DNA of 64,000 nt from Candidatus Sulfomarinibacteraceae bacterium (GTDB taxonomy: Bacteria > Acidobacteriota > Thermoanaerobaculia > Thermoanaerobaculales > Sulfomarinibacteraceae): contig CAWCLO010000001.1 of NCBI GenBank assembly GCA_963796455.1, positions 1 to 64,000 of the forward strand, in the 5' to 3' direction. Position numbers and translations under genes: made by a program. Positions 1 to 64,000 of this stretch are shown piece after piece (the first letter of the stretch is position 1; every line of letters starts with the position of its first letter). Below the pieces are notes generated by a model. The model saw nothing but the letters and a program-made list of their open reading frames with translations. It made no database searches and had not been told where the DNA came from.

Positions 1-1
1 G

Positions 2-1924
2 AATTCACGCTTTCCCCCCGAAATGGTCAAGGGTGTGTCGATGATCCTCGACGAAGTCGGCGACAAGCCCTTGATCGTTCGCTCCTCGAGTCTGCTCGAG
101 GACCGTATGGGGTCCGCCTTTTCGGGCAAATACCGCAGTTTGTTTCTCGCCAACCAGGGCACGAAAAACGACCGAATGCGCGCGATTCTGGACGCCATCA
201 CCGAGGTCTATGCCTCGGTATTCGGTCCCGATCCCATCGCCTATCGCCACGAGCGCGATCTGCTCGATTTTCACGAAGAGATGGCGATCCTGGTCCAGGA
301 GGTGGTGGGCACCCGGCTCGGAGACTACTTCCTACCGGCTGTTGCCGGGGTGGCTTTCTCCAACAACGAATTTCGCTGGTCGCCCAGAATTCGGCGTTCG
401 GATGGTCTCATTCGGATGGTTCCGGGTCTGGGGACCAGGGCGGTCGACCGCGTCGGCAACGACTATCCGATCCTTGCGGTTCCTGGTCAGCCCGGTCTGC
501 GGGTCAACACCACAATTGACGAGGTGGTCCGCTACTCACCGCGTTCGATCGATGTCCTCAACCTGAAGACCGAGAGTTTCGAGACCCTCGAGATCGATGA
601 ACTGTTACGGCAGCACGGAACGAATTACCCCGCATTCGAAAAGGTTTTTTCACTTCTGAAAGACGAGGTGTTGGCAAAGCCCGTCGCCCTGCTTGTGGAT
701 CCGCAGCGCGATGATCTCGTCGCCGATCTCGGCGGTCTCGTCAACTCGACTCCCTTCGTCAAACATGTCGGAAACATCCTCAAGATCCTCGAGGAGGAGT
801 TGGGAACCCCGGTCGACATCGAGTTCGCACACGACGGCCAGGACTTCTACCTCCTGCAATGCCGGCCGCAGAGCTTTGCCGACGAAGACGCCCCAGCGCC
901 TATTCCAAAAGACGTCCCGGAAGAAGACACCCTGTTTTCGGCCCACCGCCACGTGTCCAATGGGCACGTGCCCGATCTGAGCCATGTCGTTTATGTCGAC
1001 CCCGAGGCTTACGCCTCGCTGCGGGAACGAAGCGATCTCCTGGCCGTCGGTGAGGCCATTGGAAAACTCAACAAACTCCTGCCGAAGCGACAGTTCGTGC
1101 TGATCGGCCCCGGGCGGTGGGGCAGCCGCGGCGATATCAAACTCGGCGTGAGCGTCACCTATTCCGACATCAACAACACCGCGATGCTGGTGGAGATCGC
1201 CCGCAAGACGGGCGACTATCTTCCGGATTTGAGCTTTGGCACACATTTCTTTCAGGATCTGGTCGAATCAGAAATCCGTTACCTCCCCCTCTACCCCGAC
1301 GACGACGGCTTTCTCAACATGCCCCTTCTGCACGGGGCCCGGAATCTCTTTGCTGCAATGTTGCCCCAGTATGCGCACCTCGAAGACACCATCCGGGTCA
1401 TCGACATCCCTTCGTCGAGCGACGGGAGAATCCTCCGCGTATTGATGAACTCGGAACTCAACGAGGCCCTCGCCATCGTGACCGAGGCTGGAGATCAACC
1501 CCCGCGGGGTCAGGTGAGTCTCTCAGGCCCGTCGAAGCGTGAGACCGAAAGTTACTGGCGGTGGCGCATGCAGATGTCGGAAAAAATCGCCTCGGAGATC
1601 GACCCCGAAAGATTCGGGGTGGCTGCAATGTACGTCATCGGCAGCACAAAGAACGCGAGCGCCGGACCGGCAAGCGATATCGATCTCCTCATTCACTTCA
1701 GGGGCGATGCATCGCAACGCAGTGATCTCGAAAGCTGGCTCGAAGGCTGGAGTCTGGCACTCGGAGAGATCAACTATCTGCGAACCGGTTACACGAACCG
1801 CGATCTGCTCGATATCCACCTCATCAGTGATGAGGACATCGAAAAAAGCACCAGCTTCGCGGCCAAGATCGACGCCATCACCGATGCAGCCCTGCAACTC
1901 CAGATCGGCATGCCGGCAGAATAA
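2..1924 (+). CDS. PEP/pyruvate-binding (PPDK_N, PEP-synthase-like) domain protein with C-terminal nucleotidyltransferase domain; 5' truncated by window edge
   Basis: PLIVRSSSLLED..AFSGKY and PVDIEFA..FYLLQCRP motifs; C-terminal VIGS..ASDIDLLIH Pol-beta-type NTase motif; frame open from position 2. Confidence 0.8.
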   Translation, partial: NSRFPPEMVKGVSMILDEVGDKPLIVRSSSLLEDRMGSAFSGKYRSLFLANQGTKNDRMRAILDAITEVYASVFGPDPIAYRHERDLLDFHEEMAILVQEVVGTRLGDYFLPAVAGVAFSNNEFRWSPRIRRSDGLIRMVPGLGTRAVDRVGNDYPILAVPGQPGLRVNTTIDEVVRYSPRSIDVLNLKTESFETLEIDELLRQHGTNYPAFEKVFSLLKDEVLAKPVALLVDPQRDDLVADLGGLVNSTPFVKHVGNILKILEEELGTPVDIEFAHDGQDFYLLQCRPQSFADEDAPAPIPKDVPEEDTLFSAHRHVSNGHVPDLSHVVYVDPEAYASLRERSDLLAVGEAIGKLNKLLPKRQFVLIGPGRWGSRGDIKLGVSVTYSDINNTAMLVEIARKTGDYLPDLSFGTHFFQDLVESEIRYLPLYPDDDGFLNMPLLHGARNLFAAMLPQYAHLEDTIRVIDIPSSSDGRILRVLMNSELNEALAIVTEAGDQPPRGQVSLSGPSKRETESYWRWRMQMSEKIASEIDPERFGVAAMYVIGSTKNASAGPASDIDLLIHFRGDASQRSDLESWLEGWSLALGEINYLRTGYTNRDLLDIHLISDEDIEKSTSFAAKIDAITDAALQLQIGMPAE

Positions 1925-1951
1925 CCACAGAACCAAAGAGACGAGCCATCT

Positions 1952-2810
1952 CGTCGCAACCACCAAGACACCAAGGCACGAAGACATCGCGAAGCAGCAC
2001 AATTTGCCCGCAGATCACGCAGATAGACGCAGATGACGGCCTCAGCTTCCGGGTTGATCAACGCAAAGGCGCAGAGACGCAGAGGACTTCCCGGCAACAT
2101 CCCCAGTCCGGCGAGATCCTGGCCGTCCAGGGCGGCCAGGTACCGCTGGGTAAGGAAACCGCTCCAAAAACCAGCTTTCGTCACGGTTTCCTTACCCAGC
2201 GGCCTGCGCGACCGCGCAGGTCTCGCCTATCCCCTCCCCTTTCCTTCAATCAAGAATGGGGGTCTTCGATGCAAGGCAGATCCGGCATGCCGGAGGCGTG
2301 CCGGTCGGTGGGGAGCGGGGTGACTCCGAGCGCTGGCGATCGGAGGCGCCCCGCTTCTCACCGGCGACGGGCGATCGGAGATCGTCTGTCGATCTGCCGA
2401 CACTGATGGCAACACCGCACAAGCTCGCCAACCGAGCCTTTGCGTCTCTGCGTCTCTGCGTTCTTTGCGTTCTTTGCGGTTCAACCATGTGCACGCGAGA
2501 CGCGTGCACCACCATGGTGGTGCAGCCGTCCCGGCTGCACTCCGGTCATGCCTATGCGATGGCTTCTGTGTTCTTCTGTGTGTTCTGTGGGCCATTGCGC
2601 CAGCCCTCTGTGTTCCCTCTCTGTGTCTCCGTGCCTCTGTGGTTTTCTTGGTGTGACTCCTTCGTGCCTTTGTGTCTTCGTGTTTGCGACGAGAGCGAGC
2701 GCGATGGATCTGCGTCTATCTGCGTGATCTGCGGGCGTTCTCTCTCTCTGTGCCTCCGTGGTTTTCTCGGTGTGACGCCTTCGTGTCTTTGTGTCTTCGT
2801 AGTTGCGACG
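1952..2810 (+). repeat. Nested inverted-repeat non-coding element, copy 1 (homologous to 58835-59637)
   Basis: Perfect 29-bp IR at 2006-2034/2708-2736; outer 28/32 IR at 1952-1983/2779-2810; multi-hairpin core shared with copy 2. Confidence 0.85.
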
Positions 2811-2826
2811 GGGAAAGGCGCGTGAT

Positions 2827-3687
2827 CTAGATCAACTCGCGGGTGGCGTTGTCCAGATCTTTCAGATCAAAGCGCACCAGGGCGAGTTCGGGACCATCGT
2901 GGGCGGCTGAGAATGCGTGAGTGCGGCCGATGCGCTCGCGCCATTTGCCGGTGATCCGTGCCGACTCGTGGATATGGCCGTGAAGCGTGAGCAAGGGTTG
3001 CCGGTCTTCGATGAAGCGCTTGACGGCAATACTGCCGACATGAAGATCGAGCGGAACATGGTCCACCATCTGGCCATCGAGGGCGGCCCGGTCGAGGGCC
3101 GTTTGGTAAGGCGGTGAGTGAAAGAGCACCACCGTGTCCTCGAGATCCCGGCCCGCGGTCAACCGCTCCAGATCACCAGCGATGGTCCCATACCGAATTT
3201 CATCGGCATCAATCTGCACCGTGCGCTGTCCTTGCTCCGGTGATACGCAGCCGGGATCTGTGAACCTCGATACATCGTAGCGTTCCCAGTCTTTGAGCTG
3301 GAATGGAGTAGGAGGAACGTGTGAATAGCCGAGCACCGGATTTCCCGAGAAGGTGTCCCACACTTCGTGGAGGTAGCACCACAACCCCTCTACCTGACCC
3401 TTCTTGAATTCCTCTTCGCTCAACCGGTCGTCGTCGTTCCCCAATATCAGGAACACTTTCGGCTGATCGTCGCCGAGGCCGCGCCGGATGGTACGAAAGC
3501 CGGCGGCCAATACATCGGCCACGAAGTCGTCGCCGCCTCTCCGCATCGCCCAATGGTGCGGCAGCAGATCACCGCCGAGAAAGACTGCGGCGGGCCGATC
3601 CCGTTGGATGGCGTCAAATAATTTGAAATAGCGATCGTTCCGACCATGAAGATCGGATGCAAAAATGCAATGCGATCCCGAAGTCAC
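2827..3687 (-). CDS. Calcineurin-like metallophosphoesterase (Icc-related)
   Basis: SDLHG, GGDL, GNDD, FHSPP, HGHIHE motifs. Confidence 0.85.
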   Translation of the reverse strand: MTSGSHCIFASDLHGRNDRYFKLFDAIQRDRPAAVFLGGDLLPHHWAMRRGGDDFVADVLAAGFRTIRRGLGDDQPKVFLILGNDDDRLSEEEFKKGQVEGLWCYLHEVWDTFSGNPVLGYSHVPPTPFQLKDWERYDVSRFTDPGCVSPEQGQRTVQIDADEIRYGTIAGDLERLTAGRDLEDTVVLFHSPPYQTALDRAALDGQMVDHVPLDLHVGSIAVKRFIEDRQPLLTLHGHIHESARITGKWRERIGRTHAFSAAHDGPELALVRFDLKDLDNATRELI

Positions 3688-5243
3688 TGAATGCCGACAG
3701 CTACCCGGAAGGTGTCTCCCTGGAGCCAGGTCTCATGCACCTGTGCCCGGCTGTCCGCGAGGTCGATCACAATATAGATCGACGGCGGGTTCTCTTCGGG
3801 ATGGTGACCGATCCGGACCCGCTCCACTTCTTTCGAATCCACCAGGATCTCGTTGGGGCGGTAGAAGGTCTGGATCCCCTGGATGCGAATCCACACCCGG
3901 TCCGGGTCCTTGAGCCGCGAGACCTTGACCCGCCCTTCAAGAAACTGACCATTGCCGCGAATCCCGATCTGGGTCTTGTTGTCGATGATGGCGACACCCG
4001 CATCGACAATCTTGGTCGCCGTTCCATCGACCGCAGGAGGGACATCGGCCGGAACGAGTTCGCCGGTCGCCGACTGCGCGGCAGCTTCCTGCTGCACTTG
4101 TTGTTCCCGCTCTTGTGCAACCCCGTCGTTCGGAGAAGCCGCCATATCTGCGGCCAGAGGATCAACACCCTCGTCTCCAATCGCAGAATCCTCCTCCAGG
4201 ACCGCGCCGGGGCCAAGAAAATCTTGTGCGGTTTCATCGATTGCCGCCGGCTGTTCCACCGATGGCGCCCGGTACGTCACGATATCTTCCTTGAAACCGT
4301 CCGGGGTCCGGTTGACCACCCACAGCAATATCGCAGTACACAGGCCGAGCACCACCGCCACCGCGCCCAACGGTTTCCATCGGATATCTCTCAGTGGCCC
4401 GTTCTTTTCATGTGGTGACATGGTGACTCCCGGGTCCCCGGACATCTGTCGCATCGGTGTCGAATCGGGTTCGGAGCTCTGTGGCATCAAACTGATTTCA
4501 AGTTCTTCATCGCGTGGCAGCGACATGTCGTTGACGGACATGTCGTTAACGGCCGCTTCCAGCTGCGACAGATCGGGGCCGTCGAAGGCTGATTTCGGAG
4601 GATCGGGCTTGATCACATCAATTTTGATTGTCTCGGCCGGGACCGCATCATCGGCTTCAAAATCTTCGTCATCGTCCTGTGCGACTTCGGACAGCCATTC
4701 GGGCAATACATCGCCGGTCGGAGCCGCCGGCTCGGGTTCGGGATCGGGATCGGGTTCGGGCTGAAAAATGGGCGGCGGTTCAGGGGAAGAAATCGGAGGC
4801 GCCGGCGGTGGGCCGGCGAGCGCGTCCGTCGGGATATCGCCGGCTGATCCCGCACTTCGTCCGAGATCAAAGGCCTTGCCGCCGGTCGCGATGTGAAAAT
4901 CGACCAATTCGTCGACCACCTCTTTGCTCTGCTGGTTGACGTCGTCAAACCACAGCGCCATGCCCGGGTCTTCTTTTTTGTGGGTTTCGGGAGTCCGCGT
5001 CCACGCAACCACGCCCGTGCCTTCTGCGAGGGCAAAGCCCTCGGGGAGCAGAAAGCGGAAGCGAACGGCCGTGCCGCGAGGAAACGGGTCCTCGGTCCGC
5101 ACGAAGAAGCCCTCGTAGTTCAGGAAGGGCGCCATTTCTTCGCGGAATCTTCGCAACGTGGCGAATTCAAGATCCACGAGCGCCATGTCGCTCCGGTCGT
5201 CCTGGGTGTCGTCGCTTCCCTGTTGGATGTCGTCGAATGTCAT
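3684..5243 (-). CDS. TIGR02266/PilZ-like N-terminal domain membrane protein with C-terminal AMIN-like domain
   Basis: GFFVRTEDPFPRGTAVRFRF..GVVAWTR..PGMALWF; acidic Pro-rich linker; one TM helix; LKDPDRVWIRI..VERVRIGHH..IVIDL. Confidence 0.7.
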   Translation of the reverse strand: MTFDDIQQGSDDTQDDRSDMALVDLEFATLRRFREEMAPFLNYEGFFVRTEDPFPRGTAVRFRFLLPEGFALAEGTGVVAWTRTPETHKKEDPGMALWFDDVNQQSKEVVDELVDFHIATGGKAFDLGRSAGSAGDIPTDALAGPPPAPPISSPEPPPIFQPEPDPDPEPEPAAPTGDVLPEWLSEVAQDDDEDFEADDAVPAETIKIDVIKPDPPKSAFDGPDLSQLEAAVNDMSVNDMSLPRDEELEISLMPQSSEPDSTPMRQMSGDPGVTMSPHEKNGPLRDIRWKPLGAVAVVLGLCTAILLWVVNRTPDGFKEDIVTYRAPSVEQPAAIDETAQDFLGPGAVLEEDSAIGDEGVDPLAADMAASPNDGVAQEREQQVQQEAAAQSATGELVPADVPPAVDGTATKIVDAGVAIIDNKTQIGIRGNGQFLEGRVKVSRLKDPDRVWIRIQGIQTFYRPNEILVDSKEVERVRIGHHPEENPPSIYIVIDLADSRAQVHETWLQGDTFRVAVGIQ

Positions 5244-5395
5244 TTTTTGCCTTTCGGCCTTTCTCCTCGCCTTGACCCAACAATATCAGAAAACCACCGG
5301 ACTCAGACACCCAGATGACCCAAGTAGAGGACTCACCAGGGACCGAAAGCGCCGGGCGGCATGCGGATATCGATGGTGATATGGTTTCAATACCG

Positions 5396-6133
5396 ATGGT
5401 GAAGTCTTTTCTCGCCTGCTCCCTTCTCCTCTTTCTTCCCTTTGCGGCGTTCGCGTCCGAGGAAGAGGTCACACGGGTACCGGTCTACAACGGACACGCG
5501 TCGATTGAAGTTCCCGCGAGTTGGTACGAGGTGCCCGAGGAGGTGCTCGAGTTCTACAGCCTCAGATCGGCTGAATCGAGCGGTGGCCGGATGGCCGAGA
5601 TCTATCAGGTGGGTTTTCGTCCGGGAAGCCCGGAGCTGGACTTCGCGCTGCCCCAGGTTCTGATCCAGATTCGGGAAAGCGGGCGTCTGAAATACGGCCA
5701 GTTTCTGCACCTGCCAACCCTACAGTCTTTCCAGGATGTCAGCGGTGAGCGCATCGCGAGCCGTCGCGGTCCACTGATCAAACGACTCCACCTCGACGAG
5801 GTCGTTTTTGATCGTGAGGCTTTTGCCCTTCACCTGACGAACAGTCTCGATCTGAGGCTCGAGGGCGAAGCACTGGTGCACTCGGTGTCCTTTCTCACCG
5901 AACGTGGTCTCTTCACCATCCACTGCTACGCCCACGTCGCTCAGATGGGTGATATGGAGTCGATTTTTGCGGCGATCATCGACAGCGTGCGTCTCGATGA
6001 CGAGATCCGCTATCGCCCGCAATTCCGCGACCGATGGCCGCCAAGGCCTAGCACTCTGGCCTTTTCTGCCGCGGCAATATCGGCGCTCGTGATGATCATC
6101 CTGTATCTCGTGCAACGGCGCCGGCACTCGTGA
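5396..6133 (+). CDS. Hypothetical exported protein with C-terminal membrane anchor
   Basis: Signal-peptide-like N-terminus, C-terminal TM followed by RRRH; overlaps next gene (GTGA); start uncertain. Confidence 0.65.
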   Translation: MVKSFLACSLLLFLPFAAFASEEEVTRVPVYNGHASIEVPASWYEVPEEVLEFYSLRSAESSGGRMAEIYQVGFRPGSPELDFALPQVLIQIRESGRLKYGQFLHLPTLQSFQDVSGERIASRRGPLIKRLHLDEVVFDREAFALHLTNSLDLRLEGEALVHSVSFLTERGLFTIHCYAHVAQMGDMESIFAAIIDSVRLDDEIRYRPQFRDRWPPRPSTLAFSAAAISALVMIILYLVQRRRHS

Positions 6134-8535
6134 CCGTCACCATCGATCACAAGCTGCGTAGAATCCACGCCGGGGTCAGCGATCTCCTCGGGGAACCCGC
6201 CCAGCGCTCCATCGGGCTGACCGGCAGCGGGCTTTCGAGGTTGTGGATCGGCAGCGAGCTGCACCGCCGCATCCAGGCTGAACTCGAAGTCACCGAGCCC
6301 GGATATCAGAGCGAGGTCCCGGTCTCGATCGAACTCGAGTTCGACGGATGGACGCTGGAAATCTCAGGCCGTGCCGACGGAGTCGTGTCTTTGGACGAGC
6401 GGGTGGTCCGGGTCGATGAGATCAAAACGATGCACTTCGCGGTCGATCTCCACAATCTTTATGCCAACGAGCGCCTCGACCGATTTCGACGCCAGGCCGC
6501 GCTCTACGCACTCATATTGTCCGATGGTGCCGAGCCGGCCGCCGCGCGGTTGATCCTGGTCGACATCATCTCCCATGAAGAACGTGAGGAAGAGGTCGCG
6601 TGGGACCCCAAGTCCACCCTGGCATGGCTTCGCCAACAAACCCACAAGATCATCAGCAGCGAGGAGCGCCGTCTCAATCGGCTCGAAGAACTGCGTACCA
6701 TCGCTGACCAGATCGAGTTTCCCCACGAAGAGATGCGACCGGTGCAGGCCGATATCGGGGAGGCGGTCACCGACGCCATCGAGCACAGCCGTCATCTCCT
6801 GGTACGGGCGCCTACCGGGTGCGGAAAAACGGCTGCCGTGCTTCATCCCGCGATTCGATCGGCTCTCGCGCGAGGCCATCGGGTCTTCTTCTTGACCGCC
6901 AAGACCCTGCAACAGCGGATCGCGGTGGACACCGCCAATGCCATGCAGGAAGGGCTCTTTCGAAGCCTTCAGATGCGTGCGAAATCGAAAATGTGCGCCA
7001 ACACCGAGATCGTGTGCCATGAAGAGTTCTGTCCCTACGCGCGTGACTATGGGCTCAAGCTCGTCCAGACCAGCCTGTTGGAAAACCTGCTCGGCACCGA
7101 CGAACACCAGGACCCGGATCGCATCTTCGAAGCCGCAAAACAAAATACAATCTGTCCATTCGAAGTCAGTCTCGATCTCCTGCCGGAAGTCGATCTCATC
7201 GTCTGCGACTACAACTATGTCTTCGACCCGACCATCGGTCTGCGCGCCCTGCTCCACAGCGACGCGCTCCGCGATGCGGTTCTGATCATCGACGAAGCGC
7301 ACAATCTGGTTGATCGCAGCCGCGAATACTACTCACCCGAAATCACGACGATGGCCCTCGATCGGGCCCGGCAGTTCCTCGAACGACGGTCAAACGAGGT
7401 CTTCGACGAGCTCGCCGAGCTGGTCGAAGCGCTGCGCAACGAGGTGGACGACCGGGTTGCCGAGAGCCTGGGAGATGAACGCCACGACGAAGGCCCGGCC
7501 CATCTCCGACCGGAAATCATCTCGGATCTCCGGATCTCCTTCGATGGCGCCATCCTGAGCTATTTCCTCTACAAACGCGAACACAAGATGTGGTTGGCCG
7601 ACGATCCGGTGATGGACGTATTTCTCTCCTTGACCCGATTCCAACGGGTGCTGGCACTCGGCGGTGACGAGTTCGTCCACATCGCCGCCCGCAACATCGA
7701 CGAATCCGGCGGCAAGAAGCTCAAGATCTTCTGTCGCGACGCCTCACGATTCGTCGGTGAGATCCTCGACGCCAGCGCCTCCTCCATCGCCATGTCGGCG
7801 ACCCTGGAGCCCTTCGATTTTTATCGTGACCTGCTCGGCTTTGACGCCCATCGAACCGAGGAGCTCTACCTGCCCTCGCCCTTTCCGCCGGAAAACCGGA
7901 TGGTGATGGCCATCAGTGATGTGGACACGACCTACCGCCACCGTGCGAGCCACTACGACCGGATCGCCAACTGGATCTCGCGGCTCGCCCACCCCGGCCA
8001 CAACGTGCTCACCCTCTTTCCGAGTTATGTTTTTCTCGAGGCCGTGCACGATCGTCTGCCGCCGATGGCCCACCGGGTGATCGCGCAACGCCCGGGCGTC
8101 AGCGACGCCGAACAGGGCGAGGTCCTCGAGGCGCTCCGGTCAGGCGAGCCGCACGTCCTGCTGGCGGTGCTCGGCGGAATCTACGCCGAGGGTGTCGATT
8201 ATCCAGGCAACATGCTGTCGCAGGTCATCGTCGTGTCGCCAGGTCTGCCGCAATATAACCTCGAACGCGAGCTGCTCAAGGGTTATTACCAGGAGTTCTA
8301 CGAACACGGTTTTGCCTATGCCTATCTCGTGCCGGGTCTGACCCGGGTCGTTCAAGCGGCGGGGCGCCTGCTCCGCTCCGAACACGATCGCGGCGTGATC
8401 GTCGTCATGGGAAAACGTTTTCTCGATCCGCGCTACGCCCGATTGCTCCCCGAAGAGTGGACCTTCGGCGATCCCCGTTCGCTGATCTTCGACGATCCCG
8501 AACAAGCCGTAAAGGAATTCTTCGAGGAGGACTAA
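6130..8535 (+). CDS. DinG/XPD(Rad3)-family Fe-S helicase with N-terminal PD-(D/E)XK nuclease-like domain
   Basis: GRADGV..DEIKT nuclease motif; APTGCGKT; four Cys of the Fe-S domain; DEAH; QAAGRLLR. Confidence 0.9.
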   Translation: MTVTIDHKLRRIHAGVSDLLGEPAQRSIGLTGSGLSRLWIGSELHRRIQAELEVTEPGYQSEVPVSIELEFDGWTLEISGRADGVVSLDERVVRVDEIKTMHFAVDLHNLYANERLDRFRRQAALYALILSDGAEPAAARLILVDIISHEEREEEVAWDPKSTLAWLRQQTHKIISSEERRLNRLEELRTIADQIEFPHEEMRPVQADIGEAVTDAIEHSRHLLVRAPTGCGKTAAVLHPAIRSALARGHRVFFLTAKTLQQRIAVDTANAMQEGLFRSLQMRAKSKMCANTEIVCHEEFCPYARDYGLKLVQTSLLENLLGTDEHQDPDRIFEAAKQNTICPFEVSLDLLPEVDLIVCDYNYVFDPTIGLRALLHSDALRDAVLIIDEAHNLVDRSREYYSPEITTMALDRARQFLERRSNEVFDELAELVEALRNEVDDRVAESLGDERHDEGPAHLRPEIISDLRISFDGAILSYFLYKREHKMWLADDPVMDVFLSLTRFQRVLALGGDEFVHIAARNIDESGGKKLKIFCRDASRFVGEILDASASSIAMSATLEPFDFYRDLLGFDAHRTEELYLPSPFPPENRMVMAISDVDTTYRHRASHYDRIANWISRLAHPGHNVLTLFPSYVFLEAVHDRLPPMAHRVIAQRPGVSDAEQGEVLEALRSGEPHVLLAVLGGIYAEGVDYPGNMLSQVIVVSPGLPQYNLERELLKGYYQEFYEHGFAYAYLVPGLTRVVQAAGRLLRSEHDRGVIVVMGKRFLDPRYARLLPEEWTFGDPRSLIFDDPEQAVKEFFEED

Positions 8536-8551
8536 GGGCTTCGATCGCCTT

Positions 8552-8870
8552 CGCTATCGCTATCGCTATCGGAATCGCTATCGACAGAGAGTTTCCGGAT
8601 TGCAGCAGCGATCAGTCCACCCACACAAACCACGGAGCCACGAAGACACCGAGAGGGGCACAGAAGAGTTCTTGAGACCGGCGGCCGCAGATTCCGTGCC
8701 CGTCAACAAACCAGCCTCAAGAACGACAAATTCGAAATACTCTGTGCTGCGTTTGCGGGGCGGGTGGCCCGGCATCTAGCGTTTTCAAAGTCGTCGAATC
8801 GCAGTCGGATTCGACAGCGGATTTCAGACCGCCGCATTCGATAGCGATTCCGATAGCGATAGCGATAGCG
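8552..8870. repeat. Perfect 33-bp inverted repeat made of GCTATC hexamers, about 250-bp spacer
   Basis: CGCTATCGCTATCGCTATCGGAATCGCTATCGA at 8552-8584; exact reverse complement at 8838-8870. Confidence 0.95.
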
Positions 8871-8900
8871 GCGAACCGTCTCGGGATGCCCGGCGACTCC

Positions 8901-10280
8901 TCAGCGCCGCATGGCCTCCTCGACCTCGTCCACCGTTTTCGGGATTCCTGGGCCGAGCACGCGGTTGCCATCCTCGGTGATCAACACGTCATCTTCGATC
9001 CGGATGCCGCCGAAATCCCGGTAGGACTCGAGCCGTTCGTAGTCGATGAAGTCCCTGTGCATCTCATCGGTCCGCCACCGGTCGATGAGGGCCGGGATGA
9101 AATAGATGCCCGGCTCGACGGTAATCACGAATCCGGGCTCGAGCTGTCGGGCCAACCGGAGATAGGCCAAACCGAACTGGGTCGAACGCTCTTCACCGCG
9201 GGCATAACCCACCACGTCGCCGAGGTCCTCCATGTCGTGAACGTCGATCCCCATCATGTGCCCGAGGCCGTGAACAAAAAAGAGCGCGTGGGCGCCGGCC
9301 GCAACCGCCTCCTCCACGTCCCCCTTCATCAGCCCGATATCCTTGAGGCCCGATGTGATGGTGGTGGCGGCCAGCAGATGGAGGTCGCGATTCGATTGCT
9401 GCGGAGACGCGGCTGCGATCGCCGCCATCTGGGCATTCAAAACAACCTCATAGACCTCGCGCTGCTGTTGCGAAAAGCGACCCGAGACCGGCATGGTTCG
9501 TGTGATGTCCGACGCGTAGGAACGCGGAGATTCCGCGCCCGAATCCACCAGCAACAATTTGCCGTCCTGGAGGGTGTTCGAGTACGTGGTGTTGTGGAGA
9601 ACCTCACCGGCCACAGTCACGATCGGGTTGAAGGCCTGTTGTCGATCCCTGGATACGGCCTCCGACGTATGAATTGCAACGACCTCGGCCTCGGTCAATC
9701 CGGCTCGCGCGGCGCCCATCGTGGCCCGGTACATCCGGGCTGTGACCGTCAGGGCATCTTCGATTTCCGCGATCTCGCCGGCCTCTTTGACCGACCGTTG
9801 CTTGGAAACAGCACGCACCAGATCCACCGATGTCCTGGCCGCCACCTCGCGTGGATCGAGCCCGAGCAGACGGGCCAGGGAAAAGCGCCTCTGGGCACGA
9901 TACGGCGGCAGAAAATGGATGACCGCTCCACCGCCGGCGAGCACGGCGAGCCGCTCTCCCAGAATCCCGATGTCTTCAGTGTCGGACAACCCGGCAGCAG
10001 CAGCAAAATCGTCAAGCGTGTCGTGCGGCCCGTGCCAGATGATGTCGTCGCGATGGTCGGGGGTGCCATAGAGCACCGCGTTGCCATCGGGCTCGATCAA
10101 AAGCGCCAAACCAGCGTGGTTGACGCCCGCATAGTAGAGAAAATGGGAATCCTGGCGAAAGGGATAGACGTTGTCGGCATAGTTTTTCGGCACCTCGTCG
10201 TTGCCCATGATGAGGATCGCGCCCTCGGGCACCGCCTGACGAAGACTTTCCCGTCGCGCCGTGTACGTACTGGCTTCCAT
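8901..10280 (-). CDS. pepP: Xaa-Pro aminopeptidase (aminopeptidase P, M24)
   Basis: FRQDSHFLYY, YASDITRT, HGLGHMMGIDVHD, TVEPGIYF, GIRIEDD; GGAGG RBS. Confidence 0.92.
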   Translation of the reverse strand: MEASTYTARRESLRQAVPEGAILIMGNDEVPKNYADNVYPFRQDSHFLYYAGVNHAGLALLIEPDGNAVLYGTPDHRDDIIWHGPHDTLDDFAAAAGLSDTEDIGILGERLAVLAGGGAVIHFLPPYRAQRRFSLARLLGLDPREVAARTSVDLVRAVSKQRSVKEAGEIAEIEDALTVTARMYRATMGAARAGLTEAEVVAIHTSEAVSRDRQQAFNPIVTVAGEVLHNTTYSNTLQDGKLLLVDSGAESPRSYASDITRTMPVSGRFSQQQREVYEVVLNAQMAAIAAASPQQSNRDLHLLAATTITSGLKDIGLMKGDVEEAVAAGAHALFFVHGLGHMMGIDVHDMEDLGDVVGYARGEERSTQFGLAYLRLARQLEPGFVITVEPGIYFIPALIDRWRTDEMHRDFIDYERLESYRDFGGIRIEDDVLITEDGNRVLGPGIPKTVDEVEEAMRR

Positions 10281-10348
10281 GCTGGCCACCTCCGGTGATT
10301 TCATTATGCACCATTCCCTTCCGACTGGCAGAGGGGCGGAGGGGCAGA

Positions 10349-10443
10349 GGAGAAAGGGAGAAAGGGAGAAAGGGAGAAAGGGAGAGACCCCGTCGCTCGA
10401 TGCTCGATGCTCGATGCTGGATGCTGGATGCAGGATGCAGGAT
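10349..10443 (+). repeat. (GGAGAAAG)4 octamer array followed by (GATGCWS)6 heptamer array
   Basis: Read directly; the octamer has an inverted partner (CTTTCTCC)3 at 11785-11808. Confidence 0.95.
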
Positions 10444-10899
10444 CACTCTTGTCCAAGACAGAGTCTCGGATAGCGAACAGGGACAGCGACAGAGATCAGG
10501 AGTCAGCGGCAGCAATCAGTCATCAGCGTCAGTGATCAGCGGCCGGGACAGCGAACAGCATTCACTTCTTCGGGTTCCGGCCTTTGTGGTGCGGCCGTCT
10601 CGGCCGCACGGTGTGCAGGCGAGACGCCTACACCACAACGGCTGTTCCTTCTGTTGAACCACCCGGAGGAGGCCACTTCGTCGCCTGGACTCCTGATCGC
10701 TGCCGCTGAACACTGATCGCTGAACCCGGTCGTCGCTCCCTGTCGCTGTCGCTGGAAACTGTCGCTGCCGCTGCAATTCGGGATCGGGATCGAAATCGGG
10801 TACGGGCCAACCGCGAACCGGATATGCCAAAAACCAACCCGTAAACCACGTGTTGTCAGTTGGCTAACTTCAGGTGGCGATCTGTTTTGGACAGCAGTG
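10444..10899 (-). mobile_element. CACT...AGTG TIR element, gene-less derivative containing a REP-like doublet
   Basis: Ends CACTCTTGTCCAAGACAG / CTGTTTTGGACAGCAGTG flanked by AT within a heptamer array; homologous to 36284-36849 and 57858-58715. Confidence 0.8.
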
Positions 10900-10934
10900 A
10901 TGCAGGATACTGGATGCAGGATGCTGGATGCAGG

Positions 10935-11653
10935 CAGAGTTTCGGATAGCGTGCAGGGACAGCGACGGGGAACGGCGGACAGCGTCAGCGAACGGTTGTC
11001 AGGGTCAGCGATCAGCTATCAACAGCAGCGACGGGTAACAGCGCTCACATTTTCGGGTTCAAGAGCCGCCAGGTCATCGCACGGACCTGATCGAACGCCT
11101 TCATCGCATCAAGGGCGGCTGTTCGGCTGATTGCCCCGGCGTGGGCGAGGAGCATTAAGTGGCTGTCGACCTCTTTGGCCGAGGCGTACGCGATTCTCCA
11201 GTGGTTCAACCGGTCTCTACCGAATCGGCCGTGCCCTTCTGCCAGGTTCGCAGGGACTGAACTTGCCGACCGGATCACCTGATCGGCTATGGACTTCAGT
11301 GGAGCTGGAACCCTCATCACGAGTTTGATCGCAATTCCTGCTGCTTCGAGGGCTTTCGAGTGGGCAGACGAGGTTGGTGTTCGTGGCGGCGTTGGACATG
11401 GTCACCTCCGGGTCGTTCATGCCCATTCCCACAAGCCGGTGTGGCGGCCGATGTCAAGGATGCCCCGCACCCTGCCTGTCCTTGACATCGGCCGCCCACC
11501 GGCTACCCCTTCCTTGGAACGACCCGGAGGTGGCCACTGCGCCGCATGAAATCCAGACTGCTGCCGCTGCTCTCCGTCGCTGAACACTGACCTCTGTCCC
11601 TGTTCGCTGTTTCCTGTCGCTGTCGCTGGACACTGTCGCTGCCCCTGCAAATT
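10935..11653 (-). mobile_element. End-truncated copy of the four-helix-bundle element
   Basis: CAGCGN/NCGCTG arms, 5' leader hairpin and gene homologous to 57858-58715; terminal TIRs missing. Confidence 0.75.
11045..11399 (-). pseudogene. Four-helix-bundle protein (23S-IVP/Avd-like family), frameshifted
   Basis: ADQVIRSASSVPANLAEGHGR..IAYASAKEV motif; one extra base at about 11367 relative to intact paralog 58259-58612. Confidence 0.85.
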
Positions 11654-11823
11654 GGACAAGGGGGCAGAGGAGCAAAGAACCGCCCGGCATCCTCGCTATC
11701 GCTATCGGGATCGCTATCGCTATCGAACGGACCGCGAAGCTCAGGACGAGCCCGGTCGCCCTTGTTCCCTCTCTCCCCTGCCCCCTTTCTCCCTTTCTCC
11801 CTTTCTCCGCTACGATATCCACC

Positions 11824-13758
11824 ATGGCAAGCAAGCTCACGGCCCGCCTGCAAACACTCTTCGTCCTCATCGGTCTCGTGATTCTCTTCGGAATCGCGTC
11901 ACCCCATTTCTTTTCCACCGACAACCTCCTCAACGTGATGCAACAGTCGGCGATCAACGCGATCCTCGGGATCGGTCTGACATTCGTCATCATCTCGGGG
12001 GGCATCGATCTGTCGGTGGGCTCGATCCTGGCTCTGTGCGGTCTGGTGGTGGCCGATCTACTGGTGGCTGGCCATTCGAGCTTTGTGGCAATCGGCGTCG
12101 GCCTCCTGGTCGGCCTCGGGTGCGGAGCGATCAGTGGCCTGGTGACGACTCTCGGCCGCATCCCACCATTTATCGCGACCCTGGGCATGATGCTCATCGC
12201 CCGCAGCGCCGCCAAGATCTATTCCGGTTCGAAACCGATCAGCGGTCTGCCCGAATCGTTCCGCTCCCTCTCCGGCGATCTGGCCGGTGTCCCGGTGATG
12301 GTGATCGTGGTCGCCGTCATGTATGTCCTCGCCCACCAGGTGCTGACCCGAACCAAGCTCGGCCGCTATACCTACGCCATCGGCGGCAACGAACAGGCGG
12401 CGTGGCTTTCAGGTGTGCCGGTGGGCCGTTATAAAGTCGCGATCTACGCCCTGTCAGGTCTGATGGCCGGCGCGGCCGCGGTGCTGATGACGTCGCGCCT
12501 CAACGCGGCCTCACCGCTCTCCGGTGAAATGTACGAGCTCTATGCCATCGCGGCAGCGGTCATCGGTGGCGTCAGCCTGATGGGTGGCGAAGGACGGATG
12601 ATCGGCACGCTGATCGGTGCGCTCATCATGGGCACGCTGCGCAACGGCCTCAACGCCCTCAATGTGTCCTCTGCGCTCGAAGGCATGGTGGTCGGTGGTG
12701 TCCTCATCGCAGCGGTGATCCTGGACCGCGCACGCCACCACAACGCGGGCAAGGGGCCGGCTCAGGGTTGGAAACGCCACCGGAAGACCCTTCTCATCGG
12801 CATCGTGACCGCGGCCCTGCTTGCATCGGCCGTGGCCTTCAGAAAATCATCGAATGTGATGAACGACTCGAAGGTACTGACCGTCGCCTTTGTGCCCAAA
12901 GCATTGAATTCGCCCTTCTGGGCCGAGATGGAGGAGGCCGCCGAACGGGAGGCGGCCGCGCAGGGAGTCCGTCTCATCGCCCTCGCCGCCGAGCGAGAAA
13001 CCGATGTCGAGCGTCAATATCAGATCATCGAAAATCTGATTCAACAGGACGTGGACGCCATCTTGCTGTCCCCGTCGGGATCGAAGGAACTGGTCCCGGC
13101 GATTCTCCTTGCCAACGAGGCCGGCATCCCCATTCTGCTTCTCGACACCAGAATCGATCAGGAAACCGCAGACGCCGCCGGCGCTCGAACGATCACCTAC
13201 ATCGGGTCGGACAATTTCGAGGGCGGCGCCGTGGCCGGGCGGTACTTCGCCGCCAGACTCGGTGGCACGGGCAAGGTGGCGATCATCGAGGGGATTTCGG
13301 GCCATGAAACCGCCGATCAACGGCGTCTCGGTTTTCTCGCAGGCATTGCGGACTCTCCGGGAATCGAGGTGGTCGCCAGCCAGACCGCCAACTGGGAACG
13401 GGCGCGGGCCTATTCGGTGGCGGAGAATCTCCTCCAGGCCCACCCCGATCTCGACGCCATCTTTGCTGCCAACGACGAAATGGCCCTGGGCGCTCTGGAG
13501 GCGGCGGATGCCGCTCACCGTCTCGATCACGTGCAGGTGATCGGCTTTGACGCGATACCGGATGCTCTGGCCAATATCCGTTCGGGAAGGATGTTGGGTT
13601 CGGTGGCCCAGTTCCCGAGCGAGATGGGCCGGCTCGGGGTGCTCCACGCGGTGGCCCTCATCCGCGATTCCCAGATGCCGCCATTGGAAGTCCTCACCCG
13701 CGTCGAGTTGATCGACCGCGACTCCGTAGAAGCCTTTGCCAAGGAGGGAGTGCAGTGA
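11824..13758 (+). CDS. Sugar ABC transporter: RbsC-like permease fused to RbsB-like substrate-binding domain
   Basis: GGIDLSVGS, GRYTYAIGGNEQAA, AIAAAVIGG in the N-half; YIGSDNFEGG, FAANDEMALGA, VIGFD in the C-half. Confidence 0.9.
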   Translation: MASKLTARLQTLFVLIGLVILFGIASPHFFSTDNLLNVMQQSAINAILGIGLTFVIISGGIDLSVGSILALCGLVVADLLVAGHSSFVAIGVGLLVGLGCGAISGLVTTLGRIPPFIATLGMMLIARSAAKIYSGSKPISGLPESFRSLSGDLAGVPVMVIVVAVMYVLAHQVLTRTKLGRYTYAIGGNEQAAWLSGVPVGRYKVAIYALSGLMAGAAAVLMTSRLNAASPLSGEMYELYAIAAAVIGGVSLMGGEGRMIGTLIGALIMGTLRNGLNALNVSSALEGMVVGGVLIAAVILDRARHHNAGKGPAQGWKRHRKTLLIGIVTAALLASAVAFRKSSNVMNDSKVLTVAFVPKALNSPFWAEMEEAAEREAAAQGVRLIALAAERETDVERQYQIIENLIQQDVDAILLSPSGSKELVPAILLANEAGIPILLLDTRIDQETADAAGARTITYIGSDNFEGGAVAGRYFAARLGGTGKVAIIEGISGHETADQRRLGFLAGIADSPGIEVVASQTANWERARAYSVAENLLQAHPDLDAIFAANDEMALGALEAADAAHRLDHVQVIGFDAIPDALANIRSGRMLGSVAQFPSEMGRLGVLHAVALIRDSQMPPLEVLTRVELIDRDSVEAFAKEGVQ

Positions 13759-15251
13759 AGAGCGTGCCGCCGATCCTGAGCATGGAGGGCATCTGCAAAG
13801 GCTTTCCGGGTGTTCAGGCCCTGCAGGACGCCAGGCTCGAGGTCCGAGAGGGAGAGGTTCATATCCTGCTCGGAGAAAACGGTGCCGGCAAATCCACCTT
13901 GATGAAGATTCTGTGTGGGCAGTATGAGGCGGACGAAGGGTCCACAACGTTCGCGGAGCGGTCGATCGCGCCGGAGAGCCCGATGGAGGCGGAATTGTGC
14001 GGCCTCGTCATGATCCATCAGGAACTCAACCTGGTGCACGGTTTGACGGTCGCCGAGAACATCTTCCTCGGGCACGAACCGACCCGCGGCGGCCTGATCC
14101 AGGGTGATGCGATGGGCCGCAGGTCTCGTGAGCTGCTGCAGCGACTCGGTTGCGAGGTCGATCCCGACACGATTGTTGCCGAACTCTCCGTAGCGGAACA
14201 ACAGCTGGTGGAGATCGCGCGGGCACTCAGAACAAATGCCCGCCTCCTGGTCATGGATGAGCCCACCGCAGCACTCTCGGACAAAGAAATCGACGCCCTC
14301 TTCAATGTCATCCGGTCGCTGTGCAGCGAAGGGGTGCCGGTCATTTTCATATCCCACCGGATGAAAGAGATTTTTTCCATTGGTGATCGCGTCACCGTGA
14401 TGCGGGATGGGCACACGGTCGGCACACACCCGGTCGACGAGACCTCGGTCGGCGAGCTGATCCAGATGATGGTCGGGCGGACCATCGCCGAGCAGATCCA
14501 CAAACGCGAGGTTCCTCTGGGGGAAGCCATCCTCGAAGTGGAAGACCTGAGCAAAGACGGGGTCCTCGAAGCGGCGAATCTCTCCATTCGGGCCGGCGAG
14601 ATCCTTGGAGTCGCGGGTCTGATGGGCTCTGGAAGGACCGCATTGGCCCGCCTCATCTTTGGCGCCGACCGCCCGGATCGTGGAGTAGTGAAGATCGCCG
14701 GGAAGACTCTTGTCCGCGGAACGCCGGACGAAGCGATCGGGGCCGGTCTGGGATTCCTCACCGAGGACCGCAAACAGCAGGGTCTGATCCTCCAGCTCTC
14801 GGTTGCCGAGAACATTACCCTCACAAATCTTGACGAGATTTCTCGATTCGGGGTGCTCGATCTTCGCGGCGAACGGCTCCAGGCCCGGACAATGGTGGAT
14901 CGACTCAACATCCGGGCCGCGTCAATCGACCAGATCTCGGTCGATCTGTCGGGCGGCAATCAGCAGAAGGTCGTCCTGGCTCGATGGATCGCGGCCCGCT
15001 GCCGGGTGTTGCTTTTCGACGAACCGACCCGTGGAATCGACGTCGGGGCAAAGGCCGAGATCTACGAACTCATCGGCGAACTGGTCGAACAGGGCGTGGC
15101 CGTTCTCCTCATTTCGAGCGAGATGCCCGAACTTCTGGGCCTCGCCGATCGGGTGGCGGTGATGCATGACGGTGCCATCCGGGGCGTGCTTCCCCGATCC
15201 GAGGCGAGCCAGGAACGCATCATGGAGATGGCGCTGCAATCCACCGCGTGA
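13755..15251 (+). CDS. Sugar ABC transporter ATP-binding protein (RbsA-like, two ABC domains)
   Basis: GENGAGKST, MDEPT, LSGGNQQKV, DEPTRGIDVGAK. Confidence 0.93.
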   Translation: MKSVPPILSMEGICKGFPGVQALQDARLEVREGEVHILLGENGAGKSTLMKILCGQYEADEGSTTFAERSIAPESPMEAELCGLVMIHQELNLVHGLTVAENIFLGHEPTRGGLIQGDAMGRRSRELLQRLGCEVDPDTIVAELSVAEQQLVEIARALRTNARLLVMDEPTAALSDKEIDALFNVIRSLCSEGVPVIFISHRMKEIFSIGDRVTVMRDGHTVGTHPVDETSVGELIQMMVGRTIAEQIHKREVPLGEAILEVEDLSKDGVLEAANLSIRAGEILGVAGLMGSGRTALARLIFGADRPDRGVVKIAGKTLVRGTPDEAIGAGLGFLTEDRKQQGLILQLSVAENITLTNLDEISRFGVLDLRGERLQARTMVDRLNIRAASIDQISVDLSGGNQQKVVLARWIAARCRVLLFDEPTRGIDVGAKAEIYELIGELVEQGVAVLLISSEMPELLGLADRVAVMHDGAIRGVLPRSEASQERIMEMALQSTA

Positions 15252-15295
15252 TTTGCTGTTGAAGGAATGGGTCGAATCGCACTTTTCCGAGACGG

Positions 15296-15500
15296 TGTTT
15301 CGGTCAGCGATCAGGGACAGCGATGGGAAACAGCGGACAGCGCTCACGTTTTCGGGTTCAATAGGCGCCAGGTCATCGCACGGACTTGAACGACCCGGAG
15401 GTGGCCACTGCGTCGCCTGTACTCCTGACCGCTGCCGCTGGATACTGACCGCTGTCCCTGTTCGCTGTTCCCTGACGCTGAACACTGTCGCTGCCCCTGA
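15296..15500 (-). mobile_element. Internally deleted remnant of the four-helix-bundle element
   Basis: Gene 3' end (..QVRAMTWRLLNPKT*) joined at about 15386 directly to the upstream GAACGACCCGGAGGTGGCCAC arm. Confidence 0.8.
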
Positions 15501-15521
15501 AATCCTGGCAATGGGATCCAA

Positions 15522-16136
15522 TCAACCCTCCAGCAACCCGAGGCGATGCAGCCGAGCACCGAGAGCTTTGATTCCATCGACCTCGAAGGCCGTGAGTCCA
15601 GCTCCCCTGGCAGCTTGAACGTTGACTGAAGTGTCGTCGAAAAACGCGATCCTCGGCGCCGGGACACCGAGATCCCGGACCACGAATTCATAGATCTCGC
15701 GATCCGGTTTGACCATCCCGATTTCGTTCGAAAAATAAAACTCTTCAAACAGGTCTTCGACCCCATTTCGGTGAATCGCCGTATGGAGCTCGTTCGAGTT
15801 GCTGAGGCACGCAACCCTGATCCCGCTGGTGATCTGTTCGAGAAGAGACCGCGCACCCGGATAGGGACCACGCGCCCAACCCACGAAGTCCGAAAGAAAA
15901 ATACCCGGTTCGAGATCGATCTGGAGCTCGTCGATCACTCCCCGGGCAAACAGCTGCGCATCGCAATGCCCCCGTTCAAAACGCTGCACCGATTCCGAGT
16001 TGATCCACCGCTCACGAATCTCTCCCCGATCGGGAGCCCCGGGCATCAACCGGCCCAACTCGTCAAATCCAGCGAAATCGATCAGGACACCGCCGAGATC
16101 AAAGAGCAGAACGTCGAAATTGTTTTTCGTGGTCAC
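15522..16136 (-). CDS. HAD-superfamily phosphatase (YihX-like)
   Basis: FDLGGV, LSNSN, KPDREIY, FFDD..NV motifs. Confidence 0.88.
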   Translation of the reverse strand: MTTKNNFDVLLFDLGGVLIDFAGFDELGRLMPGAPDRGEIRERWINSESVQRFERGHCDAQLFARGVIDELQIDLEPGIFLSDFVGWARGPYPGARSLLEQITSGIRVACLSNSNELHTAIHRNGVEDLFEEFYFSNEIGMVKPDREIYEFVVRDLGVPAPRIAFFDDTSVNVQAARGAGLTAFEVDGIKALGARLHRLGLLEG

Positions 16137-16160
16137 CGTTTCATCTCCGAAAGTGAAAAC

Positions 16161-16182
16161 GGGCGCCGGGAATCCGGCGCCC
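16161..16182 (-). terminator. Likely intrinsic terminator downstream of the phytase transcript
   Basis: GGGCGCCGG-4 nt-CCGGCGCCC stem followed by GTTTT on the minus strand. Confidence 0.55.
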
Positions 16183-16236
16183 TTTCAACTGTAGCGAATG
16201 ATCAGAGTGCGAGCCAGCAATTCACGCGGTGGATTG

Positions 16237-16701
16237 TCAGCCGAAGATCTCCTTGAAACGACCGACGGACGCGCGGAATCCGTCTTCATAGGTGCCGCCA
16301 TCCGGATGGTAGACGCTCTCCAACGAGACCACACCGTCAAAGTTCTCTTCTTTGAGACCCGCAGCGATGCCCTCGAGATAGGGCGCCATCTCTGCGATAT
16401 TGAACTTGATCGAGGCATCCTCGAACATCCCGCCGCGGGTCCCCTGGAGAGCTCCGATGGCTACCGCATCCGCCATTTCGCGTTCGGTACCGAGGATGCC
16501 GCCAAAGTAGTTTTCGACGCGGATGCGGCCGGCAGTCCTCTTCTCGATCTCGGTTTTGAAAAAGACCATCGAGAGGCTGCGCGGATCTGAAGCGTTCTGT
16601 GCGTTGGCGTACCTGAAAAGAACGACATCCTCATCCGCTGCCGGGGCTGACACCGGGGTCAGCGCCCAGCAGATCAGGGTGACTGTGAGGAAACGCGTCA
16701 C
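16237..16701 (-). pseudogene. Chimeric deletion scar: DctP (TRAP SBP) N-terminus fused to sugar-phosphate isomerase/epimerase C-terminus
   Basis: aa 1-102: signal peptide and EIEKRTAGRIRVENYFGGILGTEREM; aa 103-154: FDGVVSLESVYHP TIM-barrel tail. Confidence 0.65.
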
Positions 16702-17852
16702 TCCTGGACGACGCCGTTCGGCGCCTTTTTGAGATCGTCACCTGCGATGTCATCCCACGAGTAGTAATGGAAGGTCTGGTTGTCCGACATCGCGACAAAG
16801 ATCCCCGAAGGAAAACGATCATCGAGGACTGCAGAAGTCACATCCGAGCCATCGCTTTCGTTGGTCGACACTTCGACGACTTTGATCAACTGGTGGTTGT
16901 GGGGATCATCGGGTTCGCCTTCGCGTTTGAAGACGCGGAAGGTGTTGGCCTGCTGATCGGAGACCAGGATGTAACCGGTCCCATCGTCCACCTTGTAGAT
17001 CGAAATTCCCTCGTGATCCCCCGCAAAACCTTCAGTGGCGAAGAACGCGAGTTCCTGATTCGCATCGGGCGCATCGGGGTCGGCAAGATACTTGTGAACA
17101 CCCGCCATCTCGTCGGAGTAGTAGATGAAACCGAGTTCGTTGTCGACGGCGACAGCCTCGATTTCTTTGCCGCCCACAAACTCTCCGAAGGCCCTCACCT
17201 TGCTCGCTTTGACCGTTCCATCGCCGGCATCCTCGAGCAGGTACTGCCACAGGTAGGCTCCGGAGACTCCAAATTTCCGACTGACGATGACGAAGGAGGC
17301 GCCGTCGGAAGGCCGCGTGTAGACCGCGAGACCCATCGCCCGGCGATCGTCGGTTTCTCCGACAAACGTCGGGATGCCGCCGTTGTCGATCGGTGTCATC
17401 TCCGGAAGCCGGAAAACCCGGATTTTTTCCTCGTTTCGATCCGTCGCCAGAGCGATGTCGATGGTCTCTCCGCCGAGCTGGAAGCCATAGGCGACATCGA
17501 TATTGTTCATCCGACCCATCCCACCGACGGTTTTTTCCGGGATGATCCTTCCGTCGAGATCGAAGACAAAGATCGAACCACCTTTGTCGGTGCCGAGAAT
17601 CAAGCTCGCCGCCGGGTCGTCGGGGTTGATCCAGATCGCAGGGTCGTCCGTGTCGACGGCCGTCTGCTCGGTCACCACAACGGGCTCGAGAGCCATCTTG
17701 GGACCGGTTGTTGCTGCGGGCGCTTTTTCAGTGGTGGCCTCGAGCGGAGCCTCGGAGCCTGAGCAGCCGACGAGCAAGACGAGTCCAAGAATAAGCACCA
17801 GGGATCCGGCACCGGAGCCGGTGCGGGTTGTCGATCGAATGTATCCGTTCAT
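16698..17852 (-). CDS. phy: Beta-propeller phytase (3-phytase), probable lipoprotein
   Basis: DDPAIWINP, GTDK, MNNIDV, EIEAVAVD, DHEGISIY, LVSDQQ, ESDGSDV, FPSGIFVA; lipobox LVGC. Confidence 0.92.
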   Translation of the reverse strand: MNGYIRSTTRTGSGAGSLVLILGLVLLVGCSGSEAPLEATTEKAPAATTGPKMALEPVVVTEQTAVDTDDPAIWINPDDPAASLILGTDKGGSIFVFDLDGRIIPEKTVGGMGRMNNIDVAYGFQLGGETIDIALATDRNEEKIRVFRLPEMTPIDNGGIPTFVGETDDRRAMGLAVYTRPSDGASFVIVSRKFGVSGAYLWQYLLEDAGDGTVKASKVRAFGEFVGGKEIEAVAVDNELGFIYYSDEMAGVHKYLADPDAPDANQELAFFATEGFAGDHEGISIYKVDDGTGYILVSDQQANTFRVFKREGEPDDPHNHQLIKVVEVSTNESDGSDVTSAVLDDRFPSGIFVAMSDNQTFHYYSWDDIAGDDLKKAPNGVVQE

Positions 17853-17881
17853 GAAGCTCTCCTTTGATGATCAGATTCGCG

Positions 17882-18985
17882 TTACGCGTCGTTACTGTGA
17901 TGATCCGAATTTACGGTCGGTTTGACAGAAGCTGTTCGAAGCTCCCGATCGTCTCGTGGAGGTCCTGTGGTTGAACGCACGATCAATTCCGGCGCCACAA
18001 CCTCGTGACTCGGCTCCGTTCGTTCGCCGGTGATCCGTTCAGTGAGGCGGTCGACCGCGGACCGGCCCATGTCGTCACCCGGCTGGTGAATCGTGGTCAA
18101 CGAGATATGCCGCAGCGCCGCCAGCAGGTTGTTGTCATAACCGACCAACGAGATGTCGCCCGGAATCGTGAGATCCGCCTCTTCGAGGGCGTTCATGGCT
18201 CCGATGGCGCAGAGGTCGTTGGAGGCAAAGATCGCCGTTGGCATCTCTTTCATCTTGAGGAGCTCCAGCCCGCCTTTGTATCCGCCCTCCTCGGTGTGGC
18301 GGCCCTCGATGGTCACGACAAAATCCTCGAGCCCGAACTCCCGCATGGCACGGAGATATCCCTTGTACCGGGTGCGTGCACCGGCACCCACTCCACCCGA
18401 GATAAAAGCGATGTGGCGGTGGCCAAAGCTCACGCAGTGTTCAACCGCCAAAAAGGCCCCGGCGATATTGTCATTGCCGACACTGTCGCTCGAGTCATCA
18501 TAGGTGTGGCGGTTGAGCACCACGACCGGTACCGATCTTCCGGCATCGGCGATGACCTGTTCGTCGACTCGCGGCGAGGCGAGGATCAGACCGTCGACCC
18601 GAAACTCGAGCAGGCTCTCGATGGCAGTCTCCTCCATCACAGCTTCACGGTCGCCGGTATTGAAGAGAACCCGGTAGCCGAGTTCCGCGGCTCGTTCCTG
18701 GATTCCGGAAACCACATCGCTGAAAAACGGGTTGCGGAGGTTGGAAATCATCACCCCGAGGATCCGCGTCCGGCGCTCGACCAGGCTCCGCGCCATCACG
18801 TTCGGGCGGTAGTTCAGCTCCTTGATGGCATCGAGAACGGCCGCGCGGCTGTCCTCGCTGACTCCCTCTTCGCCGCGAGTGACCATTGAGACCAGGGATT
18901 TCGAGACGCCGGCAACCCTCGCAACATCAAGAATCGTTGGGCTTGGTTGCGACGATGCCTTGCGGCCTTTGCCTCGTGGTGACAC
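17882..18985 (-). CDS. LacI-family transcriptional regulator
   Basis: TILDVARVAGVSKSLVS HTH; LNYRPN; IFASND; LTTIHQP. Confidence 0.95.
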   Translation of the reverse strand: MSPRGKGRKASSQPSPTILDVARVAGVSKSLVSMVTRGEEGVSEDSRAAVLDAIKELNYRPNVMARSLVERRTRILGVMISNLRNPFFSDVVSGIQERAAELGYRVLFNTGDREAVMEETAIESLLEFRVDGLILASPRVDEQVIADAGRSVPVVVLNRHTYDDSSDSVGNDNIAGAFLAVEHCVSFGHRHIAFISGGVGAGARTRYKGYLRAMREFGLEDFVVTIEGRHTEEGGYKGGLELLKMKEMPTAIFASNDLCAIGAMNALEEADLTIPGDISLVGYDNNLLAALRHISLTTIHQPGDDMGRSAVDRLTERITGERTEPSHEVVAPELIVRSTTGPPRDDRELRTASVKPTVNSDHHSNDA

Positions 18986-19019
18986 TTGACTTCGCTCCGT
19001 TCAAGCATTATGTTCCAAT

Positions 19020-19075
19020 TGGAACGTTCCAGAATGTATGTCATGGAACGCAGAATTGCAAGCTGGAACGTTCCA
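19020..19075. promoter_or_regulatory. Two LacI-type operators TGGAACGTTCCA
   Basis: Perfect 12-bp palindromes with central CG at 19020-19031 and 19064-19075, between divergent lacI and TBDR. Confidence 0.8.
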
Positions 19076-19232
19076 TTCGAATCGCAGGTGTCGTGAATCA
19101 GTTAATCGGAGGATCTCAATTCGATGAATTCAGAGGGTTCGATCACTCGCTCTCGCCCGGAGTGGGAGGCTCGTCGGTGAGAGCAGAAAAATCTAATCAT
19201 CATCACGGTGCGAAAAACCAAGGGAGGTAGCG

Positions 19233-21926
19233 ATGGCGTCCTTGAAGGAATATCGGTATATGGCACTCATGGCCCTGTTTATTATTACGGTTTTTCTGCC
19301 TGGAATTGCCGTCGCGCAGGGCAACGGTACCGTTCAGGGCACCGTCACCGGTCCCGCGGGTGCCGTGATTTCTGATGTCCGGGTCACCGTGGACGGCACC
19401 AATCTGTCGGCCACGACCAATATCAGTGGTTTTTTCAGTATTCCTGCGGTTCCGGCTGGTGAGCACACACTGAATTTCTCCTATCTCGGGCTGCAGTCGG
19501 CAACCGCGACCACGACCGTCGAGGCCGGCGCAACCGTCACTCTCGACACCACGCTGACGTTTATCGGCGAGATCGAAGTTCGTGGTTCACCACTCCTGGT
19601 CGGCCAGGCGAGAGCGCTCAACCGCCAGAAGAACGCGATCAATATCTCCAATATCGTCGCGGCCGATCAGATCGGGCGATTCCCGGACAAAAACGCCTCT
19701 GAAGCAACGCAGAGAATCCCCGGCGTCAGCCTGCTGCGCGACCAGGGTGAAGGCCGCTATGTGATGGTTCGAGGCACCGAGGCCCGGCTCAATTCGACCA
19801 CCATCAACGGCGAGCGCATCCCCTCCCCCGAGTCCGGTCAACGCAACGTCGCCCTCGACACCATCCCGGCGGACCTGTTGGGCTCGATCGAGGTCTCGAA
19901 GGCCCTGACCCCGGACATGGACGGCGACTCGATCGGCGGCACGGTTGATCTCGTGACCCTGCGCGCACCCGAGGAAATGCGGGTCAGCGCTTCACTCGGA
20001 ACGGTTTACACCTCACTGATGGAGGAGACTGCACCCACCGCTCAGGCAACTTTTGGCACCCGTTTCGGAAACGAAAAGAAATGGGGTCTGATCGCATCGG
20101 CCAGCTACGCCGACCGCAAGGGCGGCTCCGACAACATCGAGCCTGAGTACGACGACGGCGACCTCGGTGTTCTCGAATTTCGTGACTACACGGTCCGCCG
20201 GCAGCGGACCGGTGTGACCGCCGACCTCGACTATCAATTCTCGCACCGTGCCAACTACTTCCTGCGCGGGTTGTGGACCAACTACGTCGACACCGAGACC
20301 CGGCGCGCGAAGGGCAACGTGGTCGAAGACGGCGAGATCGAAAGAGCGATCAAGGATCGTGAACAGGAGTCGTTTATCAACTCCCTCAGCTTTGGCGGAG
20401 AAAACACTCTCGGAACTTCCATGGTCATGGACTACCGCTTGATGTGGAACAAGTCGCAGGAGGAGACTCCGAATCAGGTCACCTCGGGCTTCATCCAGGA
20501 GGACGTGGAGTTTGTAACCAACGTCAGCCCCGGAAACATCGACCCCAACAACATCCAGGCCGTTCCGCTCAACGAGGATCCTGCCGAGTTCTGGTTTGAC
20601 GAACTCGAGACCGAATACAAAAAAGCGGTCGAGGAAGACATCGTCGGCGCCATCAATTTCACCCAGGGCTTTTACAAAAACGAAGGCTTCAGCGGTCTCT
20701 GGAAGTTTGGCGCCAAGGCCAGGTTCAAGACCAAGGACCAGGGTTACGAAGTATTTGTTTACGAGGCAGAAGACGATCTCAACATGGTACCGTTCCTGAG
20801 TAATTGGAATTCCGAAACGCCGTTCTTCATGGGACGCTACGGAGACCAGATCGTTCCGTTCCAGGACCCCGACGGTATGAGGGATCTGCTCGCCAGCGGA
20901 ACCCTCGAGGGTGAAAAGGACCTCGAGTCGGATCTCGCAGACTTCGAGACAACTGAGGATACCCTGGCAGCCTACGGCATGGGCGAGTTCATTTTCGGCG
21001 CGAAGACGACGTTCCTCGCCGGCATCCGTGTCGAGGACACCAAGACCGAGTACATGGCCTACGAACTGCTCGTCGACGAGGAGGGCGACGAGTTCGTGTC
21101 TCCGGTCACGGGTGACAAAAAGTACACAGAGTGGCTGCCCCAGTTCCACCTGGTCTACAAGACCGGTGACAGGAGCCAGCTTCGCGCCGCCATCACCCGC
21201 AGCCTGGCAAGGCCAAACTTCGAGGACCAGGCTCCATGGAGATATGTCAACCTCGAGGACCGTGAGATCGAACTCGGGAACCCGGACCTCGACGTCACCA
21301 CCGCCTGGAACTATGACCTGATGTGGGAGCAGTACCTCGATCCGGTTGGAATCCTTTCGGCCGGCGTCTTCTACAAGCAGCTCACCAACTACGTTTTTCT
21401 GTACCAGGTTGACGAGATCTACGAAGGCGAAGAGGTCGAGGTCATCCAACCTCGCAACGGAGAAAGCGCCACCCTGACGGGCTTCGAGATCGCCTTTCAA
21501 AATCAGTTCAGCAACTGGCGAGGTGGTTGGGGGGGTCTCGGGTTCTTTGCGAACTACACCTACGCTGACTCCACCGCCAAATATCCCGATCGGGAATCGG
21601 GGACGCTCCCCGGCCAGTCGAAGCACACCGGAAATATCGCCTTATCCTATGAGAAATACGGTATCTCGACCCGTCTGTCCTACAACTTCAACGGCAAGAA
21701 TCTCATCGAAGTTGGAGGGGACCCGGAAGAGGACCTCTACGTCGATGACCACGCCCAGCTCGACTTTCTTTTCAGAGTCCAGGTATCGAAGAAATTCAGC
21801 ATCGTCCTCGAGGCCATCAACATCACCGACGAGCCCTACACCATCTTCGAGGGCACAAAAGACATGATTCGCCAGCAGGAGATCTACGGTTGGTGGGCGA
21901 CCCTTGGCGTGAGGTTCGATCTGTAA
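19233..21926 (+). CDS. TonB-dependent receptor (phytase-associated type)
   Basis: Signal peptide, carboxypeptidase-like N-domain, plug (IGRFPDKNASEATQRIPGV..GEGRYV), C-terminal LGVRFDL. Confidence 0.93.
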   Translation: MASLKEYRYMALMALFIITVFLPGIAVAQGNGTVQGTVTGPAGAVISDVRVTVDGTNLSATTNISGFFSIPAVPAGEHTLNFSYLGLQSATATTTVEAGATVTLDTTLTFIGEIEVRGSPLLVGQARALNRQKNAINISNIVAADQIGRFPDKNASEATQRIPGVSLLRDQGEGRYVMVRGTEARLNSTTINGERIPSPESGQRNVALDTIPADLLGSIEVSKALTPDMDGDSIGGTVDLVTLRAPEEMRVSASLGTVYTSLMEETAPTAQATFGTRFGNEKKWGLIASASYADRKGGSDNIEPEYDDGDLGVLEFRDYTVRRQRTGVTADLDYQFSHRANYFLRGLWTNYVDTETRRAKGNVVEDGEIERAIKDREQESFINSLSFGGENTLGTSMVMDYRLMWNKSQEETPNQVTSGFIQEDVEFVTNVSPGNIDPNNIQAVPLNEDPAEFWFDELETEYKKAVEEDIVGAINFTQGFYKNEGFSGLWKFGAKARFKTKDQGYEVFVYEAEDDLNMVPFLSNWNSETPFFMGRYGDQIVPFQDPDGMRDLLASGTLEGEKDLESDLADFETTEDTLAAYGMGEFIFGAKTTFLAGIRVEDTKTEYMAYELLVDEEGDEFVSPVTGDKKYTEWLPQFHLVYKTGDRSQLRAAITRSLARPNFEDQAPWRYVNLEDREIELGNPDLDVTTAWNYDLMWEQYLDPVGILSAGVFYKQLTNYVFLYQVDEIYEGEEVEVIQPRNGESATLTGFEIAFQNQFSNWRGGWGGLGFFANYTYADSTAKYPDRESGTLPGQSKHTGNIALSYEKYGISTRLSYNFNGKNLIEVGGDPEEDLYVDDHAQLDFLFRVQVSKKFSIVLEAINITDEPYTIFEGTKDMIRQQEIYGWWATLGVRFDL

Positions 21927-21947
21927 GTAAATACAACGACTTGAAGT

Positions 21948-21975
21948 AATCCCCGGGGCATCCGCCCCGGGGATT
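21948..21975 (+). terminator. Stem-loop after the TBDR gene (terminator or mRNA stabiliser)
   Basis: AATCCCCGGGGC-ATCC-GCCCCGGGGATT 12-bp stem; weak U tract. Confidence 0.55.
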
Positions 21976-22073
21976 GCCCGGACTTTCTTATTGACAAGGG
22001 AGTGACCTCCTGCCACGGGTGTCGAAAAAAACGAAACAAGAATGGTTATCAATCTCTGGGAGGCAGCAGGCTG

Positions 22074-23102
22074 ATGCAACAGATCACGCTAGGAGTCATC
22101 GGGGCCGGACGGATCGGCAGGATGCACACCGAAAATCTTGTCCACGCCGTGCCCGAGGCGAAGGTCAAGGCGGTCGCAAGCCCCCATGTCGACCATGATT
22201 GGGCGCGATCGCTCGCGATCCCCATCCGGTCGACCGACAATGAAGCGGTATTCGACGACCCGGAAATCGACGCAGTGGTCATTGCCGCACCCTCCGGCCT
22301 GCATTGTCAGTTGATCACAGAGGCTGCCGCGGCCGGAAAACACGTTTTTTGTGAGAAGCCGCTGTCGCTCGAACCCGGTCCGATCAAAGAGGTGCTTCAG
22401 ACCGTGCAGGAAGCCGGGACGCTGCTTCAGGTCGGCTTCAACCGGCGCACCGATCCGAGCGTCCTCGATATGAGCCATGCCATACGCGACGGGCAGATCG
22501 GCGAGATCCACACGCTGCAGGTCACAAACCGCGATCCCAAAGCGCCTCCTATCGATTTCGTCAAACGATCAGGTGGCATCTTCCTGGATTTTCTGATCCA
22601 CGATTTCGACACCCTCCGGTTTCTTTCGGGCAGCGAGATCGCCGAGGTCTATGCAATCGGCGGCGTGCTCATCGATCCCGAGATCGGCGCCGCCGGTGAC
22701 ATCGACACCGCGGTGGTCACGGCTCGCCTCTCCAACGGAGCGCTGGCTGTGATCGATGCCAGCCGGCAGGCGGTCTACGGCTACGACCAGCGTTTCGAGG
22801 TCTTCGGCTCCAAAGGCAGTGTCGCCGTCAAAAACACCAGCCCGAGCACGCGCACCGTGAGTTCCACCGGCGGTGTCGTCGGACGAGTGCCCCACGACGG
22901 ATTTGTCAGCCGCTACCGCGAGGCCTTCGTCTCAGAAGTCCGCGCGTTTCTCGCCGCCGTTCGGGGCGACGCCCCGGTCGTCGCCGGAGGCGAGGATGCC
23001 CTTGCCGCGGTGAGAGCCGCGGTTGCAGCACGTGAGTCCTTTCAAGAGCAACGGCCGGTGCGTCTGGCCTCCTCCACCGCAATGACGTCTGGGAGCAACT
23101 GA
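22074..23102 (+). CDS. iolG: Inositol 2-dehydrogenase-like (Gfo/Idh/MocA)
   Basis: GAGRIG, FCEKP, VGFNRR, SGGIFLDFLIHDFD, YGYDQRFEVFGSKG. Confidence 0.85.
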   Translation: MQQITLGVIGAGRIGRMHTENLVHAVPEAKVKAVASPHVDHDWARSLAIPIRSTDNEAVFDDPEIDAVVIAAPSGLHCQLITEAAAAGKHVFCEKPLSLEPGPIKEVLQTVQEAGTLLQVGFNRRTDPSVLDMSHAIRDGQIGEIHTLQVTNRDPKAPPIDFVKRSGGIFLDFLIHDFDTLRFLSGSEIAEVYAIGGVLIDPEIGAAGDIDTAVVTARLSNGALAVIDASRQAVYGYDQRFEVFGSKGSVAVKNTSPSTRTVSSTGGVVGRVPHDGFVSRYREAFVSEVRAFLAAVRGDAPVVAGGEDALAAVRAAVAARESFQEQRPVRLASSTAMTSGSN

Positions 23103-24097
23103 TGAGAGAGATCACCACCGGAATTCTCGGTGCCGGTCGTATCGGCAAACTGCACACGGACAACCTGCTTGCCATGGAGGGAGTGCGGGTCAAAACGATC
23201 GCGGATCCGTTTTTGAAACCGGAGGACTGGAGTGGCCGCGGCGTCATTCCGACCCTCGAACCGGAAGACGTGATCAACGACCCCGAGATCGAAGCAGTAT
23301 TGATCTGCTCACCGACTCCGACGCACGCACCGTTGACCGAGGCCGCCGCCAAGGCCGGAAAACACATCTTCTGCGAAAAACCAATCGATCTGGATCCGGG
23401 GCGCATCCGGGGGACTCTCGACGTGGTCGATCAGGCCGGCGTCAAACTCCAGGTCGGATTCAACCGGCGCTTCGATCCGACCTTCGCCCGGGTCCGACGC
23501 GCTGTGGTGGATGGCGAAGTGGGCGACATCCATATCGTCAAGATCACCTCTCGAGACCCCGAGGCGCCACCAGTGTCCTACGTCGAAACTTCGGGCGGCA
23601 TTTTTCTCGATATGACCATTCACGATTTCGACATGGTTCGCTTTTTGACCGGCAGTGAGGTCGAGGAGGTGCACGTCATGGGGGCCGTCCTGATCGACCC
23701 GGCAATCGGCGAAGCCGGGGATATCGACACTGCGGTCACAACCCTCAAAATGGCCAATGGCGCATTGGCGGTGATCGAGAACAGCCGCCAGGCGGTTTAT
23801 GGTTATGATCAGCGGGTCGAGGTCTTTGGTTCGAAGGGAAGCGCCGAGGCCGCCAACGAAACCGCCAACCGCGTCACCCTGAGCACTGTGGACGGCGTCG
23901 GCTCCGACACCCCCCTCTACTTCTTTCTCGAGCGCTATCAGGCATCCTTCAATGCCGAGCTCGAGGCATTCTTCGACTGCGTCCGCGAAGACCGGGAACC
24001 GCCGGTCGGTGGACGCGATGGGTTGATGTCGGTTCTGATCGGGCTCGCGGCTGGTCAATCGCTCGCCGAAAACCGTCCGGTGCGGGTGGAGAACTGA
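23102..24097 (+). CDS. iolG: Inositol 2-dehydrogenase (second paralog)
   Basis: GAGRIG, FCEKP, GFNRRFD, ITSRDP, SGGIFLDMTIHDFD. Confidence 0.88.
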   Translation: MREITTGILGAGRIGKLHTDNLLAMEGVRVKTIADPFLKPEDWSGRGVIPTLEPEDVINDPEIEAVLICSPTPTHAPLTEAAAKAGKHIFCEKPIDLDPGRIRGTLDVVDQAGVKLQVGFNRRFDPTFARVRRAVVDGEVGDIHIVKITSRDPEAPPVSYVETSGGIFLDMTIHDFDMVRFLTGSEVEEVHVMGAVLIDPAIGEAGDIDTAVTTLKMANGALAVIENSRQAVYGYDQRVEVFGSKGSAEAANETANRVTLSTVDGVGSDTPLYFFLERYQASFNAELEAFFDCVREDREPPVGGRDGLMSVLIGLAAGQSLAENRPVRVEN

Positions 24098-25446
24098 TGA
24101 ACCCCTTCCGCAGATTCAAGACCGGTCAGGATCAGCCGCTGATTGAAGACAAGAATGTGGTCGACGCGCTTTACAAGCGCCACCGTCTTCGCATCATGCT
24201 CGCGATCACCATCGGCTACGGCATCGTCTATACCTGTCGTCTCGCTTTGTCCATGGTCAAGAAGCCGCTCATCGATGGCGGAATCTTCACCCCGGTGGAA
24301 CTCGGGATCATCGGTTCCGCACTCTTCTACACTTACGCTTTCGGCAAGCTCACCAACGGCTTTCTCGCCGACCACATGAACCTCAAATTCTTCTTTGCCT
24401 TCGGGGTCCTGGTCTCGGCGCTGATCAACATCGGGATGGGTTTTTCGACCATCTTGTGGGTGTCGGTCCTCCTCTGGGGTCTCAACGGTTGGTTCCAGGG
24501 CTTCGGCGCACCATCCGGTGCGGTGGCCATGGCCAACTGGTTTTCAAATAACGAACGGGGCCGCATGTACGGGATCTGGAGCACGGCCCACGCCATTGGC
24601 GAGGGCCTCACCTTTGTCGGCGTCGCCGCTCTCGTCACCCTGTGGGGATGGCGAGCGGGATTCTGGGGCCCGGGTGTGCTGTGCATCGTGGTGGCCGGGG
24701 TCCTCTATGTGATGATGCAGGACCGCCCGCAGACCTTTGGTCTGCCGAGAGTCGCTGTATGGAGGAATGACTTCGTCAGTTCCGATGAGAGCAGCAAAGA
24801 CAACAAAGAATCAACCTGGGCCGTCCAGCGGACCATCCTCAAAATCCCCGCGATTTGGGTTCTGGCGCTCGCGAGCGCGTCGATCTATGTGACCCGCTAC
24901 GCCATCAACAGCTGGGGTGTGCTCTACCTCCAGGAGGCCAAGGGCTACACGCTGATGCAGGCGGGCAGCGTCATCTCGGTCAACACCATCGCCGGCATCC
25001 TCGGTGCGCTGGCATTCGGTTTTGCTTCCGACAAGCTCTTCAACGCTCGCCGGCCGCCGACAAATATGATCTTTGCGGCCATGGAGATCATCGGCCTGCT
25101 GATGGTCTTCTTCGGACCCAGTAACAACCTGCCGTTCATGACGGTTTCGTTCTTTATCTACGGATTCGGCCTGACGGGCCTCGTGACCTCTCTCGGTGGT
25201 CTTTTCGCCCTCGACATCGCGCCCAAACGGGCGGCCGGAGCGGCCATGGGATTCATCGGGGTCTTCTCCTACATCGGCGCCGCCCTCCAGGATCAGATCA
25301 GCGGCCATCTCATCGAGAACGGCGTCACCATGATCGATGGCGTTCGACACTACGACTTCTCCGCAGTGATCTGGTTCTGGATCGGGTCATCGGTGCTGTC
25401 ATTCATTCTGGCCACTTCCCTGTGGCGCGTGCGGATGAGGGACTGA
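24097..25446 (+). CDS. MFS organophosphate:Pi antiporter family (GlpT/UhpC-like)
   Basis: YTCRLALS, NGWFQGFG, NWFSNNERG..WSTAHAIG, KRAAGAAMGFIGVFSYIG. Confidence 0.88.
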   Translation: MNPFRRFKTGQDQPLIEDKNVVDALYKRHRLRIMLAITIGYGIVYTCRLALSMVKKPLIDGGIFTPVELGIIGSALFYTYAFGKLTNGFLADHMNLKFFFAFGVLVSALINIGMGFSTILWVSVLLWGLNGWFQGFGAPSGAVAMANWFSNNERGRMYGIWSTAHAIGEGLTFVGVAALVTLWGWRAGFWGPGVLCIVVAGVLYVMMQDRPQTFGLPRVAVWRNDFVSSDESSKDNKESTWAVQRTILKIPAIWVLALASASIYVTRYAINSWGVLYLQEAKGYTLMQAGSVISVNTIAGILGALAFGFASDKLFNARRPPTNMIFAAMEIIGLLMVFFGPSNNLPFMTVSFFIYGFGLTGLVTSLGGLFALDIAPKRAAGAAMGFIGVFSYIGAALQDQISGHLIENGVTMIDGVRHYDFSAVIWFWIGSSVLSFILATSLWRVRMRD

Positions 25447-25454
25447 AGGAAATC

Positions 25455-26372
25455 ATGACTGAAACAACTCAAACATTCGATGTCGCCACACTCGGCAACT
25501 ACACCAAAGACACGATCGTCACCAAGGCCGGAACCCAGTATGCCGACGGGGGCGGGGTCACCTATTCGGCTCATGCGGCCAAAACCCTCGGCCGCGATGT
25601 TGCAGCGATCACCCGACTGGCTGCGGAAGATTTTCACGTGGTCCGCTCGCTCGAGGAGGCGGGGATCACCGTCTTCGCCACCACCACTCCAAGTTCTACG
25701 CTGATGCGGCTCGAGTACCCGACGGACAACCCCGACGAGCGCATCTTGACTGTGGCCGGCACTGCCGGCTCATTCACCCCCGAACAGGTTCGCCCGATCG
25801 AAGCCAAGGCATTCATCATCAGCCCCTCGATACGGGGCGAGGTTCCGATCGAAACAATTCAGGAGCTGCGCACCAAGAGCGCCTTGATCAGCGCCGACGC
25901 CCAGGGGTTCATCCGCGTCCGCAGACCCGACCACCGGCTCGAACACGTAGCCTGGCCGGAGCAGGAAGAGGTTCTGGCCTTGGTGGACATCCTCAAGGCG
26001 GATGTGGTCGAGGCCGAAGCCCTCACCGGGGAACCGGACATGAAACGCGCCGCGCAAGCTTTGGCGGCACAGGGACCCCGCGAGATCGTCATCACCCACC
26101 GCGACGGGATCGTTGTCCTCGCAGACGGACAGTTCTTCGAGGAAGAGTTCCATGCCCAGTCGATGCTGGGACGGAGCGGTCGCGGCGACACCTGCGTCGG
26201 CTCCTATGTGGCGTCGAGGCTCGAGCTCCCACCTGCAGAGGCGATCGTGTGGTCGGTCGCCACCACGAGTTTAAAGGTTGAAACGCCGGGACCGATCCGG
26301 CGTTCCTACGAGGAGATCGTGGATCTCATCGAAAGAAAATACAAAGGAGTGTTTTCGCCGGAATGCTCATAG
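25455..26372 (+). CDS. PfkB-family kinase, myo-inositol kinase-like (resembles Thermotoga TM0415-type)
   Basis: GGGVTY, ISADAQGFIRV, GRSGRGDTC motifs; inositol gene context. Confidence 0.75.
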   Translation: MTETTQTFDVATLGNYTKDTIVTKAGTQYADGGGVTYSAHAAKTLGRDVAAITRLAAEDFHVVRSLEEAGITVFATTTPSSTLMRLEYPTDNPDERILTVAGTAGSFTPEQVRPIEAKAFIISPSIRGEVPIETIQELRTKSALISADAQGFIRVRRPDHRLEHVAWPEQEEVLALVDILKADVVEAEALTGEPDMKRAAQALAAQGPREIVITHRDGIVVLADGQFFEEEFHAQSMLGRSGRGDTCVGSYVASRLELPPAEAIVWSVATTSLKVETPGPIRRSYEEIVDLIERKYKGVFSPECS

Positions 26373-26433
26373 GGACACAACGGGCGTCGCATCGATTCAG
26401 CTGCACCCGTAAAACTTCAAGGAGGATCGGATC

Positions 26434-27591
26434 ATGAAAGGTATGGTTTTAGACGCGAAATGGGACCCGAAGCCTGATTACAAAGTTTCGGATTGGGAGA
26501 AAAAGACCGGTAAGGCGATTACCGGAAACGCCATCTGGCACAACCCCACCCTCGAGGTGCGCGAGTGGCCGGATCCGAAGCCGGGACCGCAAGAAGTCCT
26601 GCTCGAGATCCAGGCGTGCGGCGTCTGCGGTTCGGACATGCACTTTTTCGAGACCGACAAGGACAACTACATCCTCTACCCCGGCCTGACCAAGTTCCCG
26701 ACCATCCTCGGTCACGAGTTCTCGGGCAAGGTCGTCGAGGTCGGCAAGGAAGTCACACTGCTGCAACCTGGCGACATGGTGACCGTCGAAGAGATGATCT
26801 GGTGCGGTCGCTGCATCCCCTGCCGCAACGGCTACCCCAACCACTGCACCAATCTCGAGGAGATCGGCTTTACGATCCCCGGTGCATTTGCCAACTTCAT
26901 CGCGGTCGACGAGAAATTCTGCTGGAAAATTGACGCCATCGCCGAGCGCGTCGGTAGCGAAGAGAAGGCCTATGAGTTGGCTGCCCTGACCGAACCGACC
27001 TGCGTCGCCTACAACGCCATGTTCGAGCGGGCCGGCGGCTTCCGGCCTGGTCACTACGTCAGCGTCTTCGGAGCCGGGGCGATCGGGCTTGCCGCCATCG
27101 CGCTCGCCAAGGCCGCAGGAGCGAGCACCATCGTCGCCTTCGAGGTCTCACCGCAGCGGCGGGAGCTTGCGGCACAGGTGGGGGCCGATTTTGTCTACGA
27201 CCCGCGCGAAGTGCCCGCCGGTGAGGCGCTCATGCAGCACAGCAAGGGCGAAGGCTTCAACTTCCACGTCGAGGCGGCCGGGGTTCCCGAGATCATCATT
27301 CCGCAAATGGAGGAGGCCCTCGCGATCAACTCCAAGGTCGTCCAGATCGGCCGCGCCGCAAAACGCGTCCCGATGTATCTCGAAGCGTTCCAGGTCCGGC
27401 GCGCCCAGGCCTATGGAGCCCAGGGCCACTCGGGCCACGAGACCTTCCCCAACGTGATTCGAATGGTGGCCTCGGGGCGCATCGATCTGAGCCCGATCAT
27501 CACGGCGAAGTACGGGCTTGCAGACACGGTGGCCGCGATCGAGAAATCGATGGACCGGACCGACGGCAAAATCCTGGTCAAACCCAACTGA
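26434..27591 (+). CDS. iolM: Zn-dependent dehydrogenase, scyllo-inosose 3-dehydrogenase-like
   Basis: CGVCGSD, YPGLTKFPTILGHE, EEMIWCGRCIPC..GYPNHC, GAQGHSGH; context with iolN/iolO. Confidence 0.82.
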   Translation: MKGMVLDAKWDPKPDYKVSDWEKKTGKAITGNAIWHNPTLEVREWPDPKPGPQEVLLEIQACGVCGSDMHFFETDKDNYILYPGLTKFPTILGHEFSGKVVEVGKEVTLLQPGDMVTVEEMIWCGRCIPCRNGYPNHCTNLEEIGFTIPGAFANFIAVDEKFCWKIDAIAERVGSEEKAYELAALTEPTCVAYNAMFERAGGFRPGHYVSVFGAGAIGLAAIALAKAAGASTIVAFEVSPQRRELAAQVGADFVYDPREVPAGEALMQHSKGEGFNFHVEAAGVPEIIIPQMEEALAINSKVVQIGRAAKRVPMYLEAFQVRRAQAYGAQGHSGHETFPNVIRMVASGRIDLSPIITAKYGLADTVAAIEKSMDRTDGKILVKPN

Positions 27592-27616
27592 GACGGACCA
27601 GGGACAGGAGAGAGAA

Positions 27617-28663
27617 TTGAGCGAACTGCGCATCGCCGTCGTGGGCGTGGGCCGGATGGGTCTGACCCATGCGGAGCATCTTGTCCAACGTACTCGTGGT
27701 GCGCGGCTCGTCGCGGTGACGACGTCCAGCGCCGAGCGGGCCGAAGCCGTCCGCCGGCGCTGTGGCGCCATCCCGGTGTATGCGGGTCTCGATCAGATGA
27801 TCGAGACCGAATCACTGGATGCGGTGATCATCGCAAGCAGTACCTCAGCCCACGTGGCGAATGTCGAACAGTGTGCCGCGGCCGGTCTCCACATCCTGTG
27901 TGAAAAACCCCTCGGGCTGAGTCTCGAGGAGTGTGGGCGGGCCGTGGACGCAGTGGATTCGGCGGGCGTCAAATTGATGATGGGCCATACGCGCCGTTTT
28001 GATGCGGGCTATCTCGAAGCCAAGCAGATGATCGATCGCGGCGCCATCGGAAAGCCTTTGATCTATCGTTCGATCAGCGGCGACGTCAATCCCCCACCGG
28101 TCGAGTTCGCCGACCTCGAGGTCAGCGGAGGCCTGATCCTCGACTCCATGTACCACGATATCTACCTCGGCCGTTGGCTGATGAACGACGAGATCATCCG
28201 CGTCTGCGGCGAGGGCGACGCCCTGGTCGATGAAGGCGTGGGCTCGGTGGGCGACGTCGACAACGCGGTGGTGAGCGCACGGTTCGCTGGTGGAGCGGTG
28301 GGTACTTTGACTGCTAGCCGAACCACCCGTTACGGGCATGATCTGCGCGGCGAAGTGATCGGCGAAGAGGGTGCGGTCCAGATCGGACGTCTCCGGAAGA
28401 CTCCGCTTCGGTTGCTGGATCGATCCGGTGTGCACCACGACGCCATATTCACCACACCAGAACGCATGGGTGAAGCCTTTGTGACCATGCTGCAGTCCTT
28501 TGTCGACTGTGTGGTCGAGGACACAGAACCGCCGGTGACCAGCCGGGATGCAATCGCGACCCTGGCGGTGGCGATTGCAGCACGGCATTCGATTCAGACC
28601 GGGGTTCCGGTTCAACCTGAAAAACAACGCCACCCGGTGGTGGCGAACAGCGCCGAGAAGTAA
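27617..28663 (+). CDS. Gfo/Idh/MocA oxidoreductase (inositol-stereoisomer dehydrogenase-like)
   Basis: GVGRMG, LCEKP, GHTRRFD, SGGLILDSMYHD; TTG start with RBS. Confidence 0.82.
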   Translation: MSELRIAVVGVGRMGLTHAEHLVQRTRGARLVAVTTSSAERAEAVRRRCGAIPVYAGLDQMIETESLDAVIIASSTSAHVANVEQCAAAGLHILCEKPLGLSLEECGRAVDAVDSAGVKLMMGHTRRFDAGYLEAKQMIDRGAIGKPLIYRSISGDVNPPPVEFADLEVSGGLILDSMYHDIYLGRWLMNDEIIRVCGEGDALVDEGVGSVGDVDNAVVSARFAGGAVGTLTASRTTRYGHDLRGEVIGEEGAVQIGRLRKTPLRLLDRSGVHHDAIFTTPERMGEAFVTMLQSFVDCVVEDTEPPVTSRDAIATLAVAIAARHSIQTGVPVQPEKQRHPVVANSAEK

Positions 28664-28681
28664 AAAACCAAGGAGTATGAA

Positions 28682-29803
28682 ATGACAGATTTTCCAGAAG
28701 ATCCAAGACTATTGGCCACCGACCAGCCGGATCTGTTCTTCGAGGACAACACGGTGGGCCGGTGTAAAAAAGAAGTTTGGGACTCGAGCGACGAGGAGAT
28801 TGATGCCATCCTCGCCGAATATGGCGTGCCCGCGCCCTGCGAGTGGGGCAAGGCGGGTTCCTATATCCAGACCACGGTGCGGCACCAGGTCGAGGCCGAG
28901 CGGAAAAAGAACGACATCGTCTTCATTCCCATCGGTTGCACCGAGCTGCATGGACGCCATCTTCCGAGCGCATCGGACACGCTCTACGTGAGCCAGATTC
29001 TCGAGGGTGTCAGACGCTACACCGCAAAGCGCGGAGCTGCGTGCAGCCTCGCCCTGCCGCCGCTCAACTACGGTTCACACCCCTACCATCATATGGGTAT
29101 GCCGGGCACCGTCATCATTCGCGAAAACGTCGCCCGCGAATTCCTCATCGATGTGATGCTGGGGCTGTGGAACGACGGATTCCGCAAGCAGGTGCTCATC
29201 AACAACCACGGCCACCTGTGGATGCTCGAATCCGCCATCCAGCAGTTCCAGAAACGCTACCAGCTGCCCGGAGTCTTCCGCGTCATCGACTGGCACAGGG
29301 CAGTCAGAGAGTTCTTCCGCACCGGTCCCAAGGGCGGCAAGATGGACACCAATTTCGTCCACGCCGACGAGTCGGAAACCTCTCTCGGCCTCCTGCTCCA
29401 TCCCGATATGGTGGACATGGACTATGCGGTCGACACCGAAGGCATCGGCTATCTGCCGGACGGCCACTTCGACAAATCGGTTGATCCCTTCAGCCGGCCC
29501 AGCCGTTGGTCGGAGGGTGAAGGCCACTTCGCGATCGAGCTTCCCGCCACACCCGAAGGTGTGGTCGGCAAGGCGACCCGCGGCACCGCCGAAAAGGCAA
29601 AACGTCCAGTGGCGGCGATCCTCAAGTATCTGACGCTGCTCAACGACCAGACCCTCGAAGCCTTCCCGGCTGGAACGGTTCCTCCGGTTGAAATGGTCAC
29701 TCTGAGAACCGAGAAAGAGATGGAGCCCTTTCTGCGCGAGCCTCTGAGCGAGGGTTGGAAGCCGGTCTACCAGCTACCACAGATAGGCCAGCACATACTA
29801 TGA
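28682..29803 (+). CDS. iolN: Creatininase-family hydrolase, 3-dehydro-scyllo-inosose hydrolase-like
   Basis: PIGCTELHGRH, GSHPYHHMGMPGT, NNHGH, HADESETS; context. Confidence 0.82.
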   Translation: MTDFPEDPRLLATDQPDLFFEDNTVGRCKKEVWDSSDEEIDAILAEYGVPAPCEWGKAGSYIQTTVRHQVEAERKKNDIVFIPIGCTELHGRHLPSASDTLYVSQILEGVRRYTAKRGAACSLALPPLNYGSHPYHHMGMPGTVIIRENVAREFLIDVMLGLWNDGFRKQVLINNHGHLWMLESAIQQFQKRYQLPGVFRVIDWHRAVREFFRTGPKGGKMDTNFVHADESETSLGLLLHPDMVDMDYAVDTEGIGYLPDGHFDKSVDPFSRPSRWSEGEGHFAIELPATPEGVVGKATRGTAEKAKRPVAAILKYLTLLNDQTLEAFPAGTVPPVEMVTLRTEKEMEPFLREPLSEGWKPVYQLPQIGQHIL

Positions 29804-30612
29804 ACCTCAGCGTAGTGCTGTCGACCCACGCCGCCGCCTTTCAGGCGGTGGCATTCAAGGGCGATTTTGAAGCCAATGTCTCCAAGATCGCCGCCTGGGG
29901 TTATGACGGTGTCGAACTGGCCGTGCGGGATCCAAAACTGGTGAACGCCGGCCAGCTCGAGCGCGTTGTTGCCGAACACTCTCTAGTGGTACCCGCGATC
30001 GGCACCGGACAGGCGTGGGGCGAAGAAGGCTTGTCATTCACGAGCGATGACCCGGCGGTGCGACAGGCTGCGATCGAACGCATTTCGAGCCACGTGCCCC
30101 TGGCGGCACACCTCGATGCCATCGTTATCCTCGGTCTGATTCGCGGCATCACCCCCGACGGACAGAGCCACGAACAATCGATGATTTATCTGGTGGAGGC
30201 CATTCAACAATGTGCCGCAGCAGCCGAGGGCACCGATGTACGATTCGCCCTCGAACCAATGAATCGTTACGAGACCGATCTCATCCGTTCCGCGGCCGAG
30301 GGTCTCGATCTGATCGAGCGCGTCGGCGCGGACAATTTCGGTTTGCTCCTCGATACCTTTCACATGAATATCGAAGAAGCGGATATCGGGGAGAGCATCA
30401 GAAACTGCGGCGACCGGATCTTTCATTTCCATGTGGCCGACTCGAACCGGTGGTACCCGGGAGCCGGACATCTGGACTTCAAAGCGATCCTGGAAGAACT
30501 CGAAAAAACGGGATACACGGGCTTCGTTTCGGGCGAGTTCATGCCATTGCCCGATGCCGACACGGCGGCTGAACAGGGGATCTCCCATCTCAGAAAGATC
30601 ACCCGATCATAA
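29800..30612 (+). CDS. iolO: TIM-barrel epimerase, 5-keto-L-gluconate epimerase-like
   Basis: AFQAVAFKGD, GYDGVELAVRDP, IGTGQAW, EPMNRYE, DTFHMNIEE, HVADSNR. Confidence 0.82.
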   Translation: MNLSVVLSTHAAAFQAVAFKGDFEANVSKIAAWGYDGVELAVRDPKLVNAGQLERVVAEHSLVVPAIGTGQAWGEEGLSFTSDDPAVRQAAIERISSHVPLAAHLDAIVILGLIRGITPDGQSHEQSMIYLVEAIQQCAAAAEGTDVRFALEPMNRYETDLIRSAAEGLDLIERVGADNFGLLLDTFHMNIEEADIGESIRNCGDRIFHFHVADSNRWYPGAGHLDFKAILEELEKTGYTGFVSGEFMPLPDADTAAEQGISHLRKITRS

Positions 30613-30640
30613 GGCCATCATCAATGAACGAGGAGCAGTC

Positions 30641-32083
30641 ATGAGGTCACGTTCCACTCTCCTTCACGCGTCGATTTGCATTTTGCTGATCTGGGTTGTG
30701 TCGGCTCCCCGAGCCAGCGCGGCCGGCCGCGACGACGACGGGTATCCGCGGCTCATGCAGGGGCCGATGGTAGGTGTGGTCACGCCCAGCGAGGTCAAAA
30801 TATGGGCCCGGACCACCGGTGAGTACTCGGTCACCATCGAGTATGCAACCAATTTCGAAATGCGCTCGGCGATGACCTCAGAGCCGGTGACGGCAAAAAA
30901 GGCGGATGACTACGTGGTGGTTGCCGAGCTCGTCGACCTCGAACCGGCTACGGAGTACTTCTACAGGGTTCTGGTCAACGGCGAGGGTGACAAATACCTC
31001 AAGGAATATCCGGCTTTTCGCTTCACGACTGCGCCACCCACGGGGACCGCAACGAGCTTCCGCGTCGCTTTCGGTTCGTGCCCGAAGTTCCAGGACGATC
31101 GGGTGCAGCCGATCTGGCCTGTGATCTCGGAGTTCGATCCAGACCTCTTCTTCTGGATTGGGGACAATATCTACGGCGACACCCTCGACCCTGACATCCT
31201 TCGGGAGGAATACCGGCGACAGCGCGATATCCACGGCCTGCAGCCCCTGCTTCGCAATGTTTCGCACCTGGCGATCTGGGACGATCACGATTTCGCGCTC
31301 AACAATCACGACCGCGAAAATCCGATCAAGCACCAGGCGCTGGACGTTTTCAGGGATTATTGGCCGAACCCGGCATTCGGCTTGCCGGGCACGCCCGGAG
31401 TGTTTTTCACCTACAGTTACGGCAAGGTCGATTTCTTCTTCCTGGATGGCCGCTTCTATCGCGACCCCAACGGCGATCCTGACACTCCCCAAAAGACCAT
31501 GCTGGGCGCTGCTCAGTTCGAATGGCTGAAAGATGAGCTGTCAGCCAGCCGAGCGGTCTTCAAGGTCATCATATCCGGCAGCGGCTTTACCAAGTCAAAA
31601 GGCGAAGGTGGCGACACATGGGCGGCTTTTCTCCACGAGCGAGACCGCCTCTTCGATTTTGTTCGTGACGAGGAGATCACCGGCATCGTTCTGGCAAGCG
31701 GAGACTCGCACGTCGGCGAGATCAATGTCATCCCGTGGTCTAAAAATGGCGGATACGATTACTACGATCTCGTGAGTTCGCCGCTCGCGCAGCGCAACCC
31801 GGACAGCTGGTTGCACGGCCGGCCGGAAAAACGCATACGACCGGTCTACTTCAAGGGCAGCAGTGTCGGCGTTATCGACTTCATCTTTGACGACTCGCCG
31901 CGGCTCATGTACCGAATCATCGATATTCACGGACGCAATGTCTGGGAACCGTTCGTGGTCTATGCCGAGGAGCTCGTCAACGGTGTTGCCTCGTGGCCCG
32001 AAAAGGTCCACAGCGACTCGAGACAACGACAGGAGAACTATGACGCCGGCAAGGGCTACTACGAGATCGAACCGGAGGACTGA
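30641..32083 (+). CDS. phoD: PhoD-family alkaline phosphatase, exported
   Basis: AFGSC, WIGDNIYGD, IWDDHDF, LDGRFYRD, SGDSH; signal peptide. Confidence 0.88.
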   Translation: MRSRSTLLHASICILLIWVVSAPRASAAGRDDDGYPRLMQGPMVGVVTPSEVKIWARTTGEYSVTIEYATNFEMRSAMTSEPVTAKKADDYVVVAELVDLEPATEYFYRVLVNGEGDKYLKEYPAFRFTTAPPTGTATSFRVAFGSCPKFQDDRVQPIWPVISEFDPDLFFWIGDNIYGDTLDPDILREEYRRQRDIHGLQPLLRNVSHLAIWDDHDFALNNHDRENPIKHQALDVFRDYWPNPAFGLPGTPGVFFTYSYGKVDFFFLDGRFYRDPNGDPDTPQKTMLGAAQFEWLKDELSASRAVFKVIISGSGFTKSKGEGGDTWAAFLHERDRLFDFVRDEEITGIVLASGDSHVGEINVIPWSKNGGYDYYDLVSSPLAQRNPDSWLHGRPEKRIRPVYFKGSSVGVIDFIFDDSPRLMYRIIDIHGRNVWEPFVVYAEELVNGVASWPEKVHSDSRQRQENYDAGKGYYEIEPED

Positions 32084-33242
32084 GTGAACGCTCGACTTCT
32101 GACCGCCATCGCCCTCTTGACGATCGTTTCAGGTTTCCCGGGAGCGGTGGACCCCGGGCAGGCTGACGGAGAGCTGGTCTTCATCGTCGCCGCTGACATG
32201 CGGAACTTCGCGGCCGACGGCGAGTGGTCGAAAAACTTCTCCGGTGCCTGCGAGGCCGCGCAACGCCGTCGGAGCCGGGTCGTTCATGATCAGTCCCGGA
32301 GATCTCGATGTGGATCCCCCATCGGCCGTCCGCGACATGATCGATGCGACCATCGGAGAGGACTACCCGTGGTATCCGGTGCTCGGAAATCACGATCCCG
32401 AGTCTCCCTCGAGCATGAATTATCTTCGCGAATACAGCGCGACCGTGCCGAACATCGTCAATCACGGCCCTCCGGGTTGTGAGACAACCACCTTCTCGTT
32501 CGAGTGGGCCGATAGCCATTTCGTGGTGCTCAACCAGTACTACGACGGGGCCAGGGACTGGGGCCTCGAGGGCGATATGGTGCCGGAATTGCTCGAGTGG
32601 CTCGAGGCGGATCTGGCCGCCAATACCAAGAAACACATTTTTGTCTTCGGTCACGAACCGTTGATTCCGATGCCCGACATGGACAACGGGCGGCTGCGCC
32701 ACCAGGGTGACTCTCTGGATGAACATCCCAAGAGCGCCTTTGCCTTCCACCAGATCATGTTGAAATACGGAGTCGACGCCTATGTTTGTGGTCACACCCA
32801 CAACACCTCATACGCCAAAATCAACGGTCTGTGGCAGATCGATGCCGGCCATGCGCGAGGCCTCGAGGAGAGATCCTACGCCGATCTGATGTACGCCGCG
32901 ATCGATCGGGCGATAGCAGAAGGACGGCAAGAGGGCATCGGTGAGGCAAATTCCATCAAACAGCTCTATCGGGACGACCCCTACCACATCGACTACTGGT
33001 TCAAATACCTCGGGTTGAAGGGCAAACCGGTCACCCAGACGATGGCCCAGTTTTATGACGAGTACGGCAAGGATCCCACGGCCCGAGATCGGTGGTATGA
33101 AGCTCAGATCGAGGGCAAAGGACATTCCAGATCCTCCTTCTTCAAGGTCTTTGTGACTGCCGATGAGGTCAAGGTCGAGATCTACCGTGATGATACCCAT
33201 GGCGGGCCGTATGAGCTGCGGGAGACGATTGTCCTGAACTGA
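32084..33242 (+). pseudogene. Exported metallophosphoesterase, frameshifted at about 32260 (pseudogene or sequence error)
   Basis: Signal peptide and AADMR in one frame; SPGDLD, LGNHD, FGHEP, CGHTH in the +1 frame. Confidence 0.75.
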
Positions 33243-33244
33243 AG

Positions 33245-33338
33245 AGAAAGGGAGCACGGGGGAAAGGGAGAAAGGGAGAGGGCACCGTTGCTTGATGCTC
33301 GATGCTCGATGCTGGATGCAGGATGCTAGATGCTGGAT
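33245..33338 (+). repeat. Degenerate GAGAAAGG octamers plus GATGCTG-type heptamer array without a CACT element
   Basis: Same layout as 10349-10443 but not followed by CACT. Confidence 0.85.
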
Positions 33339-33499
33339 CCCGAGCCCGTTGCCGTTAGCGGTACCGAACGAGGGAAAGGGAGATCCTCCCGGCGCTGAAT
33401 TCGCACCCATGTAAATATCACCTCCCGATGTCATCCAGTTCGAGCTCCGGCGCCTGACCCATCCCGTTGCCAGCACGACTGAAGGCAAGCTTCGGTCCC

Positions 33500-33666
33500 T
33501 TCAAGATGTCATCCTGAGCGGAGCCCCGCAGGGGGCGTAGTCGAAGGATCTATGAGACGGACCGCAACGACCTCGAGCCGCAGAACCTGCCCTGAGCGAG
33601 CAGCGCGAGTCGAACGGGTCCTTCGACTGCGCGCCGAAGGCGCTTCGCTCAGGATGACATCTTGAA
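33500..33666. repeat. Palindromic element with perfect 21-bp terminal IR (TGTCATCCTGAGCG type)
   Basis: TTCAAGATGTCATCCTGAGCG at 33500-33520, reverse complement at 33646-33666; inner AGTCGAAGGA/TCCTTCGACT. Confidence 0.9.
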
Positions 33667-33872
33667 CGACCGTACCGTTCCCGTTGCCGAATGGGTCGGA
33701 CAGTACCCAAGATGGCAGAGGGGCACGGGGGCGGAGGGGCAGAGGACCGCTCGGCATCCTCGCTATCGCTATCGCTATCGGAATCGCTATCGAGCGGCTG
33801 CTGTGGATACCGTTCCTGAAAGGGAGAAAGGGAGAACCGTACCGGAAACGTCGTTCGTGATAAGGGCAGAGT

Positions 33873-34000
33873 CTCCTCTGCTCCTCTGCTCCTCTGCTCC
33901 TCTGCTCCTCTGCTCCTCTGCTCCTCTGCTCCTCTGCTCCTCTGCTCCTCTGCTCCTCTGCTCCTCTGCTCCTCTGCTCCTCTGCTCCTCTGCTCCTCTG
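33873..34000 (+). repeat. Perfect tandem array (CTCCTCTG)16
   Basis: 128 bp, 16 identical units. Confidence 0.97.
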
Positions 34001-34062
34001 CCCTCGTTCGGAATCGGGATCGGGAACGGAATCCCTTGACACCGTTTGACGTTGTCTTCCAC

Positions 34063-36261
34063 GTGAATCACCGACCCGCCGCAATTGCTGCGATCGCCCT
34101 CCTTGGAGCCCTCATGACCCACGCCTCATCGACTGATACACCGCCCACCGAAAAAAACCGGCTCGCCGCATCCAAAAGCCCCTACCTGCTCCAGCACGCC
34201 GACAACCCGGTCGACTGGTATCCCTGGGGCCCTGAGGCTTTTGCAAAGGCGGTGGAGGAGGACAAACCGATCTTCCTTTCCATCGGCTATGCAACCTGTC
34301 ACTGGTGCCACGTGATGGCCCATGAGAGTTTCGAAGACCCCGAGGTGGCGGCGCTGATGAACGAAGCGTTTATCAACATCAAGGTCGACCGCGAAGAACG
34401 ACCCGATATCGACCAGGTCTATATGACGGTTTGCCAGATGATGACCGGCGGCGGCGGCTGGCCCTTGACCATCATCATGACCCCCGACAAAAAACCTTTT
34501 TATGCCGGCACCTACCTCCCCCGCGAAAGCCGCTACGGCCGGATCGGCATGATGGATCTGGTGCCACGGGTCGTCGATATCTGGAACTCCGATCGCGACA
34601 AAGTGATCGGAACCACCCAGCAGATCCTCGCCGGGCTCGAGAAAATGGAGTCGCAGTCCGCCGGAGGCGCCCTCGACCCGGCCATCATCGACAAAGCGTT
34701 TCAACAACTCGGCGGACGATTCGACAGCGCCCACGGCGGTTTCGGCACGGCGCCCAAGTTCCCCTCCCCCCACAATCTGATCTTTCTGACCCGCTACTGG
34801 CGCTCGACCGGGAATCAACTGGCCATCGACATGGTGGAACAGACTCTCGAACAGATGCGGATCGGGGGGATCTATGACCAGATCGGTTTCGGCTTCCACC
34901 GCTACTCCACCGACGCCGAGTGGCTCGTGCCCCATTTCGAGAAGATGCTCTACGACCAGGCGATGCTGGTTTCGGCGTATACCGAGGCCTGGCTCGCCAC
35001 CGGCAATCCGGTCTTCGAACGCACGGTTCGAGAAATCTCCACCTATGTGTTGCGCGACATGACATCCCCGGAGAGTGGTTTCTATTCGGCAGAGGATGCC
35101 GACAGCGAGGGTGAGGAGGGTCTCTTCTACCTCTGGACCACCGCCGAGGTCGAAGAGATCCTCGGCGCGGAAGACGCGGCCTTCGCCGACAAGGTGTGGC
35201 AGCTGACACGGGAGGGCAACTATACCGACGAGGTCAAAGGCGAAAAGACCGGAAGGAACATCCCCCACTTGAACACGAGTCATCTCGACCAGGCCCGGCA
35301 GATGAAACTCGACCTGGATGCCTTCGACCAACGTCTCGAAAAGATCCGAGCCAAACTCTTCGATGCCCGGGAAAAACGGATCCATCCGCTCAAGGACGAC
35401 AAGATCCTGGCCGATTGGAACGGATTGATGGCATCGGCCCTCGCGGTCGCCGGCCGGGCGTTTTCAGAGCCCGAATGGATCGCCGCCGCCGGCCGGGCGA
35501 CGGATTTCGTCCTCGAGACCATGCGATCGGAGGACGGCCGCCTGCTCCACCGCTATCGCGACGGAGACGCCTCGATTCCGGCCTTCCTCGATGACCATGT
35601 CTTCATGACGACCGCAATGCTCGACCTTTACGACGCCACCTTCGATGCGCGATACCTCGAACGGGCCATCCAACTGCAGCACGAGACGATCGTCCTCTTC
35701 GGCGACGACCTCCGAGGCGGATTCTTCTTTACCTCCATCGACAACGAGGAGCTGTTGGTACGACAAAAAGAGATCTACGACGGCGCCATCCCGTCGGGTA
35801 ACTCGATGGCCGCCGACAACTTCGTCCGCCTGGCTCGAATCACCGGATCGACGGACTTTCAAAAGGTCGCCGACAGGACGATCGGTGCCTTCGCCGCCGA
35901 GGCATCGCGCATGCCGTCGGCTCACAGCAACCTGGTGGCGGCGATCCAACGCGAAAAGAATCCATCACTCGAAGTCGTGATCGCCGGCGAGACCGATGCC
36001 GCCGACACCAAGGTCCTGCTCGATGTGGTGCGAGCCGGCTACCGACCGCAGACTGCCGTCCTCGTGGTCGCTCCCGGTAAGAATGGAGATGGGATCCGCC
36101 GCCTCGCGCCCTTTACTGAGAGTTATGAACAGATCGACGGTCAAGCTACGGCCTATGTCTGCCAGAATTTTGAGTGCAAGCTGCCGACGACGGATCCCGG
36201 GAAGCTCAGCGAGTTGCTCGCCGAAGCGACATCAAGTCCCAAACAACCAGAAGATCGCTGA
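34063..36261 (+). CDS. Thioredoxin-domain protein, YyaL/SPATA20 (DUF255) family
   Basis: [43 protein letters not shown]; start uncertain. Confidence 0.92.
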
Positions 36262-36283
36262 TACTGGATACTGGATGCTGGAT

Positions 36284-36849
36284 CACTCTTGTCCAAGACA
36301 GAGTCTCGGATAGCGTTCAGGAACGGACCTGAAGGTGGGCCTTGGCCTAACTTCAGAGTTGTGCCCCGCTGGCTGCATCACCCAGCCCAGGCGGGAAGTA
36401 TCGGACAGCGATCAGGGGCAGCGGCAGCGAACAGTCGCCAGCGCCAGTGTTCAGTCATCAGCGTCAGCGATCAGCGGCCGGGACAGTGCACAGCACTCAT
36501 TTCTTCGGTAATCCGGCCTTGGTGGTGCGGCCGTCTCGGCCGCACGGTGGGTAGGCGAGACGCCGACACCACAGCGGCTGTTCCTTCTGTTGAACGACCC
36601 GGAGGTGATCACGCCGTCACTGCACCTGATTGCTGCACCTGATCTCTGCCTCTGATCGCTGATCCCTGTCGCTGCCCCTGTTCGCTGTTGCCTGTCGCTG
36701 ACGCTGGACACTGTCGCTGCCGCTGCAATTCGGACGCGGACGCGGACACGGGCACGGGCAACCGCGAACCGGAATTGCCAAGAACCAACCCGTAAACCAC
36801 GTGTTTATCAGTGGGGAAACTCCATGACGATCTTTTTTGGACAGCAGTG
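36284..36849 (-). mobile_element. CACT...AGTG TIR element, gene-less derivative containing a REP-like doublet
   Basis: Same termini, AT flanks and heptamer context as 10444-10899. Confidence 0.8.
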
Positions 36850-36961
36850 ATGCTGGATGCTGGACTACCGCTGTCCAAATACAATTCGTCATGAGGGATC
36901 CAGGATCTAGCATCCAGTATCCAGCATCCTCTTTCCGCGGGAGCCTGTAACATAGCCCCCG

Positions 36962-39178
36962 ATGATCCAGACCCCCCTCCGCCAGCGCCTCGATCTCAGC
37001 ACGGGTTGGGAATTCGTGAAAGGCCGCGTCAGGCGAGGTTGGCTGGCCGGCAGGACCGGCGCCGGCGAGGTGGTGGATCTTCCCCACTCGTGGAACGCTT
37101 TTGATACCTACCAAGCGGGACGAAAAAGTTACTCCGGACGCGGCGCCTACCGGCGGGGCTTCGGTCTCCCCCGACCAGAGGGGGACGCCGGCATCCTGAG
37201 GCTCTACAGCGAGGGCTTCTACGGAGTCGGAGAAATCTGGATCGACGGCAAACGTATCGCCGATTTCGACGCCCAGTATCTCGGTTTCGACATCGACCTC
37301 CCAGAGGAGTTCAGCACCGGCGAACACGTCCTCGCCATCCGTCTCGACAATCGCTACCGCCCGAACGTCCTTCCGGGCAAACGAGACCCCGATTTCATTC
37401 TCCACGGAGGTGTGGCGGGCAGAGTATTTCTCGAACGAAGGACGGCGGTTCGTCTGAGCGTCAGCCAAATGGCAGTCACCAAGGAAACGGTGGATGAAGG
37501 CGGTGAGGAGCTGAGTCTTCACTGCGCAGTCGTCAATCAGACGGATCGTCCAGTCAATGGCATCGTTCGTTGGGTCGTCAGCGATCCCACCGGGTTTTCG
37601 GCCTGTGCCACTCAATCCGAGTCCTTCGAGGCCGCCGCCGCTTCACTCGGATCCGGGCTCGTCTCCGCCATCGTGTTGGATCGCCCGAAGTGCTGGTCGC
37701 CAGACTCGCCCCATCTCTATTGGGCCGAGTGCCGCCTGATCGTCGACGACATGGTGATCGATGCGGCCCGAATCCGTTTCGGAATAACCCGCGCCGAGTT
37801 TCGCCCCCGCGAAGGATTCTTCCTTGACGGCGCACGGGTCGATCTTCACGGCTGCAACCGCCACGAGGCCCTGCCTGGTTTTGGCAACGCCCTGCCGGAC
37901 GCGCTCCAGAGACGAGACGCCCACATCATGCACCAACTGGGCTGCAACTTCGTCCGTCTGTCCCACTATCCGCAGTCACCCACATTTATCGACGCCTGCG
38001 ATGAGCTGGGCATTTTGGTTTATGCGGAAATTGCATCCTGGAAGAGCGTCCGGTCGTCAAGAGGATGGCGCCGAGCCGCACGCCGCCAGATGCACGATCT
38101 CATCATTCGGGACCGCCACCACCCCAGCGTCATTCTGTGGGGAATGGGCAATGAATCGCGCTCGCGAAAGGCCTACCGGGAGCTGCGATCGATCGCGCGG
38201 GAACTCGATCCGGCGCGCCCGGTGATCTACGCCGAAAACCACCTCTACCGTGCCCGACGCGAGAAAACCATCGGCATCCCTGATGTGTGGGGTGTCAATT
38301 ATGAACTCGACGTATTGCAGGAGGCCCGCGATTCGAGCCGGCTCGAAAATGTCATTCTCTCCGAGTGCTGCAATCACCCCATGAGCATCAAGGGCGATGA
38401 ACGACAGGAACTGACTCAGGTCGCGACCCTGGAGCGAGAGTGGGAGGTGATGGACGAACATCCGTGGATCGCCGGCCACGCGGTCTGGGGCCTGACCGAC
38501 TACGCGACGGAACATCGTAATCGCTACCGCCGCCAGAACGGTCTGCTCGACGCCTGGCGGGGCCCGAAGATGGCGGCCGAACTCTTTCGCGCCCGCTATG
38601 CGGCGGCGCCCTTCGTGTCGATTTTCGTGACCCAGGAACGAGTTGATCTGCCGACCTCGAAATATCGAAAAGAGCATTCTCCCGAAATCTCGGGAGGCGG
38701 TCTCTTGCTGCACGTTTTTTCGAATTGCGAGAGTGTCCGGCTGACCCGCGACGGTTCGTATCTCGCGGTCCTCGAAGGGGCGCTGCACCACGTGGTCGAG
38801 ATCGATGATCGATTCCAGGAGATTATCGCCACCGGTTCTCGCGGCGAAGTAATGGACCAACAGGTGTATCGGCGGCACGATGCGGCGACCCGCATCGAGA
38901 TCACGACCACCGACCGGGCCACCGCCGGAGCGATCGTCACCCTCGATGTCTCGATCCGTGATCGATCGGGAGTGAAGGCCAGGAACTGGAATGGACACCT
39001 GCAAATCGCCAGCGAGGGCGATGCCCGGATGATTCCCTATACCGAGGCGGGGGATGTTCTGATGGCGCGGGGTGAAGGCCGCGCCTACCTCGAGGTCGGT
39101 CGATCCAGTGGCCTCATCATGATTCGGGCCGCCGGCGATGGGCTGGATCCGGGGTTTCTGACACTCAGCGATTCGTGA
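36962..39178 (+). CDS. Glycoside hydrolase family 2 (beta-galactosidase/glucuronidase-like)
   Basis: GCNRHE, NFVRLSHYPQ, CDELGILV, HHPSVILWGMGNE. Confidence 0.88.
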   Translation: MIQTPLRQRLDLSTGWEFVKGRVRRGWLAGRTGAGEVVDLPHSWNAFDTYQAGRKSYSGRGAYRRGFGLPRPEGDAGILRLYSEGFYGVGEIWIDGKRIADFDAQYLGFDIDLPEEFSTGEHVLAIRLDNRYRPNVLPGKRDPDFILHGGVAGRVFLERRTAVRLSVSQMAVTKETVDEGGEELSLHCAVVNQTDRPVNGIVRWVVSDPTGFSACATQSESFEAAAASLGSGLVSAIVLDRPKCWSPDSPHLYWAECRLIVDDMVIDAARIRFGITRAEFRPREGFFLDGARVDLHGCNRHEALPGFGNALPDALQRRDAHIMHQLGCNFVRLSHYPQSPTFIDACDELGILVYAEIASWKSVRSSRGWRRAARRQMHDLIIRDRHHPSVILWGMGNESRSRKAYRELRSIARELDPARPVIYAENHLYRARREKTIGIPDVWGVNYELDVLQEARDSSRLENVILSECCNHPMSIKGDERQELTQVATLEREWEVMDEHPWIAGHAVWGLTDYATEHRNRYRRQNGLLDAWRGPKMAAELFRARYAAAPFVSIFVTQERVDLPTSKYRKEHSPEISGGGLLLHVFSNCESVRLTRDGSYLAVLEGALHHVVEIDDRFQEIIATGSRGEVMDQQVYRRHDAATRIEITTTDRATAGAIVTLDVSIRDRSGVKARNWNGHLQIASEGDARMIPYTEAGDVLMARGEGRAYLEVGRSSGLIMIRAAGDGLDPGFLTLSDS

Positions 39179-39977
39179 TGTCGCCGAAGATCCTCTGCGA
39201 CAACTCGATCGTTTCTTCGTCGAACGCGGCAACGTACTCCGAGTCATCGATGAAGTGACGCCACCGTTCGAGGACAGCCATGTCCCGCGCCCGGTCCTGG
39301 AATTCCTGCCCCGAGAAGGAGCTGCCGCCTCCATCTGTCGAGACCTCGTCGAGCCCCCGATGCTCGTCGTCGAGCCCGAGTTCCCCGGCCTTGGCGCGGC
39401 GATAGTCGAGGTCTGAAAACCACTGATTGAAGCTGACCCTGATCGTATCCTCAGGCAAGAAGGAGGTCTCGCCGAGATACTCACGGGCGTAGACCTTCCA
39501 CTCGGTCTTGAAAAACCGATGGAGGCGGTTGCGCATCCTTCGTTTGCCGTGCCACACACTGGCAAAGGTGTTGTAGGCGTCGCGGAGCACCAGCACCGTC
39601 TGCACTTTATTGCTGGCGCCGATGTACCGCCTGGCGCCGTCGCCCAGGATGGCCTCACCCGGAACCCGCTTCAGGGGGAAGTTCTCGACGTTGGTGAGAA
39701 GGACCTCCTTGTGCATCTTCGCGACGTCGCGCCAGGAGGCTCCGGGCGGTAGCTCGACGTTGTAGAGCCGGCGGCCGGGACCGCCATATCGATCAGGATC
39801 GGTGATTCTTCGAAAAATTCTCTCGCCCCGAATCCGCACCTTGATGGGTTTGGAAAATGCGTTGTTGAGATGGAACACCTGCCGATCGAGGTTGCGCGCG
39901 ATCCAGTTGACCACGGCGTGGCCCCCGCCCCGTTTGAGGTGGTACACCCAGATCGTGAGGTCGTTGCGGTAGTTCAT
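39165..39977 (-). CDS. Hypothetical protein with sulfotransferase-like fold
   Basis: LKRGGGHAVVNW (5'-PSB-like) and VLRDAYNTFAS (3'-PB-like) motifs. Confidence 0.55.
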   Translation of the reverse strand: MNYRNDLTIWVYHLKRGGGHAVVNWIARNLDRQVFHLNNAFSKPIKVRIRGERIFRRITDPDRYGGPGRRLYNVELPPGASWRDVAKMHKEVLLTNVENFPLKRVPGEAILGDGARRYIGASNKVQTVLVLRDAYNTFASVWHGKRRMRNRLHRFFKTEWKVYAREYLGETSFLPEDTIRVSFNQWFSDLDYRRAKAGELGLDDEHRGLDEVSTDGGGSSFSGQEFQDRARDMAVLERWRHFIDDSEYVAAFDEETIELSQRIFGDITNR

Positions 39978-40093
39978 CTGAGGATGAGTATATCCGGGGT
40001 GCCACGTACACACTTCCACAGTTGTCAGACTGCCGCAGATCCATGGCTTCACAGATAGGGGCAACTTGGACGTGGCACCCTGAAACGCGCCTT

Positions 40094-40118
40094 GGTGGTG
40101 CAGGCGTCTCGCCTGCAC
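40094..40118. repeat. REP-like palindrome (GTGG/GGTG leader plus hairpin)
   Basis: GGTGGTGCAGGCGTCTCGCCTGCAC; relatives at 2489-2540, 10586-10636, 36521-36571, 59458-59509. Confidence 0.75.
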
Positions 40119-40124
40119 AATCGG

Positions 40125-41201
40125 TCAGCGGCGAACCCGGGCGTTGCCGGCCCAGATGCTCCAGATCTGCTCCTCGTCCGCCGGTTGGGCGTAGTCCGTC
40201 AGCAGGGTCGTCACCAGGGCGCCACTCGCCCATCCGAATTGGATCCATTTCTCGGGTTCCCAGCCCTTGAGCATGGCGTAGAGCAAGCCGCCGACGAACC
40301 CGTCGCCACCACCAATGCGATCGAGGACAACGATCTCCCGCGGCTCGACTACGTGCCACTCGTCCCCCACCGCTGCGATGGCGCCCCACATATGGGCATT
40401 GGTGCTGATGACCTCGCGTAGAGTAGTGGCAAAAACCGTTGTCTCGGGGTAGGCCGCCTTCGCCCGGTCGATCATGCCTTTGAAGCTCTCGATCTTCGCG
40501 GCGAGGTCTTTGCCACCGGCTTCCGGACCCTCGATGCCGAGGCAGAGCTGGAAGTCTTCCTCGTTTCCGACCAGTACATCGGACAAGGAGGCGATCTCGT
40601 GGAAAACCTCGTGCAGCTCGTCTTCACGATTGGCCCAGAAGGTGGCGCGGTGGTTGAGATCGAAAGAAATACGGCTGCCGTGCTCTTTGGCGGATCGAGC
40701 CACATCCAGGCAGAAGGCGCTGGTCTCCGGCGACAGGGCACCGACGAGCCCCGACAGGTGCACGGCACGAACACCCTCGCTCCCGAAGATCCGATCGAAA
40801 TCGAAGTCCTTAGCGTTGAGGGTGAGTCCGACCTCTCCCGCGCGGTCGTTGTGGACGCGAGGCCCGCGTGAGCCGTAGCCGGTGTCTGCCATGTTGATCT
40901 GGTGGCGGTATCCCCAGGGCCCTCCCGGGTCGACCTCTCGACCCTCGTAGTCCATGTGGCGAGCCGCCAGGTCATCCTTGATCATGCGCGAGATCGGGCT
41001 GCCTTTGACAAAGGCCGTCAGGACCTTCACGGGCAGGCCGAGATAGGAAGAGACACTCGCCACGTTTGATTCGGCGCTGGTGACCTCCATGACAAAATTC
41101 TTGCTGCAATGGACTCCCTGGCCGTTGGACGGCGTCAGCCGAACACCCATACTTGTGGGCACCAGAAGTGCGTATCTGCTGTCTTCGCGAAAGGTGATCA
41201 T
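40125..41201 (-). CDS. PfkB-family sugar-acid kinase (KdgK-like)
   Basis: SAESNVA, ISFDLNHR, VGNEED, DRIGGGDGF. Confidence 0.82.
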   Translation of the reverse strand: MITFREDSRYALLVPTSMGVRLTPSNGQGVHCSKNFVMEVTSAESNVASVSSYLGLPVKVLTAFVKGSPISRMIKDDLAARHMDYEGREVDPGGPWGYRHQINMADTGYGSRGPRVHNDRAGEVGLTLNAKDFDFDRIFGSEGVRAVHLSGLVGALSPETSAFCLDVARSAKEHGSRISFDLNHRATFWANREDELHEVFHEIASLSDVLVGNEEDFQLCLGIEGPEAGGKDLAAKIESFKGMIDRAKAAYPETTVFATTLREVISTNAHMWGAIAAVGDEWHVVEPREIVVLDRIGGGDGFVGGLLYAMLKGWEPEKWIQFGWASGALVTTLLTDYAQPADEEQIWSIWAGNARVRR

Positions 41202-41219
41202 TTTCGGTGTTTCCTCTCT

Positions 41220-42674
41220 CTACGCCTGGTAGGTGTTCGCGGTGACATCGCCACCGTGACCGGTCCAATCGGTGTGGAAGAACTCGCCCCGCGGCCGGTC
41301 CACCCGCTCATAGGTGTGGGCACCGAAATAGTCGCGCTGAGCCTGCAGGAGATTTGCCGGCAGCCGTCCATGACGGTAGCCGTCGAAGAAGGCCAGACCG
41401 CTGGACATCGCCGGCACCGGGATCCCCATCTGCACCGCCCTGGACACAACCCTTCGCCACGCAGCCTGGGCATTCTCGACCGCCTCTTTGAAATAGGGAT
41501 CGAGGAGCAGATTGCTGAGCTCCGGGTCGTTGTCGAAGGCCTCTTTGATCTTGCCGAGAAAGGCCGAGCGAATGATGCACCCACCGCGCCACATCAACGC
41601 GATGCCACCGTTGTTGAGGTTCCAACCGTATTCTTTGGCGGCCGCCCGCATCAGCATGTAGCCCTGCGCATAAGAAATGATCTTGGCCGCGTACAGCGCT
41701 TGGCGCAGGTCATCGACAAAAGCCTCGCGGTTGCCCTCGAATGAGGCATCAGGACCGGAGAGCACCTGCTCAGCCGCCACCCGCTCTTCTTTCAATGCCG
41801 AAAGAAAACGCGCCAGCACAGCCTCGGCAATCAGGGTCAAAGGAATGCCCATTTCGAGGGCGGACATGGCAGTCCACTTCCCGGTGCCCTTTTGTCCCGC
41901 GGTATCGAGGATCTTTTCGAGCACCGGCTCGCCGTCGTCGTCCTTGAAACCGAGGATGTCCCGCGTGATCTCGATCAGATAGGAGTCCAGCTCGCCCTCG
42001 TTCCACACGGCAAAGGTCTTGTGCATCTGGTCGTGGTCGAGCCCGAGGCCCTCCTTCATCAATTGATAGGCTTCGCAGATCAACTGCATGTCACCGTATT
42101 CGATGCCGTTATGAACCATCTTGACGAAGTGACCGGCGCCGTTCTCACCCACCCAGTCACAACAGGGGGTGCCATCCTCGACCTTGGCCGAGACGGCCTG
42201 GAAGATCGGTTGAACGTGTTGCCACGCAGCCGGAGAACCACCGGGCATGATTGAGGGCCCGAGCCGCGCGCCCTCTTCGCCACCGGACACACCGGTGCCG
42301 ATATAGAGCAGCCCCTTTGATTCGACGTGGGCCGCGCGCCGCATGGTGTCGTTGTAGTTGGAGTTCCCTCCGTCGATAATGATGTCGCCCTCTTCGAGCA
42401 AGGGGATCAGGGTTTCAATGAAGTCATCGACCGGTTTGCCCGCCTTGACCAACAACATCACGCGCCGTGGTTTTGCGAGGGCGTCGACCAGTTCCTCCAC
42501 CGAATGGGCGCCGACGATCTCGGTTCCTTTTGCGTTTCCGTTCAGGAATTCGTCCACCGTCGCCACGGTCCGGTTGTAGACCGCGACCTTGAAACCATGG
42601 TCGTTCATATTCAACACGAGGTTCTGTCCCATCACCGCGAGCCCGATGAGACCGATGTCTGCCTTGTCCGTCAT
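41220..42674 (-). CDS. gnd: 6-phosphogluconate dehydrogenase, decarboxylating
   Basis: [42 protein letters not shown]. Confidence 0.97.
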
Positions 42675-43975
42675 CTCTCCTCCTCCAAATGATTGCTTGA
42701 ATTCTTGATGCGGTAGAGCCGCTCTCCGGCTCGGGGGATGAGCACGATGCCTTCGTCCTCACGCCCCTCCCAGTCCTTGAAATTGACGGTCGCCGGATCG
42801 AGGTATCCAAGACCGATCGCTTCACAACGTTCGCGCGGGATACCGGTTGCCAGCGTCACACGAATACGCGCCTTCTCGACGCCGTCGATGAAGGTGCCGC
42901 CCCCCCGGAGGTGGGTCGAGTGCGCCAGTACGCCCCACGGAATGTGTTTGAAACGATCCCACTGGGCGGTGAAGTAATCGCGCACGTGATAGCCGACCTC
43001 GTCGAGGTAGCGCCCGTGCACATAAGAAATCTCCGTGATGTGGGGCGCATAGATCACCACCTCGCCGCCATCGGCGATCGCCGGTTCGAGCTTGTACATG
43101 CCTTTGGCGCCGGTCCAGATGTCGTCGTACATCTCCGGCATCACCGACAGGACCCTCTGAAAGGGCCGTTCCACCCACTCGATATCGAGCTCGGCCGAGA
43201 GTTCGGTCGCCTCCCGCCACGCCTCGTCCATATCGCCCATGAAAACGCCGTGCAGATCCTGGCCGTGCATGACCAGGGCGATGAGGCTTCTCTCCGTCGG
43301 GATGAACGATGCCGCGCGGTCGATCAGACGGCGCACCGGTGTGTCCCGGACGCCGATGATCTCCTGACTCGTGATCAGCGCTCCCACCCAGTGGGTGGCA
43401 TCGATCACTTCCTGACCGGCCACTCCCGGAACGAAGTACTTGTTGCCGCCCGAGAAACCCGCGACCTCGTGCGGGAACACGGGTCCGCAAACCAGAATAT
43501 GGTCATAGGGCCCGTTCCCCTCCGAATCACCGACGAGCTGATTGAGGCGCACATCGATAGCCATTTCGAGCATGCCGTCGCTCACTTCCGCCACCTCGCT
43601 CGCGGGGATGGTGCCGAGGGTCTCGAAGGTTTCAGGGGCTTCCCACCGGTGGTTGAAAATTCTCGATGGGCCCGCCCTGCCGTCGACCACCGTGGTCTCG
43701 AGCAATCGGCTCTTGGCCGCGTCGTCCATCGGCGGATGGGTACCGAGCGCTATCAGATAGTCGAGGGCCTCGACCCGCGACCCGATCAGATCGCCGAGCA
43801 GACCGAAGAAGCAACCGATCGGCGCCGACCGGGTGCCGTCCGGGATGATGACCAGGACCCGCCGCCCCTCGAGATCGAGGCTGCCCAGGCCTTCCGCCAG
43901 GACGTCCCGGATCTCGGTGTCGCTGAGGCCTCGTTGCGTATTGTTGGTGCTGAATACCACGGCAACGCTCCTCAA
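42671..43975 (-). CDS. LarA-family nickel-pincer epimerase (GntE-like mannonate/gluconate 2-epimerase candidate)
   Basis: [31 protein letters not shown]; position between SDR/uxaE and gnd. Confidence 0.8.
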
Positions 43976-44754
43976 ATCGTCATCGCGGTAAAACCGCCGT
44001 CGACCCGGATCAGCGCACCGGTCACAAAGCCCGATGCCCTATCCGAAGCCAACCACACGGTAGCGCCCGCAAGCTCGTCGGCCTCGCCGAAGCGGTTCAT
44101 GGGCGTGTGCGCCATGATGGTTGCGGTGCGCTCCTCGGTCAGTAACTTCCGGTTCTGCTCGGCCGGGAAAAAGCCCGGCGCGATAGCATTGACCCGGACA
44201 TTTTGGGGAGCCCACTCGCGGGCCAGGAACTGGGTGAGGTTGTTGACACCCGCCTTGGTGACCGAGTAGGTAAAGACCTTGGAGAGCGGCGGACCGGAAG
44301 AAGCCGACGAGATGTTGATGATCGACCCGCCCTCGCCTCGCTCCACCATTTCTTGGCCGAAGACCTGGCACGACAAAAACATGCTCTTGAGATTGACCGA
44401 GATGATCCGGTCCCACTCTTCTTCGGTGATCTCGAAGAATGGAGTTCCGGAATTGATGCCGGGGGCATTGAGCACCACATCGACTCTCCCCCACACCGCC
44501 AGAACCTGGCCGAGCGCCTTCCGCAGATCCTCCTCGCTGGTGGCGTCGATCGCCATACCAAGGGCATCGACCCCGGAGACGGAGCGGATGCTCTCCGCCC
44601 TCGCGTCCGCGGCCTCGCCGTTGAGATCGAGGACAGCAACACGGGCGCCCGCCGCACCAAGCGCCTCCGCCATCGCACCAGCCAGCACACCACCGGCGCC
44701 GATCGCAACCGCGACCTTGCCGTCAAGTGAAAACATCGATTCGAGATAGCTCAT
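43972..44754 (-). CDS. SDR oxidoreductase (fructuronate reductase/mannonate oxidoreductase-like)
   Basis: GAGGVLA, IINISS, YSVTK, VNAIAPGFFPAEQNR. Confidence 0.8.
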   Translation of the reverse strand: MSYLESMFSLDGKVAVAIGAGGVLAGAMAEALGAAGARVAVLDLNGEAADARAESIRSVSGVDALGMAIDATSEEDLRKALGQVLAVWGRVDVVLNAPGINSGTPFFEITEEEWDRIISVNLKSMFLSCQVFGQEMVERGEGGSIINISSASSGPPLSKVFTYSVTKAGVNNLTQFLAREWAPQNVRVNAIAPGFFPAEQNRKLLTEERTATIMAHTPMNRFGEADELAGATVWLASDRASGFVTGALIRVDGGFTAMTI

Positions 44755-46325
44755 CCTTCTTCTCCAGTGGTCTCCGTAAAGGGCGCCGTGTGGCGCTGAA
44801 AGTGCGTCACGAGATTTTTGACATGTTGTGACTCGTGTTTTTCGAGGGCATCCAACAGGCGACGCTTGAACAGGTATTGCCCCTCGGCATCCTTCTCCGT
44901 CAGCACCCGGCCGAAGGTCACGTGGAGGATCTGGCGAGCGTCCTCGTCCTCGAAGAGAGCGGCAAGCTCGTCGTCACTGAGATCCGCCGCCGCCGGCACA
45001 CGGGAGAGCACCGCCGACACGTGATACGTGCGCCTCTCGTGTTCATAAAGCGAGCGCGAAAAATCGAGAATTTCCCGGAAGAAATCCGGCTCGCACGCGG
45101 CGATGGTTCGGAGAGCCTCGAGATAGCTGGTGCCCGCAGTCTTGACATGCACCCCGCCCCGGCCGATTTCGCCGATCACCCGGTAGACACCGAATTTGTC
45201 ACTCCCCGAGTGGATGCTGATCTTGTATGGCCCGAGCGCTTCCGCCACCGCCAGGTGTTTGATGTATTCGGCGCGGAACACCTCGAGGTCGCCCCGATAG
45301 TCGATTCCCTTTTCGAAATCACCGACAAAACGCGGTGCAAGACCCACCCAACGGACCCCGAGGCGCCGCAGTTCCGAGGCCACCAGCCAGTGTTCGAAGG
45401 GGGTCGTCACCGACGCGGTCTCATCCACCGATATTTCAACCTCAAAGGGGCGATCCCCCATCGTGGCCTCGATGTGGCGGTAGATCTTTGCGCTGTGGGC
45501 CAGTGACGCACCGTATTTGACCCAGGCCCGGAGCACCTCTTCCGACGAAGGGCCGATGGTCAGGCTCTGACCGGCCTCGATCACACCACCTGAATAGCGA
45601 CGAAGCGCATTGCCCAGCGAATCCTCGAGATCGGACCAAGGCAAACCGGTGGCAGCCTCCTGGAGCTCCGTTTCCGACATGGTGTCGGCCTCGTCGACCA
45701 CGTGATCGCCGGGATCGATGGTGAACATCGTGAAACCGGCCTCCGCCATCAGCTCCACATCGGCGGGAGTCTTGAGATGGTCTGCATCCGCTCCCCACGG
45801 ATCCTTCCACGCTTCTTCGAGTACGGCCCAGGTGGCAGCATCCATGACTTCGTCGGGCGTCCGTTCGGTTCGCTCCAACTCGCGGATCGACTGTTGCGCG
45901 AGAACGACCTTGAAGCCGCTCCCGCGGAGCGCGCGGAGATGTGCCGGTCCGGCAATACCGAGTCGGTCGCCGAGACCGAAACTGTCATCGAGACCGAGGG
46001 GCTGCGGGCGGGTCGACTCGCAGACTTTGCGCACCGCCACAGCATTGTGGTGATCCAGCTCGCCGAAGCACGCCTCGAGGCCCGCCTCGACCACCCACCG
46101 CTCGCCTTGAAACGGCGCCGCGAGCCCCGATTCCACCAGCTCGACAACCAGTAGTCGGCGTTTAGCGCCATCGTGCGCGACCATGACCGCGCCGCCGCCG
46201 GTCCAGCAGATCGAGCGTTGTGAAACTTCCACCTCCAGGCCCGACGGCAGGGTGAGCGTCTCGCGGGTCACACCATCTCCGGGTGCCAGGGTCGGTAACT
46301 GTTCGAGTTGTTGGCGAAGATTCAT
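44751..46325 (-). CDS. uxaE: Tagaturonate/fructuronate epimerase
   Basis: FGLGDRLG, AQQSIRELERT, WGADADHLK, FEKGIDY, SIHSGSDKF, HVKTAGTSYLEALR. Confidence 0.93.
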   Translation of the reverse strand: MNLRQQLEQLPTLAPGDGVTRETLTLPSGLEVEVSQRSICWTGGGAVMVAHDGAKRRLLVVELVESGLAAPFQGERWVVEAGLEACFGELDHHNAVAVRKVCESTRPQPLGLDDSFGLGDRLGIAGPAHLRALRGSGFKVVLAQQSIRELERTERTPDEVMDAATWAVLEEAWKDPWGADADHLKTPADVELMAEAGFTMFTIDPGDHVVDEADTMSETELQEAATGLPWSDLEDSLGNALRRYSGGVIEAGQSLTIGPSSEEVLRAWVKYGASLAHSAKIYRHIEATMGDRPFEVEISVDETASVTTPFEHWLVASELRRLGVRWVGLAPRFVGDFEKGIDYRGDLEVFRAEYIKHLAVAEALGPYKISIHSGSDKFGVYRVIGEIGRGGVHVKTAGTSYLEALRTIAACEPDFFREILDFSRSLYEHERRTYHVSAVLSRVPAAADLSDDELAALFEDEDARQILHVTFGRVLTEKDAEGQYLFKRRLLDALEKHESQHVKNLVTHFQRHTAPFTETTGEEG

Positions 46326-46335
46326 ATCGTCTCCT

Positions 46336-47631
46336 TCAGTATCCAAATAAGGATGGCAGCCAAAGGCTGAGCCACGGAACAAAAGTCACCACGATCAGTG
46401 CAACCACCATCGCCGCATACATCGGCAGGAGCGGCCGGATCACCCGCGCAATACTGGTCCCCGCCACCCCGCACCCGACGAAGAGCACACTGCCTACCGG
46501 TGGTGTGCAGAGACCGATGCAGAGATTGAGCACCATCACAATTCCGAAATGGGTCGGGTCCATCCCCAGACCGGTCACGACCGGGAGAAAGATCGGGGTG
46601 AAGATCAACACTGCCGGGGTCATATCCATAAAGGTCCCGACCACCAGCAAGATCAGGTTGATGATGAGTAGGATCACCACCGGGTTGTCGGTCAGAGCGA
46701 GCATGGCCGCGCTGACGGTCTGGGGGATGTTCTCGTACGAAAGCAGCCACGACATTGCTGTCGAGGTGCCGATGAGGAGCATGACGATGGCCGTGGTCGC
46801 CACCGTAGCGAGCAGGATCTGCGGGAGGTCGCGGACCCGCATCTCGCGGTAGAGGAACGCCAGGATCCCTGAGTAGAGAACCGCAACTGCGGCTGCCTCG
46901 GTGGCGGTGAAGATCCCGGCAACGATGCCGCCGATGACCACGAACAACAACAGCAGACTGGGAAGCGCCGAGAAGAACTTTTTGACCACCTCGCCGACTC
47001 GAAAGCTTCCGGCCACCGGATAGTGATTGCGGACCGCGACGATGCCCGCCACCATCATCAATAACAGGCCCACGAGTATTCCAGGAAGGTATCCGGCCAG
47101 AAAGAGGGCACCGATTGAGACTCCGCCCGAAGCCAGCGAAAAAACGATCAAAATGTTAGACGGCGGGATGATGAGACCGGTGGTCGCCGAGGAGATGTTG
47201 ATCGCCGCCGAAAAGTCCTTGTCGTAACCCTCTTCAACCATCCTTGGACCAACCACGCCGCCGATGGCTGAGGCCGCCGCCACAGCCGAACCGGAGATGG
47301 CGCCAAAGAGCATCGAAGCCAGGATGTGAACATGGGCGAGCCCACCCGGCAGCATCCCGATCACCGCCTTGGCAAAATCGATGAGCCGGCGAGCGATGCC
47401 GCCCCGATTCATGAGCTGGCCGGCCAAAATAAAAAATGGGATCGCCAGCAGAGCAAAACTGTCGAGACCCGTGGCTATCCGTTGCGCAACGGTAATCAGG
47501 GCAGGATCGGCTGCCATCCCGAGGAGCATCGTGACGAGCGTGCCGATCCCGATGGCAAAGGCGATCGGTACGCCGAGCAGAAGCAGCACGCCGAAAGTCA
47601 TGATCAGAATGGCGATATGGAACCAGTCCAT
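46336..47631 (-). CDS. dctM: TRAP transporter large permease
   Basis: LLAIPFFILAG, FGAISGSAVA, IIPPS, GLCTPPVG. Confidence 0.93.
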   Translation of the reverse strand: MDWFHIAILIMTFGVLLLLGVPIAFAIGIGTLVTMLLGMAADPALITVAQRIATGLDSFALLAIPFFILAGQLMNRGGIARRLIDFAKAVIGMLPGGLAHVHILASMLFGAISGSAVAAASAIGGVVGPRMVEEGYDKDFSAAINISSATTGLIIPPSNILIVFSLASGGVSIGALFLAGYLPGILVGLLLMMVAGIVAVRNHYPVAGSFRVGEVVKKFFSALPSLLLLFVVIGGIVAGIFTATEAAAVAVLYSGILAFLYREMRVRDLPQILLATVATTAIVMLLIGTSTAMSWLLSYENIPQTVSAAMLALTDNPVVILLIINLILLVVGTFMDMTPAVLIFTPIFLPVVTGLGMDPTHFGIVMVLNLCIGLCTPPVGSVLFVGCGVAGTSIARVIRPLLPMYAAMVVALIVVTFVPWLSLWLPSLFGY

Positions 47632-48146
47632 CAGACAGTCCCACCGTCGTCGGCCGAATCACTCCCAGCACGTAGGGAGTTCCATGCCTCGGCTCCGTGC
47701 AACGCGGTATAAAACATCATCAACAAACCGGAAAGCGGTAGGGCCAGATACACAATGCCCAACGGCACCTGCAGCGCCGCTGAAGTCTGGCCGAGACCGA
47801 GGGTCAGCCACACCAGACCCACACCACCAGCGACCAGGACCGCCGCCGCAAAAACAAAGATGCAGGCCGCGATGAAAAGATCGAGGATGGCCCGGTTTCT
47901 GCCTTTCAGGAGCGCCGGCACGAGGTCGATGGCAAGGTGGATCCTTTTGCCCACCGCATAGGCTCCACCCAACAATCCGAGCCACACCAGGCTGTAGCGC
48001 GCGATCTCCTCGGTGAAAGAACTCGGATCGAGGAGCACGAATCGGGTGGTCACCTGCCACAGTACGTTGACCACCATCGTCGCCATGAGAGCGATGAGAA
48101 CCCACTCCAGACCGCGATCAACAATCCGACGCAGGCCGCGGCTCAT
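47631..48146 (-). CDS. dctQ: TRAP transporter small permease
   Basis: WQVTTRF..FTEEIARY, HLAID; four TM helices. Confidence 0.9.
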   Translation of the reverse strand: MSRGLRRIVDRGLEWVLIALMATMVVNVLWQVTTRFVLLDPSSFTEEIARYSLVWLGLLGGAYAVGKRIHLAIDLVPALLKGRNRAILDLFIAACIFVFAAAVLVAGGVGLVWLTLGLGQTSAALQVPLGIVYLALPLSGLLMMFYTALHGAEAWNSLRAGSDSADDGGTV

Positions 48147-49162
48147 GGCTTCTCCGCCACTTCGCGGATTCGCTCGATCCAGCGCCAGATTTCCGGTTGC
48201 TCTCGGTATTCCTCGATCATTGGTCTGACCGCATTTTCAAAGGGTGCCTTGTCCGGCCGGATGATCTCGATACCCGCCTCCTGGACCATGTCCAAGGCGT
48301 CTTGAGATGCCTCGGCCCAGATCAGCTTCTGATACTCAGCCGCCTGGAGCGCCGCGCGTTGGACAATATCCCGTTCATTCGGATCGAGGTCGTCCCAGAC
48401 TCTGGTGCTCATCAGCAGTACATCGGGGACCCAGGTGTGTTCGTCGAGGCTGTAGTAGCGACACACTTCGTAGTGGTGCGAAAGATAAAAACTCGGCGGG
48501 TTGTTTTCGGCTCCATCCACCACCCCCTGTTGCAGGGCGGTGTAGAGCTCACCCCAGGAGATCGGCGTCGCCGACCCGCCCAGAGCTCGGACCATCCGCA
48601 TTGCGGTGGCGCTCTCCTGAGTTCTGATCTTGAGGCCCGCCAGATCATCCGGTGAATGAATCGGAGTGTCGCGGGTGTAGAAGGACCTGCTCCCGGCATC
48701 GAAATAACAAAGGCCCCGCAACCGTGAATCCAGGCCATCGAGGAGCAGTTCTCCGCCGATGTCTCCCTCGAGAACCGCAAAGAGGTGTGCGCGATCGCGA
48801 AAGAGATACGGCAGGCTGAACACCTTGAAGGACGGGATGAAGGCCTCTGCCACGCTTGCCGAAACCTTTGTCATGCCGACAGAACCTATTTGCAGCAGTT
48901 CAACGCACTCACGTTCCGAACCGAGTTGTTCGGATGGATAGATGTCTATCCGAACGCTTCCTCGGGAGTCCTCGGCCACGATCTCCGCCATCCGCAGCAT
49001 GGCCTCGTGCACCGGGTGCATCACATCGAGACCGTGTGCAAGCTTGATGACCGTGGGCGCTCGACCACCACTGCAGCTCAGTGAGCTGAAAACCAGAACC
49101 AAGACGCAGGCGATCTTCGTCCAAATATTGCAGGCACAGGGGCGTATCGCCTGCGTCCCCAC
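48143..49162 (-). CDS. dctP: TRAP transporter substrate-binding protein (sugar acid)
   Basis: YPSEQLGSERE, DAGSRSFY, GLKIR, ELYTALQQGVVDGAENN. Confidence 0.93.
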   Translation of the reverse strand: MGTQAIRPCACNIWTKIACVLVLVFSSLSCSGGRAPTVIKLAHGLDVMHPVHEAMLRMAEIVAEDSRGSVRIDIYPSEQLGSERECVELLQIGSVGMTKVSASVAEAFIPSFKVFSLPYLFRDRAHLFAVLEGDIGGELLLDGLDSRLRGLCYFDAGSRSFYTRDTPIHSPDDLAGLKIRTQESATAMRMVRALGGSATPISWGELYTALQQGVVDGAENNPPSFYLSHHYEVCRYYSLDEHTWVPDVLLMSTRVWDDLDPNERDIVQRAALQAAEYQKLIWAEASQDALDMVQEAGIEIIRPDKAPFENAVRPMIEEYREQPEIWRWIERIREVAEKP

Positions 49163-49936
49163 CTAGCGCTCTCCCTCTTTCGGGTAGTGCGTCCCCTTCA
49201 CCTCGATCTCCTGCGTCTCCTGGGCCCATTGGAGGTGCAAACCCATCTCCTTCCGTGCGCGTTCGACGTCGCGTGCCCGAATCGCCTGGTAGATGCCGCG
49301 ATGTTGCTCGGCCGCCTCGGGCGCATCCCGCCAGCGATCCACCGTCTTTTTCCGCTGGTCATAAAAGAGGTCAGCGACCATTTCCATGATCGCGGCCAAA
49401 AGCGGATTTCGCGCCGCCGACGCGACCGCCCTGTGAAACCGGATATCGTGAATCAGGAAACGTTGCACATCATCGATCGACGCAAACATCTCCATCACTT
49501 CTTCTGAAATGACCGCCAGTTCATCACCGCTGGCGCGTTCTGCGGCCAGACCCGCGAGATCGATCTCGATCACCCTTCGAGCCTCGAAGAGCTCATCCTG
49601 AGGAATACCGTGCAGGGCTGAGAAGAGCGACAAGGGATTCACATCCAGAACGGGAGGGCCATCGGCGACGAAGGTCCCTGCACCACGTCTGGTTTCGACC
49701 ACACCCACCGTGGCCAGAGATTTCAAGCCGACCCGGATGCTCGGCCGGCTGACCCCTATCAACCGCGCCAGTTCCCTTTCCGGCGGCAGTTTGTCGCCGG
49801 CCCTGAAATCGCCGCTCTCGATCATCCGCCGGACGTAGGCCACAACAAGCTTTGCGGCCGGTGCAGCCTCGAAGGCTGTCGAAGGCCTGCCGGTCTGGTG
49901 GGTATCTCCAACCTGTCTATTCTTTGGTCTTACCAC
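49163..49936 (-). CDS. GntR/FadR-family regulator
   Basis: GDKLPPERELARLIGVSRPSIR; FCD domain; start uncertain. Confidence 0.9.
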   Translation of the reverse strand: MVRPKNRQVGDTHQTGRPSTAFEAAPAAKLVVAYVRRMIESGDFRAGDKLPPERELARLIGVSRPSIRVGLKSLATVGVVETRRGAGTFVADGPPVLDVNPLSLFSALHGIPQDELFEARRVIEIDLAGLAAERASGDELAVISEEVMEMFASIDDVQRFLIHDIRFHRAVASAARNPLLAAIMEMVADLFYDQRKKTVDRWRDAPEAAEQHRGIYQAIRARDVERARKEMGLHLQWAQETQEIEVKGTHYPKEGER

Positions 49937-50111
49937 ATTCGAAAGTCTATCATCCCGATTGAGGCAAAACAACGGCTGGAAAAATTCATCGATGATGAGT
50001 TCGGAAGATAATGATGGAAGTCATCCTCACCATCGTTGACCGATCATAATTGAACCATTGAAGGGCGTAGCAAAGTCAAATTCAGAAAACGAGGTTCATT
50101 CGACAATGAAC

Positions 50112-50130
50112 AAATTGGTCTTGCCAATTT
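50112..50130. promoter_or_regulatory. FadR-type operator AAATTGGTCTTGCCAATTT
   Basis: Near-perfect palindrome upstream of the regulator; related TGGTCTTACCA at 49925-49935. Confidence 0.7.
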
Positions 50131-50173
50131 ATCGAAGCCGAAGAGTTGACGACACCCCGCTTCTCTCACATTC

Positions 50174-51118
50174 TCAGACCACAACCCGATCTTCAATCAC
50201 CTCATTTTCGCGGACGCAGGCCCCACGAAGAATGACCGATCGGCGCACGGCTGCACCGTCACCGATGGCGCAACCCGACTCGAGATAGACCTCGGGCCCG
50301 ATCTCGCAGCCGTCACCGATCACGACTCCCGGGTCGACCCACACCGGATCGATCAAGGTTGATCCATTGCCCACCTGGTCCGGGCCGAGGTGCTTCAGAT
50401 CCGATCCTTCGGTCAGCAACCGCCGGGTCAATTGCAGAAGATCCTCCGGAGTCGAAACCTGGATTCTCCCGGTTGCCCGCACACCTGTCACCCGCCCACC
50501 GCCATCGATCAAGGCCTGGATCGCGTCCTGCAGTTCATACTCCCCCCGCGGGGAAGGTTCGACCTGAGCGACAAAATCGAGAATCTCGTTCGAGAAGATG
50601 TAGTGCGGCAAACTCACCGTCTGGGACGGGGCCTCCTCGAGGGTCGGTTTTTCCACGATCCGGCGGATAAGGTCACCGTCCAGCTCCACGACCCCACTCT
50701 TCGAAACCATCTCGGGCTCGACGTCGAGGAGGCTGAGTACGGCATCCGAAGCTGCCGTGGATTTGAGCAGATCATGCACATGGGATGAACTGATCAGACT
50801 GTCGCAAGCCGAAAGCACAAACCGACCGCCAATCAGCGGAGCCGCCAGTCCGAGGGCATGAGCCATGCCAAGTCGCTCGTTCTGGTTCACAAACTCAGGC
50901 TTGATTCTGAGCGGCCCGTGCTTCGTGAAATACCGTCTGATCGCCTGATCTTCCGGCGATACGACAAAGACAAAATCGTCGATCCCGTTTTCTACGAACG
51001 GCATCAAAGCACGCTCGACCAGTGGGCGTCCGAGCAACGGCACCATCGCCTTGCTCCTGGAATCGGTGACCGGCTTGAGGCGGGTGCCCAAACCGGCCGC
51101 GAGGATAACCGCCTGCAT
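50174..51118 (-). CDS. Sugar-1-phosphate nucleotidyltransferase with C-terminal hexapeptide repeats
   Basis: AVILAAGLGTRLKP..KAMVP, VEKP, PSPRGEYELQDA; TGATG coupling to the upstream kinase. Confidence 0.88.
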   Translation of the reverse strand: MQAVILAAGLGTRLKPVTDSRSKAMVPLLGRPLVERALMPFVENGIDDFVFVVSPEDQAIRRYFTKHGPLRIKPEFVNQNERLGMAHALGLAAPLIGGRFVLSACDSLISSSHVHDLLKSTAASDAVLSLLDVEPEMVSKSGVVELDGDLIRRIVEKPTLEEAPSQTVSLPHYIFSNEILDFVAQVEPSPRGEYELQDAIQALIDGGGRVTGVRATGRIQVSTPEDLLQLTRRLLTEGSDLKHLGPDQVGNGSTLIDPVWVDPGVVIGDGCEIGPEVYLESGCAIGDGAAVRRSVILRGACVRENEVIEDRVVV

Positions 51119-52353
51119 CACTGTTCCAATCGACGGATCAAGGCCGGCCCGCCTGTTCGGCAAACGTGGAACGAAGCGCCGGCAGCCGCTTCGGGATGGG
51201 CGGCATGATATGCCTTGGAAACTTCCTCGATGATCGGCCGATCCGCCCCGGGCTCGATCAGGGCGATACAACTCCCGCCGAAGCCTCCGCCCGAAAACCG
51301 TGCTCCATAGACCCCATCCGCATTCCGCAAAAGATCAGAAAGGGTCGCGAGCTCGCTGGTACCGCTTTCGTAGTTTTGGATCGAACTGGCGCCCGAAGCA
51401 TTCATCAATTTCCCGAACCGTGAAAGATCGCCCCGGCGCCAGGCATCCACGCCACGGTTCACACGATCCTGTTCACTGAAATAGTGGGTTGCCCGGAGAC
51501 GTGCGACCCGGGGCAGTTCCGCACGGTATCGTTTGAACACCTCCGGCGAGACGTCCGAAAGAACCCCATTTCCGCTGGAAGCCTGATCATCCATCGCCAG
51601 CAGCAGCCTGGCAGCCTCTCGACACTCCTCCACACGGTCGTTGAAGCCGGAACCGGCAAGCCTCCGATCGACTCCTGAATCAGCGACCAGAACCCGAAAG
51701 TCATCTTTTGCCCCTTCCGGGCGAGCAACCTGCCCAATGGTCAGATCCGAGCAGTCGACGCAGGTCAGACGCTCGGGTTCGGCAAAGAGAATGATGCTCT
51801 GGTCGAGACGACCGCAGTCGACGCCTACGAAATCGTTCTCGGCCTGTTGCGCCAGAGCAGATACTTCTTCACGAGAAATTTCGATTTCGTTGGCGCGGGA
51901 CAACCCGAGCAGGTAGGAGATCAAGACCGCCGCTGAAGAACTGAGCCCCGCGCCCGGCAGATCGCCGCCGATCACCGCGCGGAGACCGCGTCGAAGCTCA
52001 AAATTCTGGCCGAGCACAAAAACCGCCGCCCGGAGATAGTCACCCCAGTCGCCATGCTTCTCGGAGACAGCTCGATTGAGATCAACCTCGACCGCACCCG
52101 AAAATTGGAGGCTCGTCACGCGGACGAGGGTGTCTGCAGTTGGAGCGGCGGCGAGCACGACCCCCCGGTCAATGGTCATTCCCGTGACCCGACCACCCTG
52201 GTGATCCACGTGCGCACCCAGGGGACATATCCTGAGCGGTGCCTCGGCGAGAAAGCCGTCAGACATCATTGTCGGGTGGGTGCTCGAAAAAGAGTCGACC
52301 ACCTTCCTGCGCCGTTCACTGAATTCTCCAGAGGTGTGATCTTGTGAGCCCAT
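51118..52353 (-). CDS. GHMP kinase, galacturonokinase-like
   Basis: PLRICPLGAHVDHQGG, GAGLSSSAA, CGRLDQ, SSIQNYE, GARFSGGGFGG. Confidence 0.8.
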   Translation of the reverse strand: MGSQDHTSGEFSERRRKVVDSFSSTHPTMMSDGFLAEAPLRICPLGAHVDHQGGRVTGMTIDRGVVLAAAPTADTLVRVTSLQFSGAVEVDLNRAVSEKHGDWGDYLRAAVFVLGQNFELRRGLRAVIGGDLPGAGLSSSAAVLISYLLGLSRANEIEISREEVSALAQQAENDFVGVDCGRLDQSIILFAEPERLTCVDCSDLTIGQVARPEGAKDDFRVLVADSGVDRRLAGSGFNDRVEECREAARLLLAMDDQASSGNGVLSDVSPEVFKRYRAELPRVARLRATHYFSEQDRVNRGVDAWRRGDLSRFGKLMNASGASSIQNYESGTSELATLSDLLRNADGVYGARFSGGGFGGSCIALIEPGADRPIIEEVSKAYHAAHPEAAAGASFHVCRTGGPALIRRLEQ

Positions 52354-52621
52354 GAGACGACCCAGGATAGCCGTGCGCCCCGGGCCGATCAATTCGGCTC
52401 GCAAAAACCTCTTTTCGCGAGGCCCGAATCTGGAATAATTGCGGCGCTCGAAGGATCTTAGGCCGGAGTCGGCCCCTTTGCCGGAAAAGCCCGGCGCATC
52501 GGCATCATGGGGACATCCTTCACGCAACGCAAGGTCATCCCCATTCTCGGTGCCCTCACCATTTTTTTGGACATGAGCGTCAAGCTGCCACAGGGCTCGG
52601 CCCTGGCCGCAGCTGGAGAGG

Positions 52622-53320
52622 TTACTCCAGGTAGTCCAGAAGCGACTTGGCGGTGGCGGCGTCAGGACCGTCGGGAGAGAGCTCGAGAAACTTCATCAAG
52701 GCATTCTTGGCGCACTCGATTTCGCCCATGGAATTGCAGGTCAGTCCGAGCTGAAAATAGGCCGGTGCGAGATCCGGCTCCTGCTCGAGAATGACCTCCA
52801 ACAACGATCGCGATCCGGCCAGCAGTTGCTCGTCGAACAGCACCGTGGCGTGTTGCAACATCTCCCGTGAAACCACCTCTGGATTCACGGCCGCCAGCCG
52901 GCGCGCTGATGGAATGAGACGATCGACGTCGCCGAGCAACAGTTCGGCAAAATAGGCGGTACCGATCGCGTCGGCGTTGTCCGGCTGCAGCCGAACCAGG
53001 TTCTCGGCGGCATCGGCAGCGGTCTGGAAGTCTTCCAGTTCCATCGCCACGGCGGCCATTGCCTTTGAAGCTTCTGCAAAATCGGGATCGATCTCACTGG
53101 CCCTGCGAAAGTGTTCGAGCGCCGTCGGCATGTCGTCCAACTCGAGTGCTGCAACACCCTCGTTAAAGACAGGAATCGCCTCTTCCCGCGCCTCGTTGTA
53201 TTCGCTCTCGCCTTCAGTCGAGGGCTCCTCCTGAGCGGGAGGATCGTCGGCCAGAACCGGCGCAGCAAGCGTTCCGAGGAACATCAGGCCAATGACGGTG
53301 ATCGTGATGCGGACATTCAT
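52622..53320 (-). CDS. Exported TPR-repeat protein
   Basis: Signal peptide; TPR-like helices (AYFQLG..KFLELSPD); start uncertain. Confidence 0.75.
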   Translation of the reverse strand: MNVRITITVIGLMFLGTLAAPVLADDPPAQEEPSTEGESEYNEAREEAIPVFNEGVAALELDDMPTALEHFRRASEIDPDFAEASKAMAAVAMELEDFQTAADAAENLVRLQPDNADAIGTAYFAELLLGDVDRLIPSARRLAAVNPEVVSREMLQHATVLFDEQLLAGSRSLLEVILEQEPDLAPAYFQLGLTCNSMGEIECAKNALMKFLELSPDGPDAATAKSLLDYLE

Positions 53321-53448
53321 GGTATGCAGAGGCATTGAATCTGACTCCTGTTCGCCGTGCATCCTACACCCGTTCATTGCAGAACGAAATCCTGCAACGT
53401 TCGAAAGTCGGTGTTGGTATTCTTTCGAATCCGTGAAAGGAGCTCAAA

Positions 53449-54165
53449 ATGAGCCTTGAAGGTCAAGTTGCGATCATTACCGGGGCGTCGAGTGGCATCG
53501 GTCGGGGTGTCGCCCGCGAGCTCGACAGTGCCGGGATGAAGCTGGTGCTCAACGCGCGTCGTCTCGACCGATTGCAGGACCTCGCGGCAGAACTCAATGA
53601 CGCACACCCTGTTGCCGGAGATCTGACCGACGTTTCGGTTCCCGCAAAGTTGATCGAAGAAGCGTTGGCTCGATTCGGTCGGGTCGATGTGGTCTTCAAC
53701 AACGCCGGAATCATGGACACTTCGGTCATCGAGACCGCCGACATCGAGCAGCTCTGCGCCAATATCCGGGTCAATCTCGAAGCTGCGGTTCGTATGGCCT
53801 ACACCTCGCTGAGACACTTCAAGTCCCAGGGGAGTGGATATCTCGTGACCACATCGTCAATCCTGGGAACCAAGGTCCGACCGACCGCGGGTGTCTACGC
53901 AGGCAGCAAGTACGGCATCGAGGCTCTGACCGAGGCTCTGCGGATGGAGGTCGCCGGCACCGGAGTCAGAGTGAGTTGTATCGAACCCGGTCTGGTCAAC
54001 ACCGAACTCCAGGACCACTTCGAGATCCACCCACGGGACATGCTCGAAATGAAAAAACCGCTCGAACCCGAGGATATTGCGAGGTGCGTGCGATTCCTGC
54101 TCGAACAGCCGCCACACGTGTCCATTCCACGGATGATGGTCCTTCCCAGCGAACAGGCGATGTAA
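53449..54165 (+). CDS. SDR oxidoreductase
   Basis: TGASSGIG, NNAG, YAGSK. Confidence 0.9.
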   Translation: MSLEGQVAIITGASSGIGRGVARELDSAGMKLVLNARRLDRLQDLAAELNDAHPVAGDLTDVSVPAKLIEEALARFGRVDVVFNNAGIMDTSVIETADIEQLCANIRVNLEAAVRMAYTSLRHFKSQGSGYLVTTSSILGTKVRPTAGVYAGSKYGIEALTEALRMEVAGTGVRVSCIEPGLVNTELQDHFEIHPRDMLEMKKPLEPEDIARCVRFLLEQPPHVSIPRMMVLPSEQAM

Positions 54166-54172
54166 CGGCGGT

Positions 54173-54787
54173 CTATCGTTTCGGAATCTCCAGCATCTCC
54201 AGCCGAGCGGCGAGCTGCGCCCCGTGAGCCCCCGCATCGACGTCGGTGATGATGTCGAGGATGGCGCCTTCCGAGTCGATCACAAAGGTCCAGCGCTCGG
54301 GGTACGCGCGGCCCTCATGAACCACACCATAGGCGGTGGCGACGCTTTTGTCCGGATCGCTCAAGACCGCGTAGTCGAGGTCGAGCGCCTTCGCGAAGTT
54401 CTTGTTTGTTGCAGCCGAATCGCAGCTCGCAGCAAAAAGCACGATGTCGAATTTGTCGAGGCCGGATTCGTCCGAGGCCGGGAGCTCCATCTCCCGCCCA
54501 CCCTCGAGCTCGACCATCACAGCATTGGCACGCCCGCTGCCACGCAGCGAGTCACATTCGCGGGTTCAACCGCCTGTGAATGCCTTGGGAAACCAGGCCA
54601 GGACGACAACCTCGCCACGATAATCGACAAGCCGGTGGGTCGTGCCGTCGCTTCCTGCGAGTTCGAACGCTGGAGCCGGGTCGCCGACTTTCAGTTCACC
54701 CGACTCTACAAACCCGGCAGGCAACAACAAACTGGCGACCACGACCCCAAACACAATTTTCAAAAAACCGATGCCTGCAGATCTCAT
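54173..54787 (-). CDS. Selenocysteine-containing peroxiredoxin (BCP/AhpC-TSA family), exported
   Basis: FPKAFTGG-[TGA 54566-54568]-TREC continues in frame into FAASCD..LSDPD..RWTFVID; SECIS-like hairpin at 54533-54551. Confidence 0.88.
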
Positions 54788-54930
54788 CGTTCCCCACACT
54801 CCCCTCGCACGAATGCAATGTCGAATCTTGATTGTGAGTATCTCAGCACCCCGCCCCATCCGCAATTCAAAAACCATTCGAATCAGGCAGTAGGGAACTC
54901 TTCACGAGAATGGTGGATAATGACGATCCA

Positions 54931-55536
54931 ATGACTATTCGAAGATCTGCATTCACCGTCGTCGTCTGCGTCGTCACCCTCATCCTTTGCATATGGCCGG
55001 GCTCTGCCGCCATCGCCGATGAAAATGTTGCTCAGCACAGCGAATACTCGGTGCTGTACGAGGGCCCGGAGATTCTGGCATCGGTCGGATTTCGGCAGGC
55101 AGCACACGATATGGGTGACGAATGGATGATTCTGGTCGTCCAGCTGACCGCACCACCGCAATCGGACAACGTCGATGTTTTTCGAGAAAAAATGACGCTC
55201 CGCACTCCCGACGGGCGTCGCATACCGGTGCTGACTCAAGCCGAATACCGGCAGATCTACGGCAAGATTCGCGTTCGAATCCGGCAGGCTATGAGCAATA
55301 CCCCTCCCCTGCGTCTCCGCGGCAGCTCCCAACGACCCTGTCGACAGTGGTTTCTCGAGGATCCTGCCGACGGCTTCGGCCGCGACCAGATCCCGATCAG
55401 CAGCTTTCAGGTCTGCGCCGGGCCGTTGGTTTTCCGGGTGCCCGGTAACATCCAACCGGGCCGCTGGCGGCTCGTGATCGAGCTCGAGGAGAGCATCGCC
55501 GACATCCCCTTCGAGATCGAACTCGAGGATCGCTGA
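54931..55536 (+). CDS. Hypothetical exported protein (tandem paralog 1)
   Basis: Signal peptide; full-length similarity to the next ORF. Confidence 0.8.
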   Translation: MTIRRSAFTVVVCVVTLILCIWPGSAAIADENVAQHSEYSVLYEGPEILASVGFRQAAHDMGDEWMILVVQLTAPPQSDNVDVFREKMTLRTPDGRRIPVLTQAEYRQIYGKIRVRIRQAMSNTPPLRLRGSSQRPCRQWFLEDPADGFGRDQIPISSFQVCAGPLVFRVPGNIQPGRWRLVIELEESIADIPFEIELEDR

Positions 55537-55538
55537 TC

Positions 55539-56144
55539 TTGTCCGGTGGGATCAGAATCAAACCTGACGTGATCAGATCGTTGCTGGCCACCGTCGTCGT
55601 CGCCGGCATGTTGACCGTTCCGCCGGCGGCTCTCGCCGATGAACCGGTCAGCTCACACGGTCGATATGGAGTCGCCTACGACGGACCCGAACTCATTGCG
55701 GCCGTCGGCTATCATCAGGCCAATCGCGATATCGGCGACGAATGGCTGATTCTCTCGGTACAGCTGATGTCACCGTCATCCACATCCGTCAAACGAGGCG
55801 ATATTTCGCTGCGGGCCCCGGATGGCAAGCGGCTGCGTTTGCTCACCCAGGCCGAATACCGCGAGATACTCGGAACCATCCGTTCGAGAGTTCGGCGCGC
55901 GATGACCAACTCCAAACCCCTGCGTTACCTGGATGATTTCATTCGGCCGTGCGATCGCTGGTTTCTGACCGACCCCTGGCAAGGGTTCGCACACGACGAG
56001 ATCTTCCTCAACACATTCAATCTCTGTTTCGGACCGATGGTCTTCAGGGTGCCAGGCAACATCCAACCCGGGCGCTGGCGGCTGGTGATCGAGCTCGAGG
56101 AAAGCACCGCCGACATACCGTTCGTCCTCGAAGTCGACGACTGA
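55539..56144 (+). CDS. Hypothetical exported protein (tandem paralog 2)
   Basis: Shares Y.GPE, GDEW.IL, LR.PDG.R..LTQAEYR and VFRVPGNIQPGRWRLVIELEES with paralog 1. Confidence 0.8.
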   Translation: MSGGIRIKPDVIRSLLATVVVAGMLTVPPAALADEPVSSHGRYGVAYDGPELIAAVGYHQANRDIGDEWLILSVQLMSPSSTSVKRGDISLRAPDGKRLRLLTQAEYREILGTIRSRVRRAMTNSKPLRYLDDFIRPCDRWFLTDPWQGFAHDEIFLNTFNLCFGPMVFRVPGNIQPGRWRLVIELEESTADIPFVLEVDD

Positions 56145-56206
56145 GCCGATATGCGTCGCCCCGCCAGCTCGGGGTGCGTGCTACGCTCTCGCGAAAGGGG
56201 CGGGCT

Positions 56207-57766
56207 ATGGACAGAAAGCAGTCGATCGAGGCCATCACGACGTACCAAGGCTATTGGGACGTCATCATCATCGGCGGCGGCGCGACCGGGCTCGGCACCG
56301 CGGTGGACGCGGCCTCGCGCGGCTACAAGACGCTCCTGGTCGAGCAGCACGATTTTTCCAAGGGCACCTCGAGCCGCAGCACCAAGCTGGTCCACGGCGG
56401 AGTCCGATATCTACGCCAGGGCAATATTTCGCTGGTCCTCGAGGCGCTGCACGAACGCGGCCTGCTGGCCCAGAACGCGCCCCACCTGGTTCACAACCAG
56501 AGCTTTATCGTACCCATCTACGATTGGTGGGAAGGCCCCTTCTACGGCATCGGGCTCAAGGTCTACGACAAGCTCGCCGGCAAGCTCGGCATCCAGCCTT
56601 CCGAACGGCTGACCCGTGAAGAAACACTCGAACGCATTCCGACCCTCGAACCCGATGGTCTGCGGGGCGGGGTCATCTACTACGACGGCCAGTTCGACGA
56701 CTCGAGACTCGCGGTCGATCTTGCTCAGACTGCGGTGGCCCAGGGCGGCACCGTCATCAACTACATGCGGGTCGAGAGCCTGCTCAAAACCGGCGACATG
56801 ATCTCGGGCGTCGCAGCCCGAGATCTCGAGACCGACACGGTGCACGAGATCAACGGCCGTGCCGTGGTCAACGCCACCGGAGTCTTTACCGACCAGGTTC
56901 TGCAAATGGACGACCCGGATACCAAAGCGATTATCACCCCGAGCCAGGGGACCCATATCATTCTCAGTACCGAGTTCTTGTCCGGTGATACCGCCATCAT
57001 GGTGCCCCAGACCTCCGACGGCCGGGTGCTCTTTGCCGTTCCCTGGCACGACCGGGTGGTGGTGGGGACCACCGACACGCCGGTCGAACACCCGTCGTTG
57101 GAACCGCGTGCGCAGGATGAGGAGGTCGAATTCATCCTCGCCAACGCCGCGCGCTACATGGCCAAGGACCCGGCCCGATCCGACGTGCTGAGCGTCTTTT
57201 CCGGCCTGAGGCCCCTGGTTTCGGTCGGCGACGAGGACGAAACCTCGAAGCTCTCGCGTGACCACACGGTTCTGGTTTCGGCTTCCGGTCTGGTCACCAT
57301 TACCGGCGGAAAGTGGACAACCTATCGCAAGATGGCCTCCGATGTGGTCGACCAGGCGGTATTGGTTGCCGGTCTTGTTCCGACGCCGTGCGTGACCGAA
57401 GAGCTGCGGATCCACGGTTGGCTGAAACAGATCGATCCCGACGACCCGCTCTATGTCTATGGTTCGGATATTCCCCTGGTGCGGCAGATCGGTGAAAAAA
57501 AGAAGGCCCTGAAAGAGTATCTGCACGACAATCTGCCGCTTTCCGGAGTCAGGGTCGTGTGGGCGGTGCAGGAAGAAATGGCACGGACGGTGGAAGACGT
57601 GCTCGCCCGCCGGACCCGCTCGCTGCTGCTCGATGCGCGAGCTTCCATCGAGGTGGCTCCCCAGGTGGCCAAGATCATGGCCAAGCTTCTGCGCAAGAAC
57701 CGCAAGTGGCAGAAACAGCAGGTCCAGGAATACACCGAGCTGGCCCGGGGCTACATCCTCGAGTAG
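56207..57766 (+). CDS. glpD: FAD-dependent glycerol-3-phosphate dehydrogenase
   Basis: IGGGATG, GTSSRSTKLVHGGVRYL, GTTDT, GGKWTTYR. Confidence 0.95.
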   Translation: MDRKQSIEAITTYQGYWDVIIIGGGATGLGTAVDAASRGYKTLLVEQHDFSKGTSSRSTKLVHGGVRYLRQGNISLVLEALHERGLLAQNAPHLVHNQSFIVPIYDWWEGPFYGIGLKVYDKLAGKLGIQPSERLTREETLERIPTLEPDGLRGGVIYYDGQFDDSRLAVDLAQTAVAQGGTVINYMRVESLLKTGDMISGVAARDLETDTVHEINGRAVVNATGVFTDQVLQMDDPDTKAIITPSQGTHIILSTEFLSGDTAIMVPQTSDGRVLFAVPWHDRVVVGTTDTPVEHPSLEPRAQDEEVEFILANAARYMAKDPARSDVLSVFSGLRPLVSVGDEDETSKLSRDHTVLVSASGLVTITGGKWTTYRKMASDVVDQAVLVAGLVPTPCVTEELRIHGWLKQIDPDDPLYVYGSDIPLVRQIGEKKKALKEYLHDNLPLSGVRVVWAVQEEMARTVEDVLARRTRSLLLDARASIEVAPQVAKIMAKLLRKNRKWQKQQVQEYTELARGYILE

Positions 57767-57857
57767 GTGCAGACGCAGCTGGACAACCATAGAGGCACAG
57801 AGAAACGGTGGCCTGCCCACCCGATGCTAGCTAGATACTGGATGCTGGATGCTGGAT

Positions 57858-58715
57858 CACTGCCGTCCAAAACAGGTCGTCACCTGAAGTTTCCCACCTG
57901 ACAACACGTGATTTACGGGTTGGTTTTTGGCATATCCGGTTCGCGGTTGGCCCCTACCCGATCCCGAAGTACAGCGGCAGCGACAGTTGGCAGCGGCAGG
58001 TCCAGCGTCAGCGACAGTTGGCAGCGGCAGTGTCCAGCGTCAGCGACAGGAAACAGCGAACAGGGACAGCGGTCGGTGTTCAGTGTTCAGCGGCAGCGGT
58101 CAGGAGTACAGGCGACGAAGTGGCCACCTCCGGGTCGTTCAAAAGAAAGGGGTAGCCGGTGGGCGGCCGATGTCACGGACAGGCAAGGTGCAGGGCATCC
58201 TTGACATCGGCCACCACACCGGCTTGTGGGTATGGGCATGAACGACCCGGAGGTGACCATGTCCTCAGCCGCCACGAACACCAACCTCGTTGCCCACTCG
58301 AAAGCCCTCGAAGCAGCGGGCATCGCGATCAAGCTTGTGATGAGGGTTCCGGCTCCTCTGAAGTCCATAGCCGATCAGGTAATCCGGTCGGCAAGTTCAG
58401 TCCCCGCAAACCTGGCGGAAGGTCACGGCCGATTCGGTAGAGACCGGTCGAACCACTGGAGAATCGCCTACGCCTCAGCCAAAGAGGTCGACAGCCACTT
58501 GAAGCTCCTCGTCCACGCTGGGGCGGTCAACCGGAATGGAGCCGGTGAAGCGATGAAGGCCTTCGATCAGGTCCGTGCCACGACCTGGAGGCTGCTGAAC
58601 TCGACAGAGTGAGTGCTGTTGGCTGGCGCTGTCGCCGTCCCGGCCGCTGTTCGCTGCCGCTGAATCCTGTCGCTGTCCCCGACCCCTGTCCGAGACCCTG
58701 TCTTGGACAAGAGTG
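57858..58715 (+). mobile_element. Complete four-helix-bundle TIR element (858 bp)
   Basis: CACTGCCGTCCAAAACAG ... CTGTCTTGGACAAGAGTG, AT on both sides inside (GATGCTG)n; opposite orientation to the other copies. Confidence 0.8.
58259..58612 (+). CDS. Four-helix-bundle protein (23S-IVP/Avd-like family)
   Basis: ADQVIRSASSVPANLAEGHGR..HWRIAYASAKEV; GGAGGT RBS. Confidence 0.9.
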   Translation: MSSAATNTNLVAHSKALEAAGIAIKLVMRVPAPLKSIADQVIRSASSVPANLAEGHGRFGRDRSNHWRIAYASAKEVDSHLKLLVHAGAVNRNGAGEAMKAFDQVRATTWRLLNSTE

Positions 58716-58834
58716 ATGCTGGATGCCGGATGCTGAATCCGCCCACCAACCCACACCGTCGCAATCACAAAGACCCAAAGCCATCACAAACCTGCGTCGT
58801 GAGCTCCTGGAGTCGCGTGAACATCTCCGGTTTT

Positions 58835-59637
58835 GCCCACAGATCACACAGATAGACGCAGATGACAGCCATATTGCAGGGGCACAAGCGACCACTGCGA
58901 TCAACTGGCGTCCACATCTCGAGTTCTTAACGCAAAGACGCGAAGGCGCAAAGGCCACCGGACTACCGGATTCGTTTTGCCAAAATGGTTATGAACACAG
59001 AGGCGCAGAGTCGCGGAGACGCAGAGGGCTTACGACAAGAGCCCTCCGCCCGGCGAGGTCCTGGCCGCCATCCGGCAACCAGGTACCGCTGGGTAAGGAA
59101 ACCACCCCAAAAACCAGCTCTCGTCTCGGTTTCCTTACCCAACGGCCTGCGCGACCGCGCAGGCCTCGCCTCCTTCCTCCCCCTTTCTTCAATCAAGAGA
59201 GGATGTCACCGATGCAAGGCAGAACCGGCATGCCGTAGGCGTGCCGGACGGTGGGAAGCGGGGTGACTCCGAGCGCTGGCGCTCGGAGTCACCCCGCTTC
59301 TCACCGGCGACAGGCGATTCTTTGATCGCCTGTCGGTCTGCCGCCATGCTTGGCAACATTGCACAATCTCGGCAACCGCGCCTTTGCGTCTCTGCGTCTC
59401 TGCGTCTCTGCGACTTTGCGTTCTTTGGGTTCTTCGCGTTCTTCGCGGTTTCAGCATGTGCACGCGGGACGCGTGCACCACCATGGTGGTGCGGCCGTCT
59501 CGGCTGCACTTCTCCTCTGCTCCTCTGCTCCTCTGCGTTTTTCTCTGTGTTCTTCCTCTGTGTCTCTGTGTCTCTGTGGTTTTCTTGGTGGTTCAACTCC
59601 TGCGATGGATCTGCGTCTATCTGCGTGATCTGCGGGC
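58835..59637 (+). repeat. Nested inverted-repeat non-coding element, copy 2
   Basis: 27/29 IR at 58835-58863/59609-59637; core 59050-59510 collinear with 2108-2540. Confidence 0.85.
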
Positions 59638-59701
59638 GTTCTTCCTCCGTTGCTGCTCTCGGGTCTCTCTCTGGTGTCTCTGTGCCGCTGTGGTTCGTTC
59701 G

Positions 59702-61189
59702 TCAATCCACCCAGTTTTTCGATCGCTCGAGTGCCTTGCGCCAGCCGGCCATGAGCTCTTCGACACGGGCTCGATCCAGCTTTGGTTCGAAGACGCGGTC
59801 GATCGACCACTGCTCGGCGATCTCGTCGAGGCCGCTCCAGAAACCGACGGCCAACCCGGCCTGATAGGCCGCACCGAGTGCGGTGGTCTCGGTCACGGTG
59901 GGCCGCACCACCGGCACACCGAGCACGTCGGACTGGAACTGCATCAGGAGATCGTTGGCGGCGGCGCCGCCGTCGACCCGCAGCTCGGCAAGCTCGATTC
60001 CCGAATCCGCCTGCATCGCCTGAATGACGTCGGCCGTCTGGTAGGCGATGCTTTCAAGCGCCGCGCGGGCAATATGTGCGGATGTGCTGCCACGGGTCAG
60101 ACCGGCGATGGTGCCGCGCGCATACTGATCCCAGTGCGGTGCACCAAGCCCGACGAAGGCAGGCACCAGATAGACGCCGCCGTTGTCTTCGACCTTTTGT
60201 GCAAGCGACTGGACTTCACTCGAATCCTTGATCACCCCGAGGCCATCGCGCAGCCATTGCACGACCGCGCCGGCGATGAACACGCTGCCCTCGAGCGCAT
60301 AAGTCGTCTCGGACCCGCGCTTCCAGGCAACTGTCGTCAGGAGATTGTGCTGCGAGGGCACAGCTTCCGATCCGGTGTTCATGAGCATGAAACAACCGGT
60401 TCCATATGTGTTTTTGGCCATGCCCGGCGAAGTGCAAACCTGACCGAAAAGCGCCGCCTGTTGATCGCCGGCAATGCCGGCGATCGGGATCTTTGCCGCC
60501 AATACTTCTCCGGTGGTTTCGCCGTAGACTTCGCTCGAAGATCTGACCTCGGGGAGCATTGATCGTGGAACGCCGAGGATCTCGAGCAGTTCGTCGTCCC
60601 AATCCCCGGTGTGGATGTCGTAAAGGAGAGTTCGGGAAGCGTTCGAGACGTCCGTGATGTGCAGGCGGCCGCCGGTCATCCGCCACACAAGCCAGCTATC
60701 GATGGTCCCAAAGGCGAGCTCACCCTTTTCGGCGCGTTCGCGGGCCCCTTCGACGTGGTCGAGGATCCACCGGACCTTGGTGCCCGAGAAGTAGGCGTCG
60801 AGCACCAACCCGGTGCGATCCCGGAAGACTTCCGCCCGCCCTTCTTCCTTCAAGCGATCGCAGAAATCCGCAGTGCGCCGGTCCTGCCAGACGATGGCGT
60901 TGTAAACCGGCCGCCCGTTGGCGCGATCCCAGACCACAGTGGTTTCGCGCTGGTTGGTGATACCGATCGCGGCGATATCGCTCGCGTTCGCTCCGGAGTT
61001 GACGACCGCTTCCGCCGCAACCGCGACCTGGCTGCGCCAGATCTCTTCGGGATCGTGCTCGACCCAACCCGGAGTCGGGAAAACCTGCCGGAACTCCTTC
61101 TGGGCAACTTCCCGAACCGTTCCCGAGCGATCAAAGAGAATGGCACGGGAACTGGTCGTCCCCTGGTCGAAGGCAAGGATGTATTTCAT
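59702..61189 (-). CDS. glpK: Glycerol kinase
   Basis: [43 protein letters not shown]. Confidence 0.97.
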
Positions 61190-61244
61190 GGAGAATCCTC
61201 CGTCAGCACGATGATACCGGTGCCGACGGAGGTCGCGAGCGTAT

Positions 61245-61370
61245 TGGCTATGAGGCTATGACCGGCTGCTTCGCAGCCTGGCTATGAGGCTCTGAGGGCG
61301 ACACGAAACAGCCTCGCCACCCATTGCCGCCCCATAACCCCATAGCTTCATAGCCTCATAGCCCCAAAGC
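61245..61370. repeat. Inverted pair of degenerate (GGCTATGA)n / (TCATAGCC)n octamer arms
   Basis: Read directly between adk and glpK. Confidence 0.8.
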
Positions 61371-61377
61371 TTCTTTT

Positions 61378-62091
<714 letters not shown>

Positions 62092-62747
62092 TTATTAATG
62101 CCGGGTTTTCGGGTTCCGAGACCGAAATATCGCTTCTTCGGCCCGATTTCGCCCGTCACACCCCGGTTACCGACCGTTGCCGGGAAGTTGCCGAATTCCG
62201 CCCCGCCAGCCACCAGCGGGCCCGGGCTCCACTGGGTTTTCGATCGCAAGTTGATGAAACAAGAAACTTACACGGATACCTGGATCTGGGAATCGGCGAA
62301 CCAACGCCCGAACGACGGGAACAGGCGCCGCCGCAATGTCGCGGCTGTTCCATCCGGGTAACAGACCCAAAAACACGAGAAACGTCGCAAACTCAAAGGT
62401 TTGGACATCGGAACACTCATTTACGTAACGCCGAGGTAACAATCGCTCCCCCGAGGCGACCGCAAATCACTCGTGCAATTACAAGTGATTTTTTTCACAT
62501 ATATTCTGATCCGATCGACTCATCTCACTGTAATGACTCTGCCATCACGACTTACGACCAGACCGCCCGAGAAAACCATGCCCTCTTGCTTGGACACCAA
62601 GCACAACACCACCTCGAACTGCGGCACCCATCGGTTGGCGCCCTACGTTCTCACCCCCAGCTCCCTCCCCTGCCAGAAGCTGTGAAGTGTACTGATATCA
62701 ATGGTTTTGACTATAGATAATAACCATTCTCAAAATGATTGTGAAAT

Positions 62748-62764
62748 CAGGCACAGCTCTTGCT
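62748..62764 (+). promoter_or_regulatory. Putative sigma-54 (-24/-12) promoter of aprBA
   Basis: CAGGCACAGCTCTTGCT has GG-N10-GC spacing, about 75 bp before the aprB ATG. Confidence 0.55.
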
Positions 62765-62838
62765 TGGTCTTGCCACGATGAGAATTAGTGTATCTACCGG
62801 CTTACAAACCTATTGGAATTCGAAAGGAGGAACCCTGT

Positions 62839-63270
62839 ATGCCGAGTTTCGTTAATGTGGAAAAGTGTGACGGGTGTAAGGCACTCGACAAGACTGCCTG
62901 CCAACACATCTGTCCGAACGACCTCATGGTTCTCGATAAGGAGAGCATGAAGGCGTATAACCGTGAACCCGAAATGTGCTGGGAGTGCTACAACTGCGTC
63001 AAGATCTGCCCGACCCAGGCTGTTGACGTCCGTGGATACGCGGACTTCGTGCCGATGGGCGCGTCGGTCGTGCCGCTCCGCTCCACCGACTCGATCATGT
63101 GGACCGTCAAGTTCCGCAGTGGTCAGGTGAAACGGTTCAAATTCCCCATCCGCACCACGCCTGAAGGCCAGGCGGAACCCACCGGTGGCTGGAACACCGA
63201 GCCGGACCTCGAGGGTCCGGTGCTCTTCACCGAGCCGGATTCCCTCGGCTGCCCAGTGTGGACGAAGTAG
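62839..63270 (+). CDS. aprB: Adenylylsulfate reductase beta subunit
   Basis: CDGC..ACQHICPNDLM..CWECYNCVKICP..VRGYADF..WTVKFR..FKFPIRTT. Confidence 0.96.
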   Translation: MPSFVNVEKCDGCKALDKTACQHICPNDLMVLDKESMKAYNREPEMCWECYNCVKICPTQAVDVRGYADFVPMGASVVPLRSTDSIMWTVKFRSGQVKRFKFPIRTTPEGQAEPTGGWNTEPDLEGPVLFTEPDSLGCPVWTK

Positions 63271-63279
63271 GAGGGGATG

Positions 63280-64000
63280 ATGGCAAACTTCGAAACAGTC
63301 AAAGTCGAAACTGATCTTCTGATCCTCGGTGGCGGTATGGCGTCCTGCGGCGCCGCGGTTGAAGCCGCTCACTGGGCCAAGAAAAACAACCTCAAGGTCA
63401 CCATGGTCGACAAGGCCGCGGTGGATCGTTCCGGCGCGGTGGCCATGGGCCTCTCCGCCATCAACCAGTATGTCGGTCTGAAAGACGGCGACAACACCAT
63501 CGAAGACTACGTCAACTACGTGAGTCAGGACCTCATGGGCGTCGCGCGCGACGACCTTGTGGCGTCCATCGCCCGCCACGTTGACGGTTCTGTCCACCTC
63601 TTCGAAAAATGGGGTCTCCCCATTTGGCAGGCTGAGGGTGGCGGTTATGTCCACGAGGGTCGCTGGCAGCTGATGATCAACGGCGAGTCCTATAAGGTCA
63701 TCGTCGCTGAGGCCGCCAAGAACCACCTCGGCACCGACAACATCATCGAGCGCGTGTTCATCGTCGGCCCGATCATGGAAGGCGGAGTGTGCAAGGGCGC
63801 ATACGGCTTCTCGGTCCGCGAGAACAAGTTCTACATCTTCCTCGCGCGCGCCGTGTTTGTCGCCATGGGCGGCGCGGTGCACGTCTTCAAACCGCGTTCC
63901 TCCGGTGAAGGCCTCGGCCGCGCCTGGTATCCGCCGTGGAACTCCGGTTCGTCGACCTATTTCACCCTGAAGGCCGGCGCCGAGATGACCTGCCAGGAAG
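63280..64000 (+). CDS. aprA: Adenylylsulfate reductase alpha subunit (runs off window; absent from the ORF track)
   Basis: Manual translation: MANFETVKVETDLLILGGGMA..DRSGAVAMGLSAIN..FEKWGLPIW..WQLMINGESYK..GRAWYPPWNSGS. Confidence 0.96.
   Translation, partial: MANFETVKVETDLLILGGGMASCGAAVEAAHWAKKNNLKVTMVDKAAVDRSGAVAMGLSAINQYVGLKDGDNTIEDYVNYVSQDLMGVARDDLVASIARHVDGSVHLFEKWGLPIWQAEGGGYVHEGRWQLMINGESYKVIVAEAAKNHLGTDNIIERVFIVGPIMEGGVCKGAYGFSVRENKFYIFLARAVFVAMGGAVHVFKPRSSGEGLGRAWYPPWNSGSSTYFTLKAGAEMTCQE

What the first reader, a model, noticed from the sequence alone, without database searches (positions are those of the whole stretch)
57858..58715. Transposase-less mobile element carrying only a four-helix-bundle gene and targeting heptamer repeats
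Seen: three copies with intact ends (10444-10899, 36284-36849, 57858-58715) share imperfect TIRs CACTnnnGTCCAARA / TYTTGGACnnnAGTG. Each reads ..GG-AT[CACT...AGTG]AT-GC.. inside a + strand (GATGCTG)n array, like a 2-bp AT duplication. This copy is inverted relative to the other two while the flanking array keeps its orientation, which is the signature of insertion or inversion. The only cargo is a 117-aa four-helix-bundle protein between inverted CAGCGN arrays. Two further decayed copies make five in 64 kb. Established: this family (23S-IVP/Avd-like) has no known catalytic role, and Avd is the nucleic-acid-binding partner of DGR reverse transcriptase. Inference: an undescribed repeat-targeting element, mobilised in trans or with the help of this protein. 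It splits glpD from glpK here.
Basis: partly seen in the sequence, partly recalled or inferred. Interest (0 to 1): 0.88.

Follow-up and report, generated by a model that had tools for sequence, protein, structure and literature searches.

The report
IS4-ended cassette carrying IVS-protein gene
This 858-base element is one of about 90 scattered copies of a small transposase-less cassette that has the end sequences and 9-base target duplication of an IS4-family insertion sequence, so it was likely moved by that transposase; the surprise is that its only gene, a small protein of unknown function first found inside ribosomal RNA inserts, is kept intact by selection in 58 copies although the jumping does not appear to need it.

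Summary
The element is real and genome-wide: 66 two-ended copies and 90 four-helix-bundle (4HB) loci, 58 intact. The duplication is 9 bp, not 2 bp; a 7-bp array disguises it (21 of 66 perfect, permutation maximum 6). The ends are those of an IS4-family IS (NF033592, probably IS4Sa group). In a congeneric genome its right end is 18/18 identical, and its relatives also make 9-bp duplications. No such transposase was found in this 90.5%-complete assembly. It is therefore a mobile insertion cassette (MIC), likely moved in trans. Heptamer targeting is real but needs no 4HB in cis: gene-less copies and copies with other cargo hit the same arrays, and orientation is random. Two points stay unexplained. 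The 4HB gene is under purifying selection (omega 0.12-0.18) behind a covarying hairpin that covers its ribosome-binding site. The same gene-plus-hairpin rides in ISL3 ends (8-bp duplication) in related genomes. This scan reported both the IS4 and ISL3 forms before, including in this genome; I reached the reading before seeing those notes. New variant of a known kind.

The parts
57830..57857 (+). Left part of the (GATGCTG)n target array; its last 9 bp (57849-57857) are the left target-site duplication
57858..57957 (+). 'A' end: right end (IRR) of an IS4-family IS plus about 80 bp of its subterminal sequence
   Evidence: The 18-bp family consensus is 18/18 identical to the IRR of L095, and this copy is 17/18. 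Positions 19-100 align at score 46 against a shuffle mean of 13.6, with 0 of 500 shuffles reaching it
57972..58105 (+). Degenerate CAGCGN hexamer array (5' arm); the right limit is read by eye
   Evidence: pairs with the 3' arm in the predicted fold
58125..58255 (+). Leader hairpin whose outer stem pairs with the Shine-Dalgarno sequence (58249-58253); predicted to repress translation
   Evidence: -89.2 kcal/mol, z -6.4; 9 of 35 pairs compensated in 20 sequences; arms in 56 and 58 of 58 intact copies; no Rfam family at gathering score
58259..58612 (+). 117-aa four-helix-bundle protein (TIGR02436 / PF05635, S23p/Avd-like fold), antisense to where the transposase lay
   Evidence: model pLDDT 92, TM 0.83 to 2GSC and 0.79 to Avd 4DWL
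58616..58690 (+). Inverted hexamer array (3' arm)
58686..58715 (-). 'B' end: left end (IRL) of the IS4-family IS, about 30 bp
   Evidence: 27/30 identical to the IRL of the IS in L110; IRL consensus of 59 related IS
58716..58740 (+). Right 9-bp duplication (58716-58724) and the rest of the heptamer array
10444..10899 (-). Gene-less copy of the 'hairpin B' subfamily, perfect 9-bp duplication
10932..11650 (-). Decayed copy: frameshifted 4HB gene, leader hairpin kept, ends eroded
15282..15521 (-). Gene-less remnant (arrays and a degenerate B end)
36284..36849 (-). Gene-less 'hairpin B' copy with an extra REP-like insert near the B end, perfect 9-bp duplication

Best explanation
It is a non-autonomous mobile insertion cassette with the two ends and the 9-bp target duplication of an IS4-family insertion sequence, likely cut and pasted in trans by that IS's DDE transposase, and its cargo is an older module (hexamer arms, a hairpin predicted to hide the ribosome-binding site, and a four-helix-bundle gene) that is not required in cis for the jump. 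Shown: shared ends, 9-bp duplications, array preference, random orientation, spread of gene-less copies, and purifying selection on the gene. Inferred: (a) the transposase came from an autonomous copy that is now lost or unassembled; (b) the transposase favours the arrays because each 7-bp step offers an overlapping near-palindromic 9-mer (consensus ATSCWGSAT), as reported for IS50; (c) the module moved from an ISL3 shell into the IS4 shell once; (d) the gene is kept intact by selection on its protein and spread among copies by short-tract gene conversion. What the protein does is not shown. My best guess is an Avd-like pentamer that binds its own structured RNA or DNA.
For: TSD test. The autonomous IS L095 is 1411 bp with NF033592 at 251 bits (cut-off 115), DUF4372 plus DDE_Tnp_1, and D-65-D-102-E with a full YREK motif. 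In 59 of 71 related IS loci both ends were found, and their consensus matches the B and A end consensus at 16/18 and 17/18. Of 50 with both flanks, 8 (6 distinct sites) have a perfect 9-bp repeat and none has a perfect repeat of 4-8 or 10-13 bp. IS4Sa hallmarks (CA------T ends, DR 8-10 bp, 1150-1750 bp) are in PMC2266710 Table 1. Array preference: 25 of 29 motif-matching targets are 7-periodic against 33% expected from intergenic motif sites, p=6e-9; 89 of 167 arrays have no element next to them; the four closest autonomous IS also sit in heptamer arrays. PMC1525189 passage: IS50 targets work best in clusters of overlapping similar sites, and ISRm22 (IS4) targets REPs. Cargo independence. Selection: 427 synonymous, 151 non-synonymous and 72 multi-hit codons in 29 disjoint pairs, omega 0.12-0.18. 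Linkage decays within about 15-40 bp, p=0.002. ISL3 shell. IS4-ended genes form one clade, 98/99 support.
Against: No cognate transposase in this assembly, in the other two genomes with many IS4 ends (G006, G021), or in 5 further genomes. It was found in 1 of 24 congeners, and that genome has only one exact end match. Transposition is therefore inferred, not caught, and may be extinct here (median nearest-copy identity 93.6%). 28 of 66 pairs have more than 1 mismatch in the 9-mer. The passive-cargo view does not itself explain selection on 58 redundant copies, or the 32:5 bias in array orientation at solo B ends. No same-species empty site was obtained. The intergenic mask is crude (9 of 38 flanks fall inside it).
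Confidence: 0.82

Rival explanations
1. The 4HB module is an active selfish unit. Its protein acts in cis on its own hairpin RNA or DNA to copy, convert or protect the module, and it merely borrows IS shells. IS4 transposition is real but secondary. This can hold together with the IS4 origin of the ends.
For: omega 0.12-0.18 over 58 copies; ORFs stay intact where the ends have decayed (21 of 58 with A-end identity under 50% have the same mean ORF identity, 0.894 against 0.896). The same module occurs in two unrelated shells. Covarying hairpin. Avd-like fold. The old proposal that the IVS ORF serves mobility is cited in PMC4990558.
Against: Gene-less copies spread as well as full ones (9 of 23 against 8 of 28 perfect TSDs). 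Private variants are less constrained (pN/pS 0.55). No RT found. Four other 4HB genes in this genome have no IS ends in view and are single-copy. The fold has no known catalytic site (established knowledge, recalled).
Confidence: 0.25
2. Selection acts at host level. Copies are weakly expressed, missense subunits poison a homopentamer that the host uses or must keep harmless, and gene conversion from a few functional copies keeps the rest looking constrained.
For: The closest structures 2GSC and 2RLD are deposited as five chains. Linkage decay points to conversion. Deletions are tolerated: 25 partial loci and 33 gene-less pairs.
Against: Only 7 of 65 full-length genes fail the intact test, while the synonymous divergence would predict about 51 stop differences under neutrality (the intact set has none by construction). 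A poison model would tolerate stops. No expression data.
Confidence: 0.2
3. One reading: a new kind of element with a 2-bp core, moved or inverted by a recombinase, an RT or the 4HB protein.
For: 46 of 66 pairs have a 2-bp match, and both orientations occur.
Against: The 2-bp match is mostly target bias (permutation mean 36.8, maximum 42). Site-specific 9-bp variants are duplicated, and the ends match an IS4 with a DDE transposase.
Confidence: 0.04
4. The heptamer arrays are footprints made by the element (insertion, excision, repair through the AT microhomology, adding 7 bp each round) rather than pre-existing targets.
For: The 9-bp AT-N5-AT geometry would allow it (inference). 78 of 167 arrays touch an end.
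Against: 89 arrays stand apart. The orthologous glpD-glpK spacer of G010 has a related heptamer array and no IS4 end (one case, a different species). An ISL3 with 8-bp duplications also sits in heptamer arrays.
Confidence: 0.1

Closest known systems
Mobile insertion cassettes (MIC231, IS231 subgroup of IS4; PMC6199540, passages read)
   Same: Two IS4-family inverted repeats, no transposase, a passenger CDS, a retained subterminal stretch of the parent IS, and different cargo within the same ends; trans-transposition was shown for MIC231
   Different: Different IS4 subgroup (IS4Sa-like, DUF4372); about 90 copies; cargo is a 4HB gene with its own hairpin and arms; strong array targeting; trans-mobilisation not shown here
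IS4 family, probably subgroup IS4Sa (PMC2266710, passages and Table 1 read); ISRm22 as a repeat-targeting member (PMC1525189, passages read)
   Same: CA------T ends, 9-bp DR, palindromic target, insertion into a dispersed repeat
   Different: No transposase in the element; the target is a tandem heptamer array, not a REP palindrome
ORF-bearing 23S rRNA intervening sequences (Coxiella S23p; PMC4990558, abstract and passages read)
   Same: Same protein family (PF05635), and the gene is enclosed by complementary arms that fold back
   Different: Not in rRNA: the single 23S gene has no 4HB hit. It has IS ends and TSDs, and its ORF is conserved, whereas the Coxiella ORF is reported as decaying
DGR Avd (PMC10053308, passages read)
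   Same: Same fold (TM 0.79 to 4DWL)
   Different: 8% identity; no RT found in the assembly; no TR/VR pair looked for
ISL3-ended 4HB cassettes of related Sulfomarinibacteraceae/Thermoanaerobaculia
   Same: Same gene subfamily (74-88% aa), same leader hairpin and hexamer arms, heptamer-array targets
   Different: GGYTCATCCG ends shared with an ISL3 IS (NF033550), 8-bp TSD; that end pattern was not found in G000, G006 or G021

Membership tests
Mobile insertion cassette (MIC) | Two IS-type inverted repeats | tested here: met
Mobile insertion cassette (MIC) | No transposase gene inside | tested here: met
   858 bp, only PF05635/TIGR02436; no long two-ended copy with a transposase in G000
Mobile insertion cassette (MIC) | One or more passenger CDS, about 0.7-3 kb | tested here: met
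   28 of 66 two-ended copies carry the full gene
Mobile insertion cassette (MIC) | Mobilised in trans by the cognate transposase | not testable with these tools
   A cognate IS exists in a congener, but was not found in G000
IS4 family (the autonomous partner L095) | Single-ORF DDE transposase, D(60-110)D(100-150)E with Y(2)R(3)E(6)K | tested here: met
   Spacers 65 and 102, full motif; NF033592 above cut-off
IS4 family (the autonomous partner L095) | Target duplication of about one helical turn | tested here: met
   9 bp in the cassette and in related autonomous IS; L095 itself has unmatched flanks
IS4Sa subgroup | Ends CA------T, DR 8-10 bp, size 1150-1750 bp | tested here: met
IS4Sa subgroup | Transposase clusters with IS4Sa reference elements | not tested
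   No ISfinder set on hand; the paper's Additional file 3 was not read
ORF-bearing rRNA intervening sequence | Located in a helix of the 23S (or 16S) rRNA gene | tested here: not met
   Intergenic; no 4HB hit in the 23S locus of G000
ORF-bearing rRNA intervening sequence | Encodes a PF05635 protein between complementary arms | tested here: met
ORF-bearing rRNA intervening sequence | Excised from RNA by RNase III | not testable with these tools
   Long stem is predicted only
Diversity-generating retroelement | Reverse transcriptase with the Avd gene | tested here: not met
   PF00078: 0 candidates in G000, which is 90.5% complete
Site-specific recombinase/invertase element with 2-bp core | Only a 2-bp core is repeated at both junctions | tested here: not met
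   9-bp site-specific duplications

The most novel reading that the evidence does not exclude
The S23p/Avd-like four-helix-bundle gene, its RBS-hiding hairpin and its repeat arms form a self-maintaining selfish module. Its protein acts in cis on its own RNA or DNA. The module swaps between unrelated IS shells (ISL3 to IS4) whose transposases home into the heptamer arrays that bracket other 4HB genes. This would give the first function for PF05635 outside DGRs and a route to rRNA intervening sequences.
Probability: 0.22. Interest if true: 0.8.

Novelty: new variant of a known kind. Interest (0 to 1): 0.5.

Why it matters
The transposition side is ordinary IS4 biology. What it adds is a natural experiment on PF05635, a very common protein family with no known function outside DGR Avd. 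One genome holds 58 intact copies under purifying selection, 33 gene-less two-ended controls and four unrelated single-copy paralogues, and there is a defined transposase that should move the cassette in the laboratory. That makes the old proposal that the IVS ORF serves mobility (cited in PMC4990558) directly testable. It also documents IS4 and ISL3 lineages that favour tandem heptamer arrays as targets. I found no report of that in the library searched, which lacks most subscription papers and ISfinder.

Tried and rejected
The only PF01609 hit in G000 (L001) has different ends and is not the partner. IS256, ISL3, DUF4372, NF033592 (one weak fragment, E 0.002) and RT were not found in G000. 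A search for long two-ended copies with a 9-bp repeat gave 6 rows, which were nested cassettes or weak end matches. Repeated segments of 600 bp or more gave no transposase with these ends. No 4HB gene lies inside the autonomous IS loci: 1 of 125 had one adjacent, L208. Same-species empty sites: no run held half of the sampled words, no RNA holder was listed, and the laid contigs did not span the unique flanks, so the joints seen are uninformative. glpD orthologues were found in 1 of 24 congeners at E<=1e-80. No Rfam family matches the leader, and no sigma-70 promoter consensus was found. Branch-by-branch dN/dS was not obtained, so how much selection acts after insertion is bounded only by private variants. 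No complex prediction was run. Rejected: the 2-bp core or invertase model, DGR membership, IVS membership, and 'splits glpD from glpK'.

Full report
Observation. The three copies, their inverted ends and the orientation difference are as described. Five copies lie in the window: 10444-10899 and 36284-36849 (gene-less), about 10932-11650 (frameshifted gene, eroded ends), 15282-15521 (remnant) and 57858-58715 (intact). The ORF 58259-58612 is TIGR02436/PF05635. Its model (pLDDT 92) matches 2GSC (TM 0.83), 2RLD and Avd 4DWL (TM 0.79, 8% identity). glpD and glpK are convergent. In the one congener with a close glpD (1 of 24) the spacer is 340 bp instead of 1935 bp, holds a related heptamer array and has no IS4 end. 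The closest named genomes are Ca. Sulfomarinibacteraceae and other Acidobacteriota MAGs.

Genome-wide family. Two end types give 252 matches (98 A, 154 B) against 2 in the reversed genome. There are 66 A-B pairs under 1 kb: 28 with the full gene, 5 partial, 23 gene-less of one subfamily and 10 other gene-less. The gene subfamily has 90 loci: 58 intact, 7 full-length but failing my intact test, and 25 partial. Four other PF05635 genes are single-copy and lie between inverted repeat arrays of other units. The exact end pattern is abundant in 3 of 77 family genomes (94, 72 and 45 hits) and rare in 14 more.

The duplication is 9 bp. At 9 bp, 21 of 66 pairs are perfect and 38 have at most one mismatch; pairing flanks at random gives a mean of 2.8 and a maximum of 6 in 300 permutations. 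No pair is perfect at 4-8 or 10-15 bp, and 4 are perfect at 16 (9+7). Site-specific variants are duplicated, also outside heptamer arrays. A second genome gives 14 of 28 perfect at 9 bp. Because 9 = 7 + 2, a heptamer array makes this look like an AT duplication.

The ends are IS4. A family-wide IS4 search turned up a 1411-bp IS in congener G017 (L095). Its right end is 18/18 identical to the A-end consensus, and its left end resembles the B end. Similarity of the A end runs on for about 100 bp (0 of 500 shuffles as high), and the B end is 27/30 identical to the left end of a related IS in L110. The transposase is NF033592, DUF4372 plus DDE_Tnp_1, with a full YREK motif. Of 80 metagenomic relatives I examined 71 and left out 9 truncated matches. 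Both ends were found in 59, and their consensus matches the B and A ends at 16/18 and 17/18. Of 50 with both flanks, 8 (6 distinct sites) show a perfect 9-bp repeat and none a perfect repeat of 4-8 or 10-13 bp; the low rate may reflect collapsed assemblies. End motif, DR length and size fit IS4Sa in Table 1 of PMC2266710 (passages read); its supplementary end alignments were not read, so the subgroup is provisional. The structure fits the definition of a mobile insertion cassette (PMC6199540, passages; MITE and tIS terms in PMC9330008, passages). Against this reading: no cognate transposase was found in G000 (90.5% complete), in G006 or G021, or in 5 further genomes. Copies are also old (median nearest-copy identity 93.6%, maximum 99.1%), so the family may be inactive here.

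Targeting. The symmetrised target is ATSCWGSAT. 28 of 38 reconstructed targets are 7-periodic, as are 25 of the 29 that match the motif, against 33% of intergenic motif sites (p=6e-9; crude mask). Orientation is random (11 against 15). 89 of 167 arrays have no end beside them. The four closest autonomous IS also sit in heptamer arrays. Periodic flanks are 5 of 27 among relatives of at least 60% identity, 2 of 81 below that, and 0.08% in control. PMC1525189 (passages) reports ISRm22 (IS4) targeting REPs, and that IS50 sites work best in clusters of overlapping similar sequences, which a heptamer array provides. I infer the same cause here. The protein is not needed in cis. The 23 gene-less copies share one replacement junction and have 9 perfect duplications, against 8 of 28 for full copies. 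Eight loci from G021, G008, G024 and G020 carry the same ends around REP-like palindromes with no 4HB hit; 7 of the 8 have at most one mismatch in the 9-mer, and the eighth had its right end called at an inner copy. A role of 4HB in trans is not excluded.

What remains odd. (1) Selection. Mean pairwise dN/dS over 58 intact genes is 0.14. In 29 disjoint pairs there are 427 synonymous, 151 non-synonymous and 72 multi-hit codons, giving omega 0.12-0.18 after correcting for the mutation spectrum. The set was chosen as intact. Private variants are less constrained (pN/pS 0.55). Two other genomes give 0.27 and 0.19 on top-hit samples, which are biased towards intact genes. ORFs stay intact where the ends have eroded, and linkage decays within about 15-40 bp (p=0.002), which suggests gene conversion among copies, though recurrent mutation could contribute. 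(2) A 130-nt hairpin pairs with the Shine-Dalgarno sequence (z -6.4), is compensated at 9 of 35 pairs in 20 related sequences and has no Rfam family. (3) The same gene and hairpin sit between ISL3 ends in related genomes. 26 of 39 loci have both ends, with 6 perfect and 17 near-perfect 8-bp duplications and none at 4-7 or 9-11 bp. An autonomous ISL3 with these ends lies in a heptamer array in G017. That end pattern occurs in 21 of 77 genomes and in none of the three IS4-rich ones. In a 43-gene tree the IS4-ended genes form one clade (98/99) among ISL3-ended ones; the root is only a midpoint, so the direction is inferred. The named genomes and the G handles may overlap and are not counted as independent.

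Comparison and verdict. It works like MIC231 and is filed as a MIC, with trans-mobilisation untested. It is not an rRNA intervening sequence (no 4HB in the 23S locus), though it shares the protein and the fold-back layout. PMC4990558 (abstract and passages) cites both the transposition-remnant and the ORF-for-mobility hypotheses. It is not a DGR; PMC10053308 (passages) notes the PF05635-Avd likeness. Searches (listings only, apart from the papers named) found no description of this cassette or of heptamer-targeting IS; the library is incomplete. Earlier notes of this scan describe the same IS4 and ISL3 cassettes, including in this genome (seen), and the wider link between 4HB genes and heptamer arrays. 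They are unchecked and are not independent support. Verdict: a new variant of a known kind, interest 0.5, carried by the unexplained conservation of the gene and the shell swap.

Noticed in passing
G000 genome-wide: Solo B ends are flanked by the heptamer array in one orientation 32 times against 5 (p=7e-6), whereas two-ended copies show no significant bias; unexplained.
   Followed up: partly
window 2036-2763 and 58840-59640: A second dispersed, gene-less mosaic family of about 600-700 bp (8- and 9-mer arrays plus palindromes) with many copies at 85-93% identity in the genome.
   Followed up: no
window 59484-59510; 90 motif hits in G000: The 'hairpin B' palindrome that replaces the gene in 23 copies is itself a dispersed repeat.
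   Followed up: partly
window 36864-36929: A short degenerate A-end remnant followed by an inverted heptamer array, right after the 36284-36849 copy.
   Followed up: no
L105-L108 (G000 C4:1278094, C1:983149, C9:2726, C10:733004): Four unrelated single-copy PF05635 genes, each between inverted arrays of a different 6-8-bp unit; the same units form arrays in the window (for example 8551, 33873, 61329).
   Followed up: partly
L245-L249 (G021), L254 (G008), L255 (G024), L257 (G020): The same IS4 ends carry REP-like palindromes instead of the 4HB module (the REP label is recalled, not tested).
   Followed up: partly
L208:948-2250 and 2516-3186 (G017): An autonomous ISL3 in a heptamer array directly beside a 4HB cassette with one ISL3 end: a possible snapshot of capture.
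   Followed up: partly
L001:1290-2670 (G000 C7): A single-copy DDE_Tnp_1 IS with its own long inverted repeats, flanked by a longer direct repeat; unrelated to the cassette.
   Followed up: no
window 58170-58215: Both arms of the inner leader stem contain a TTGACA-like hexamer facing outward, with no -10 consensus nearby.
   Followed up: no
L036, L071, L088: Near-identical cassettes in MAGs labelled Alphaproteobacteria and Myxococcota: horizontal transfer or mis-binning.
   Followed up: no
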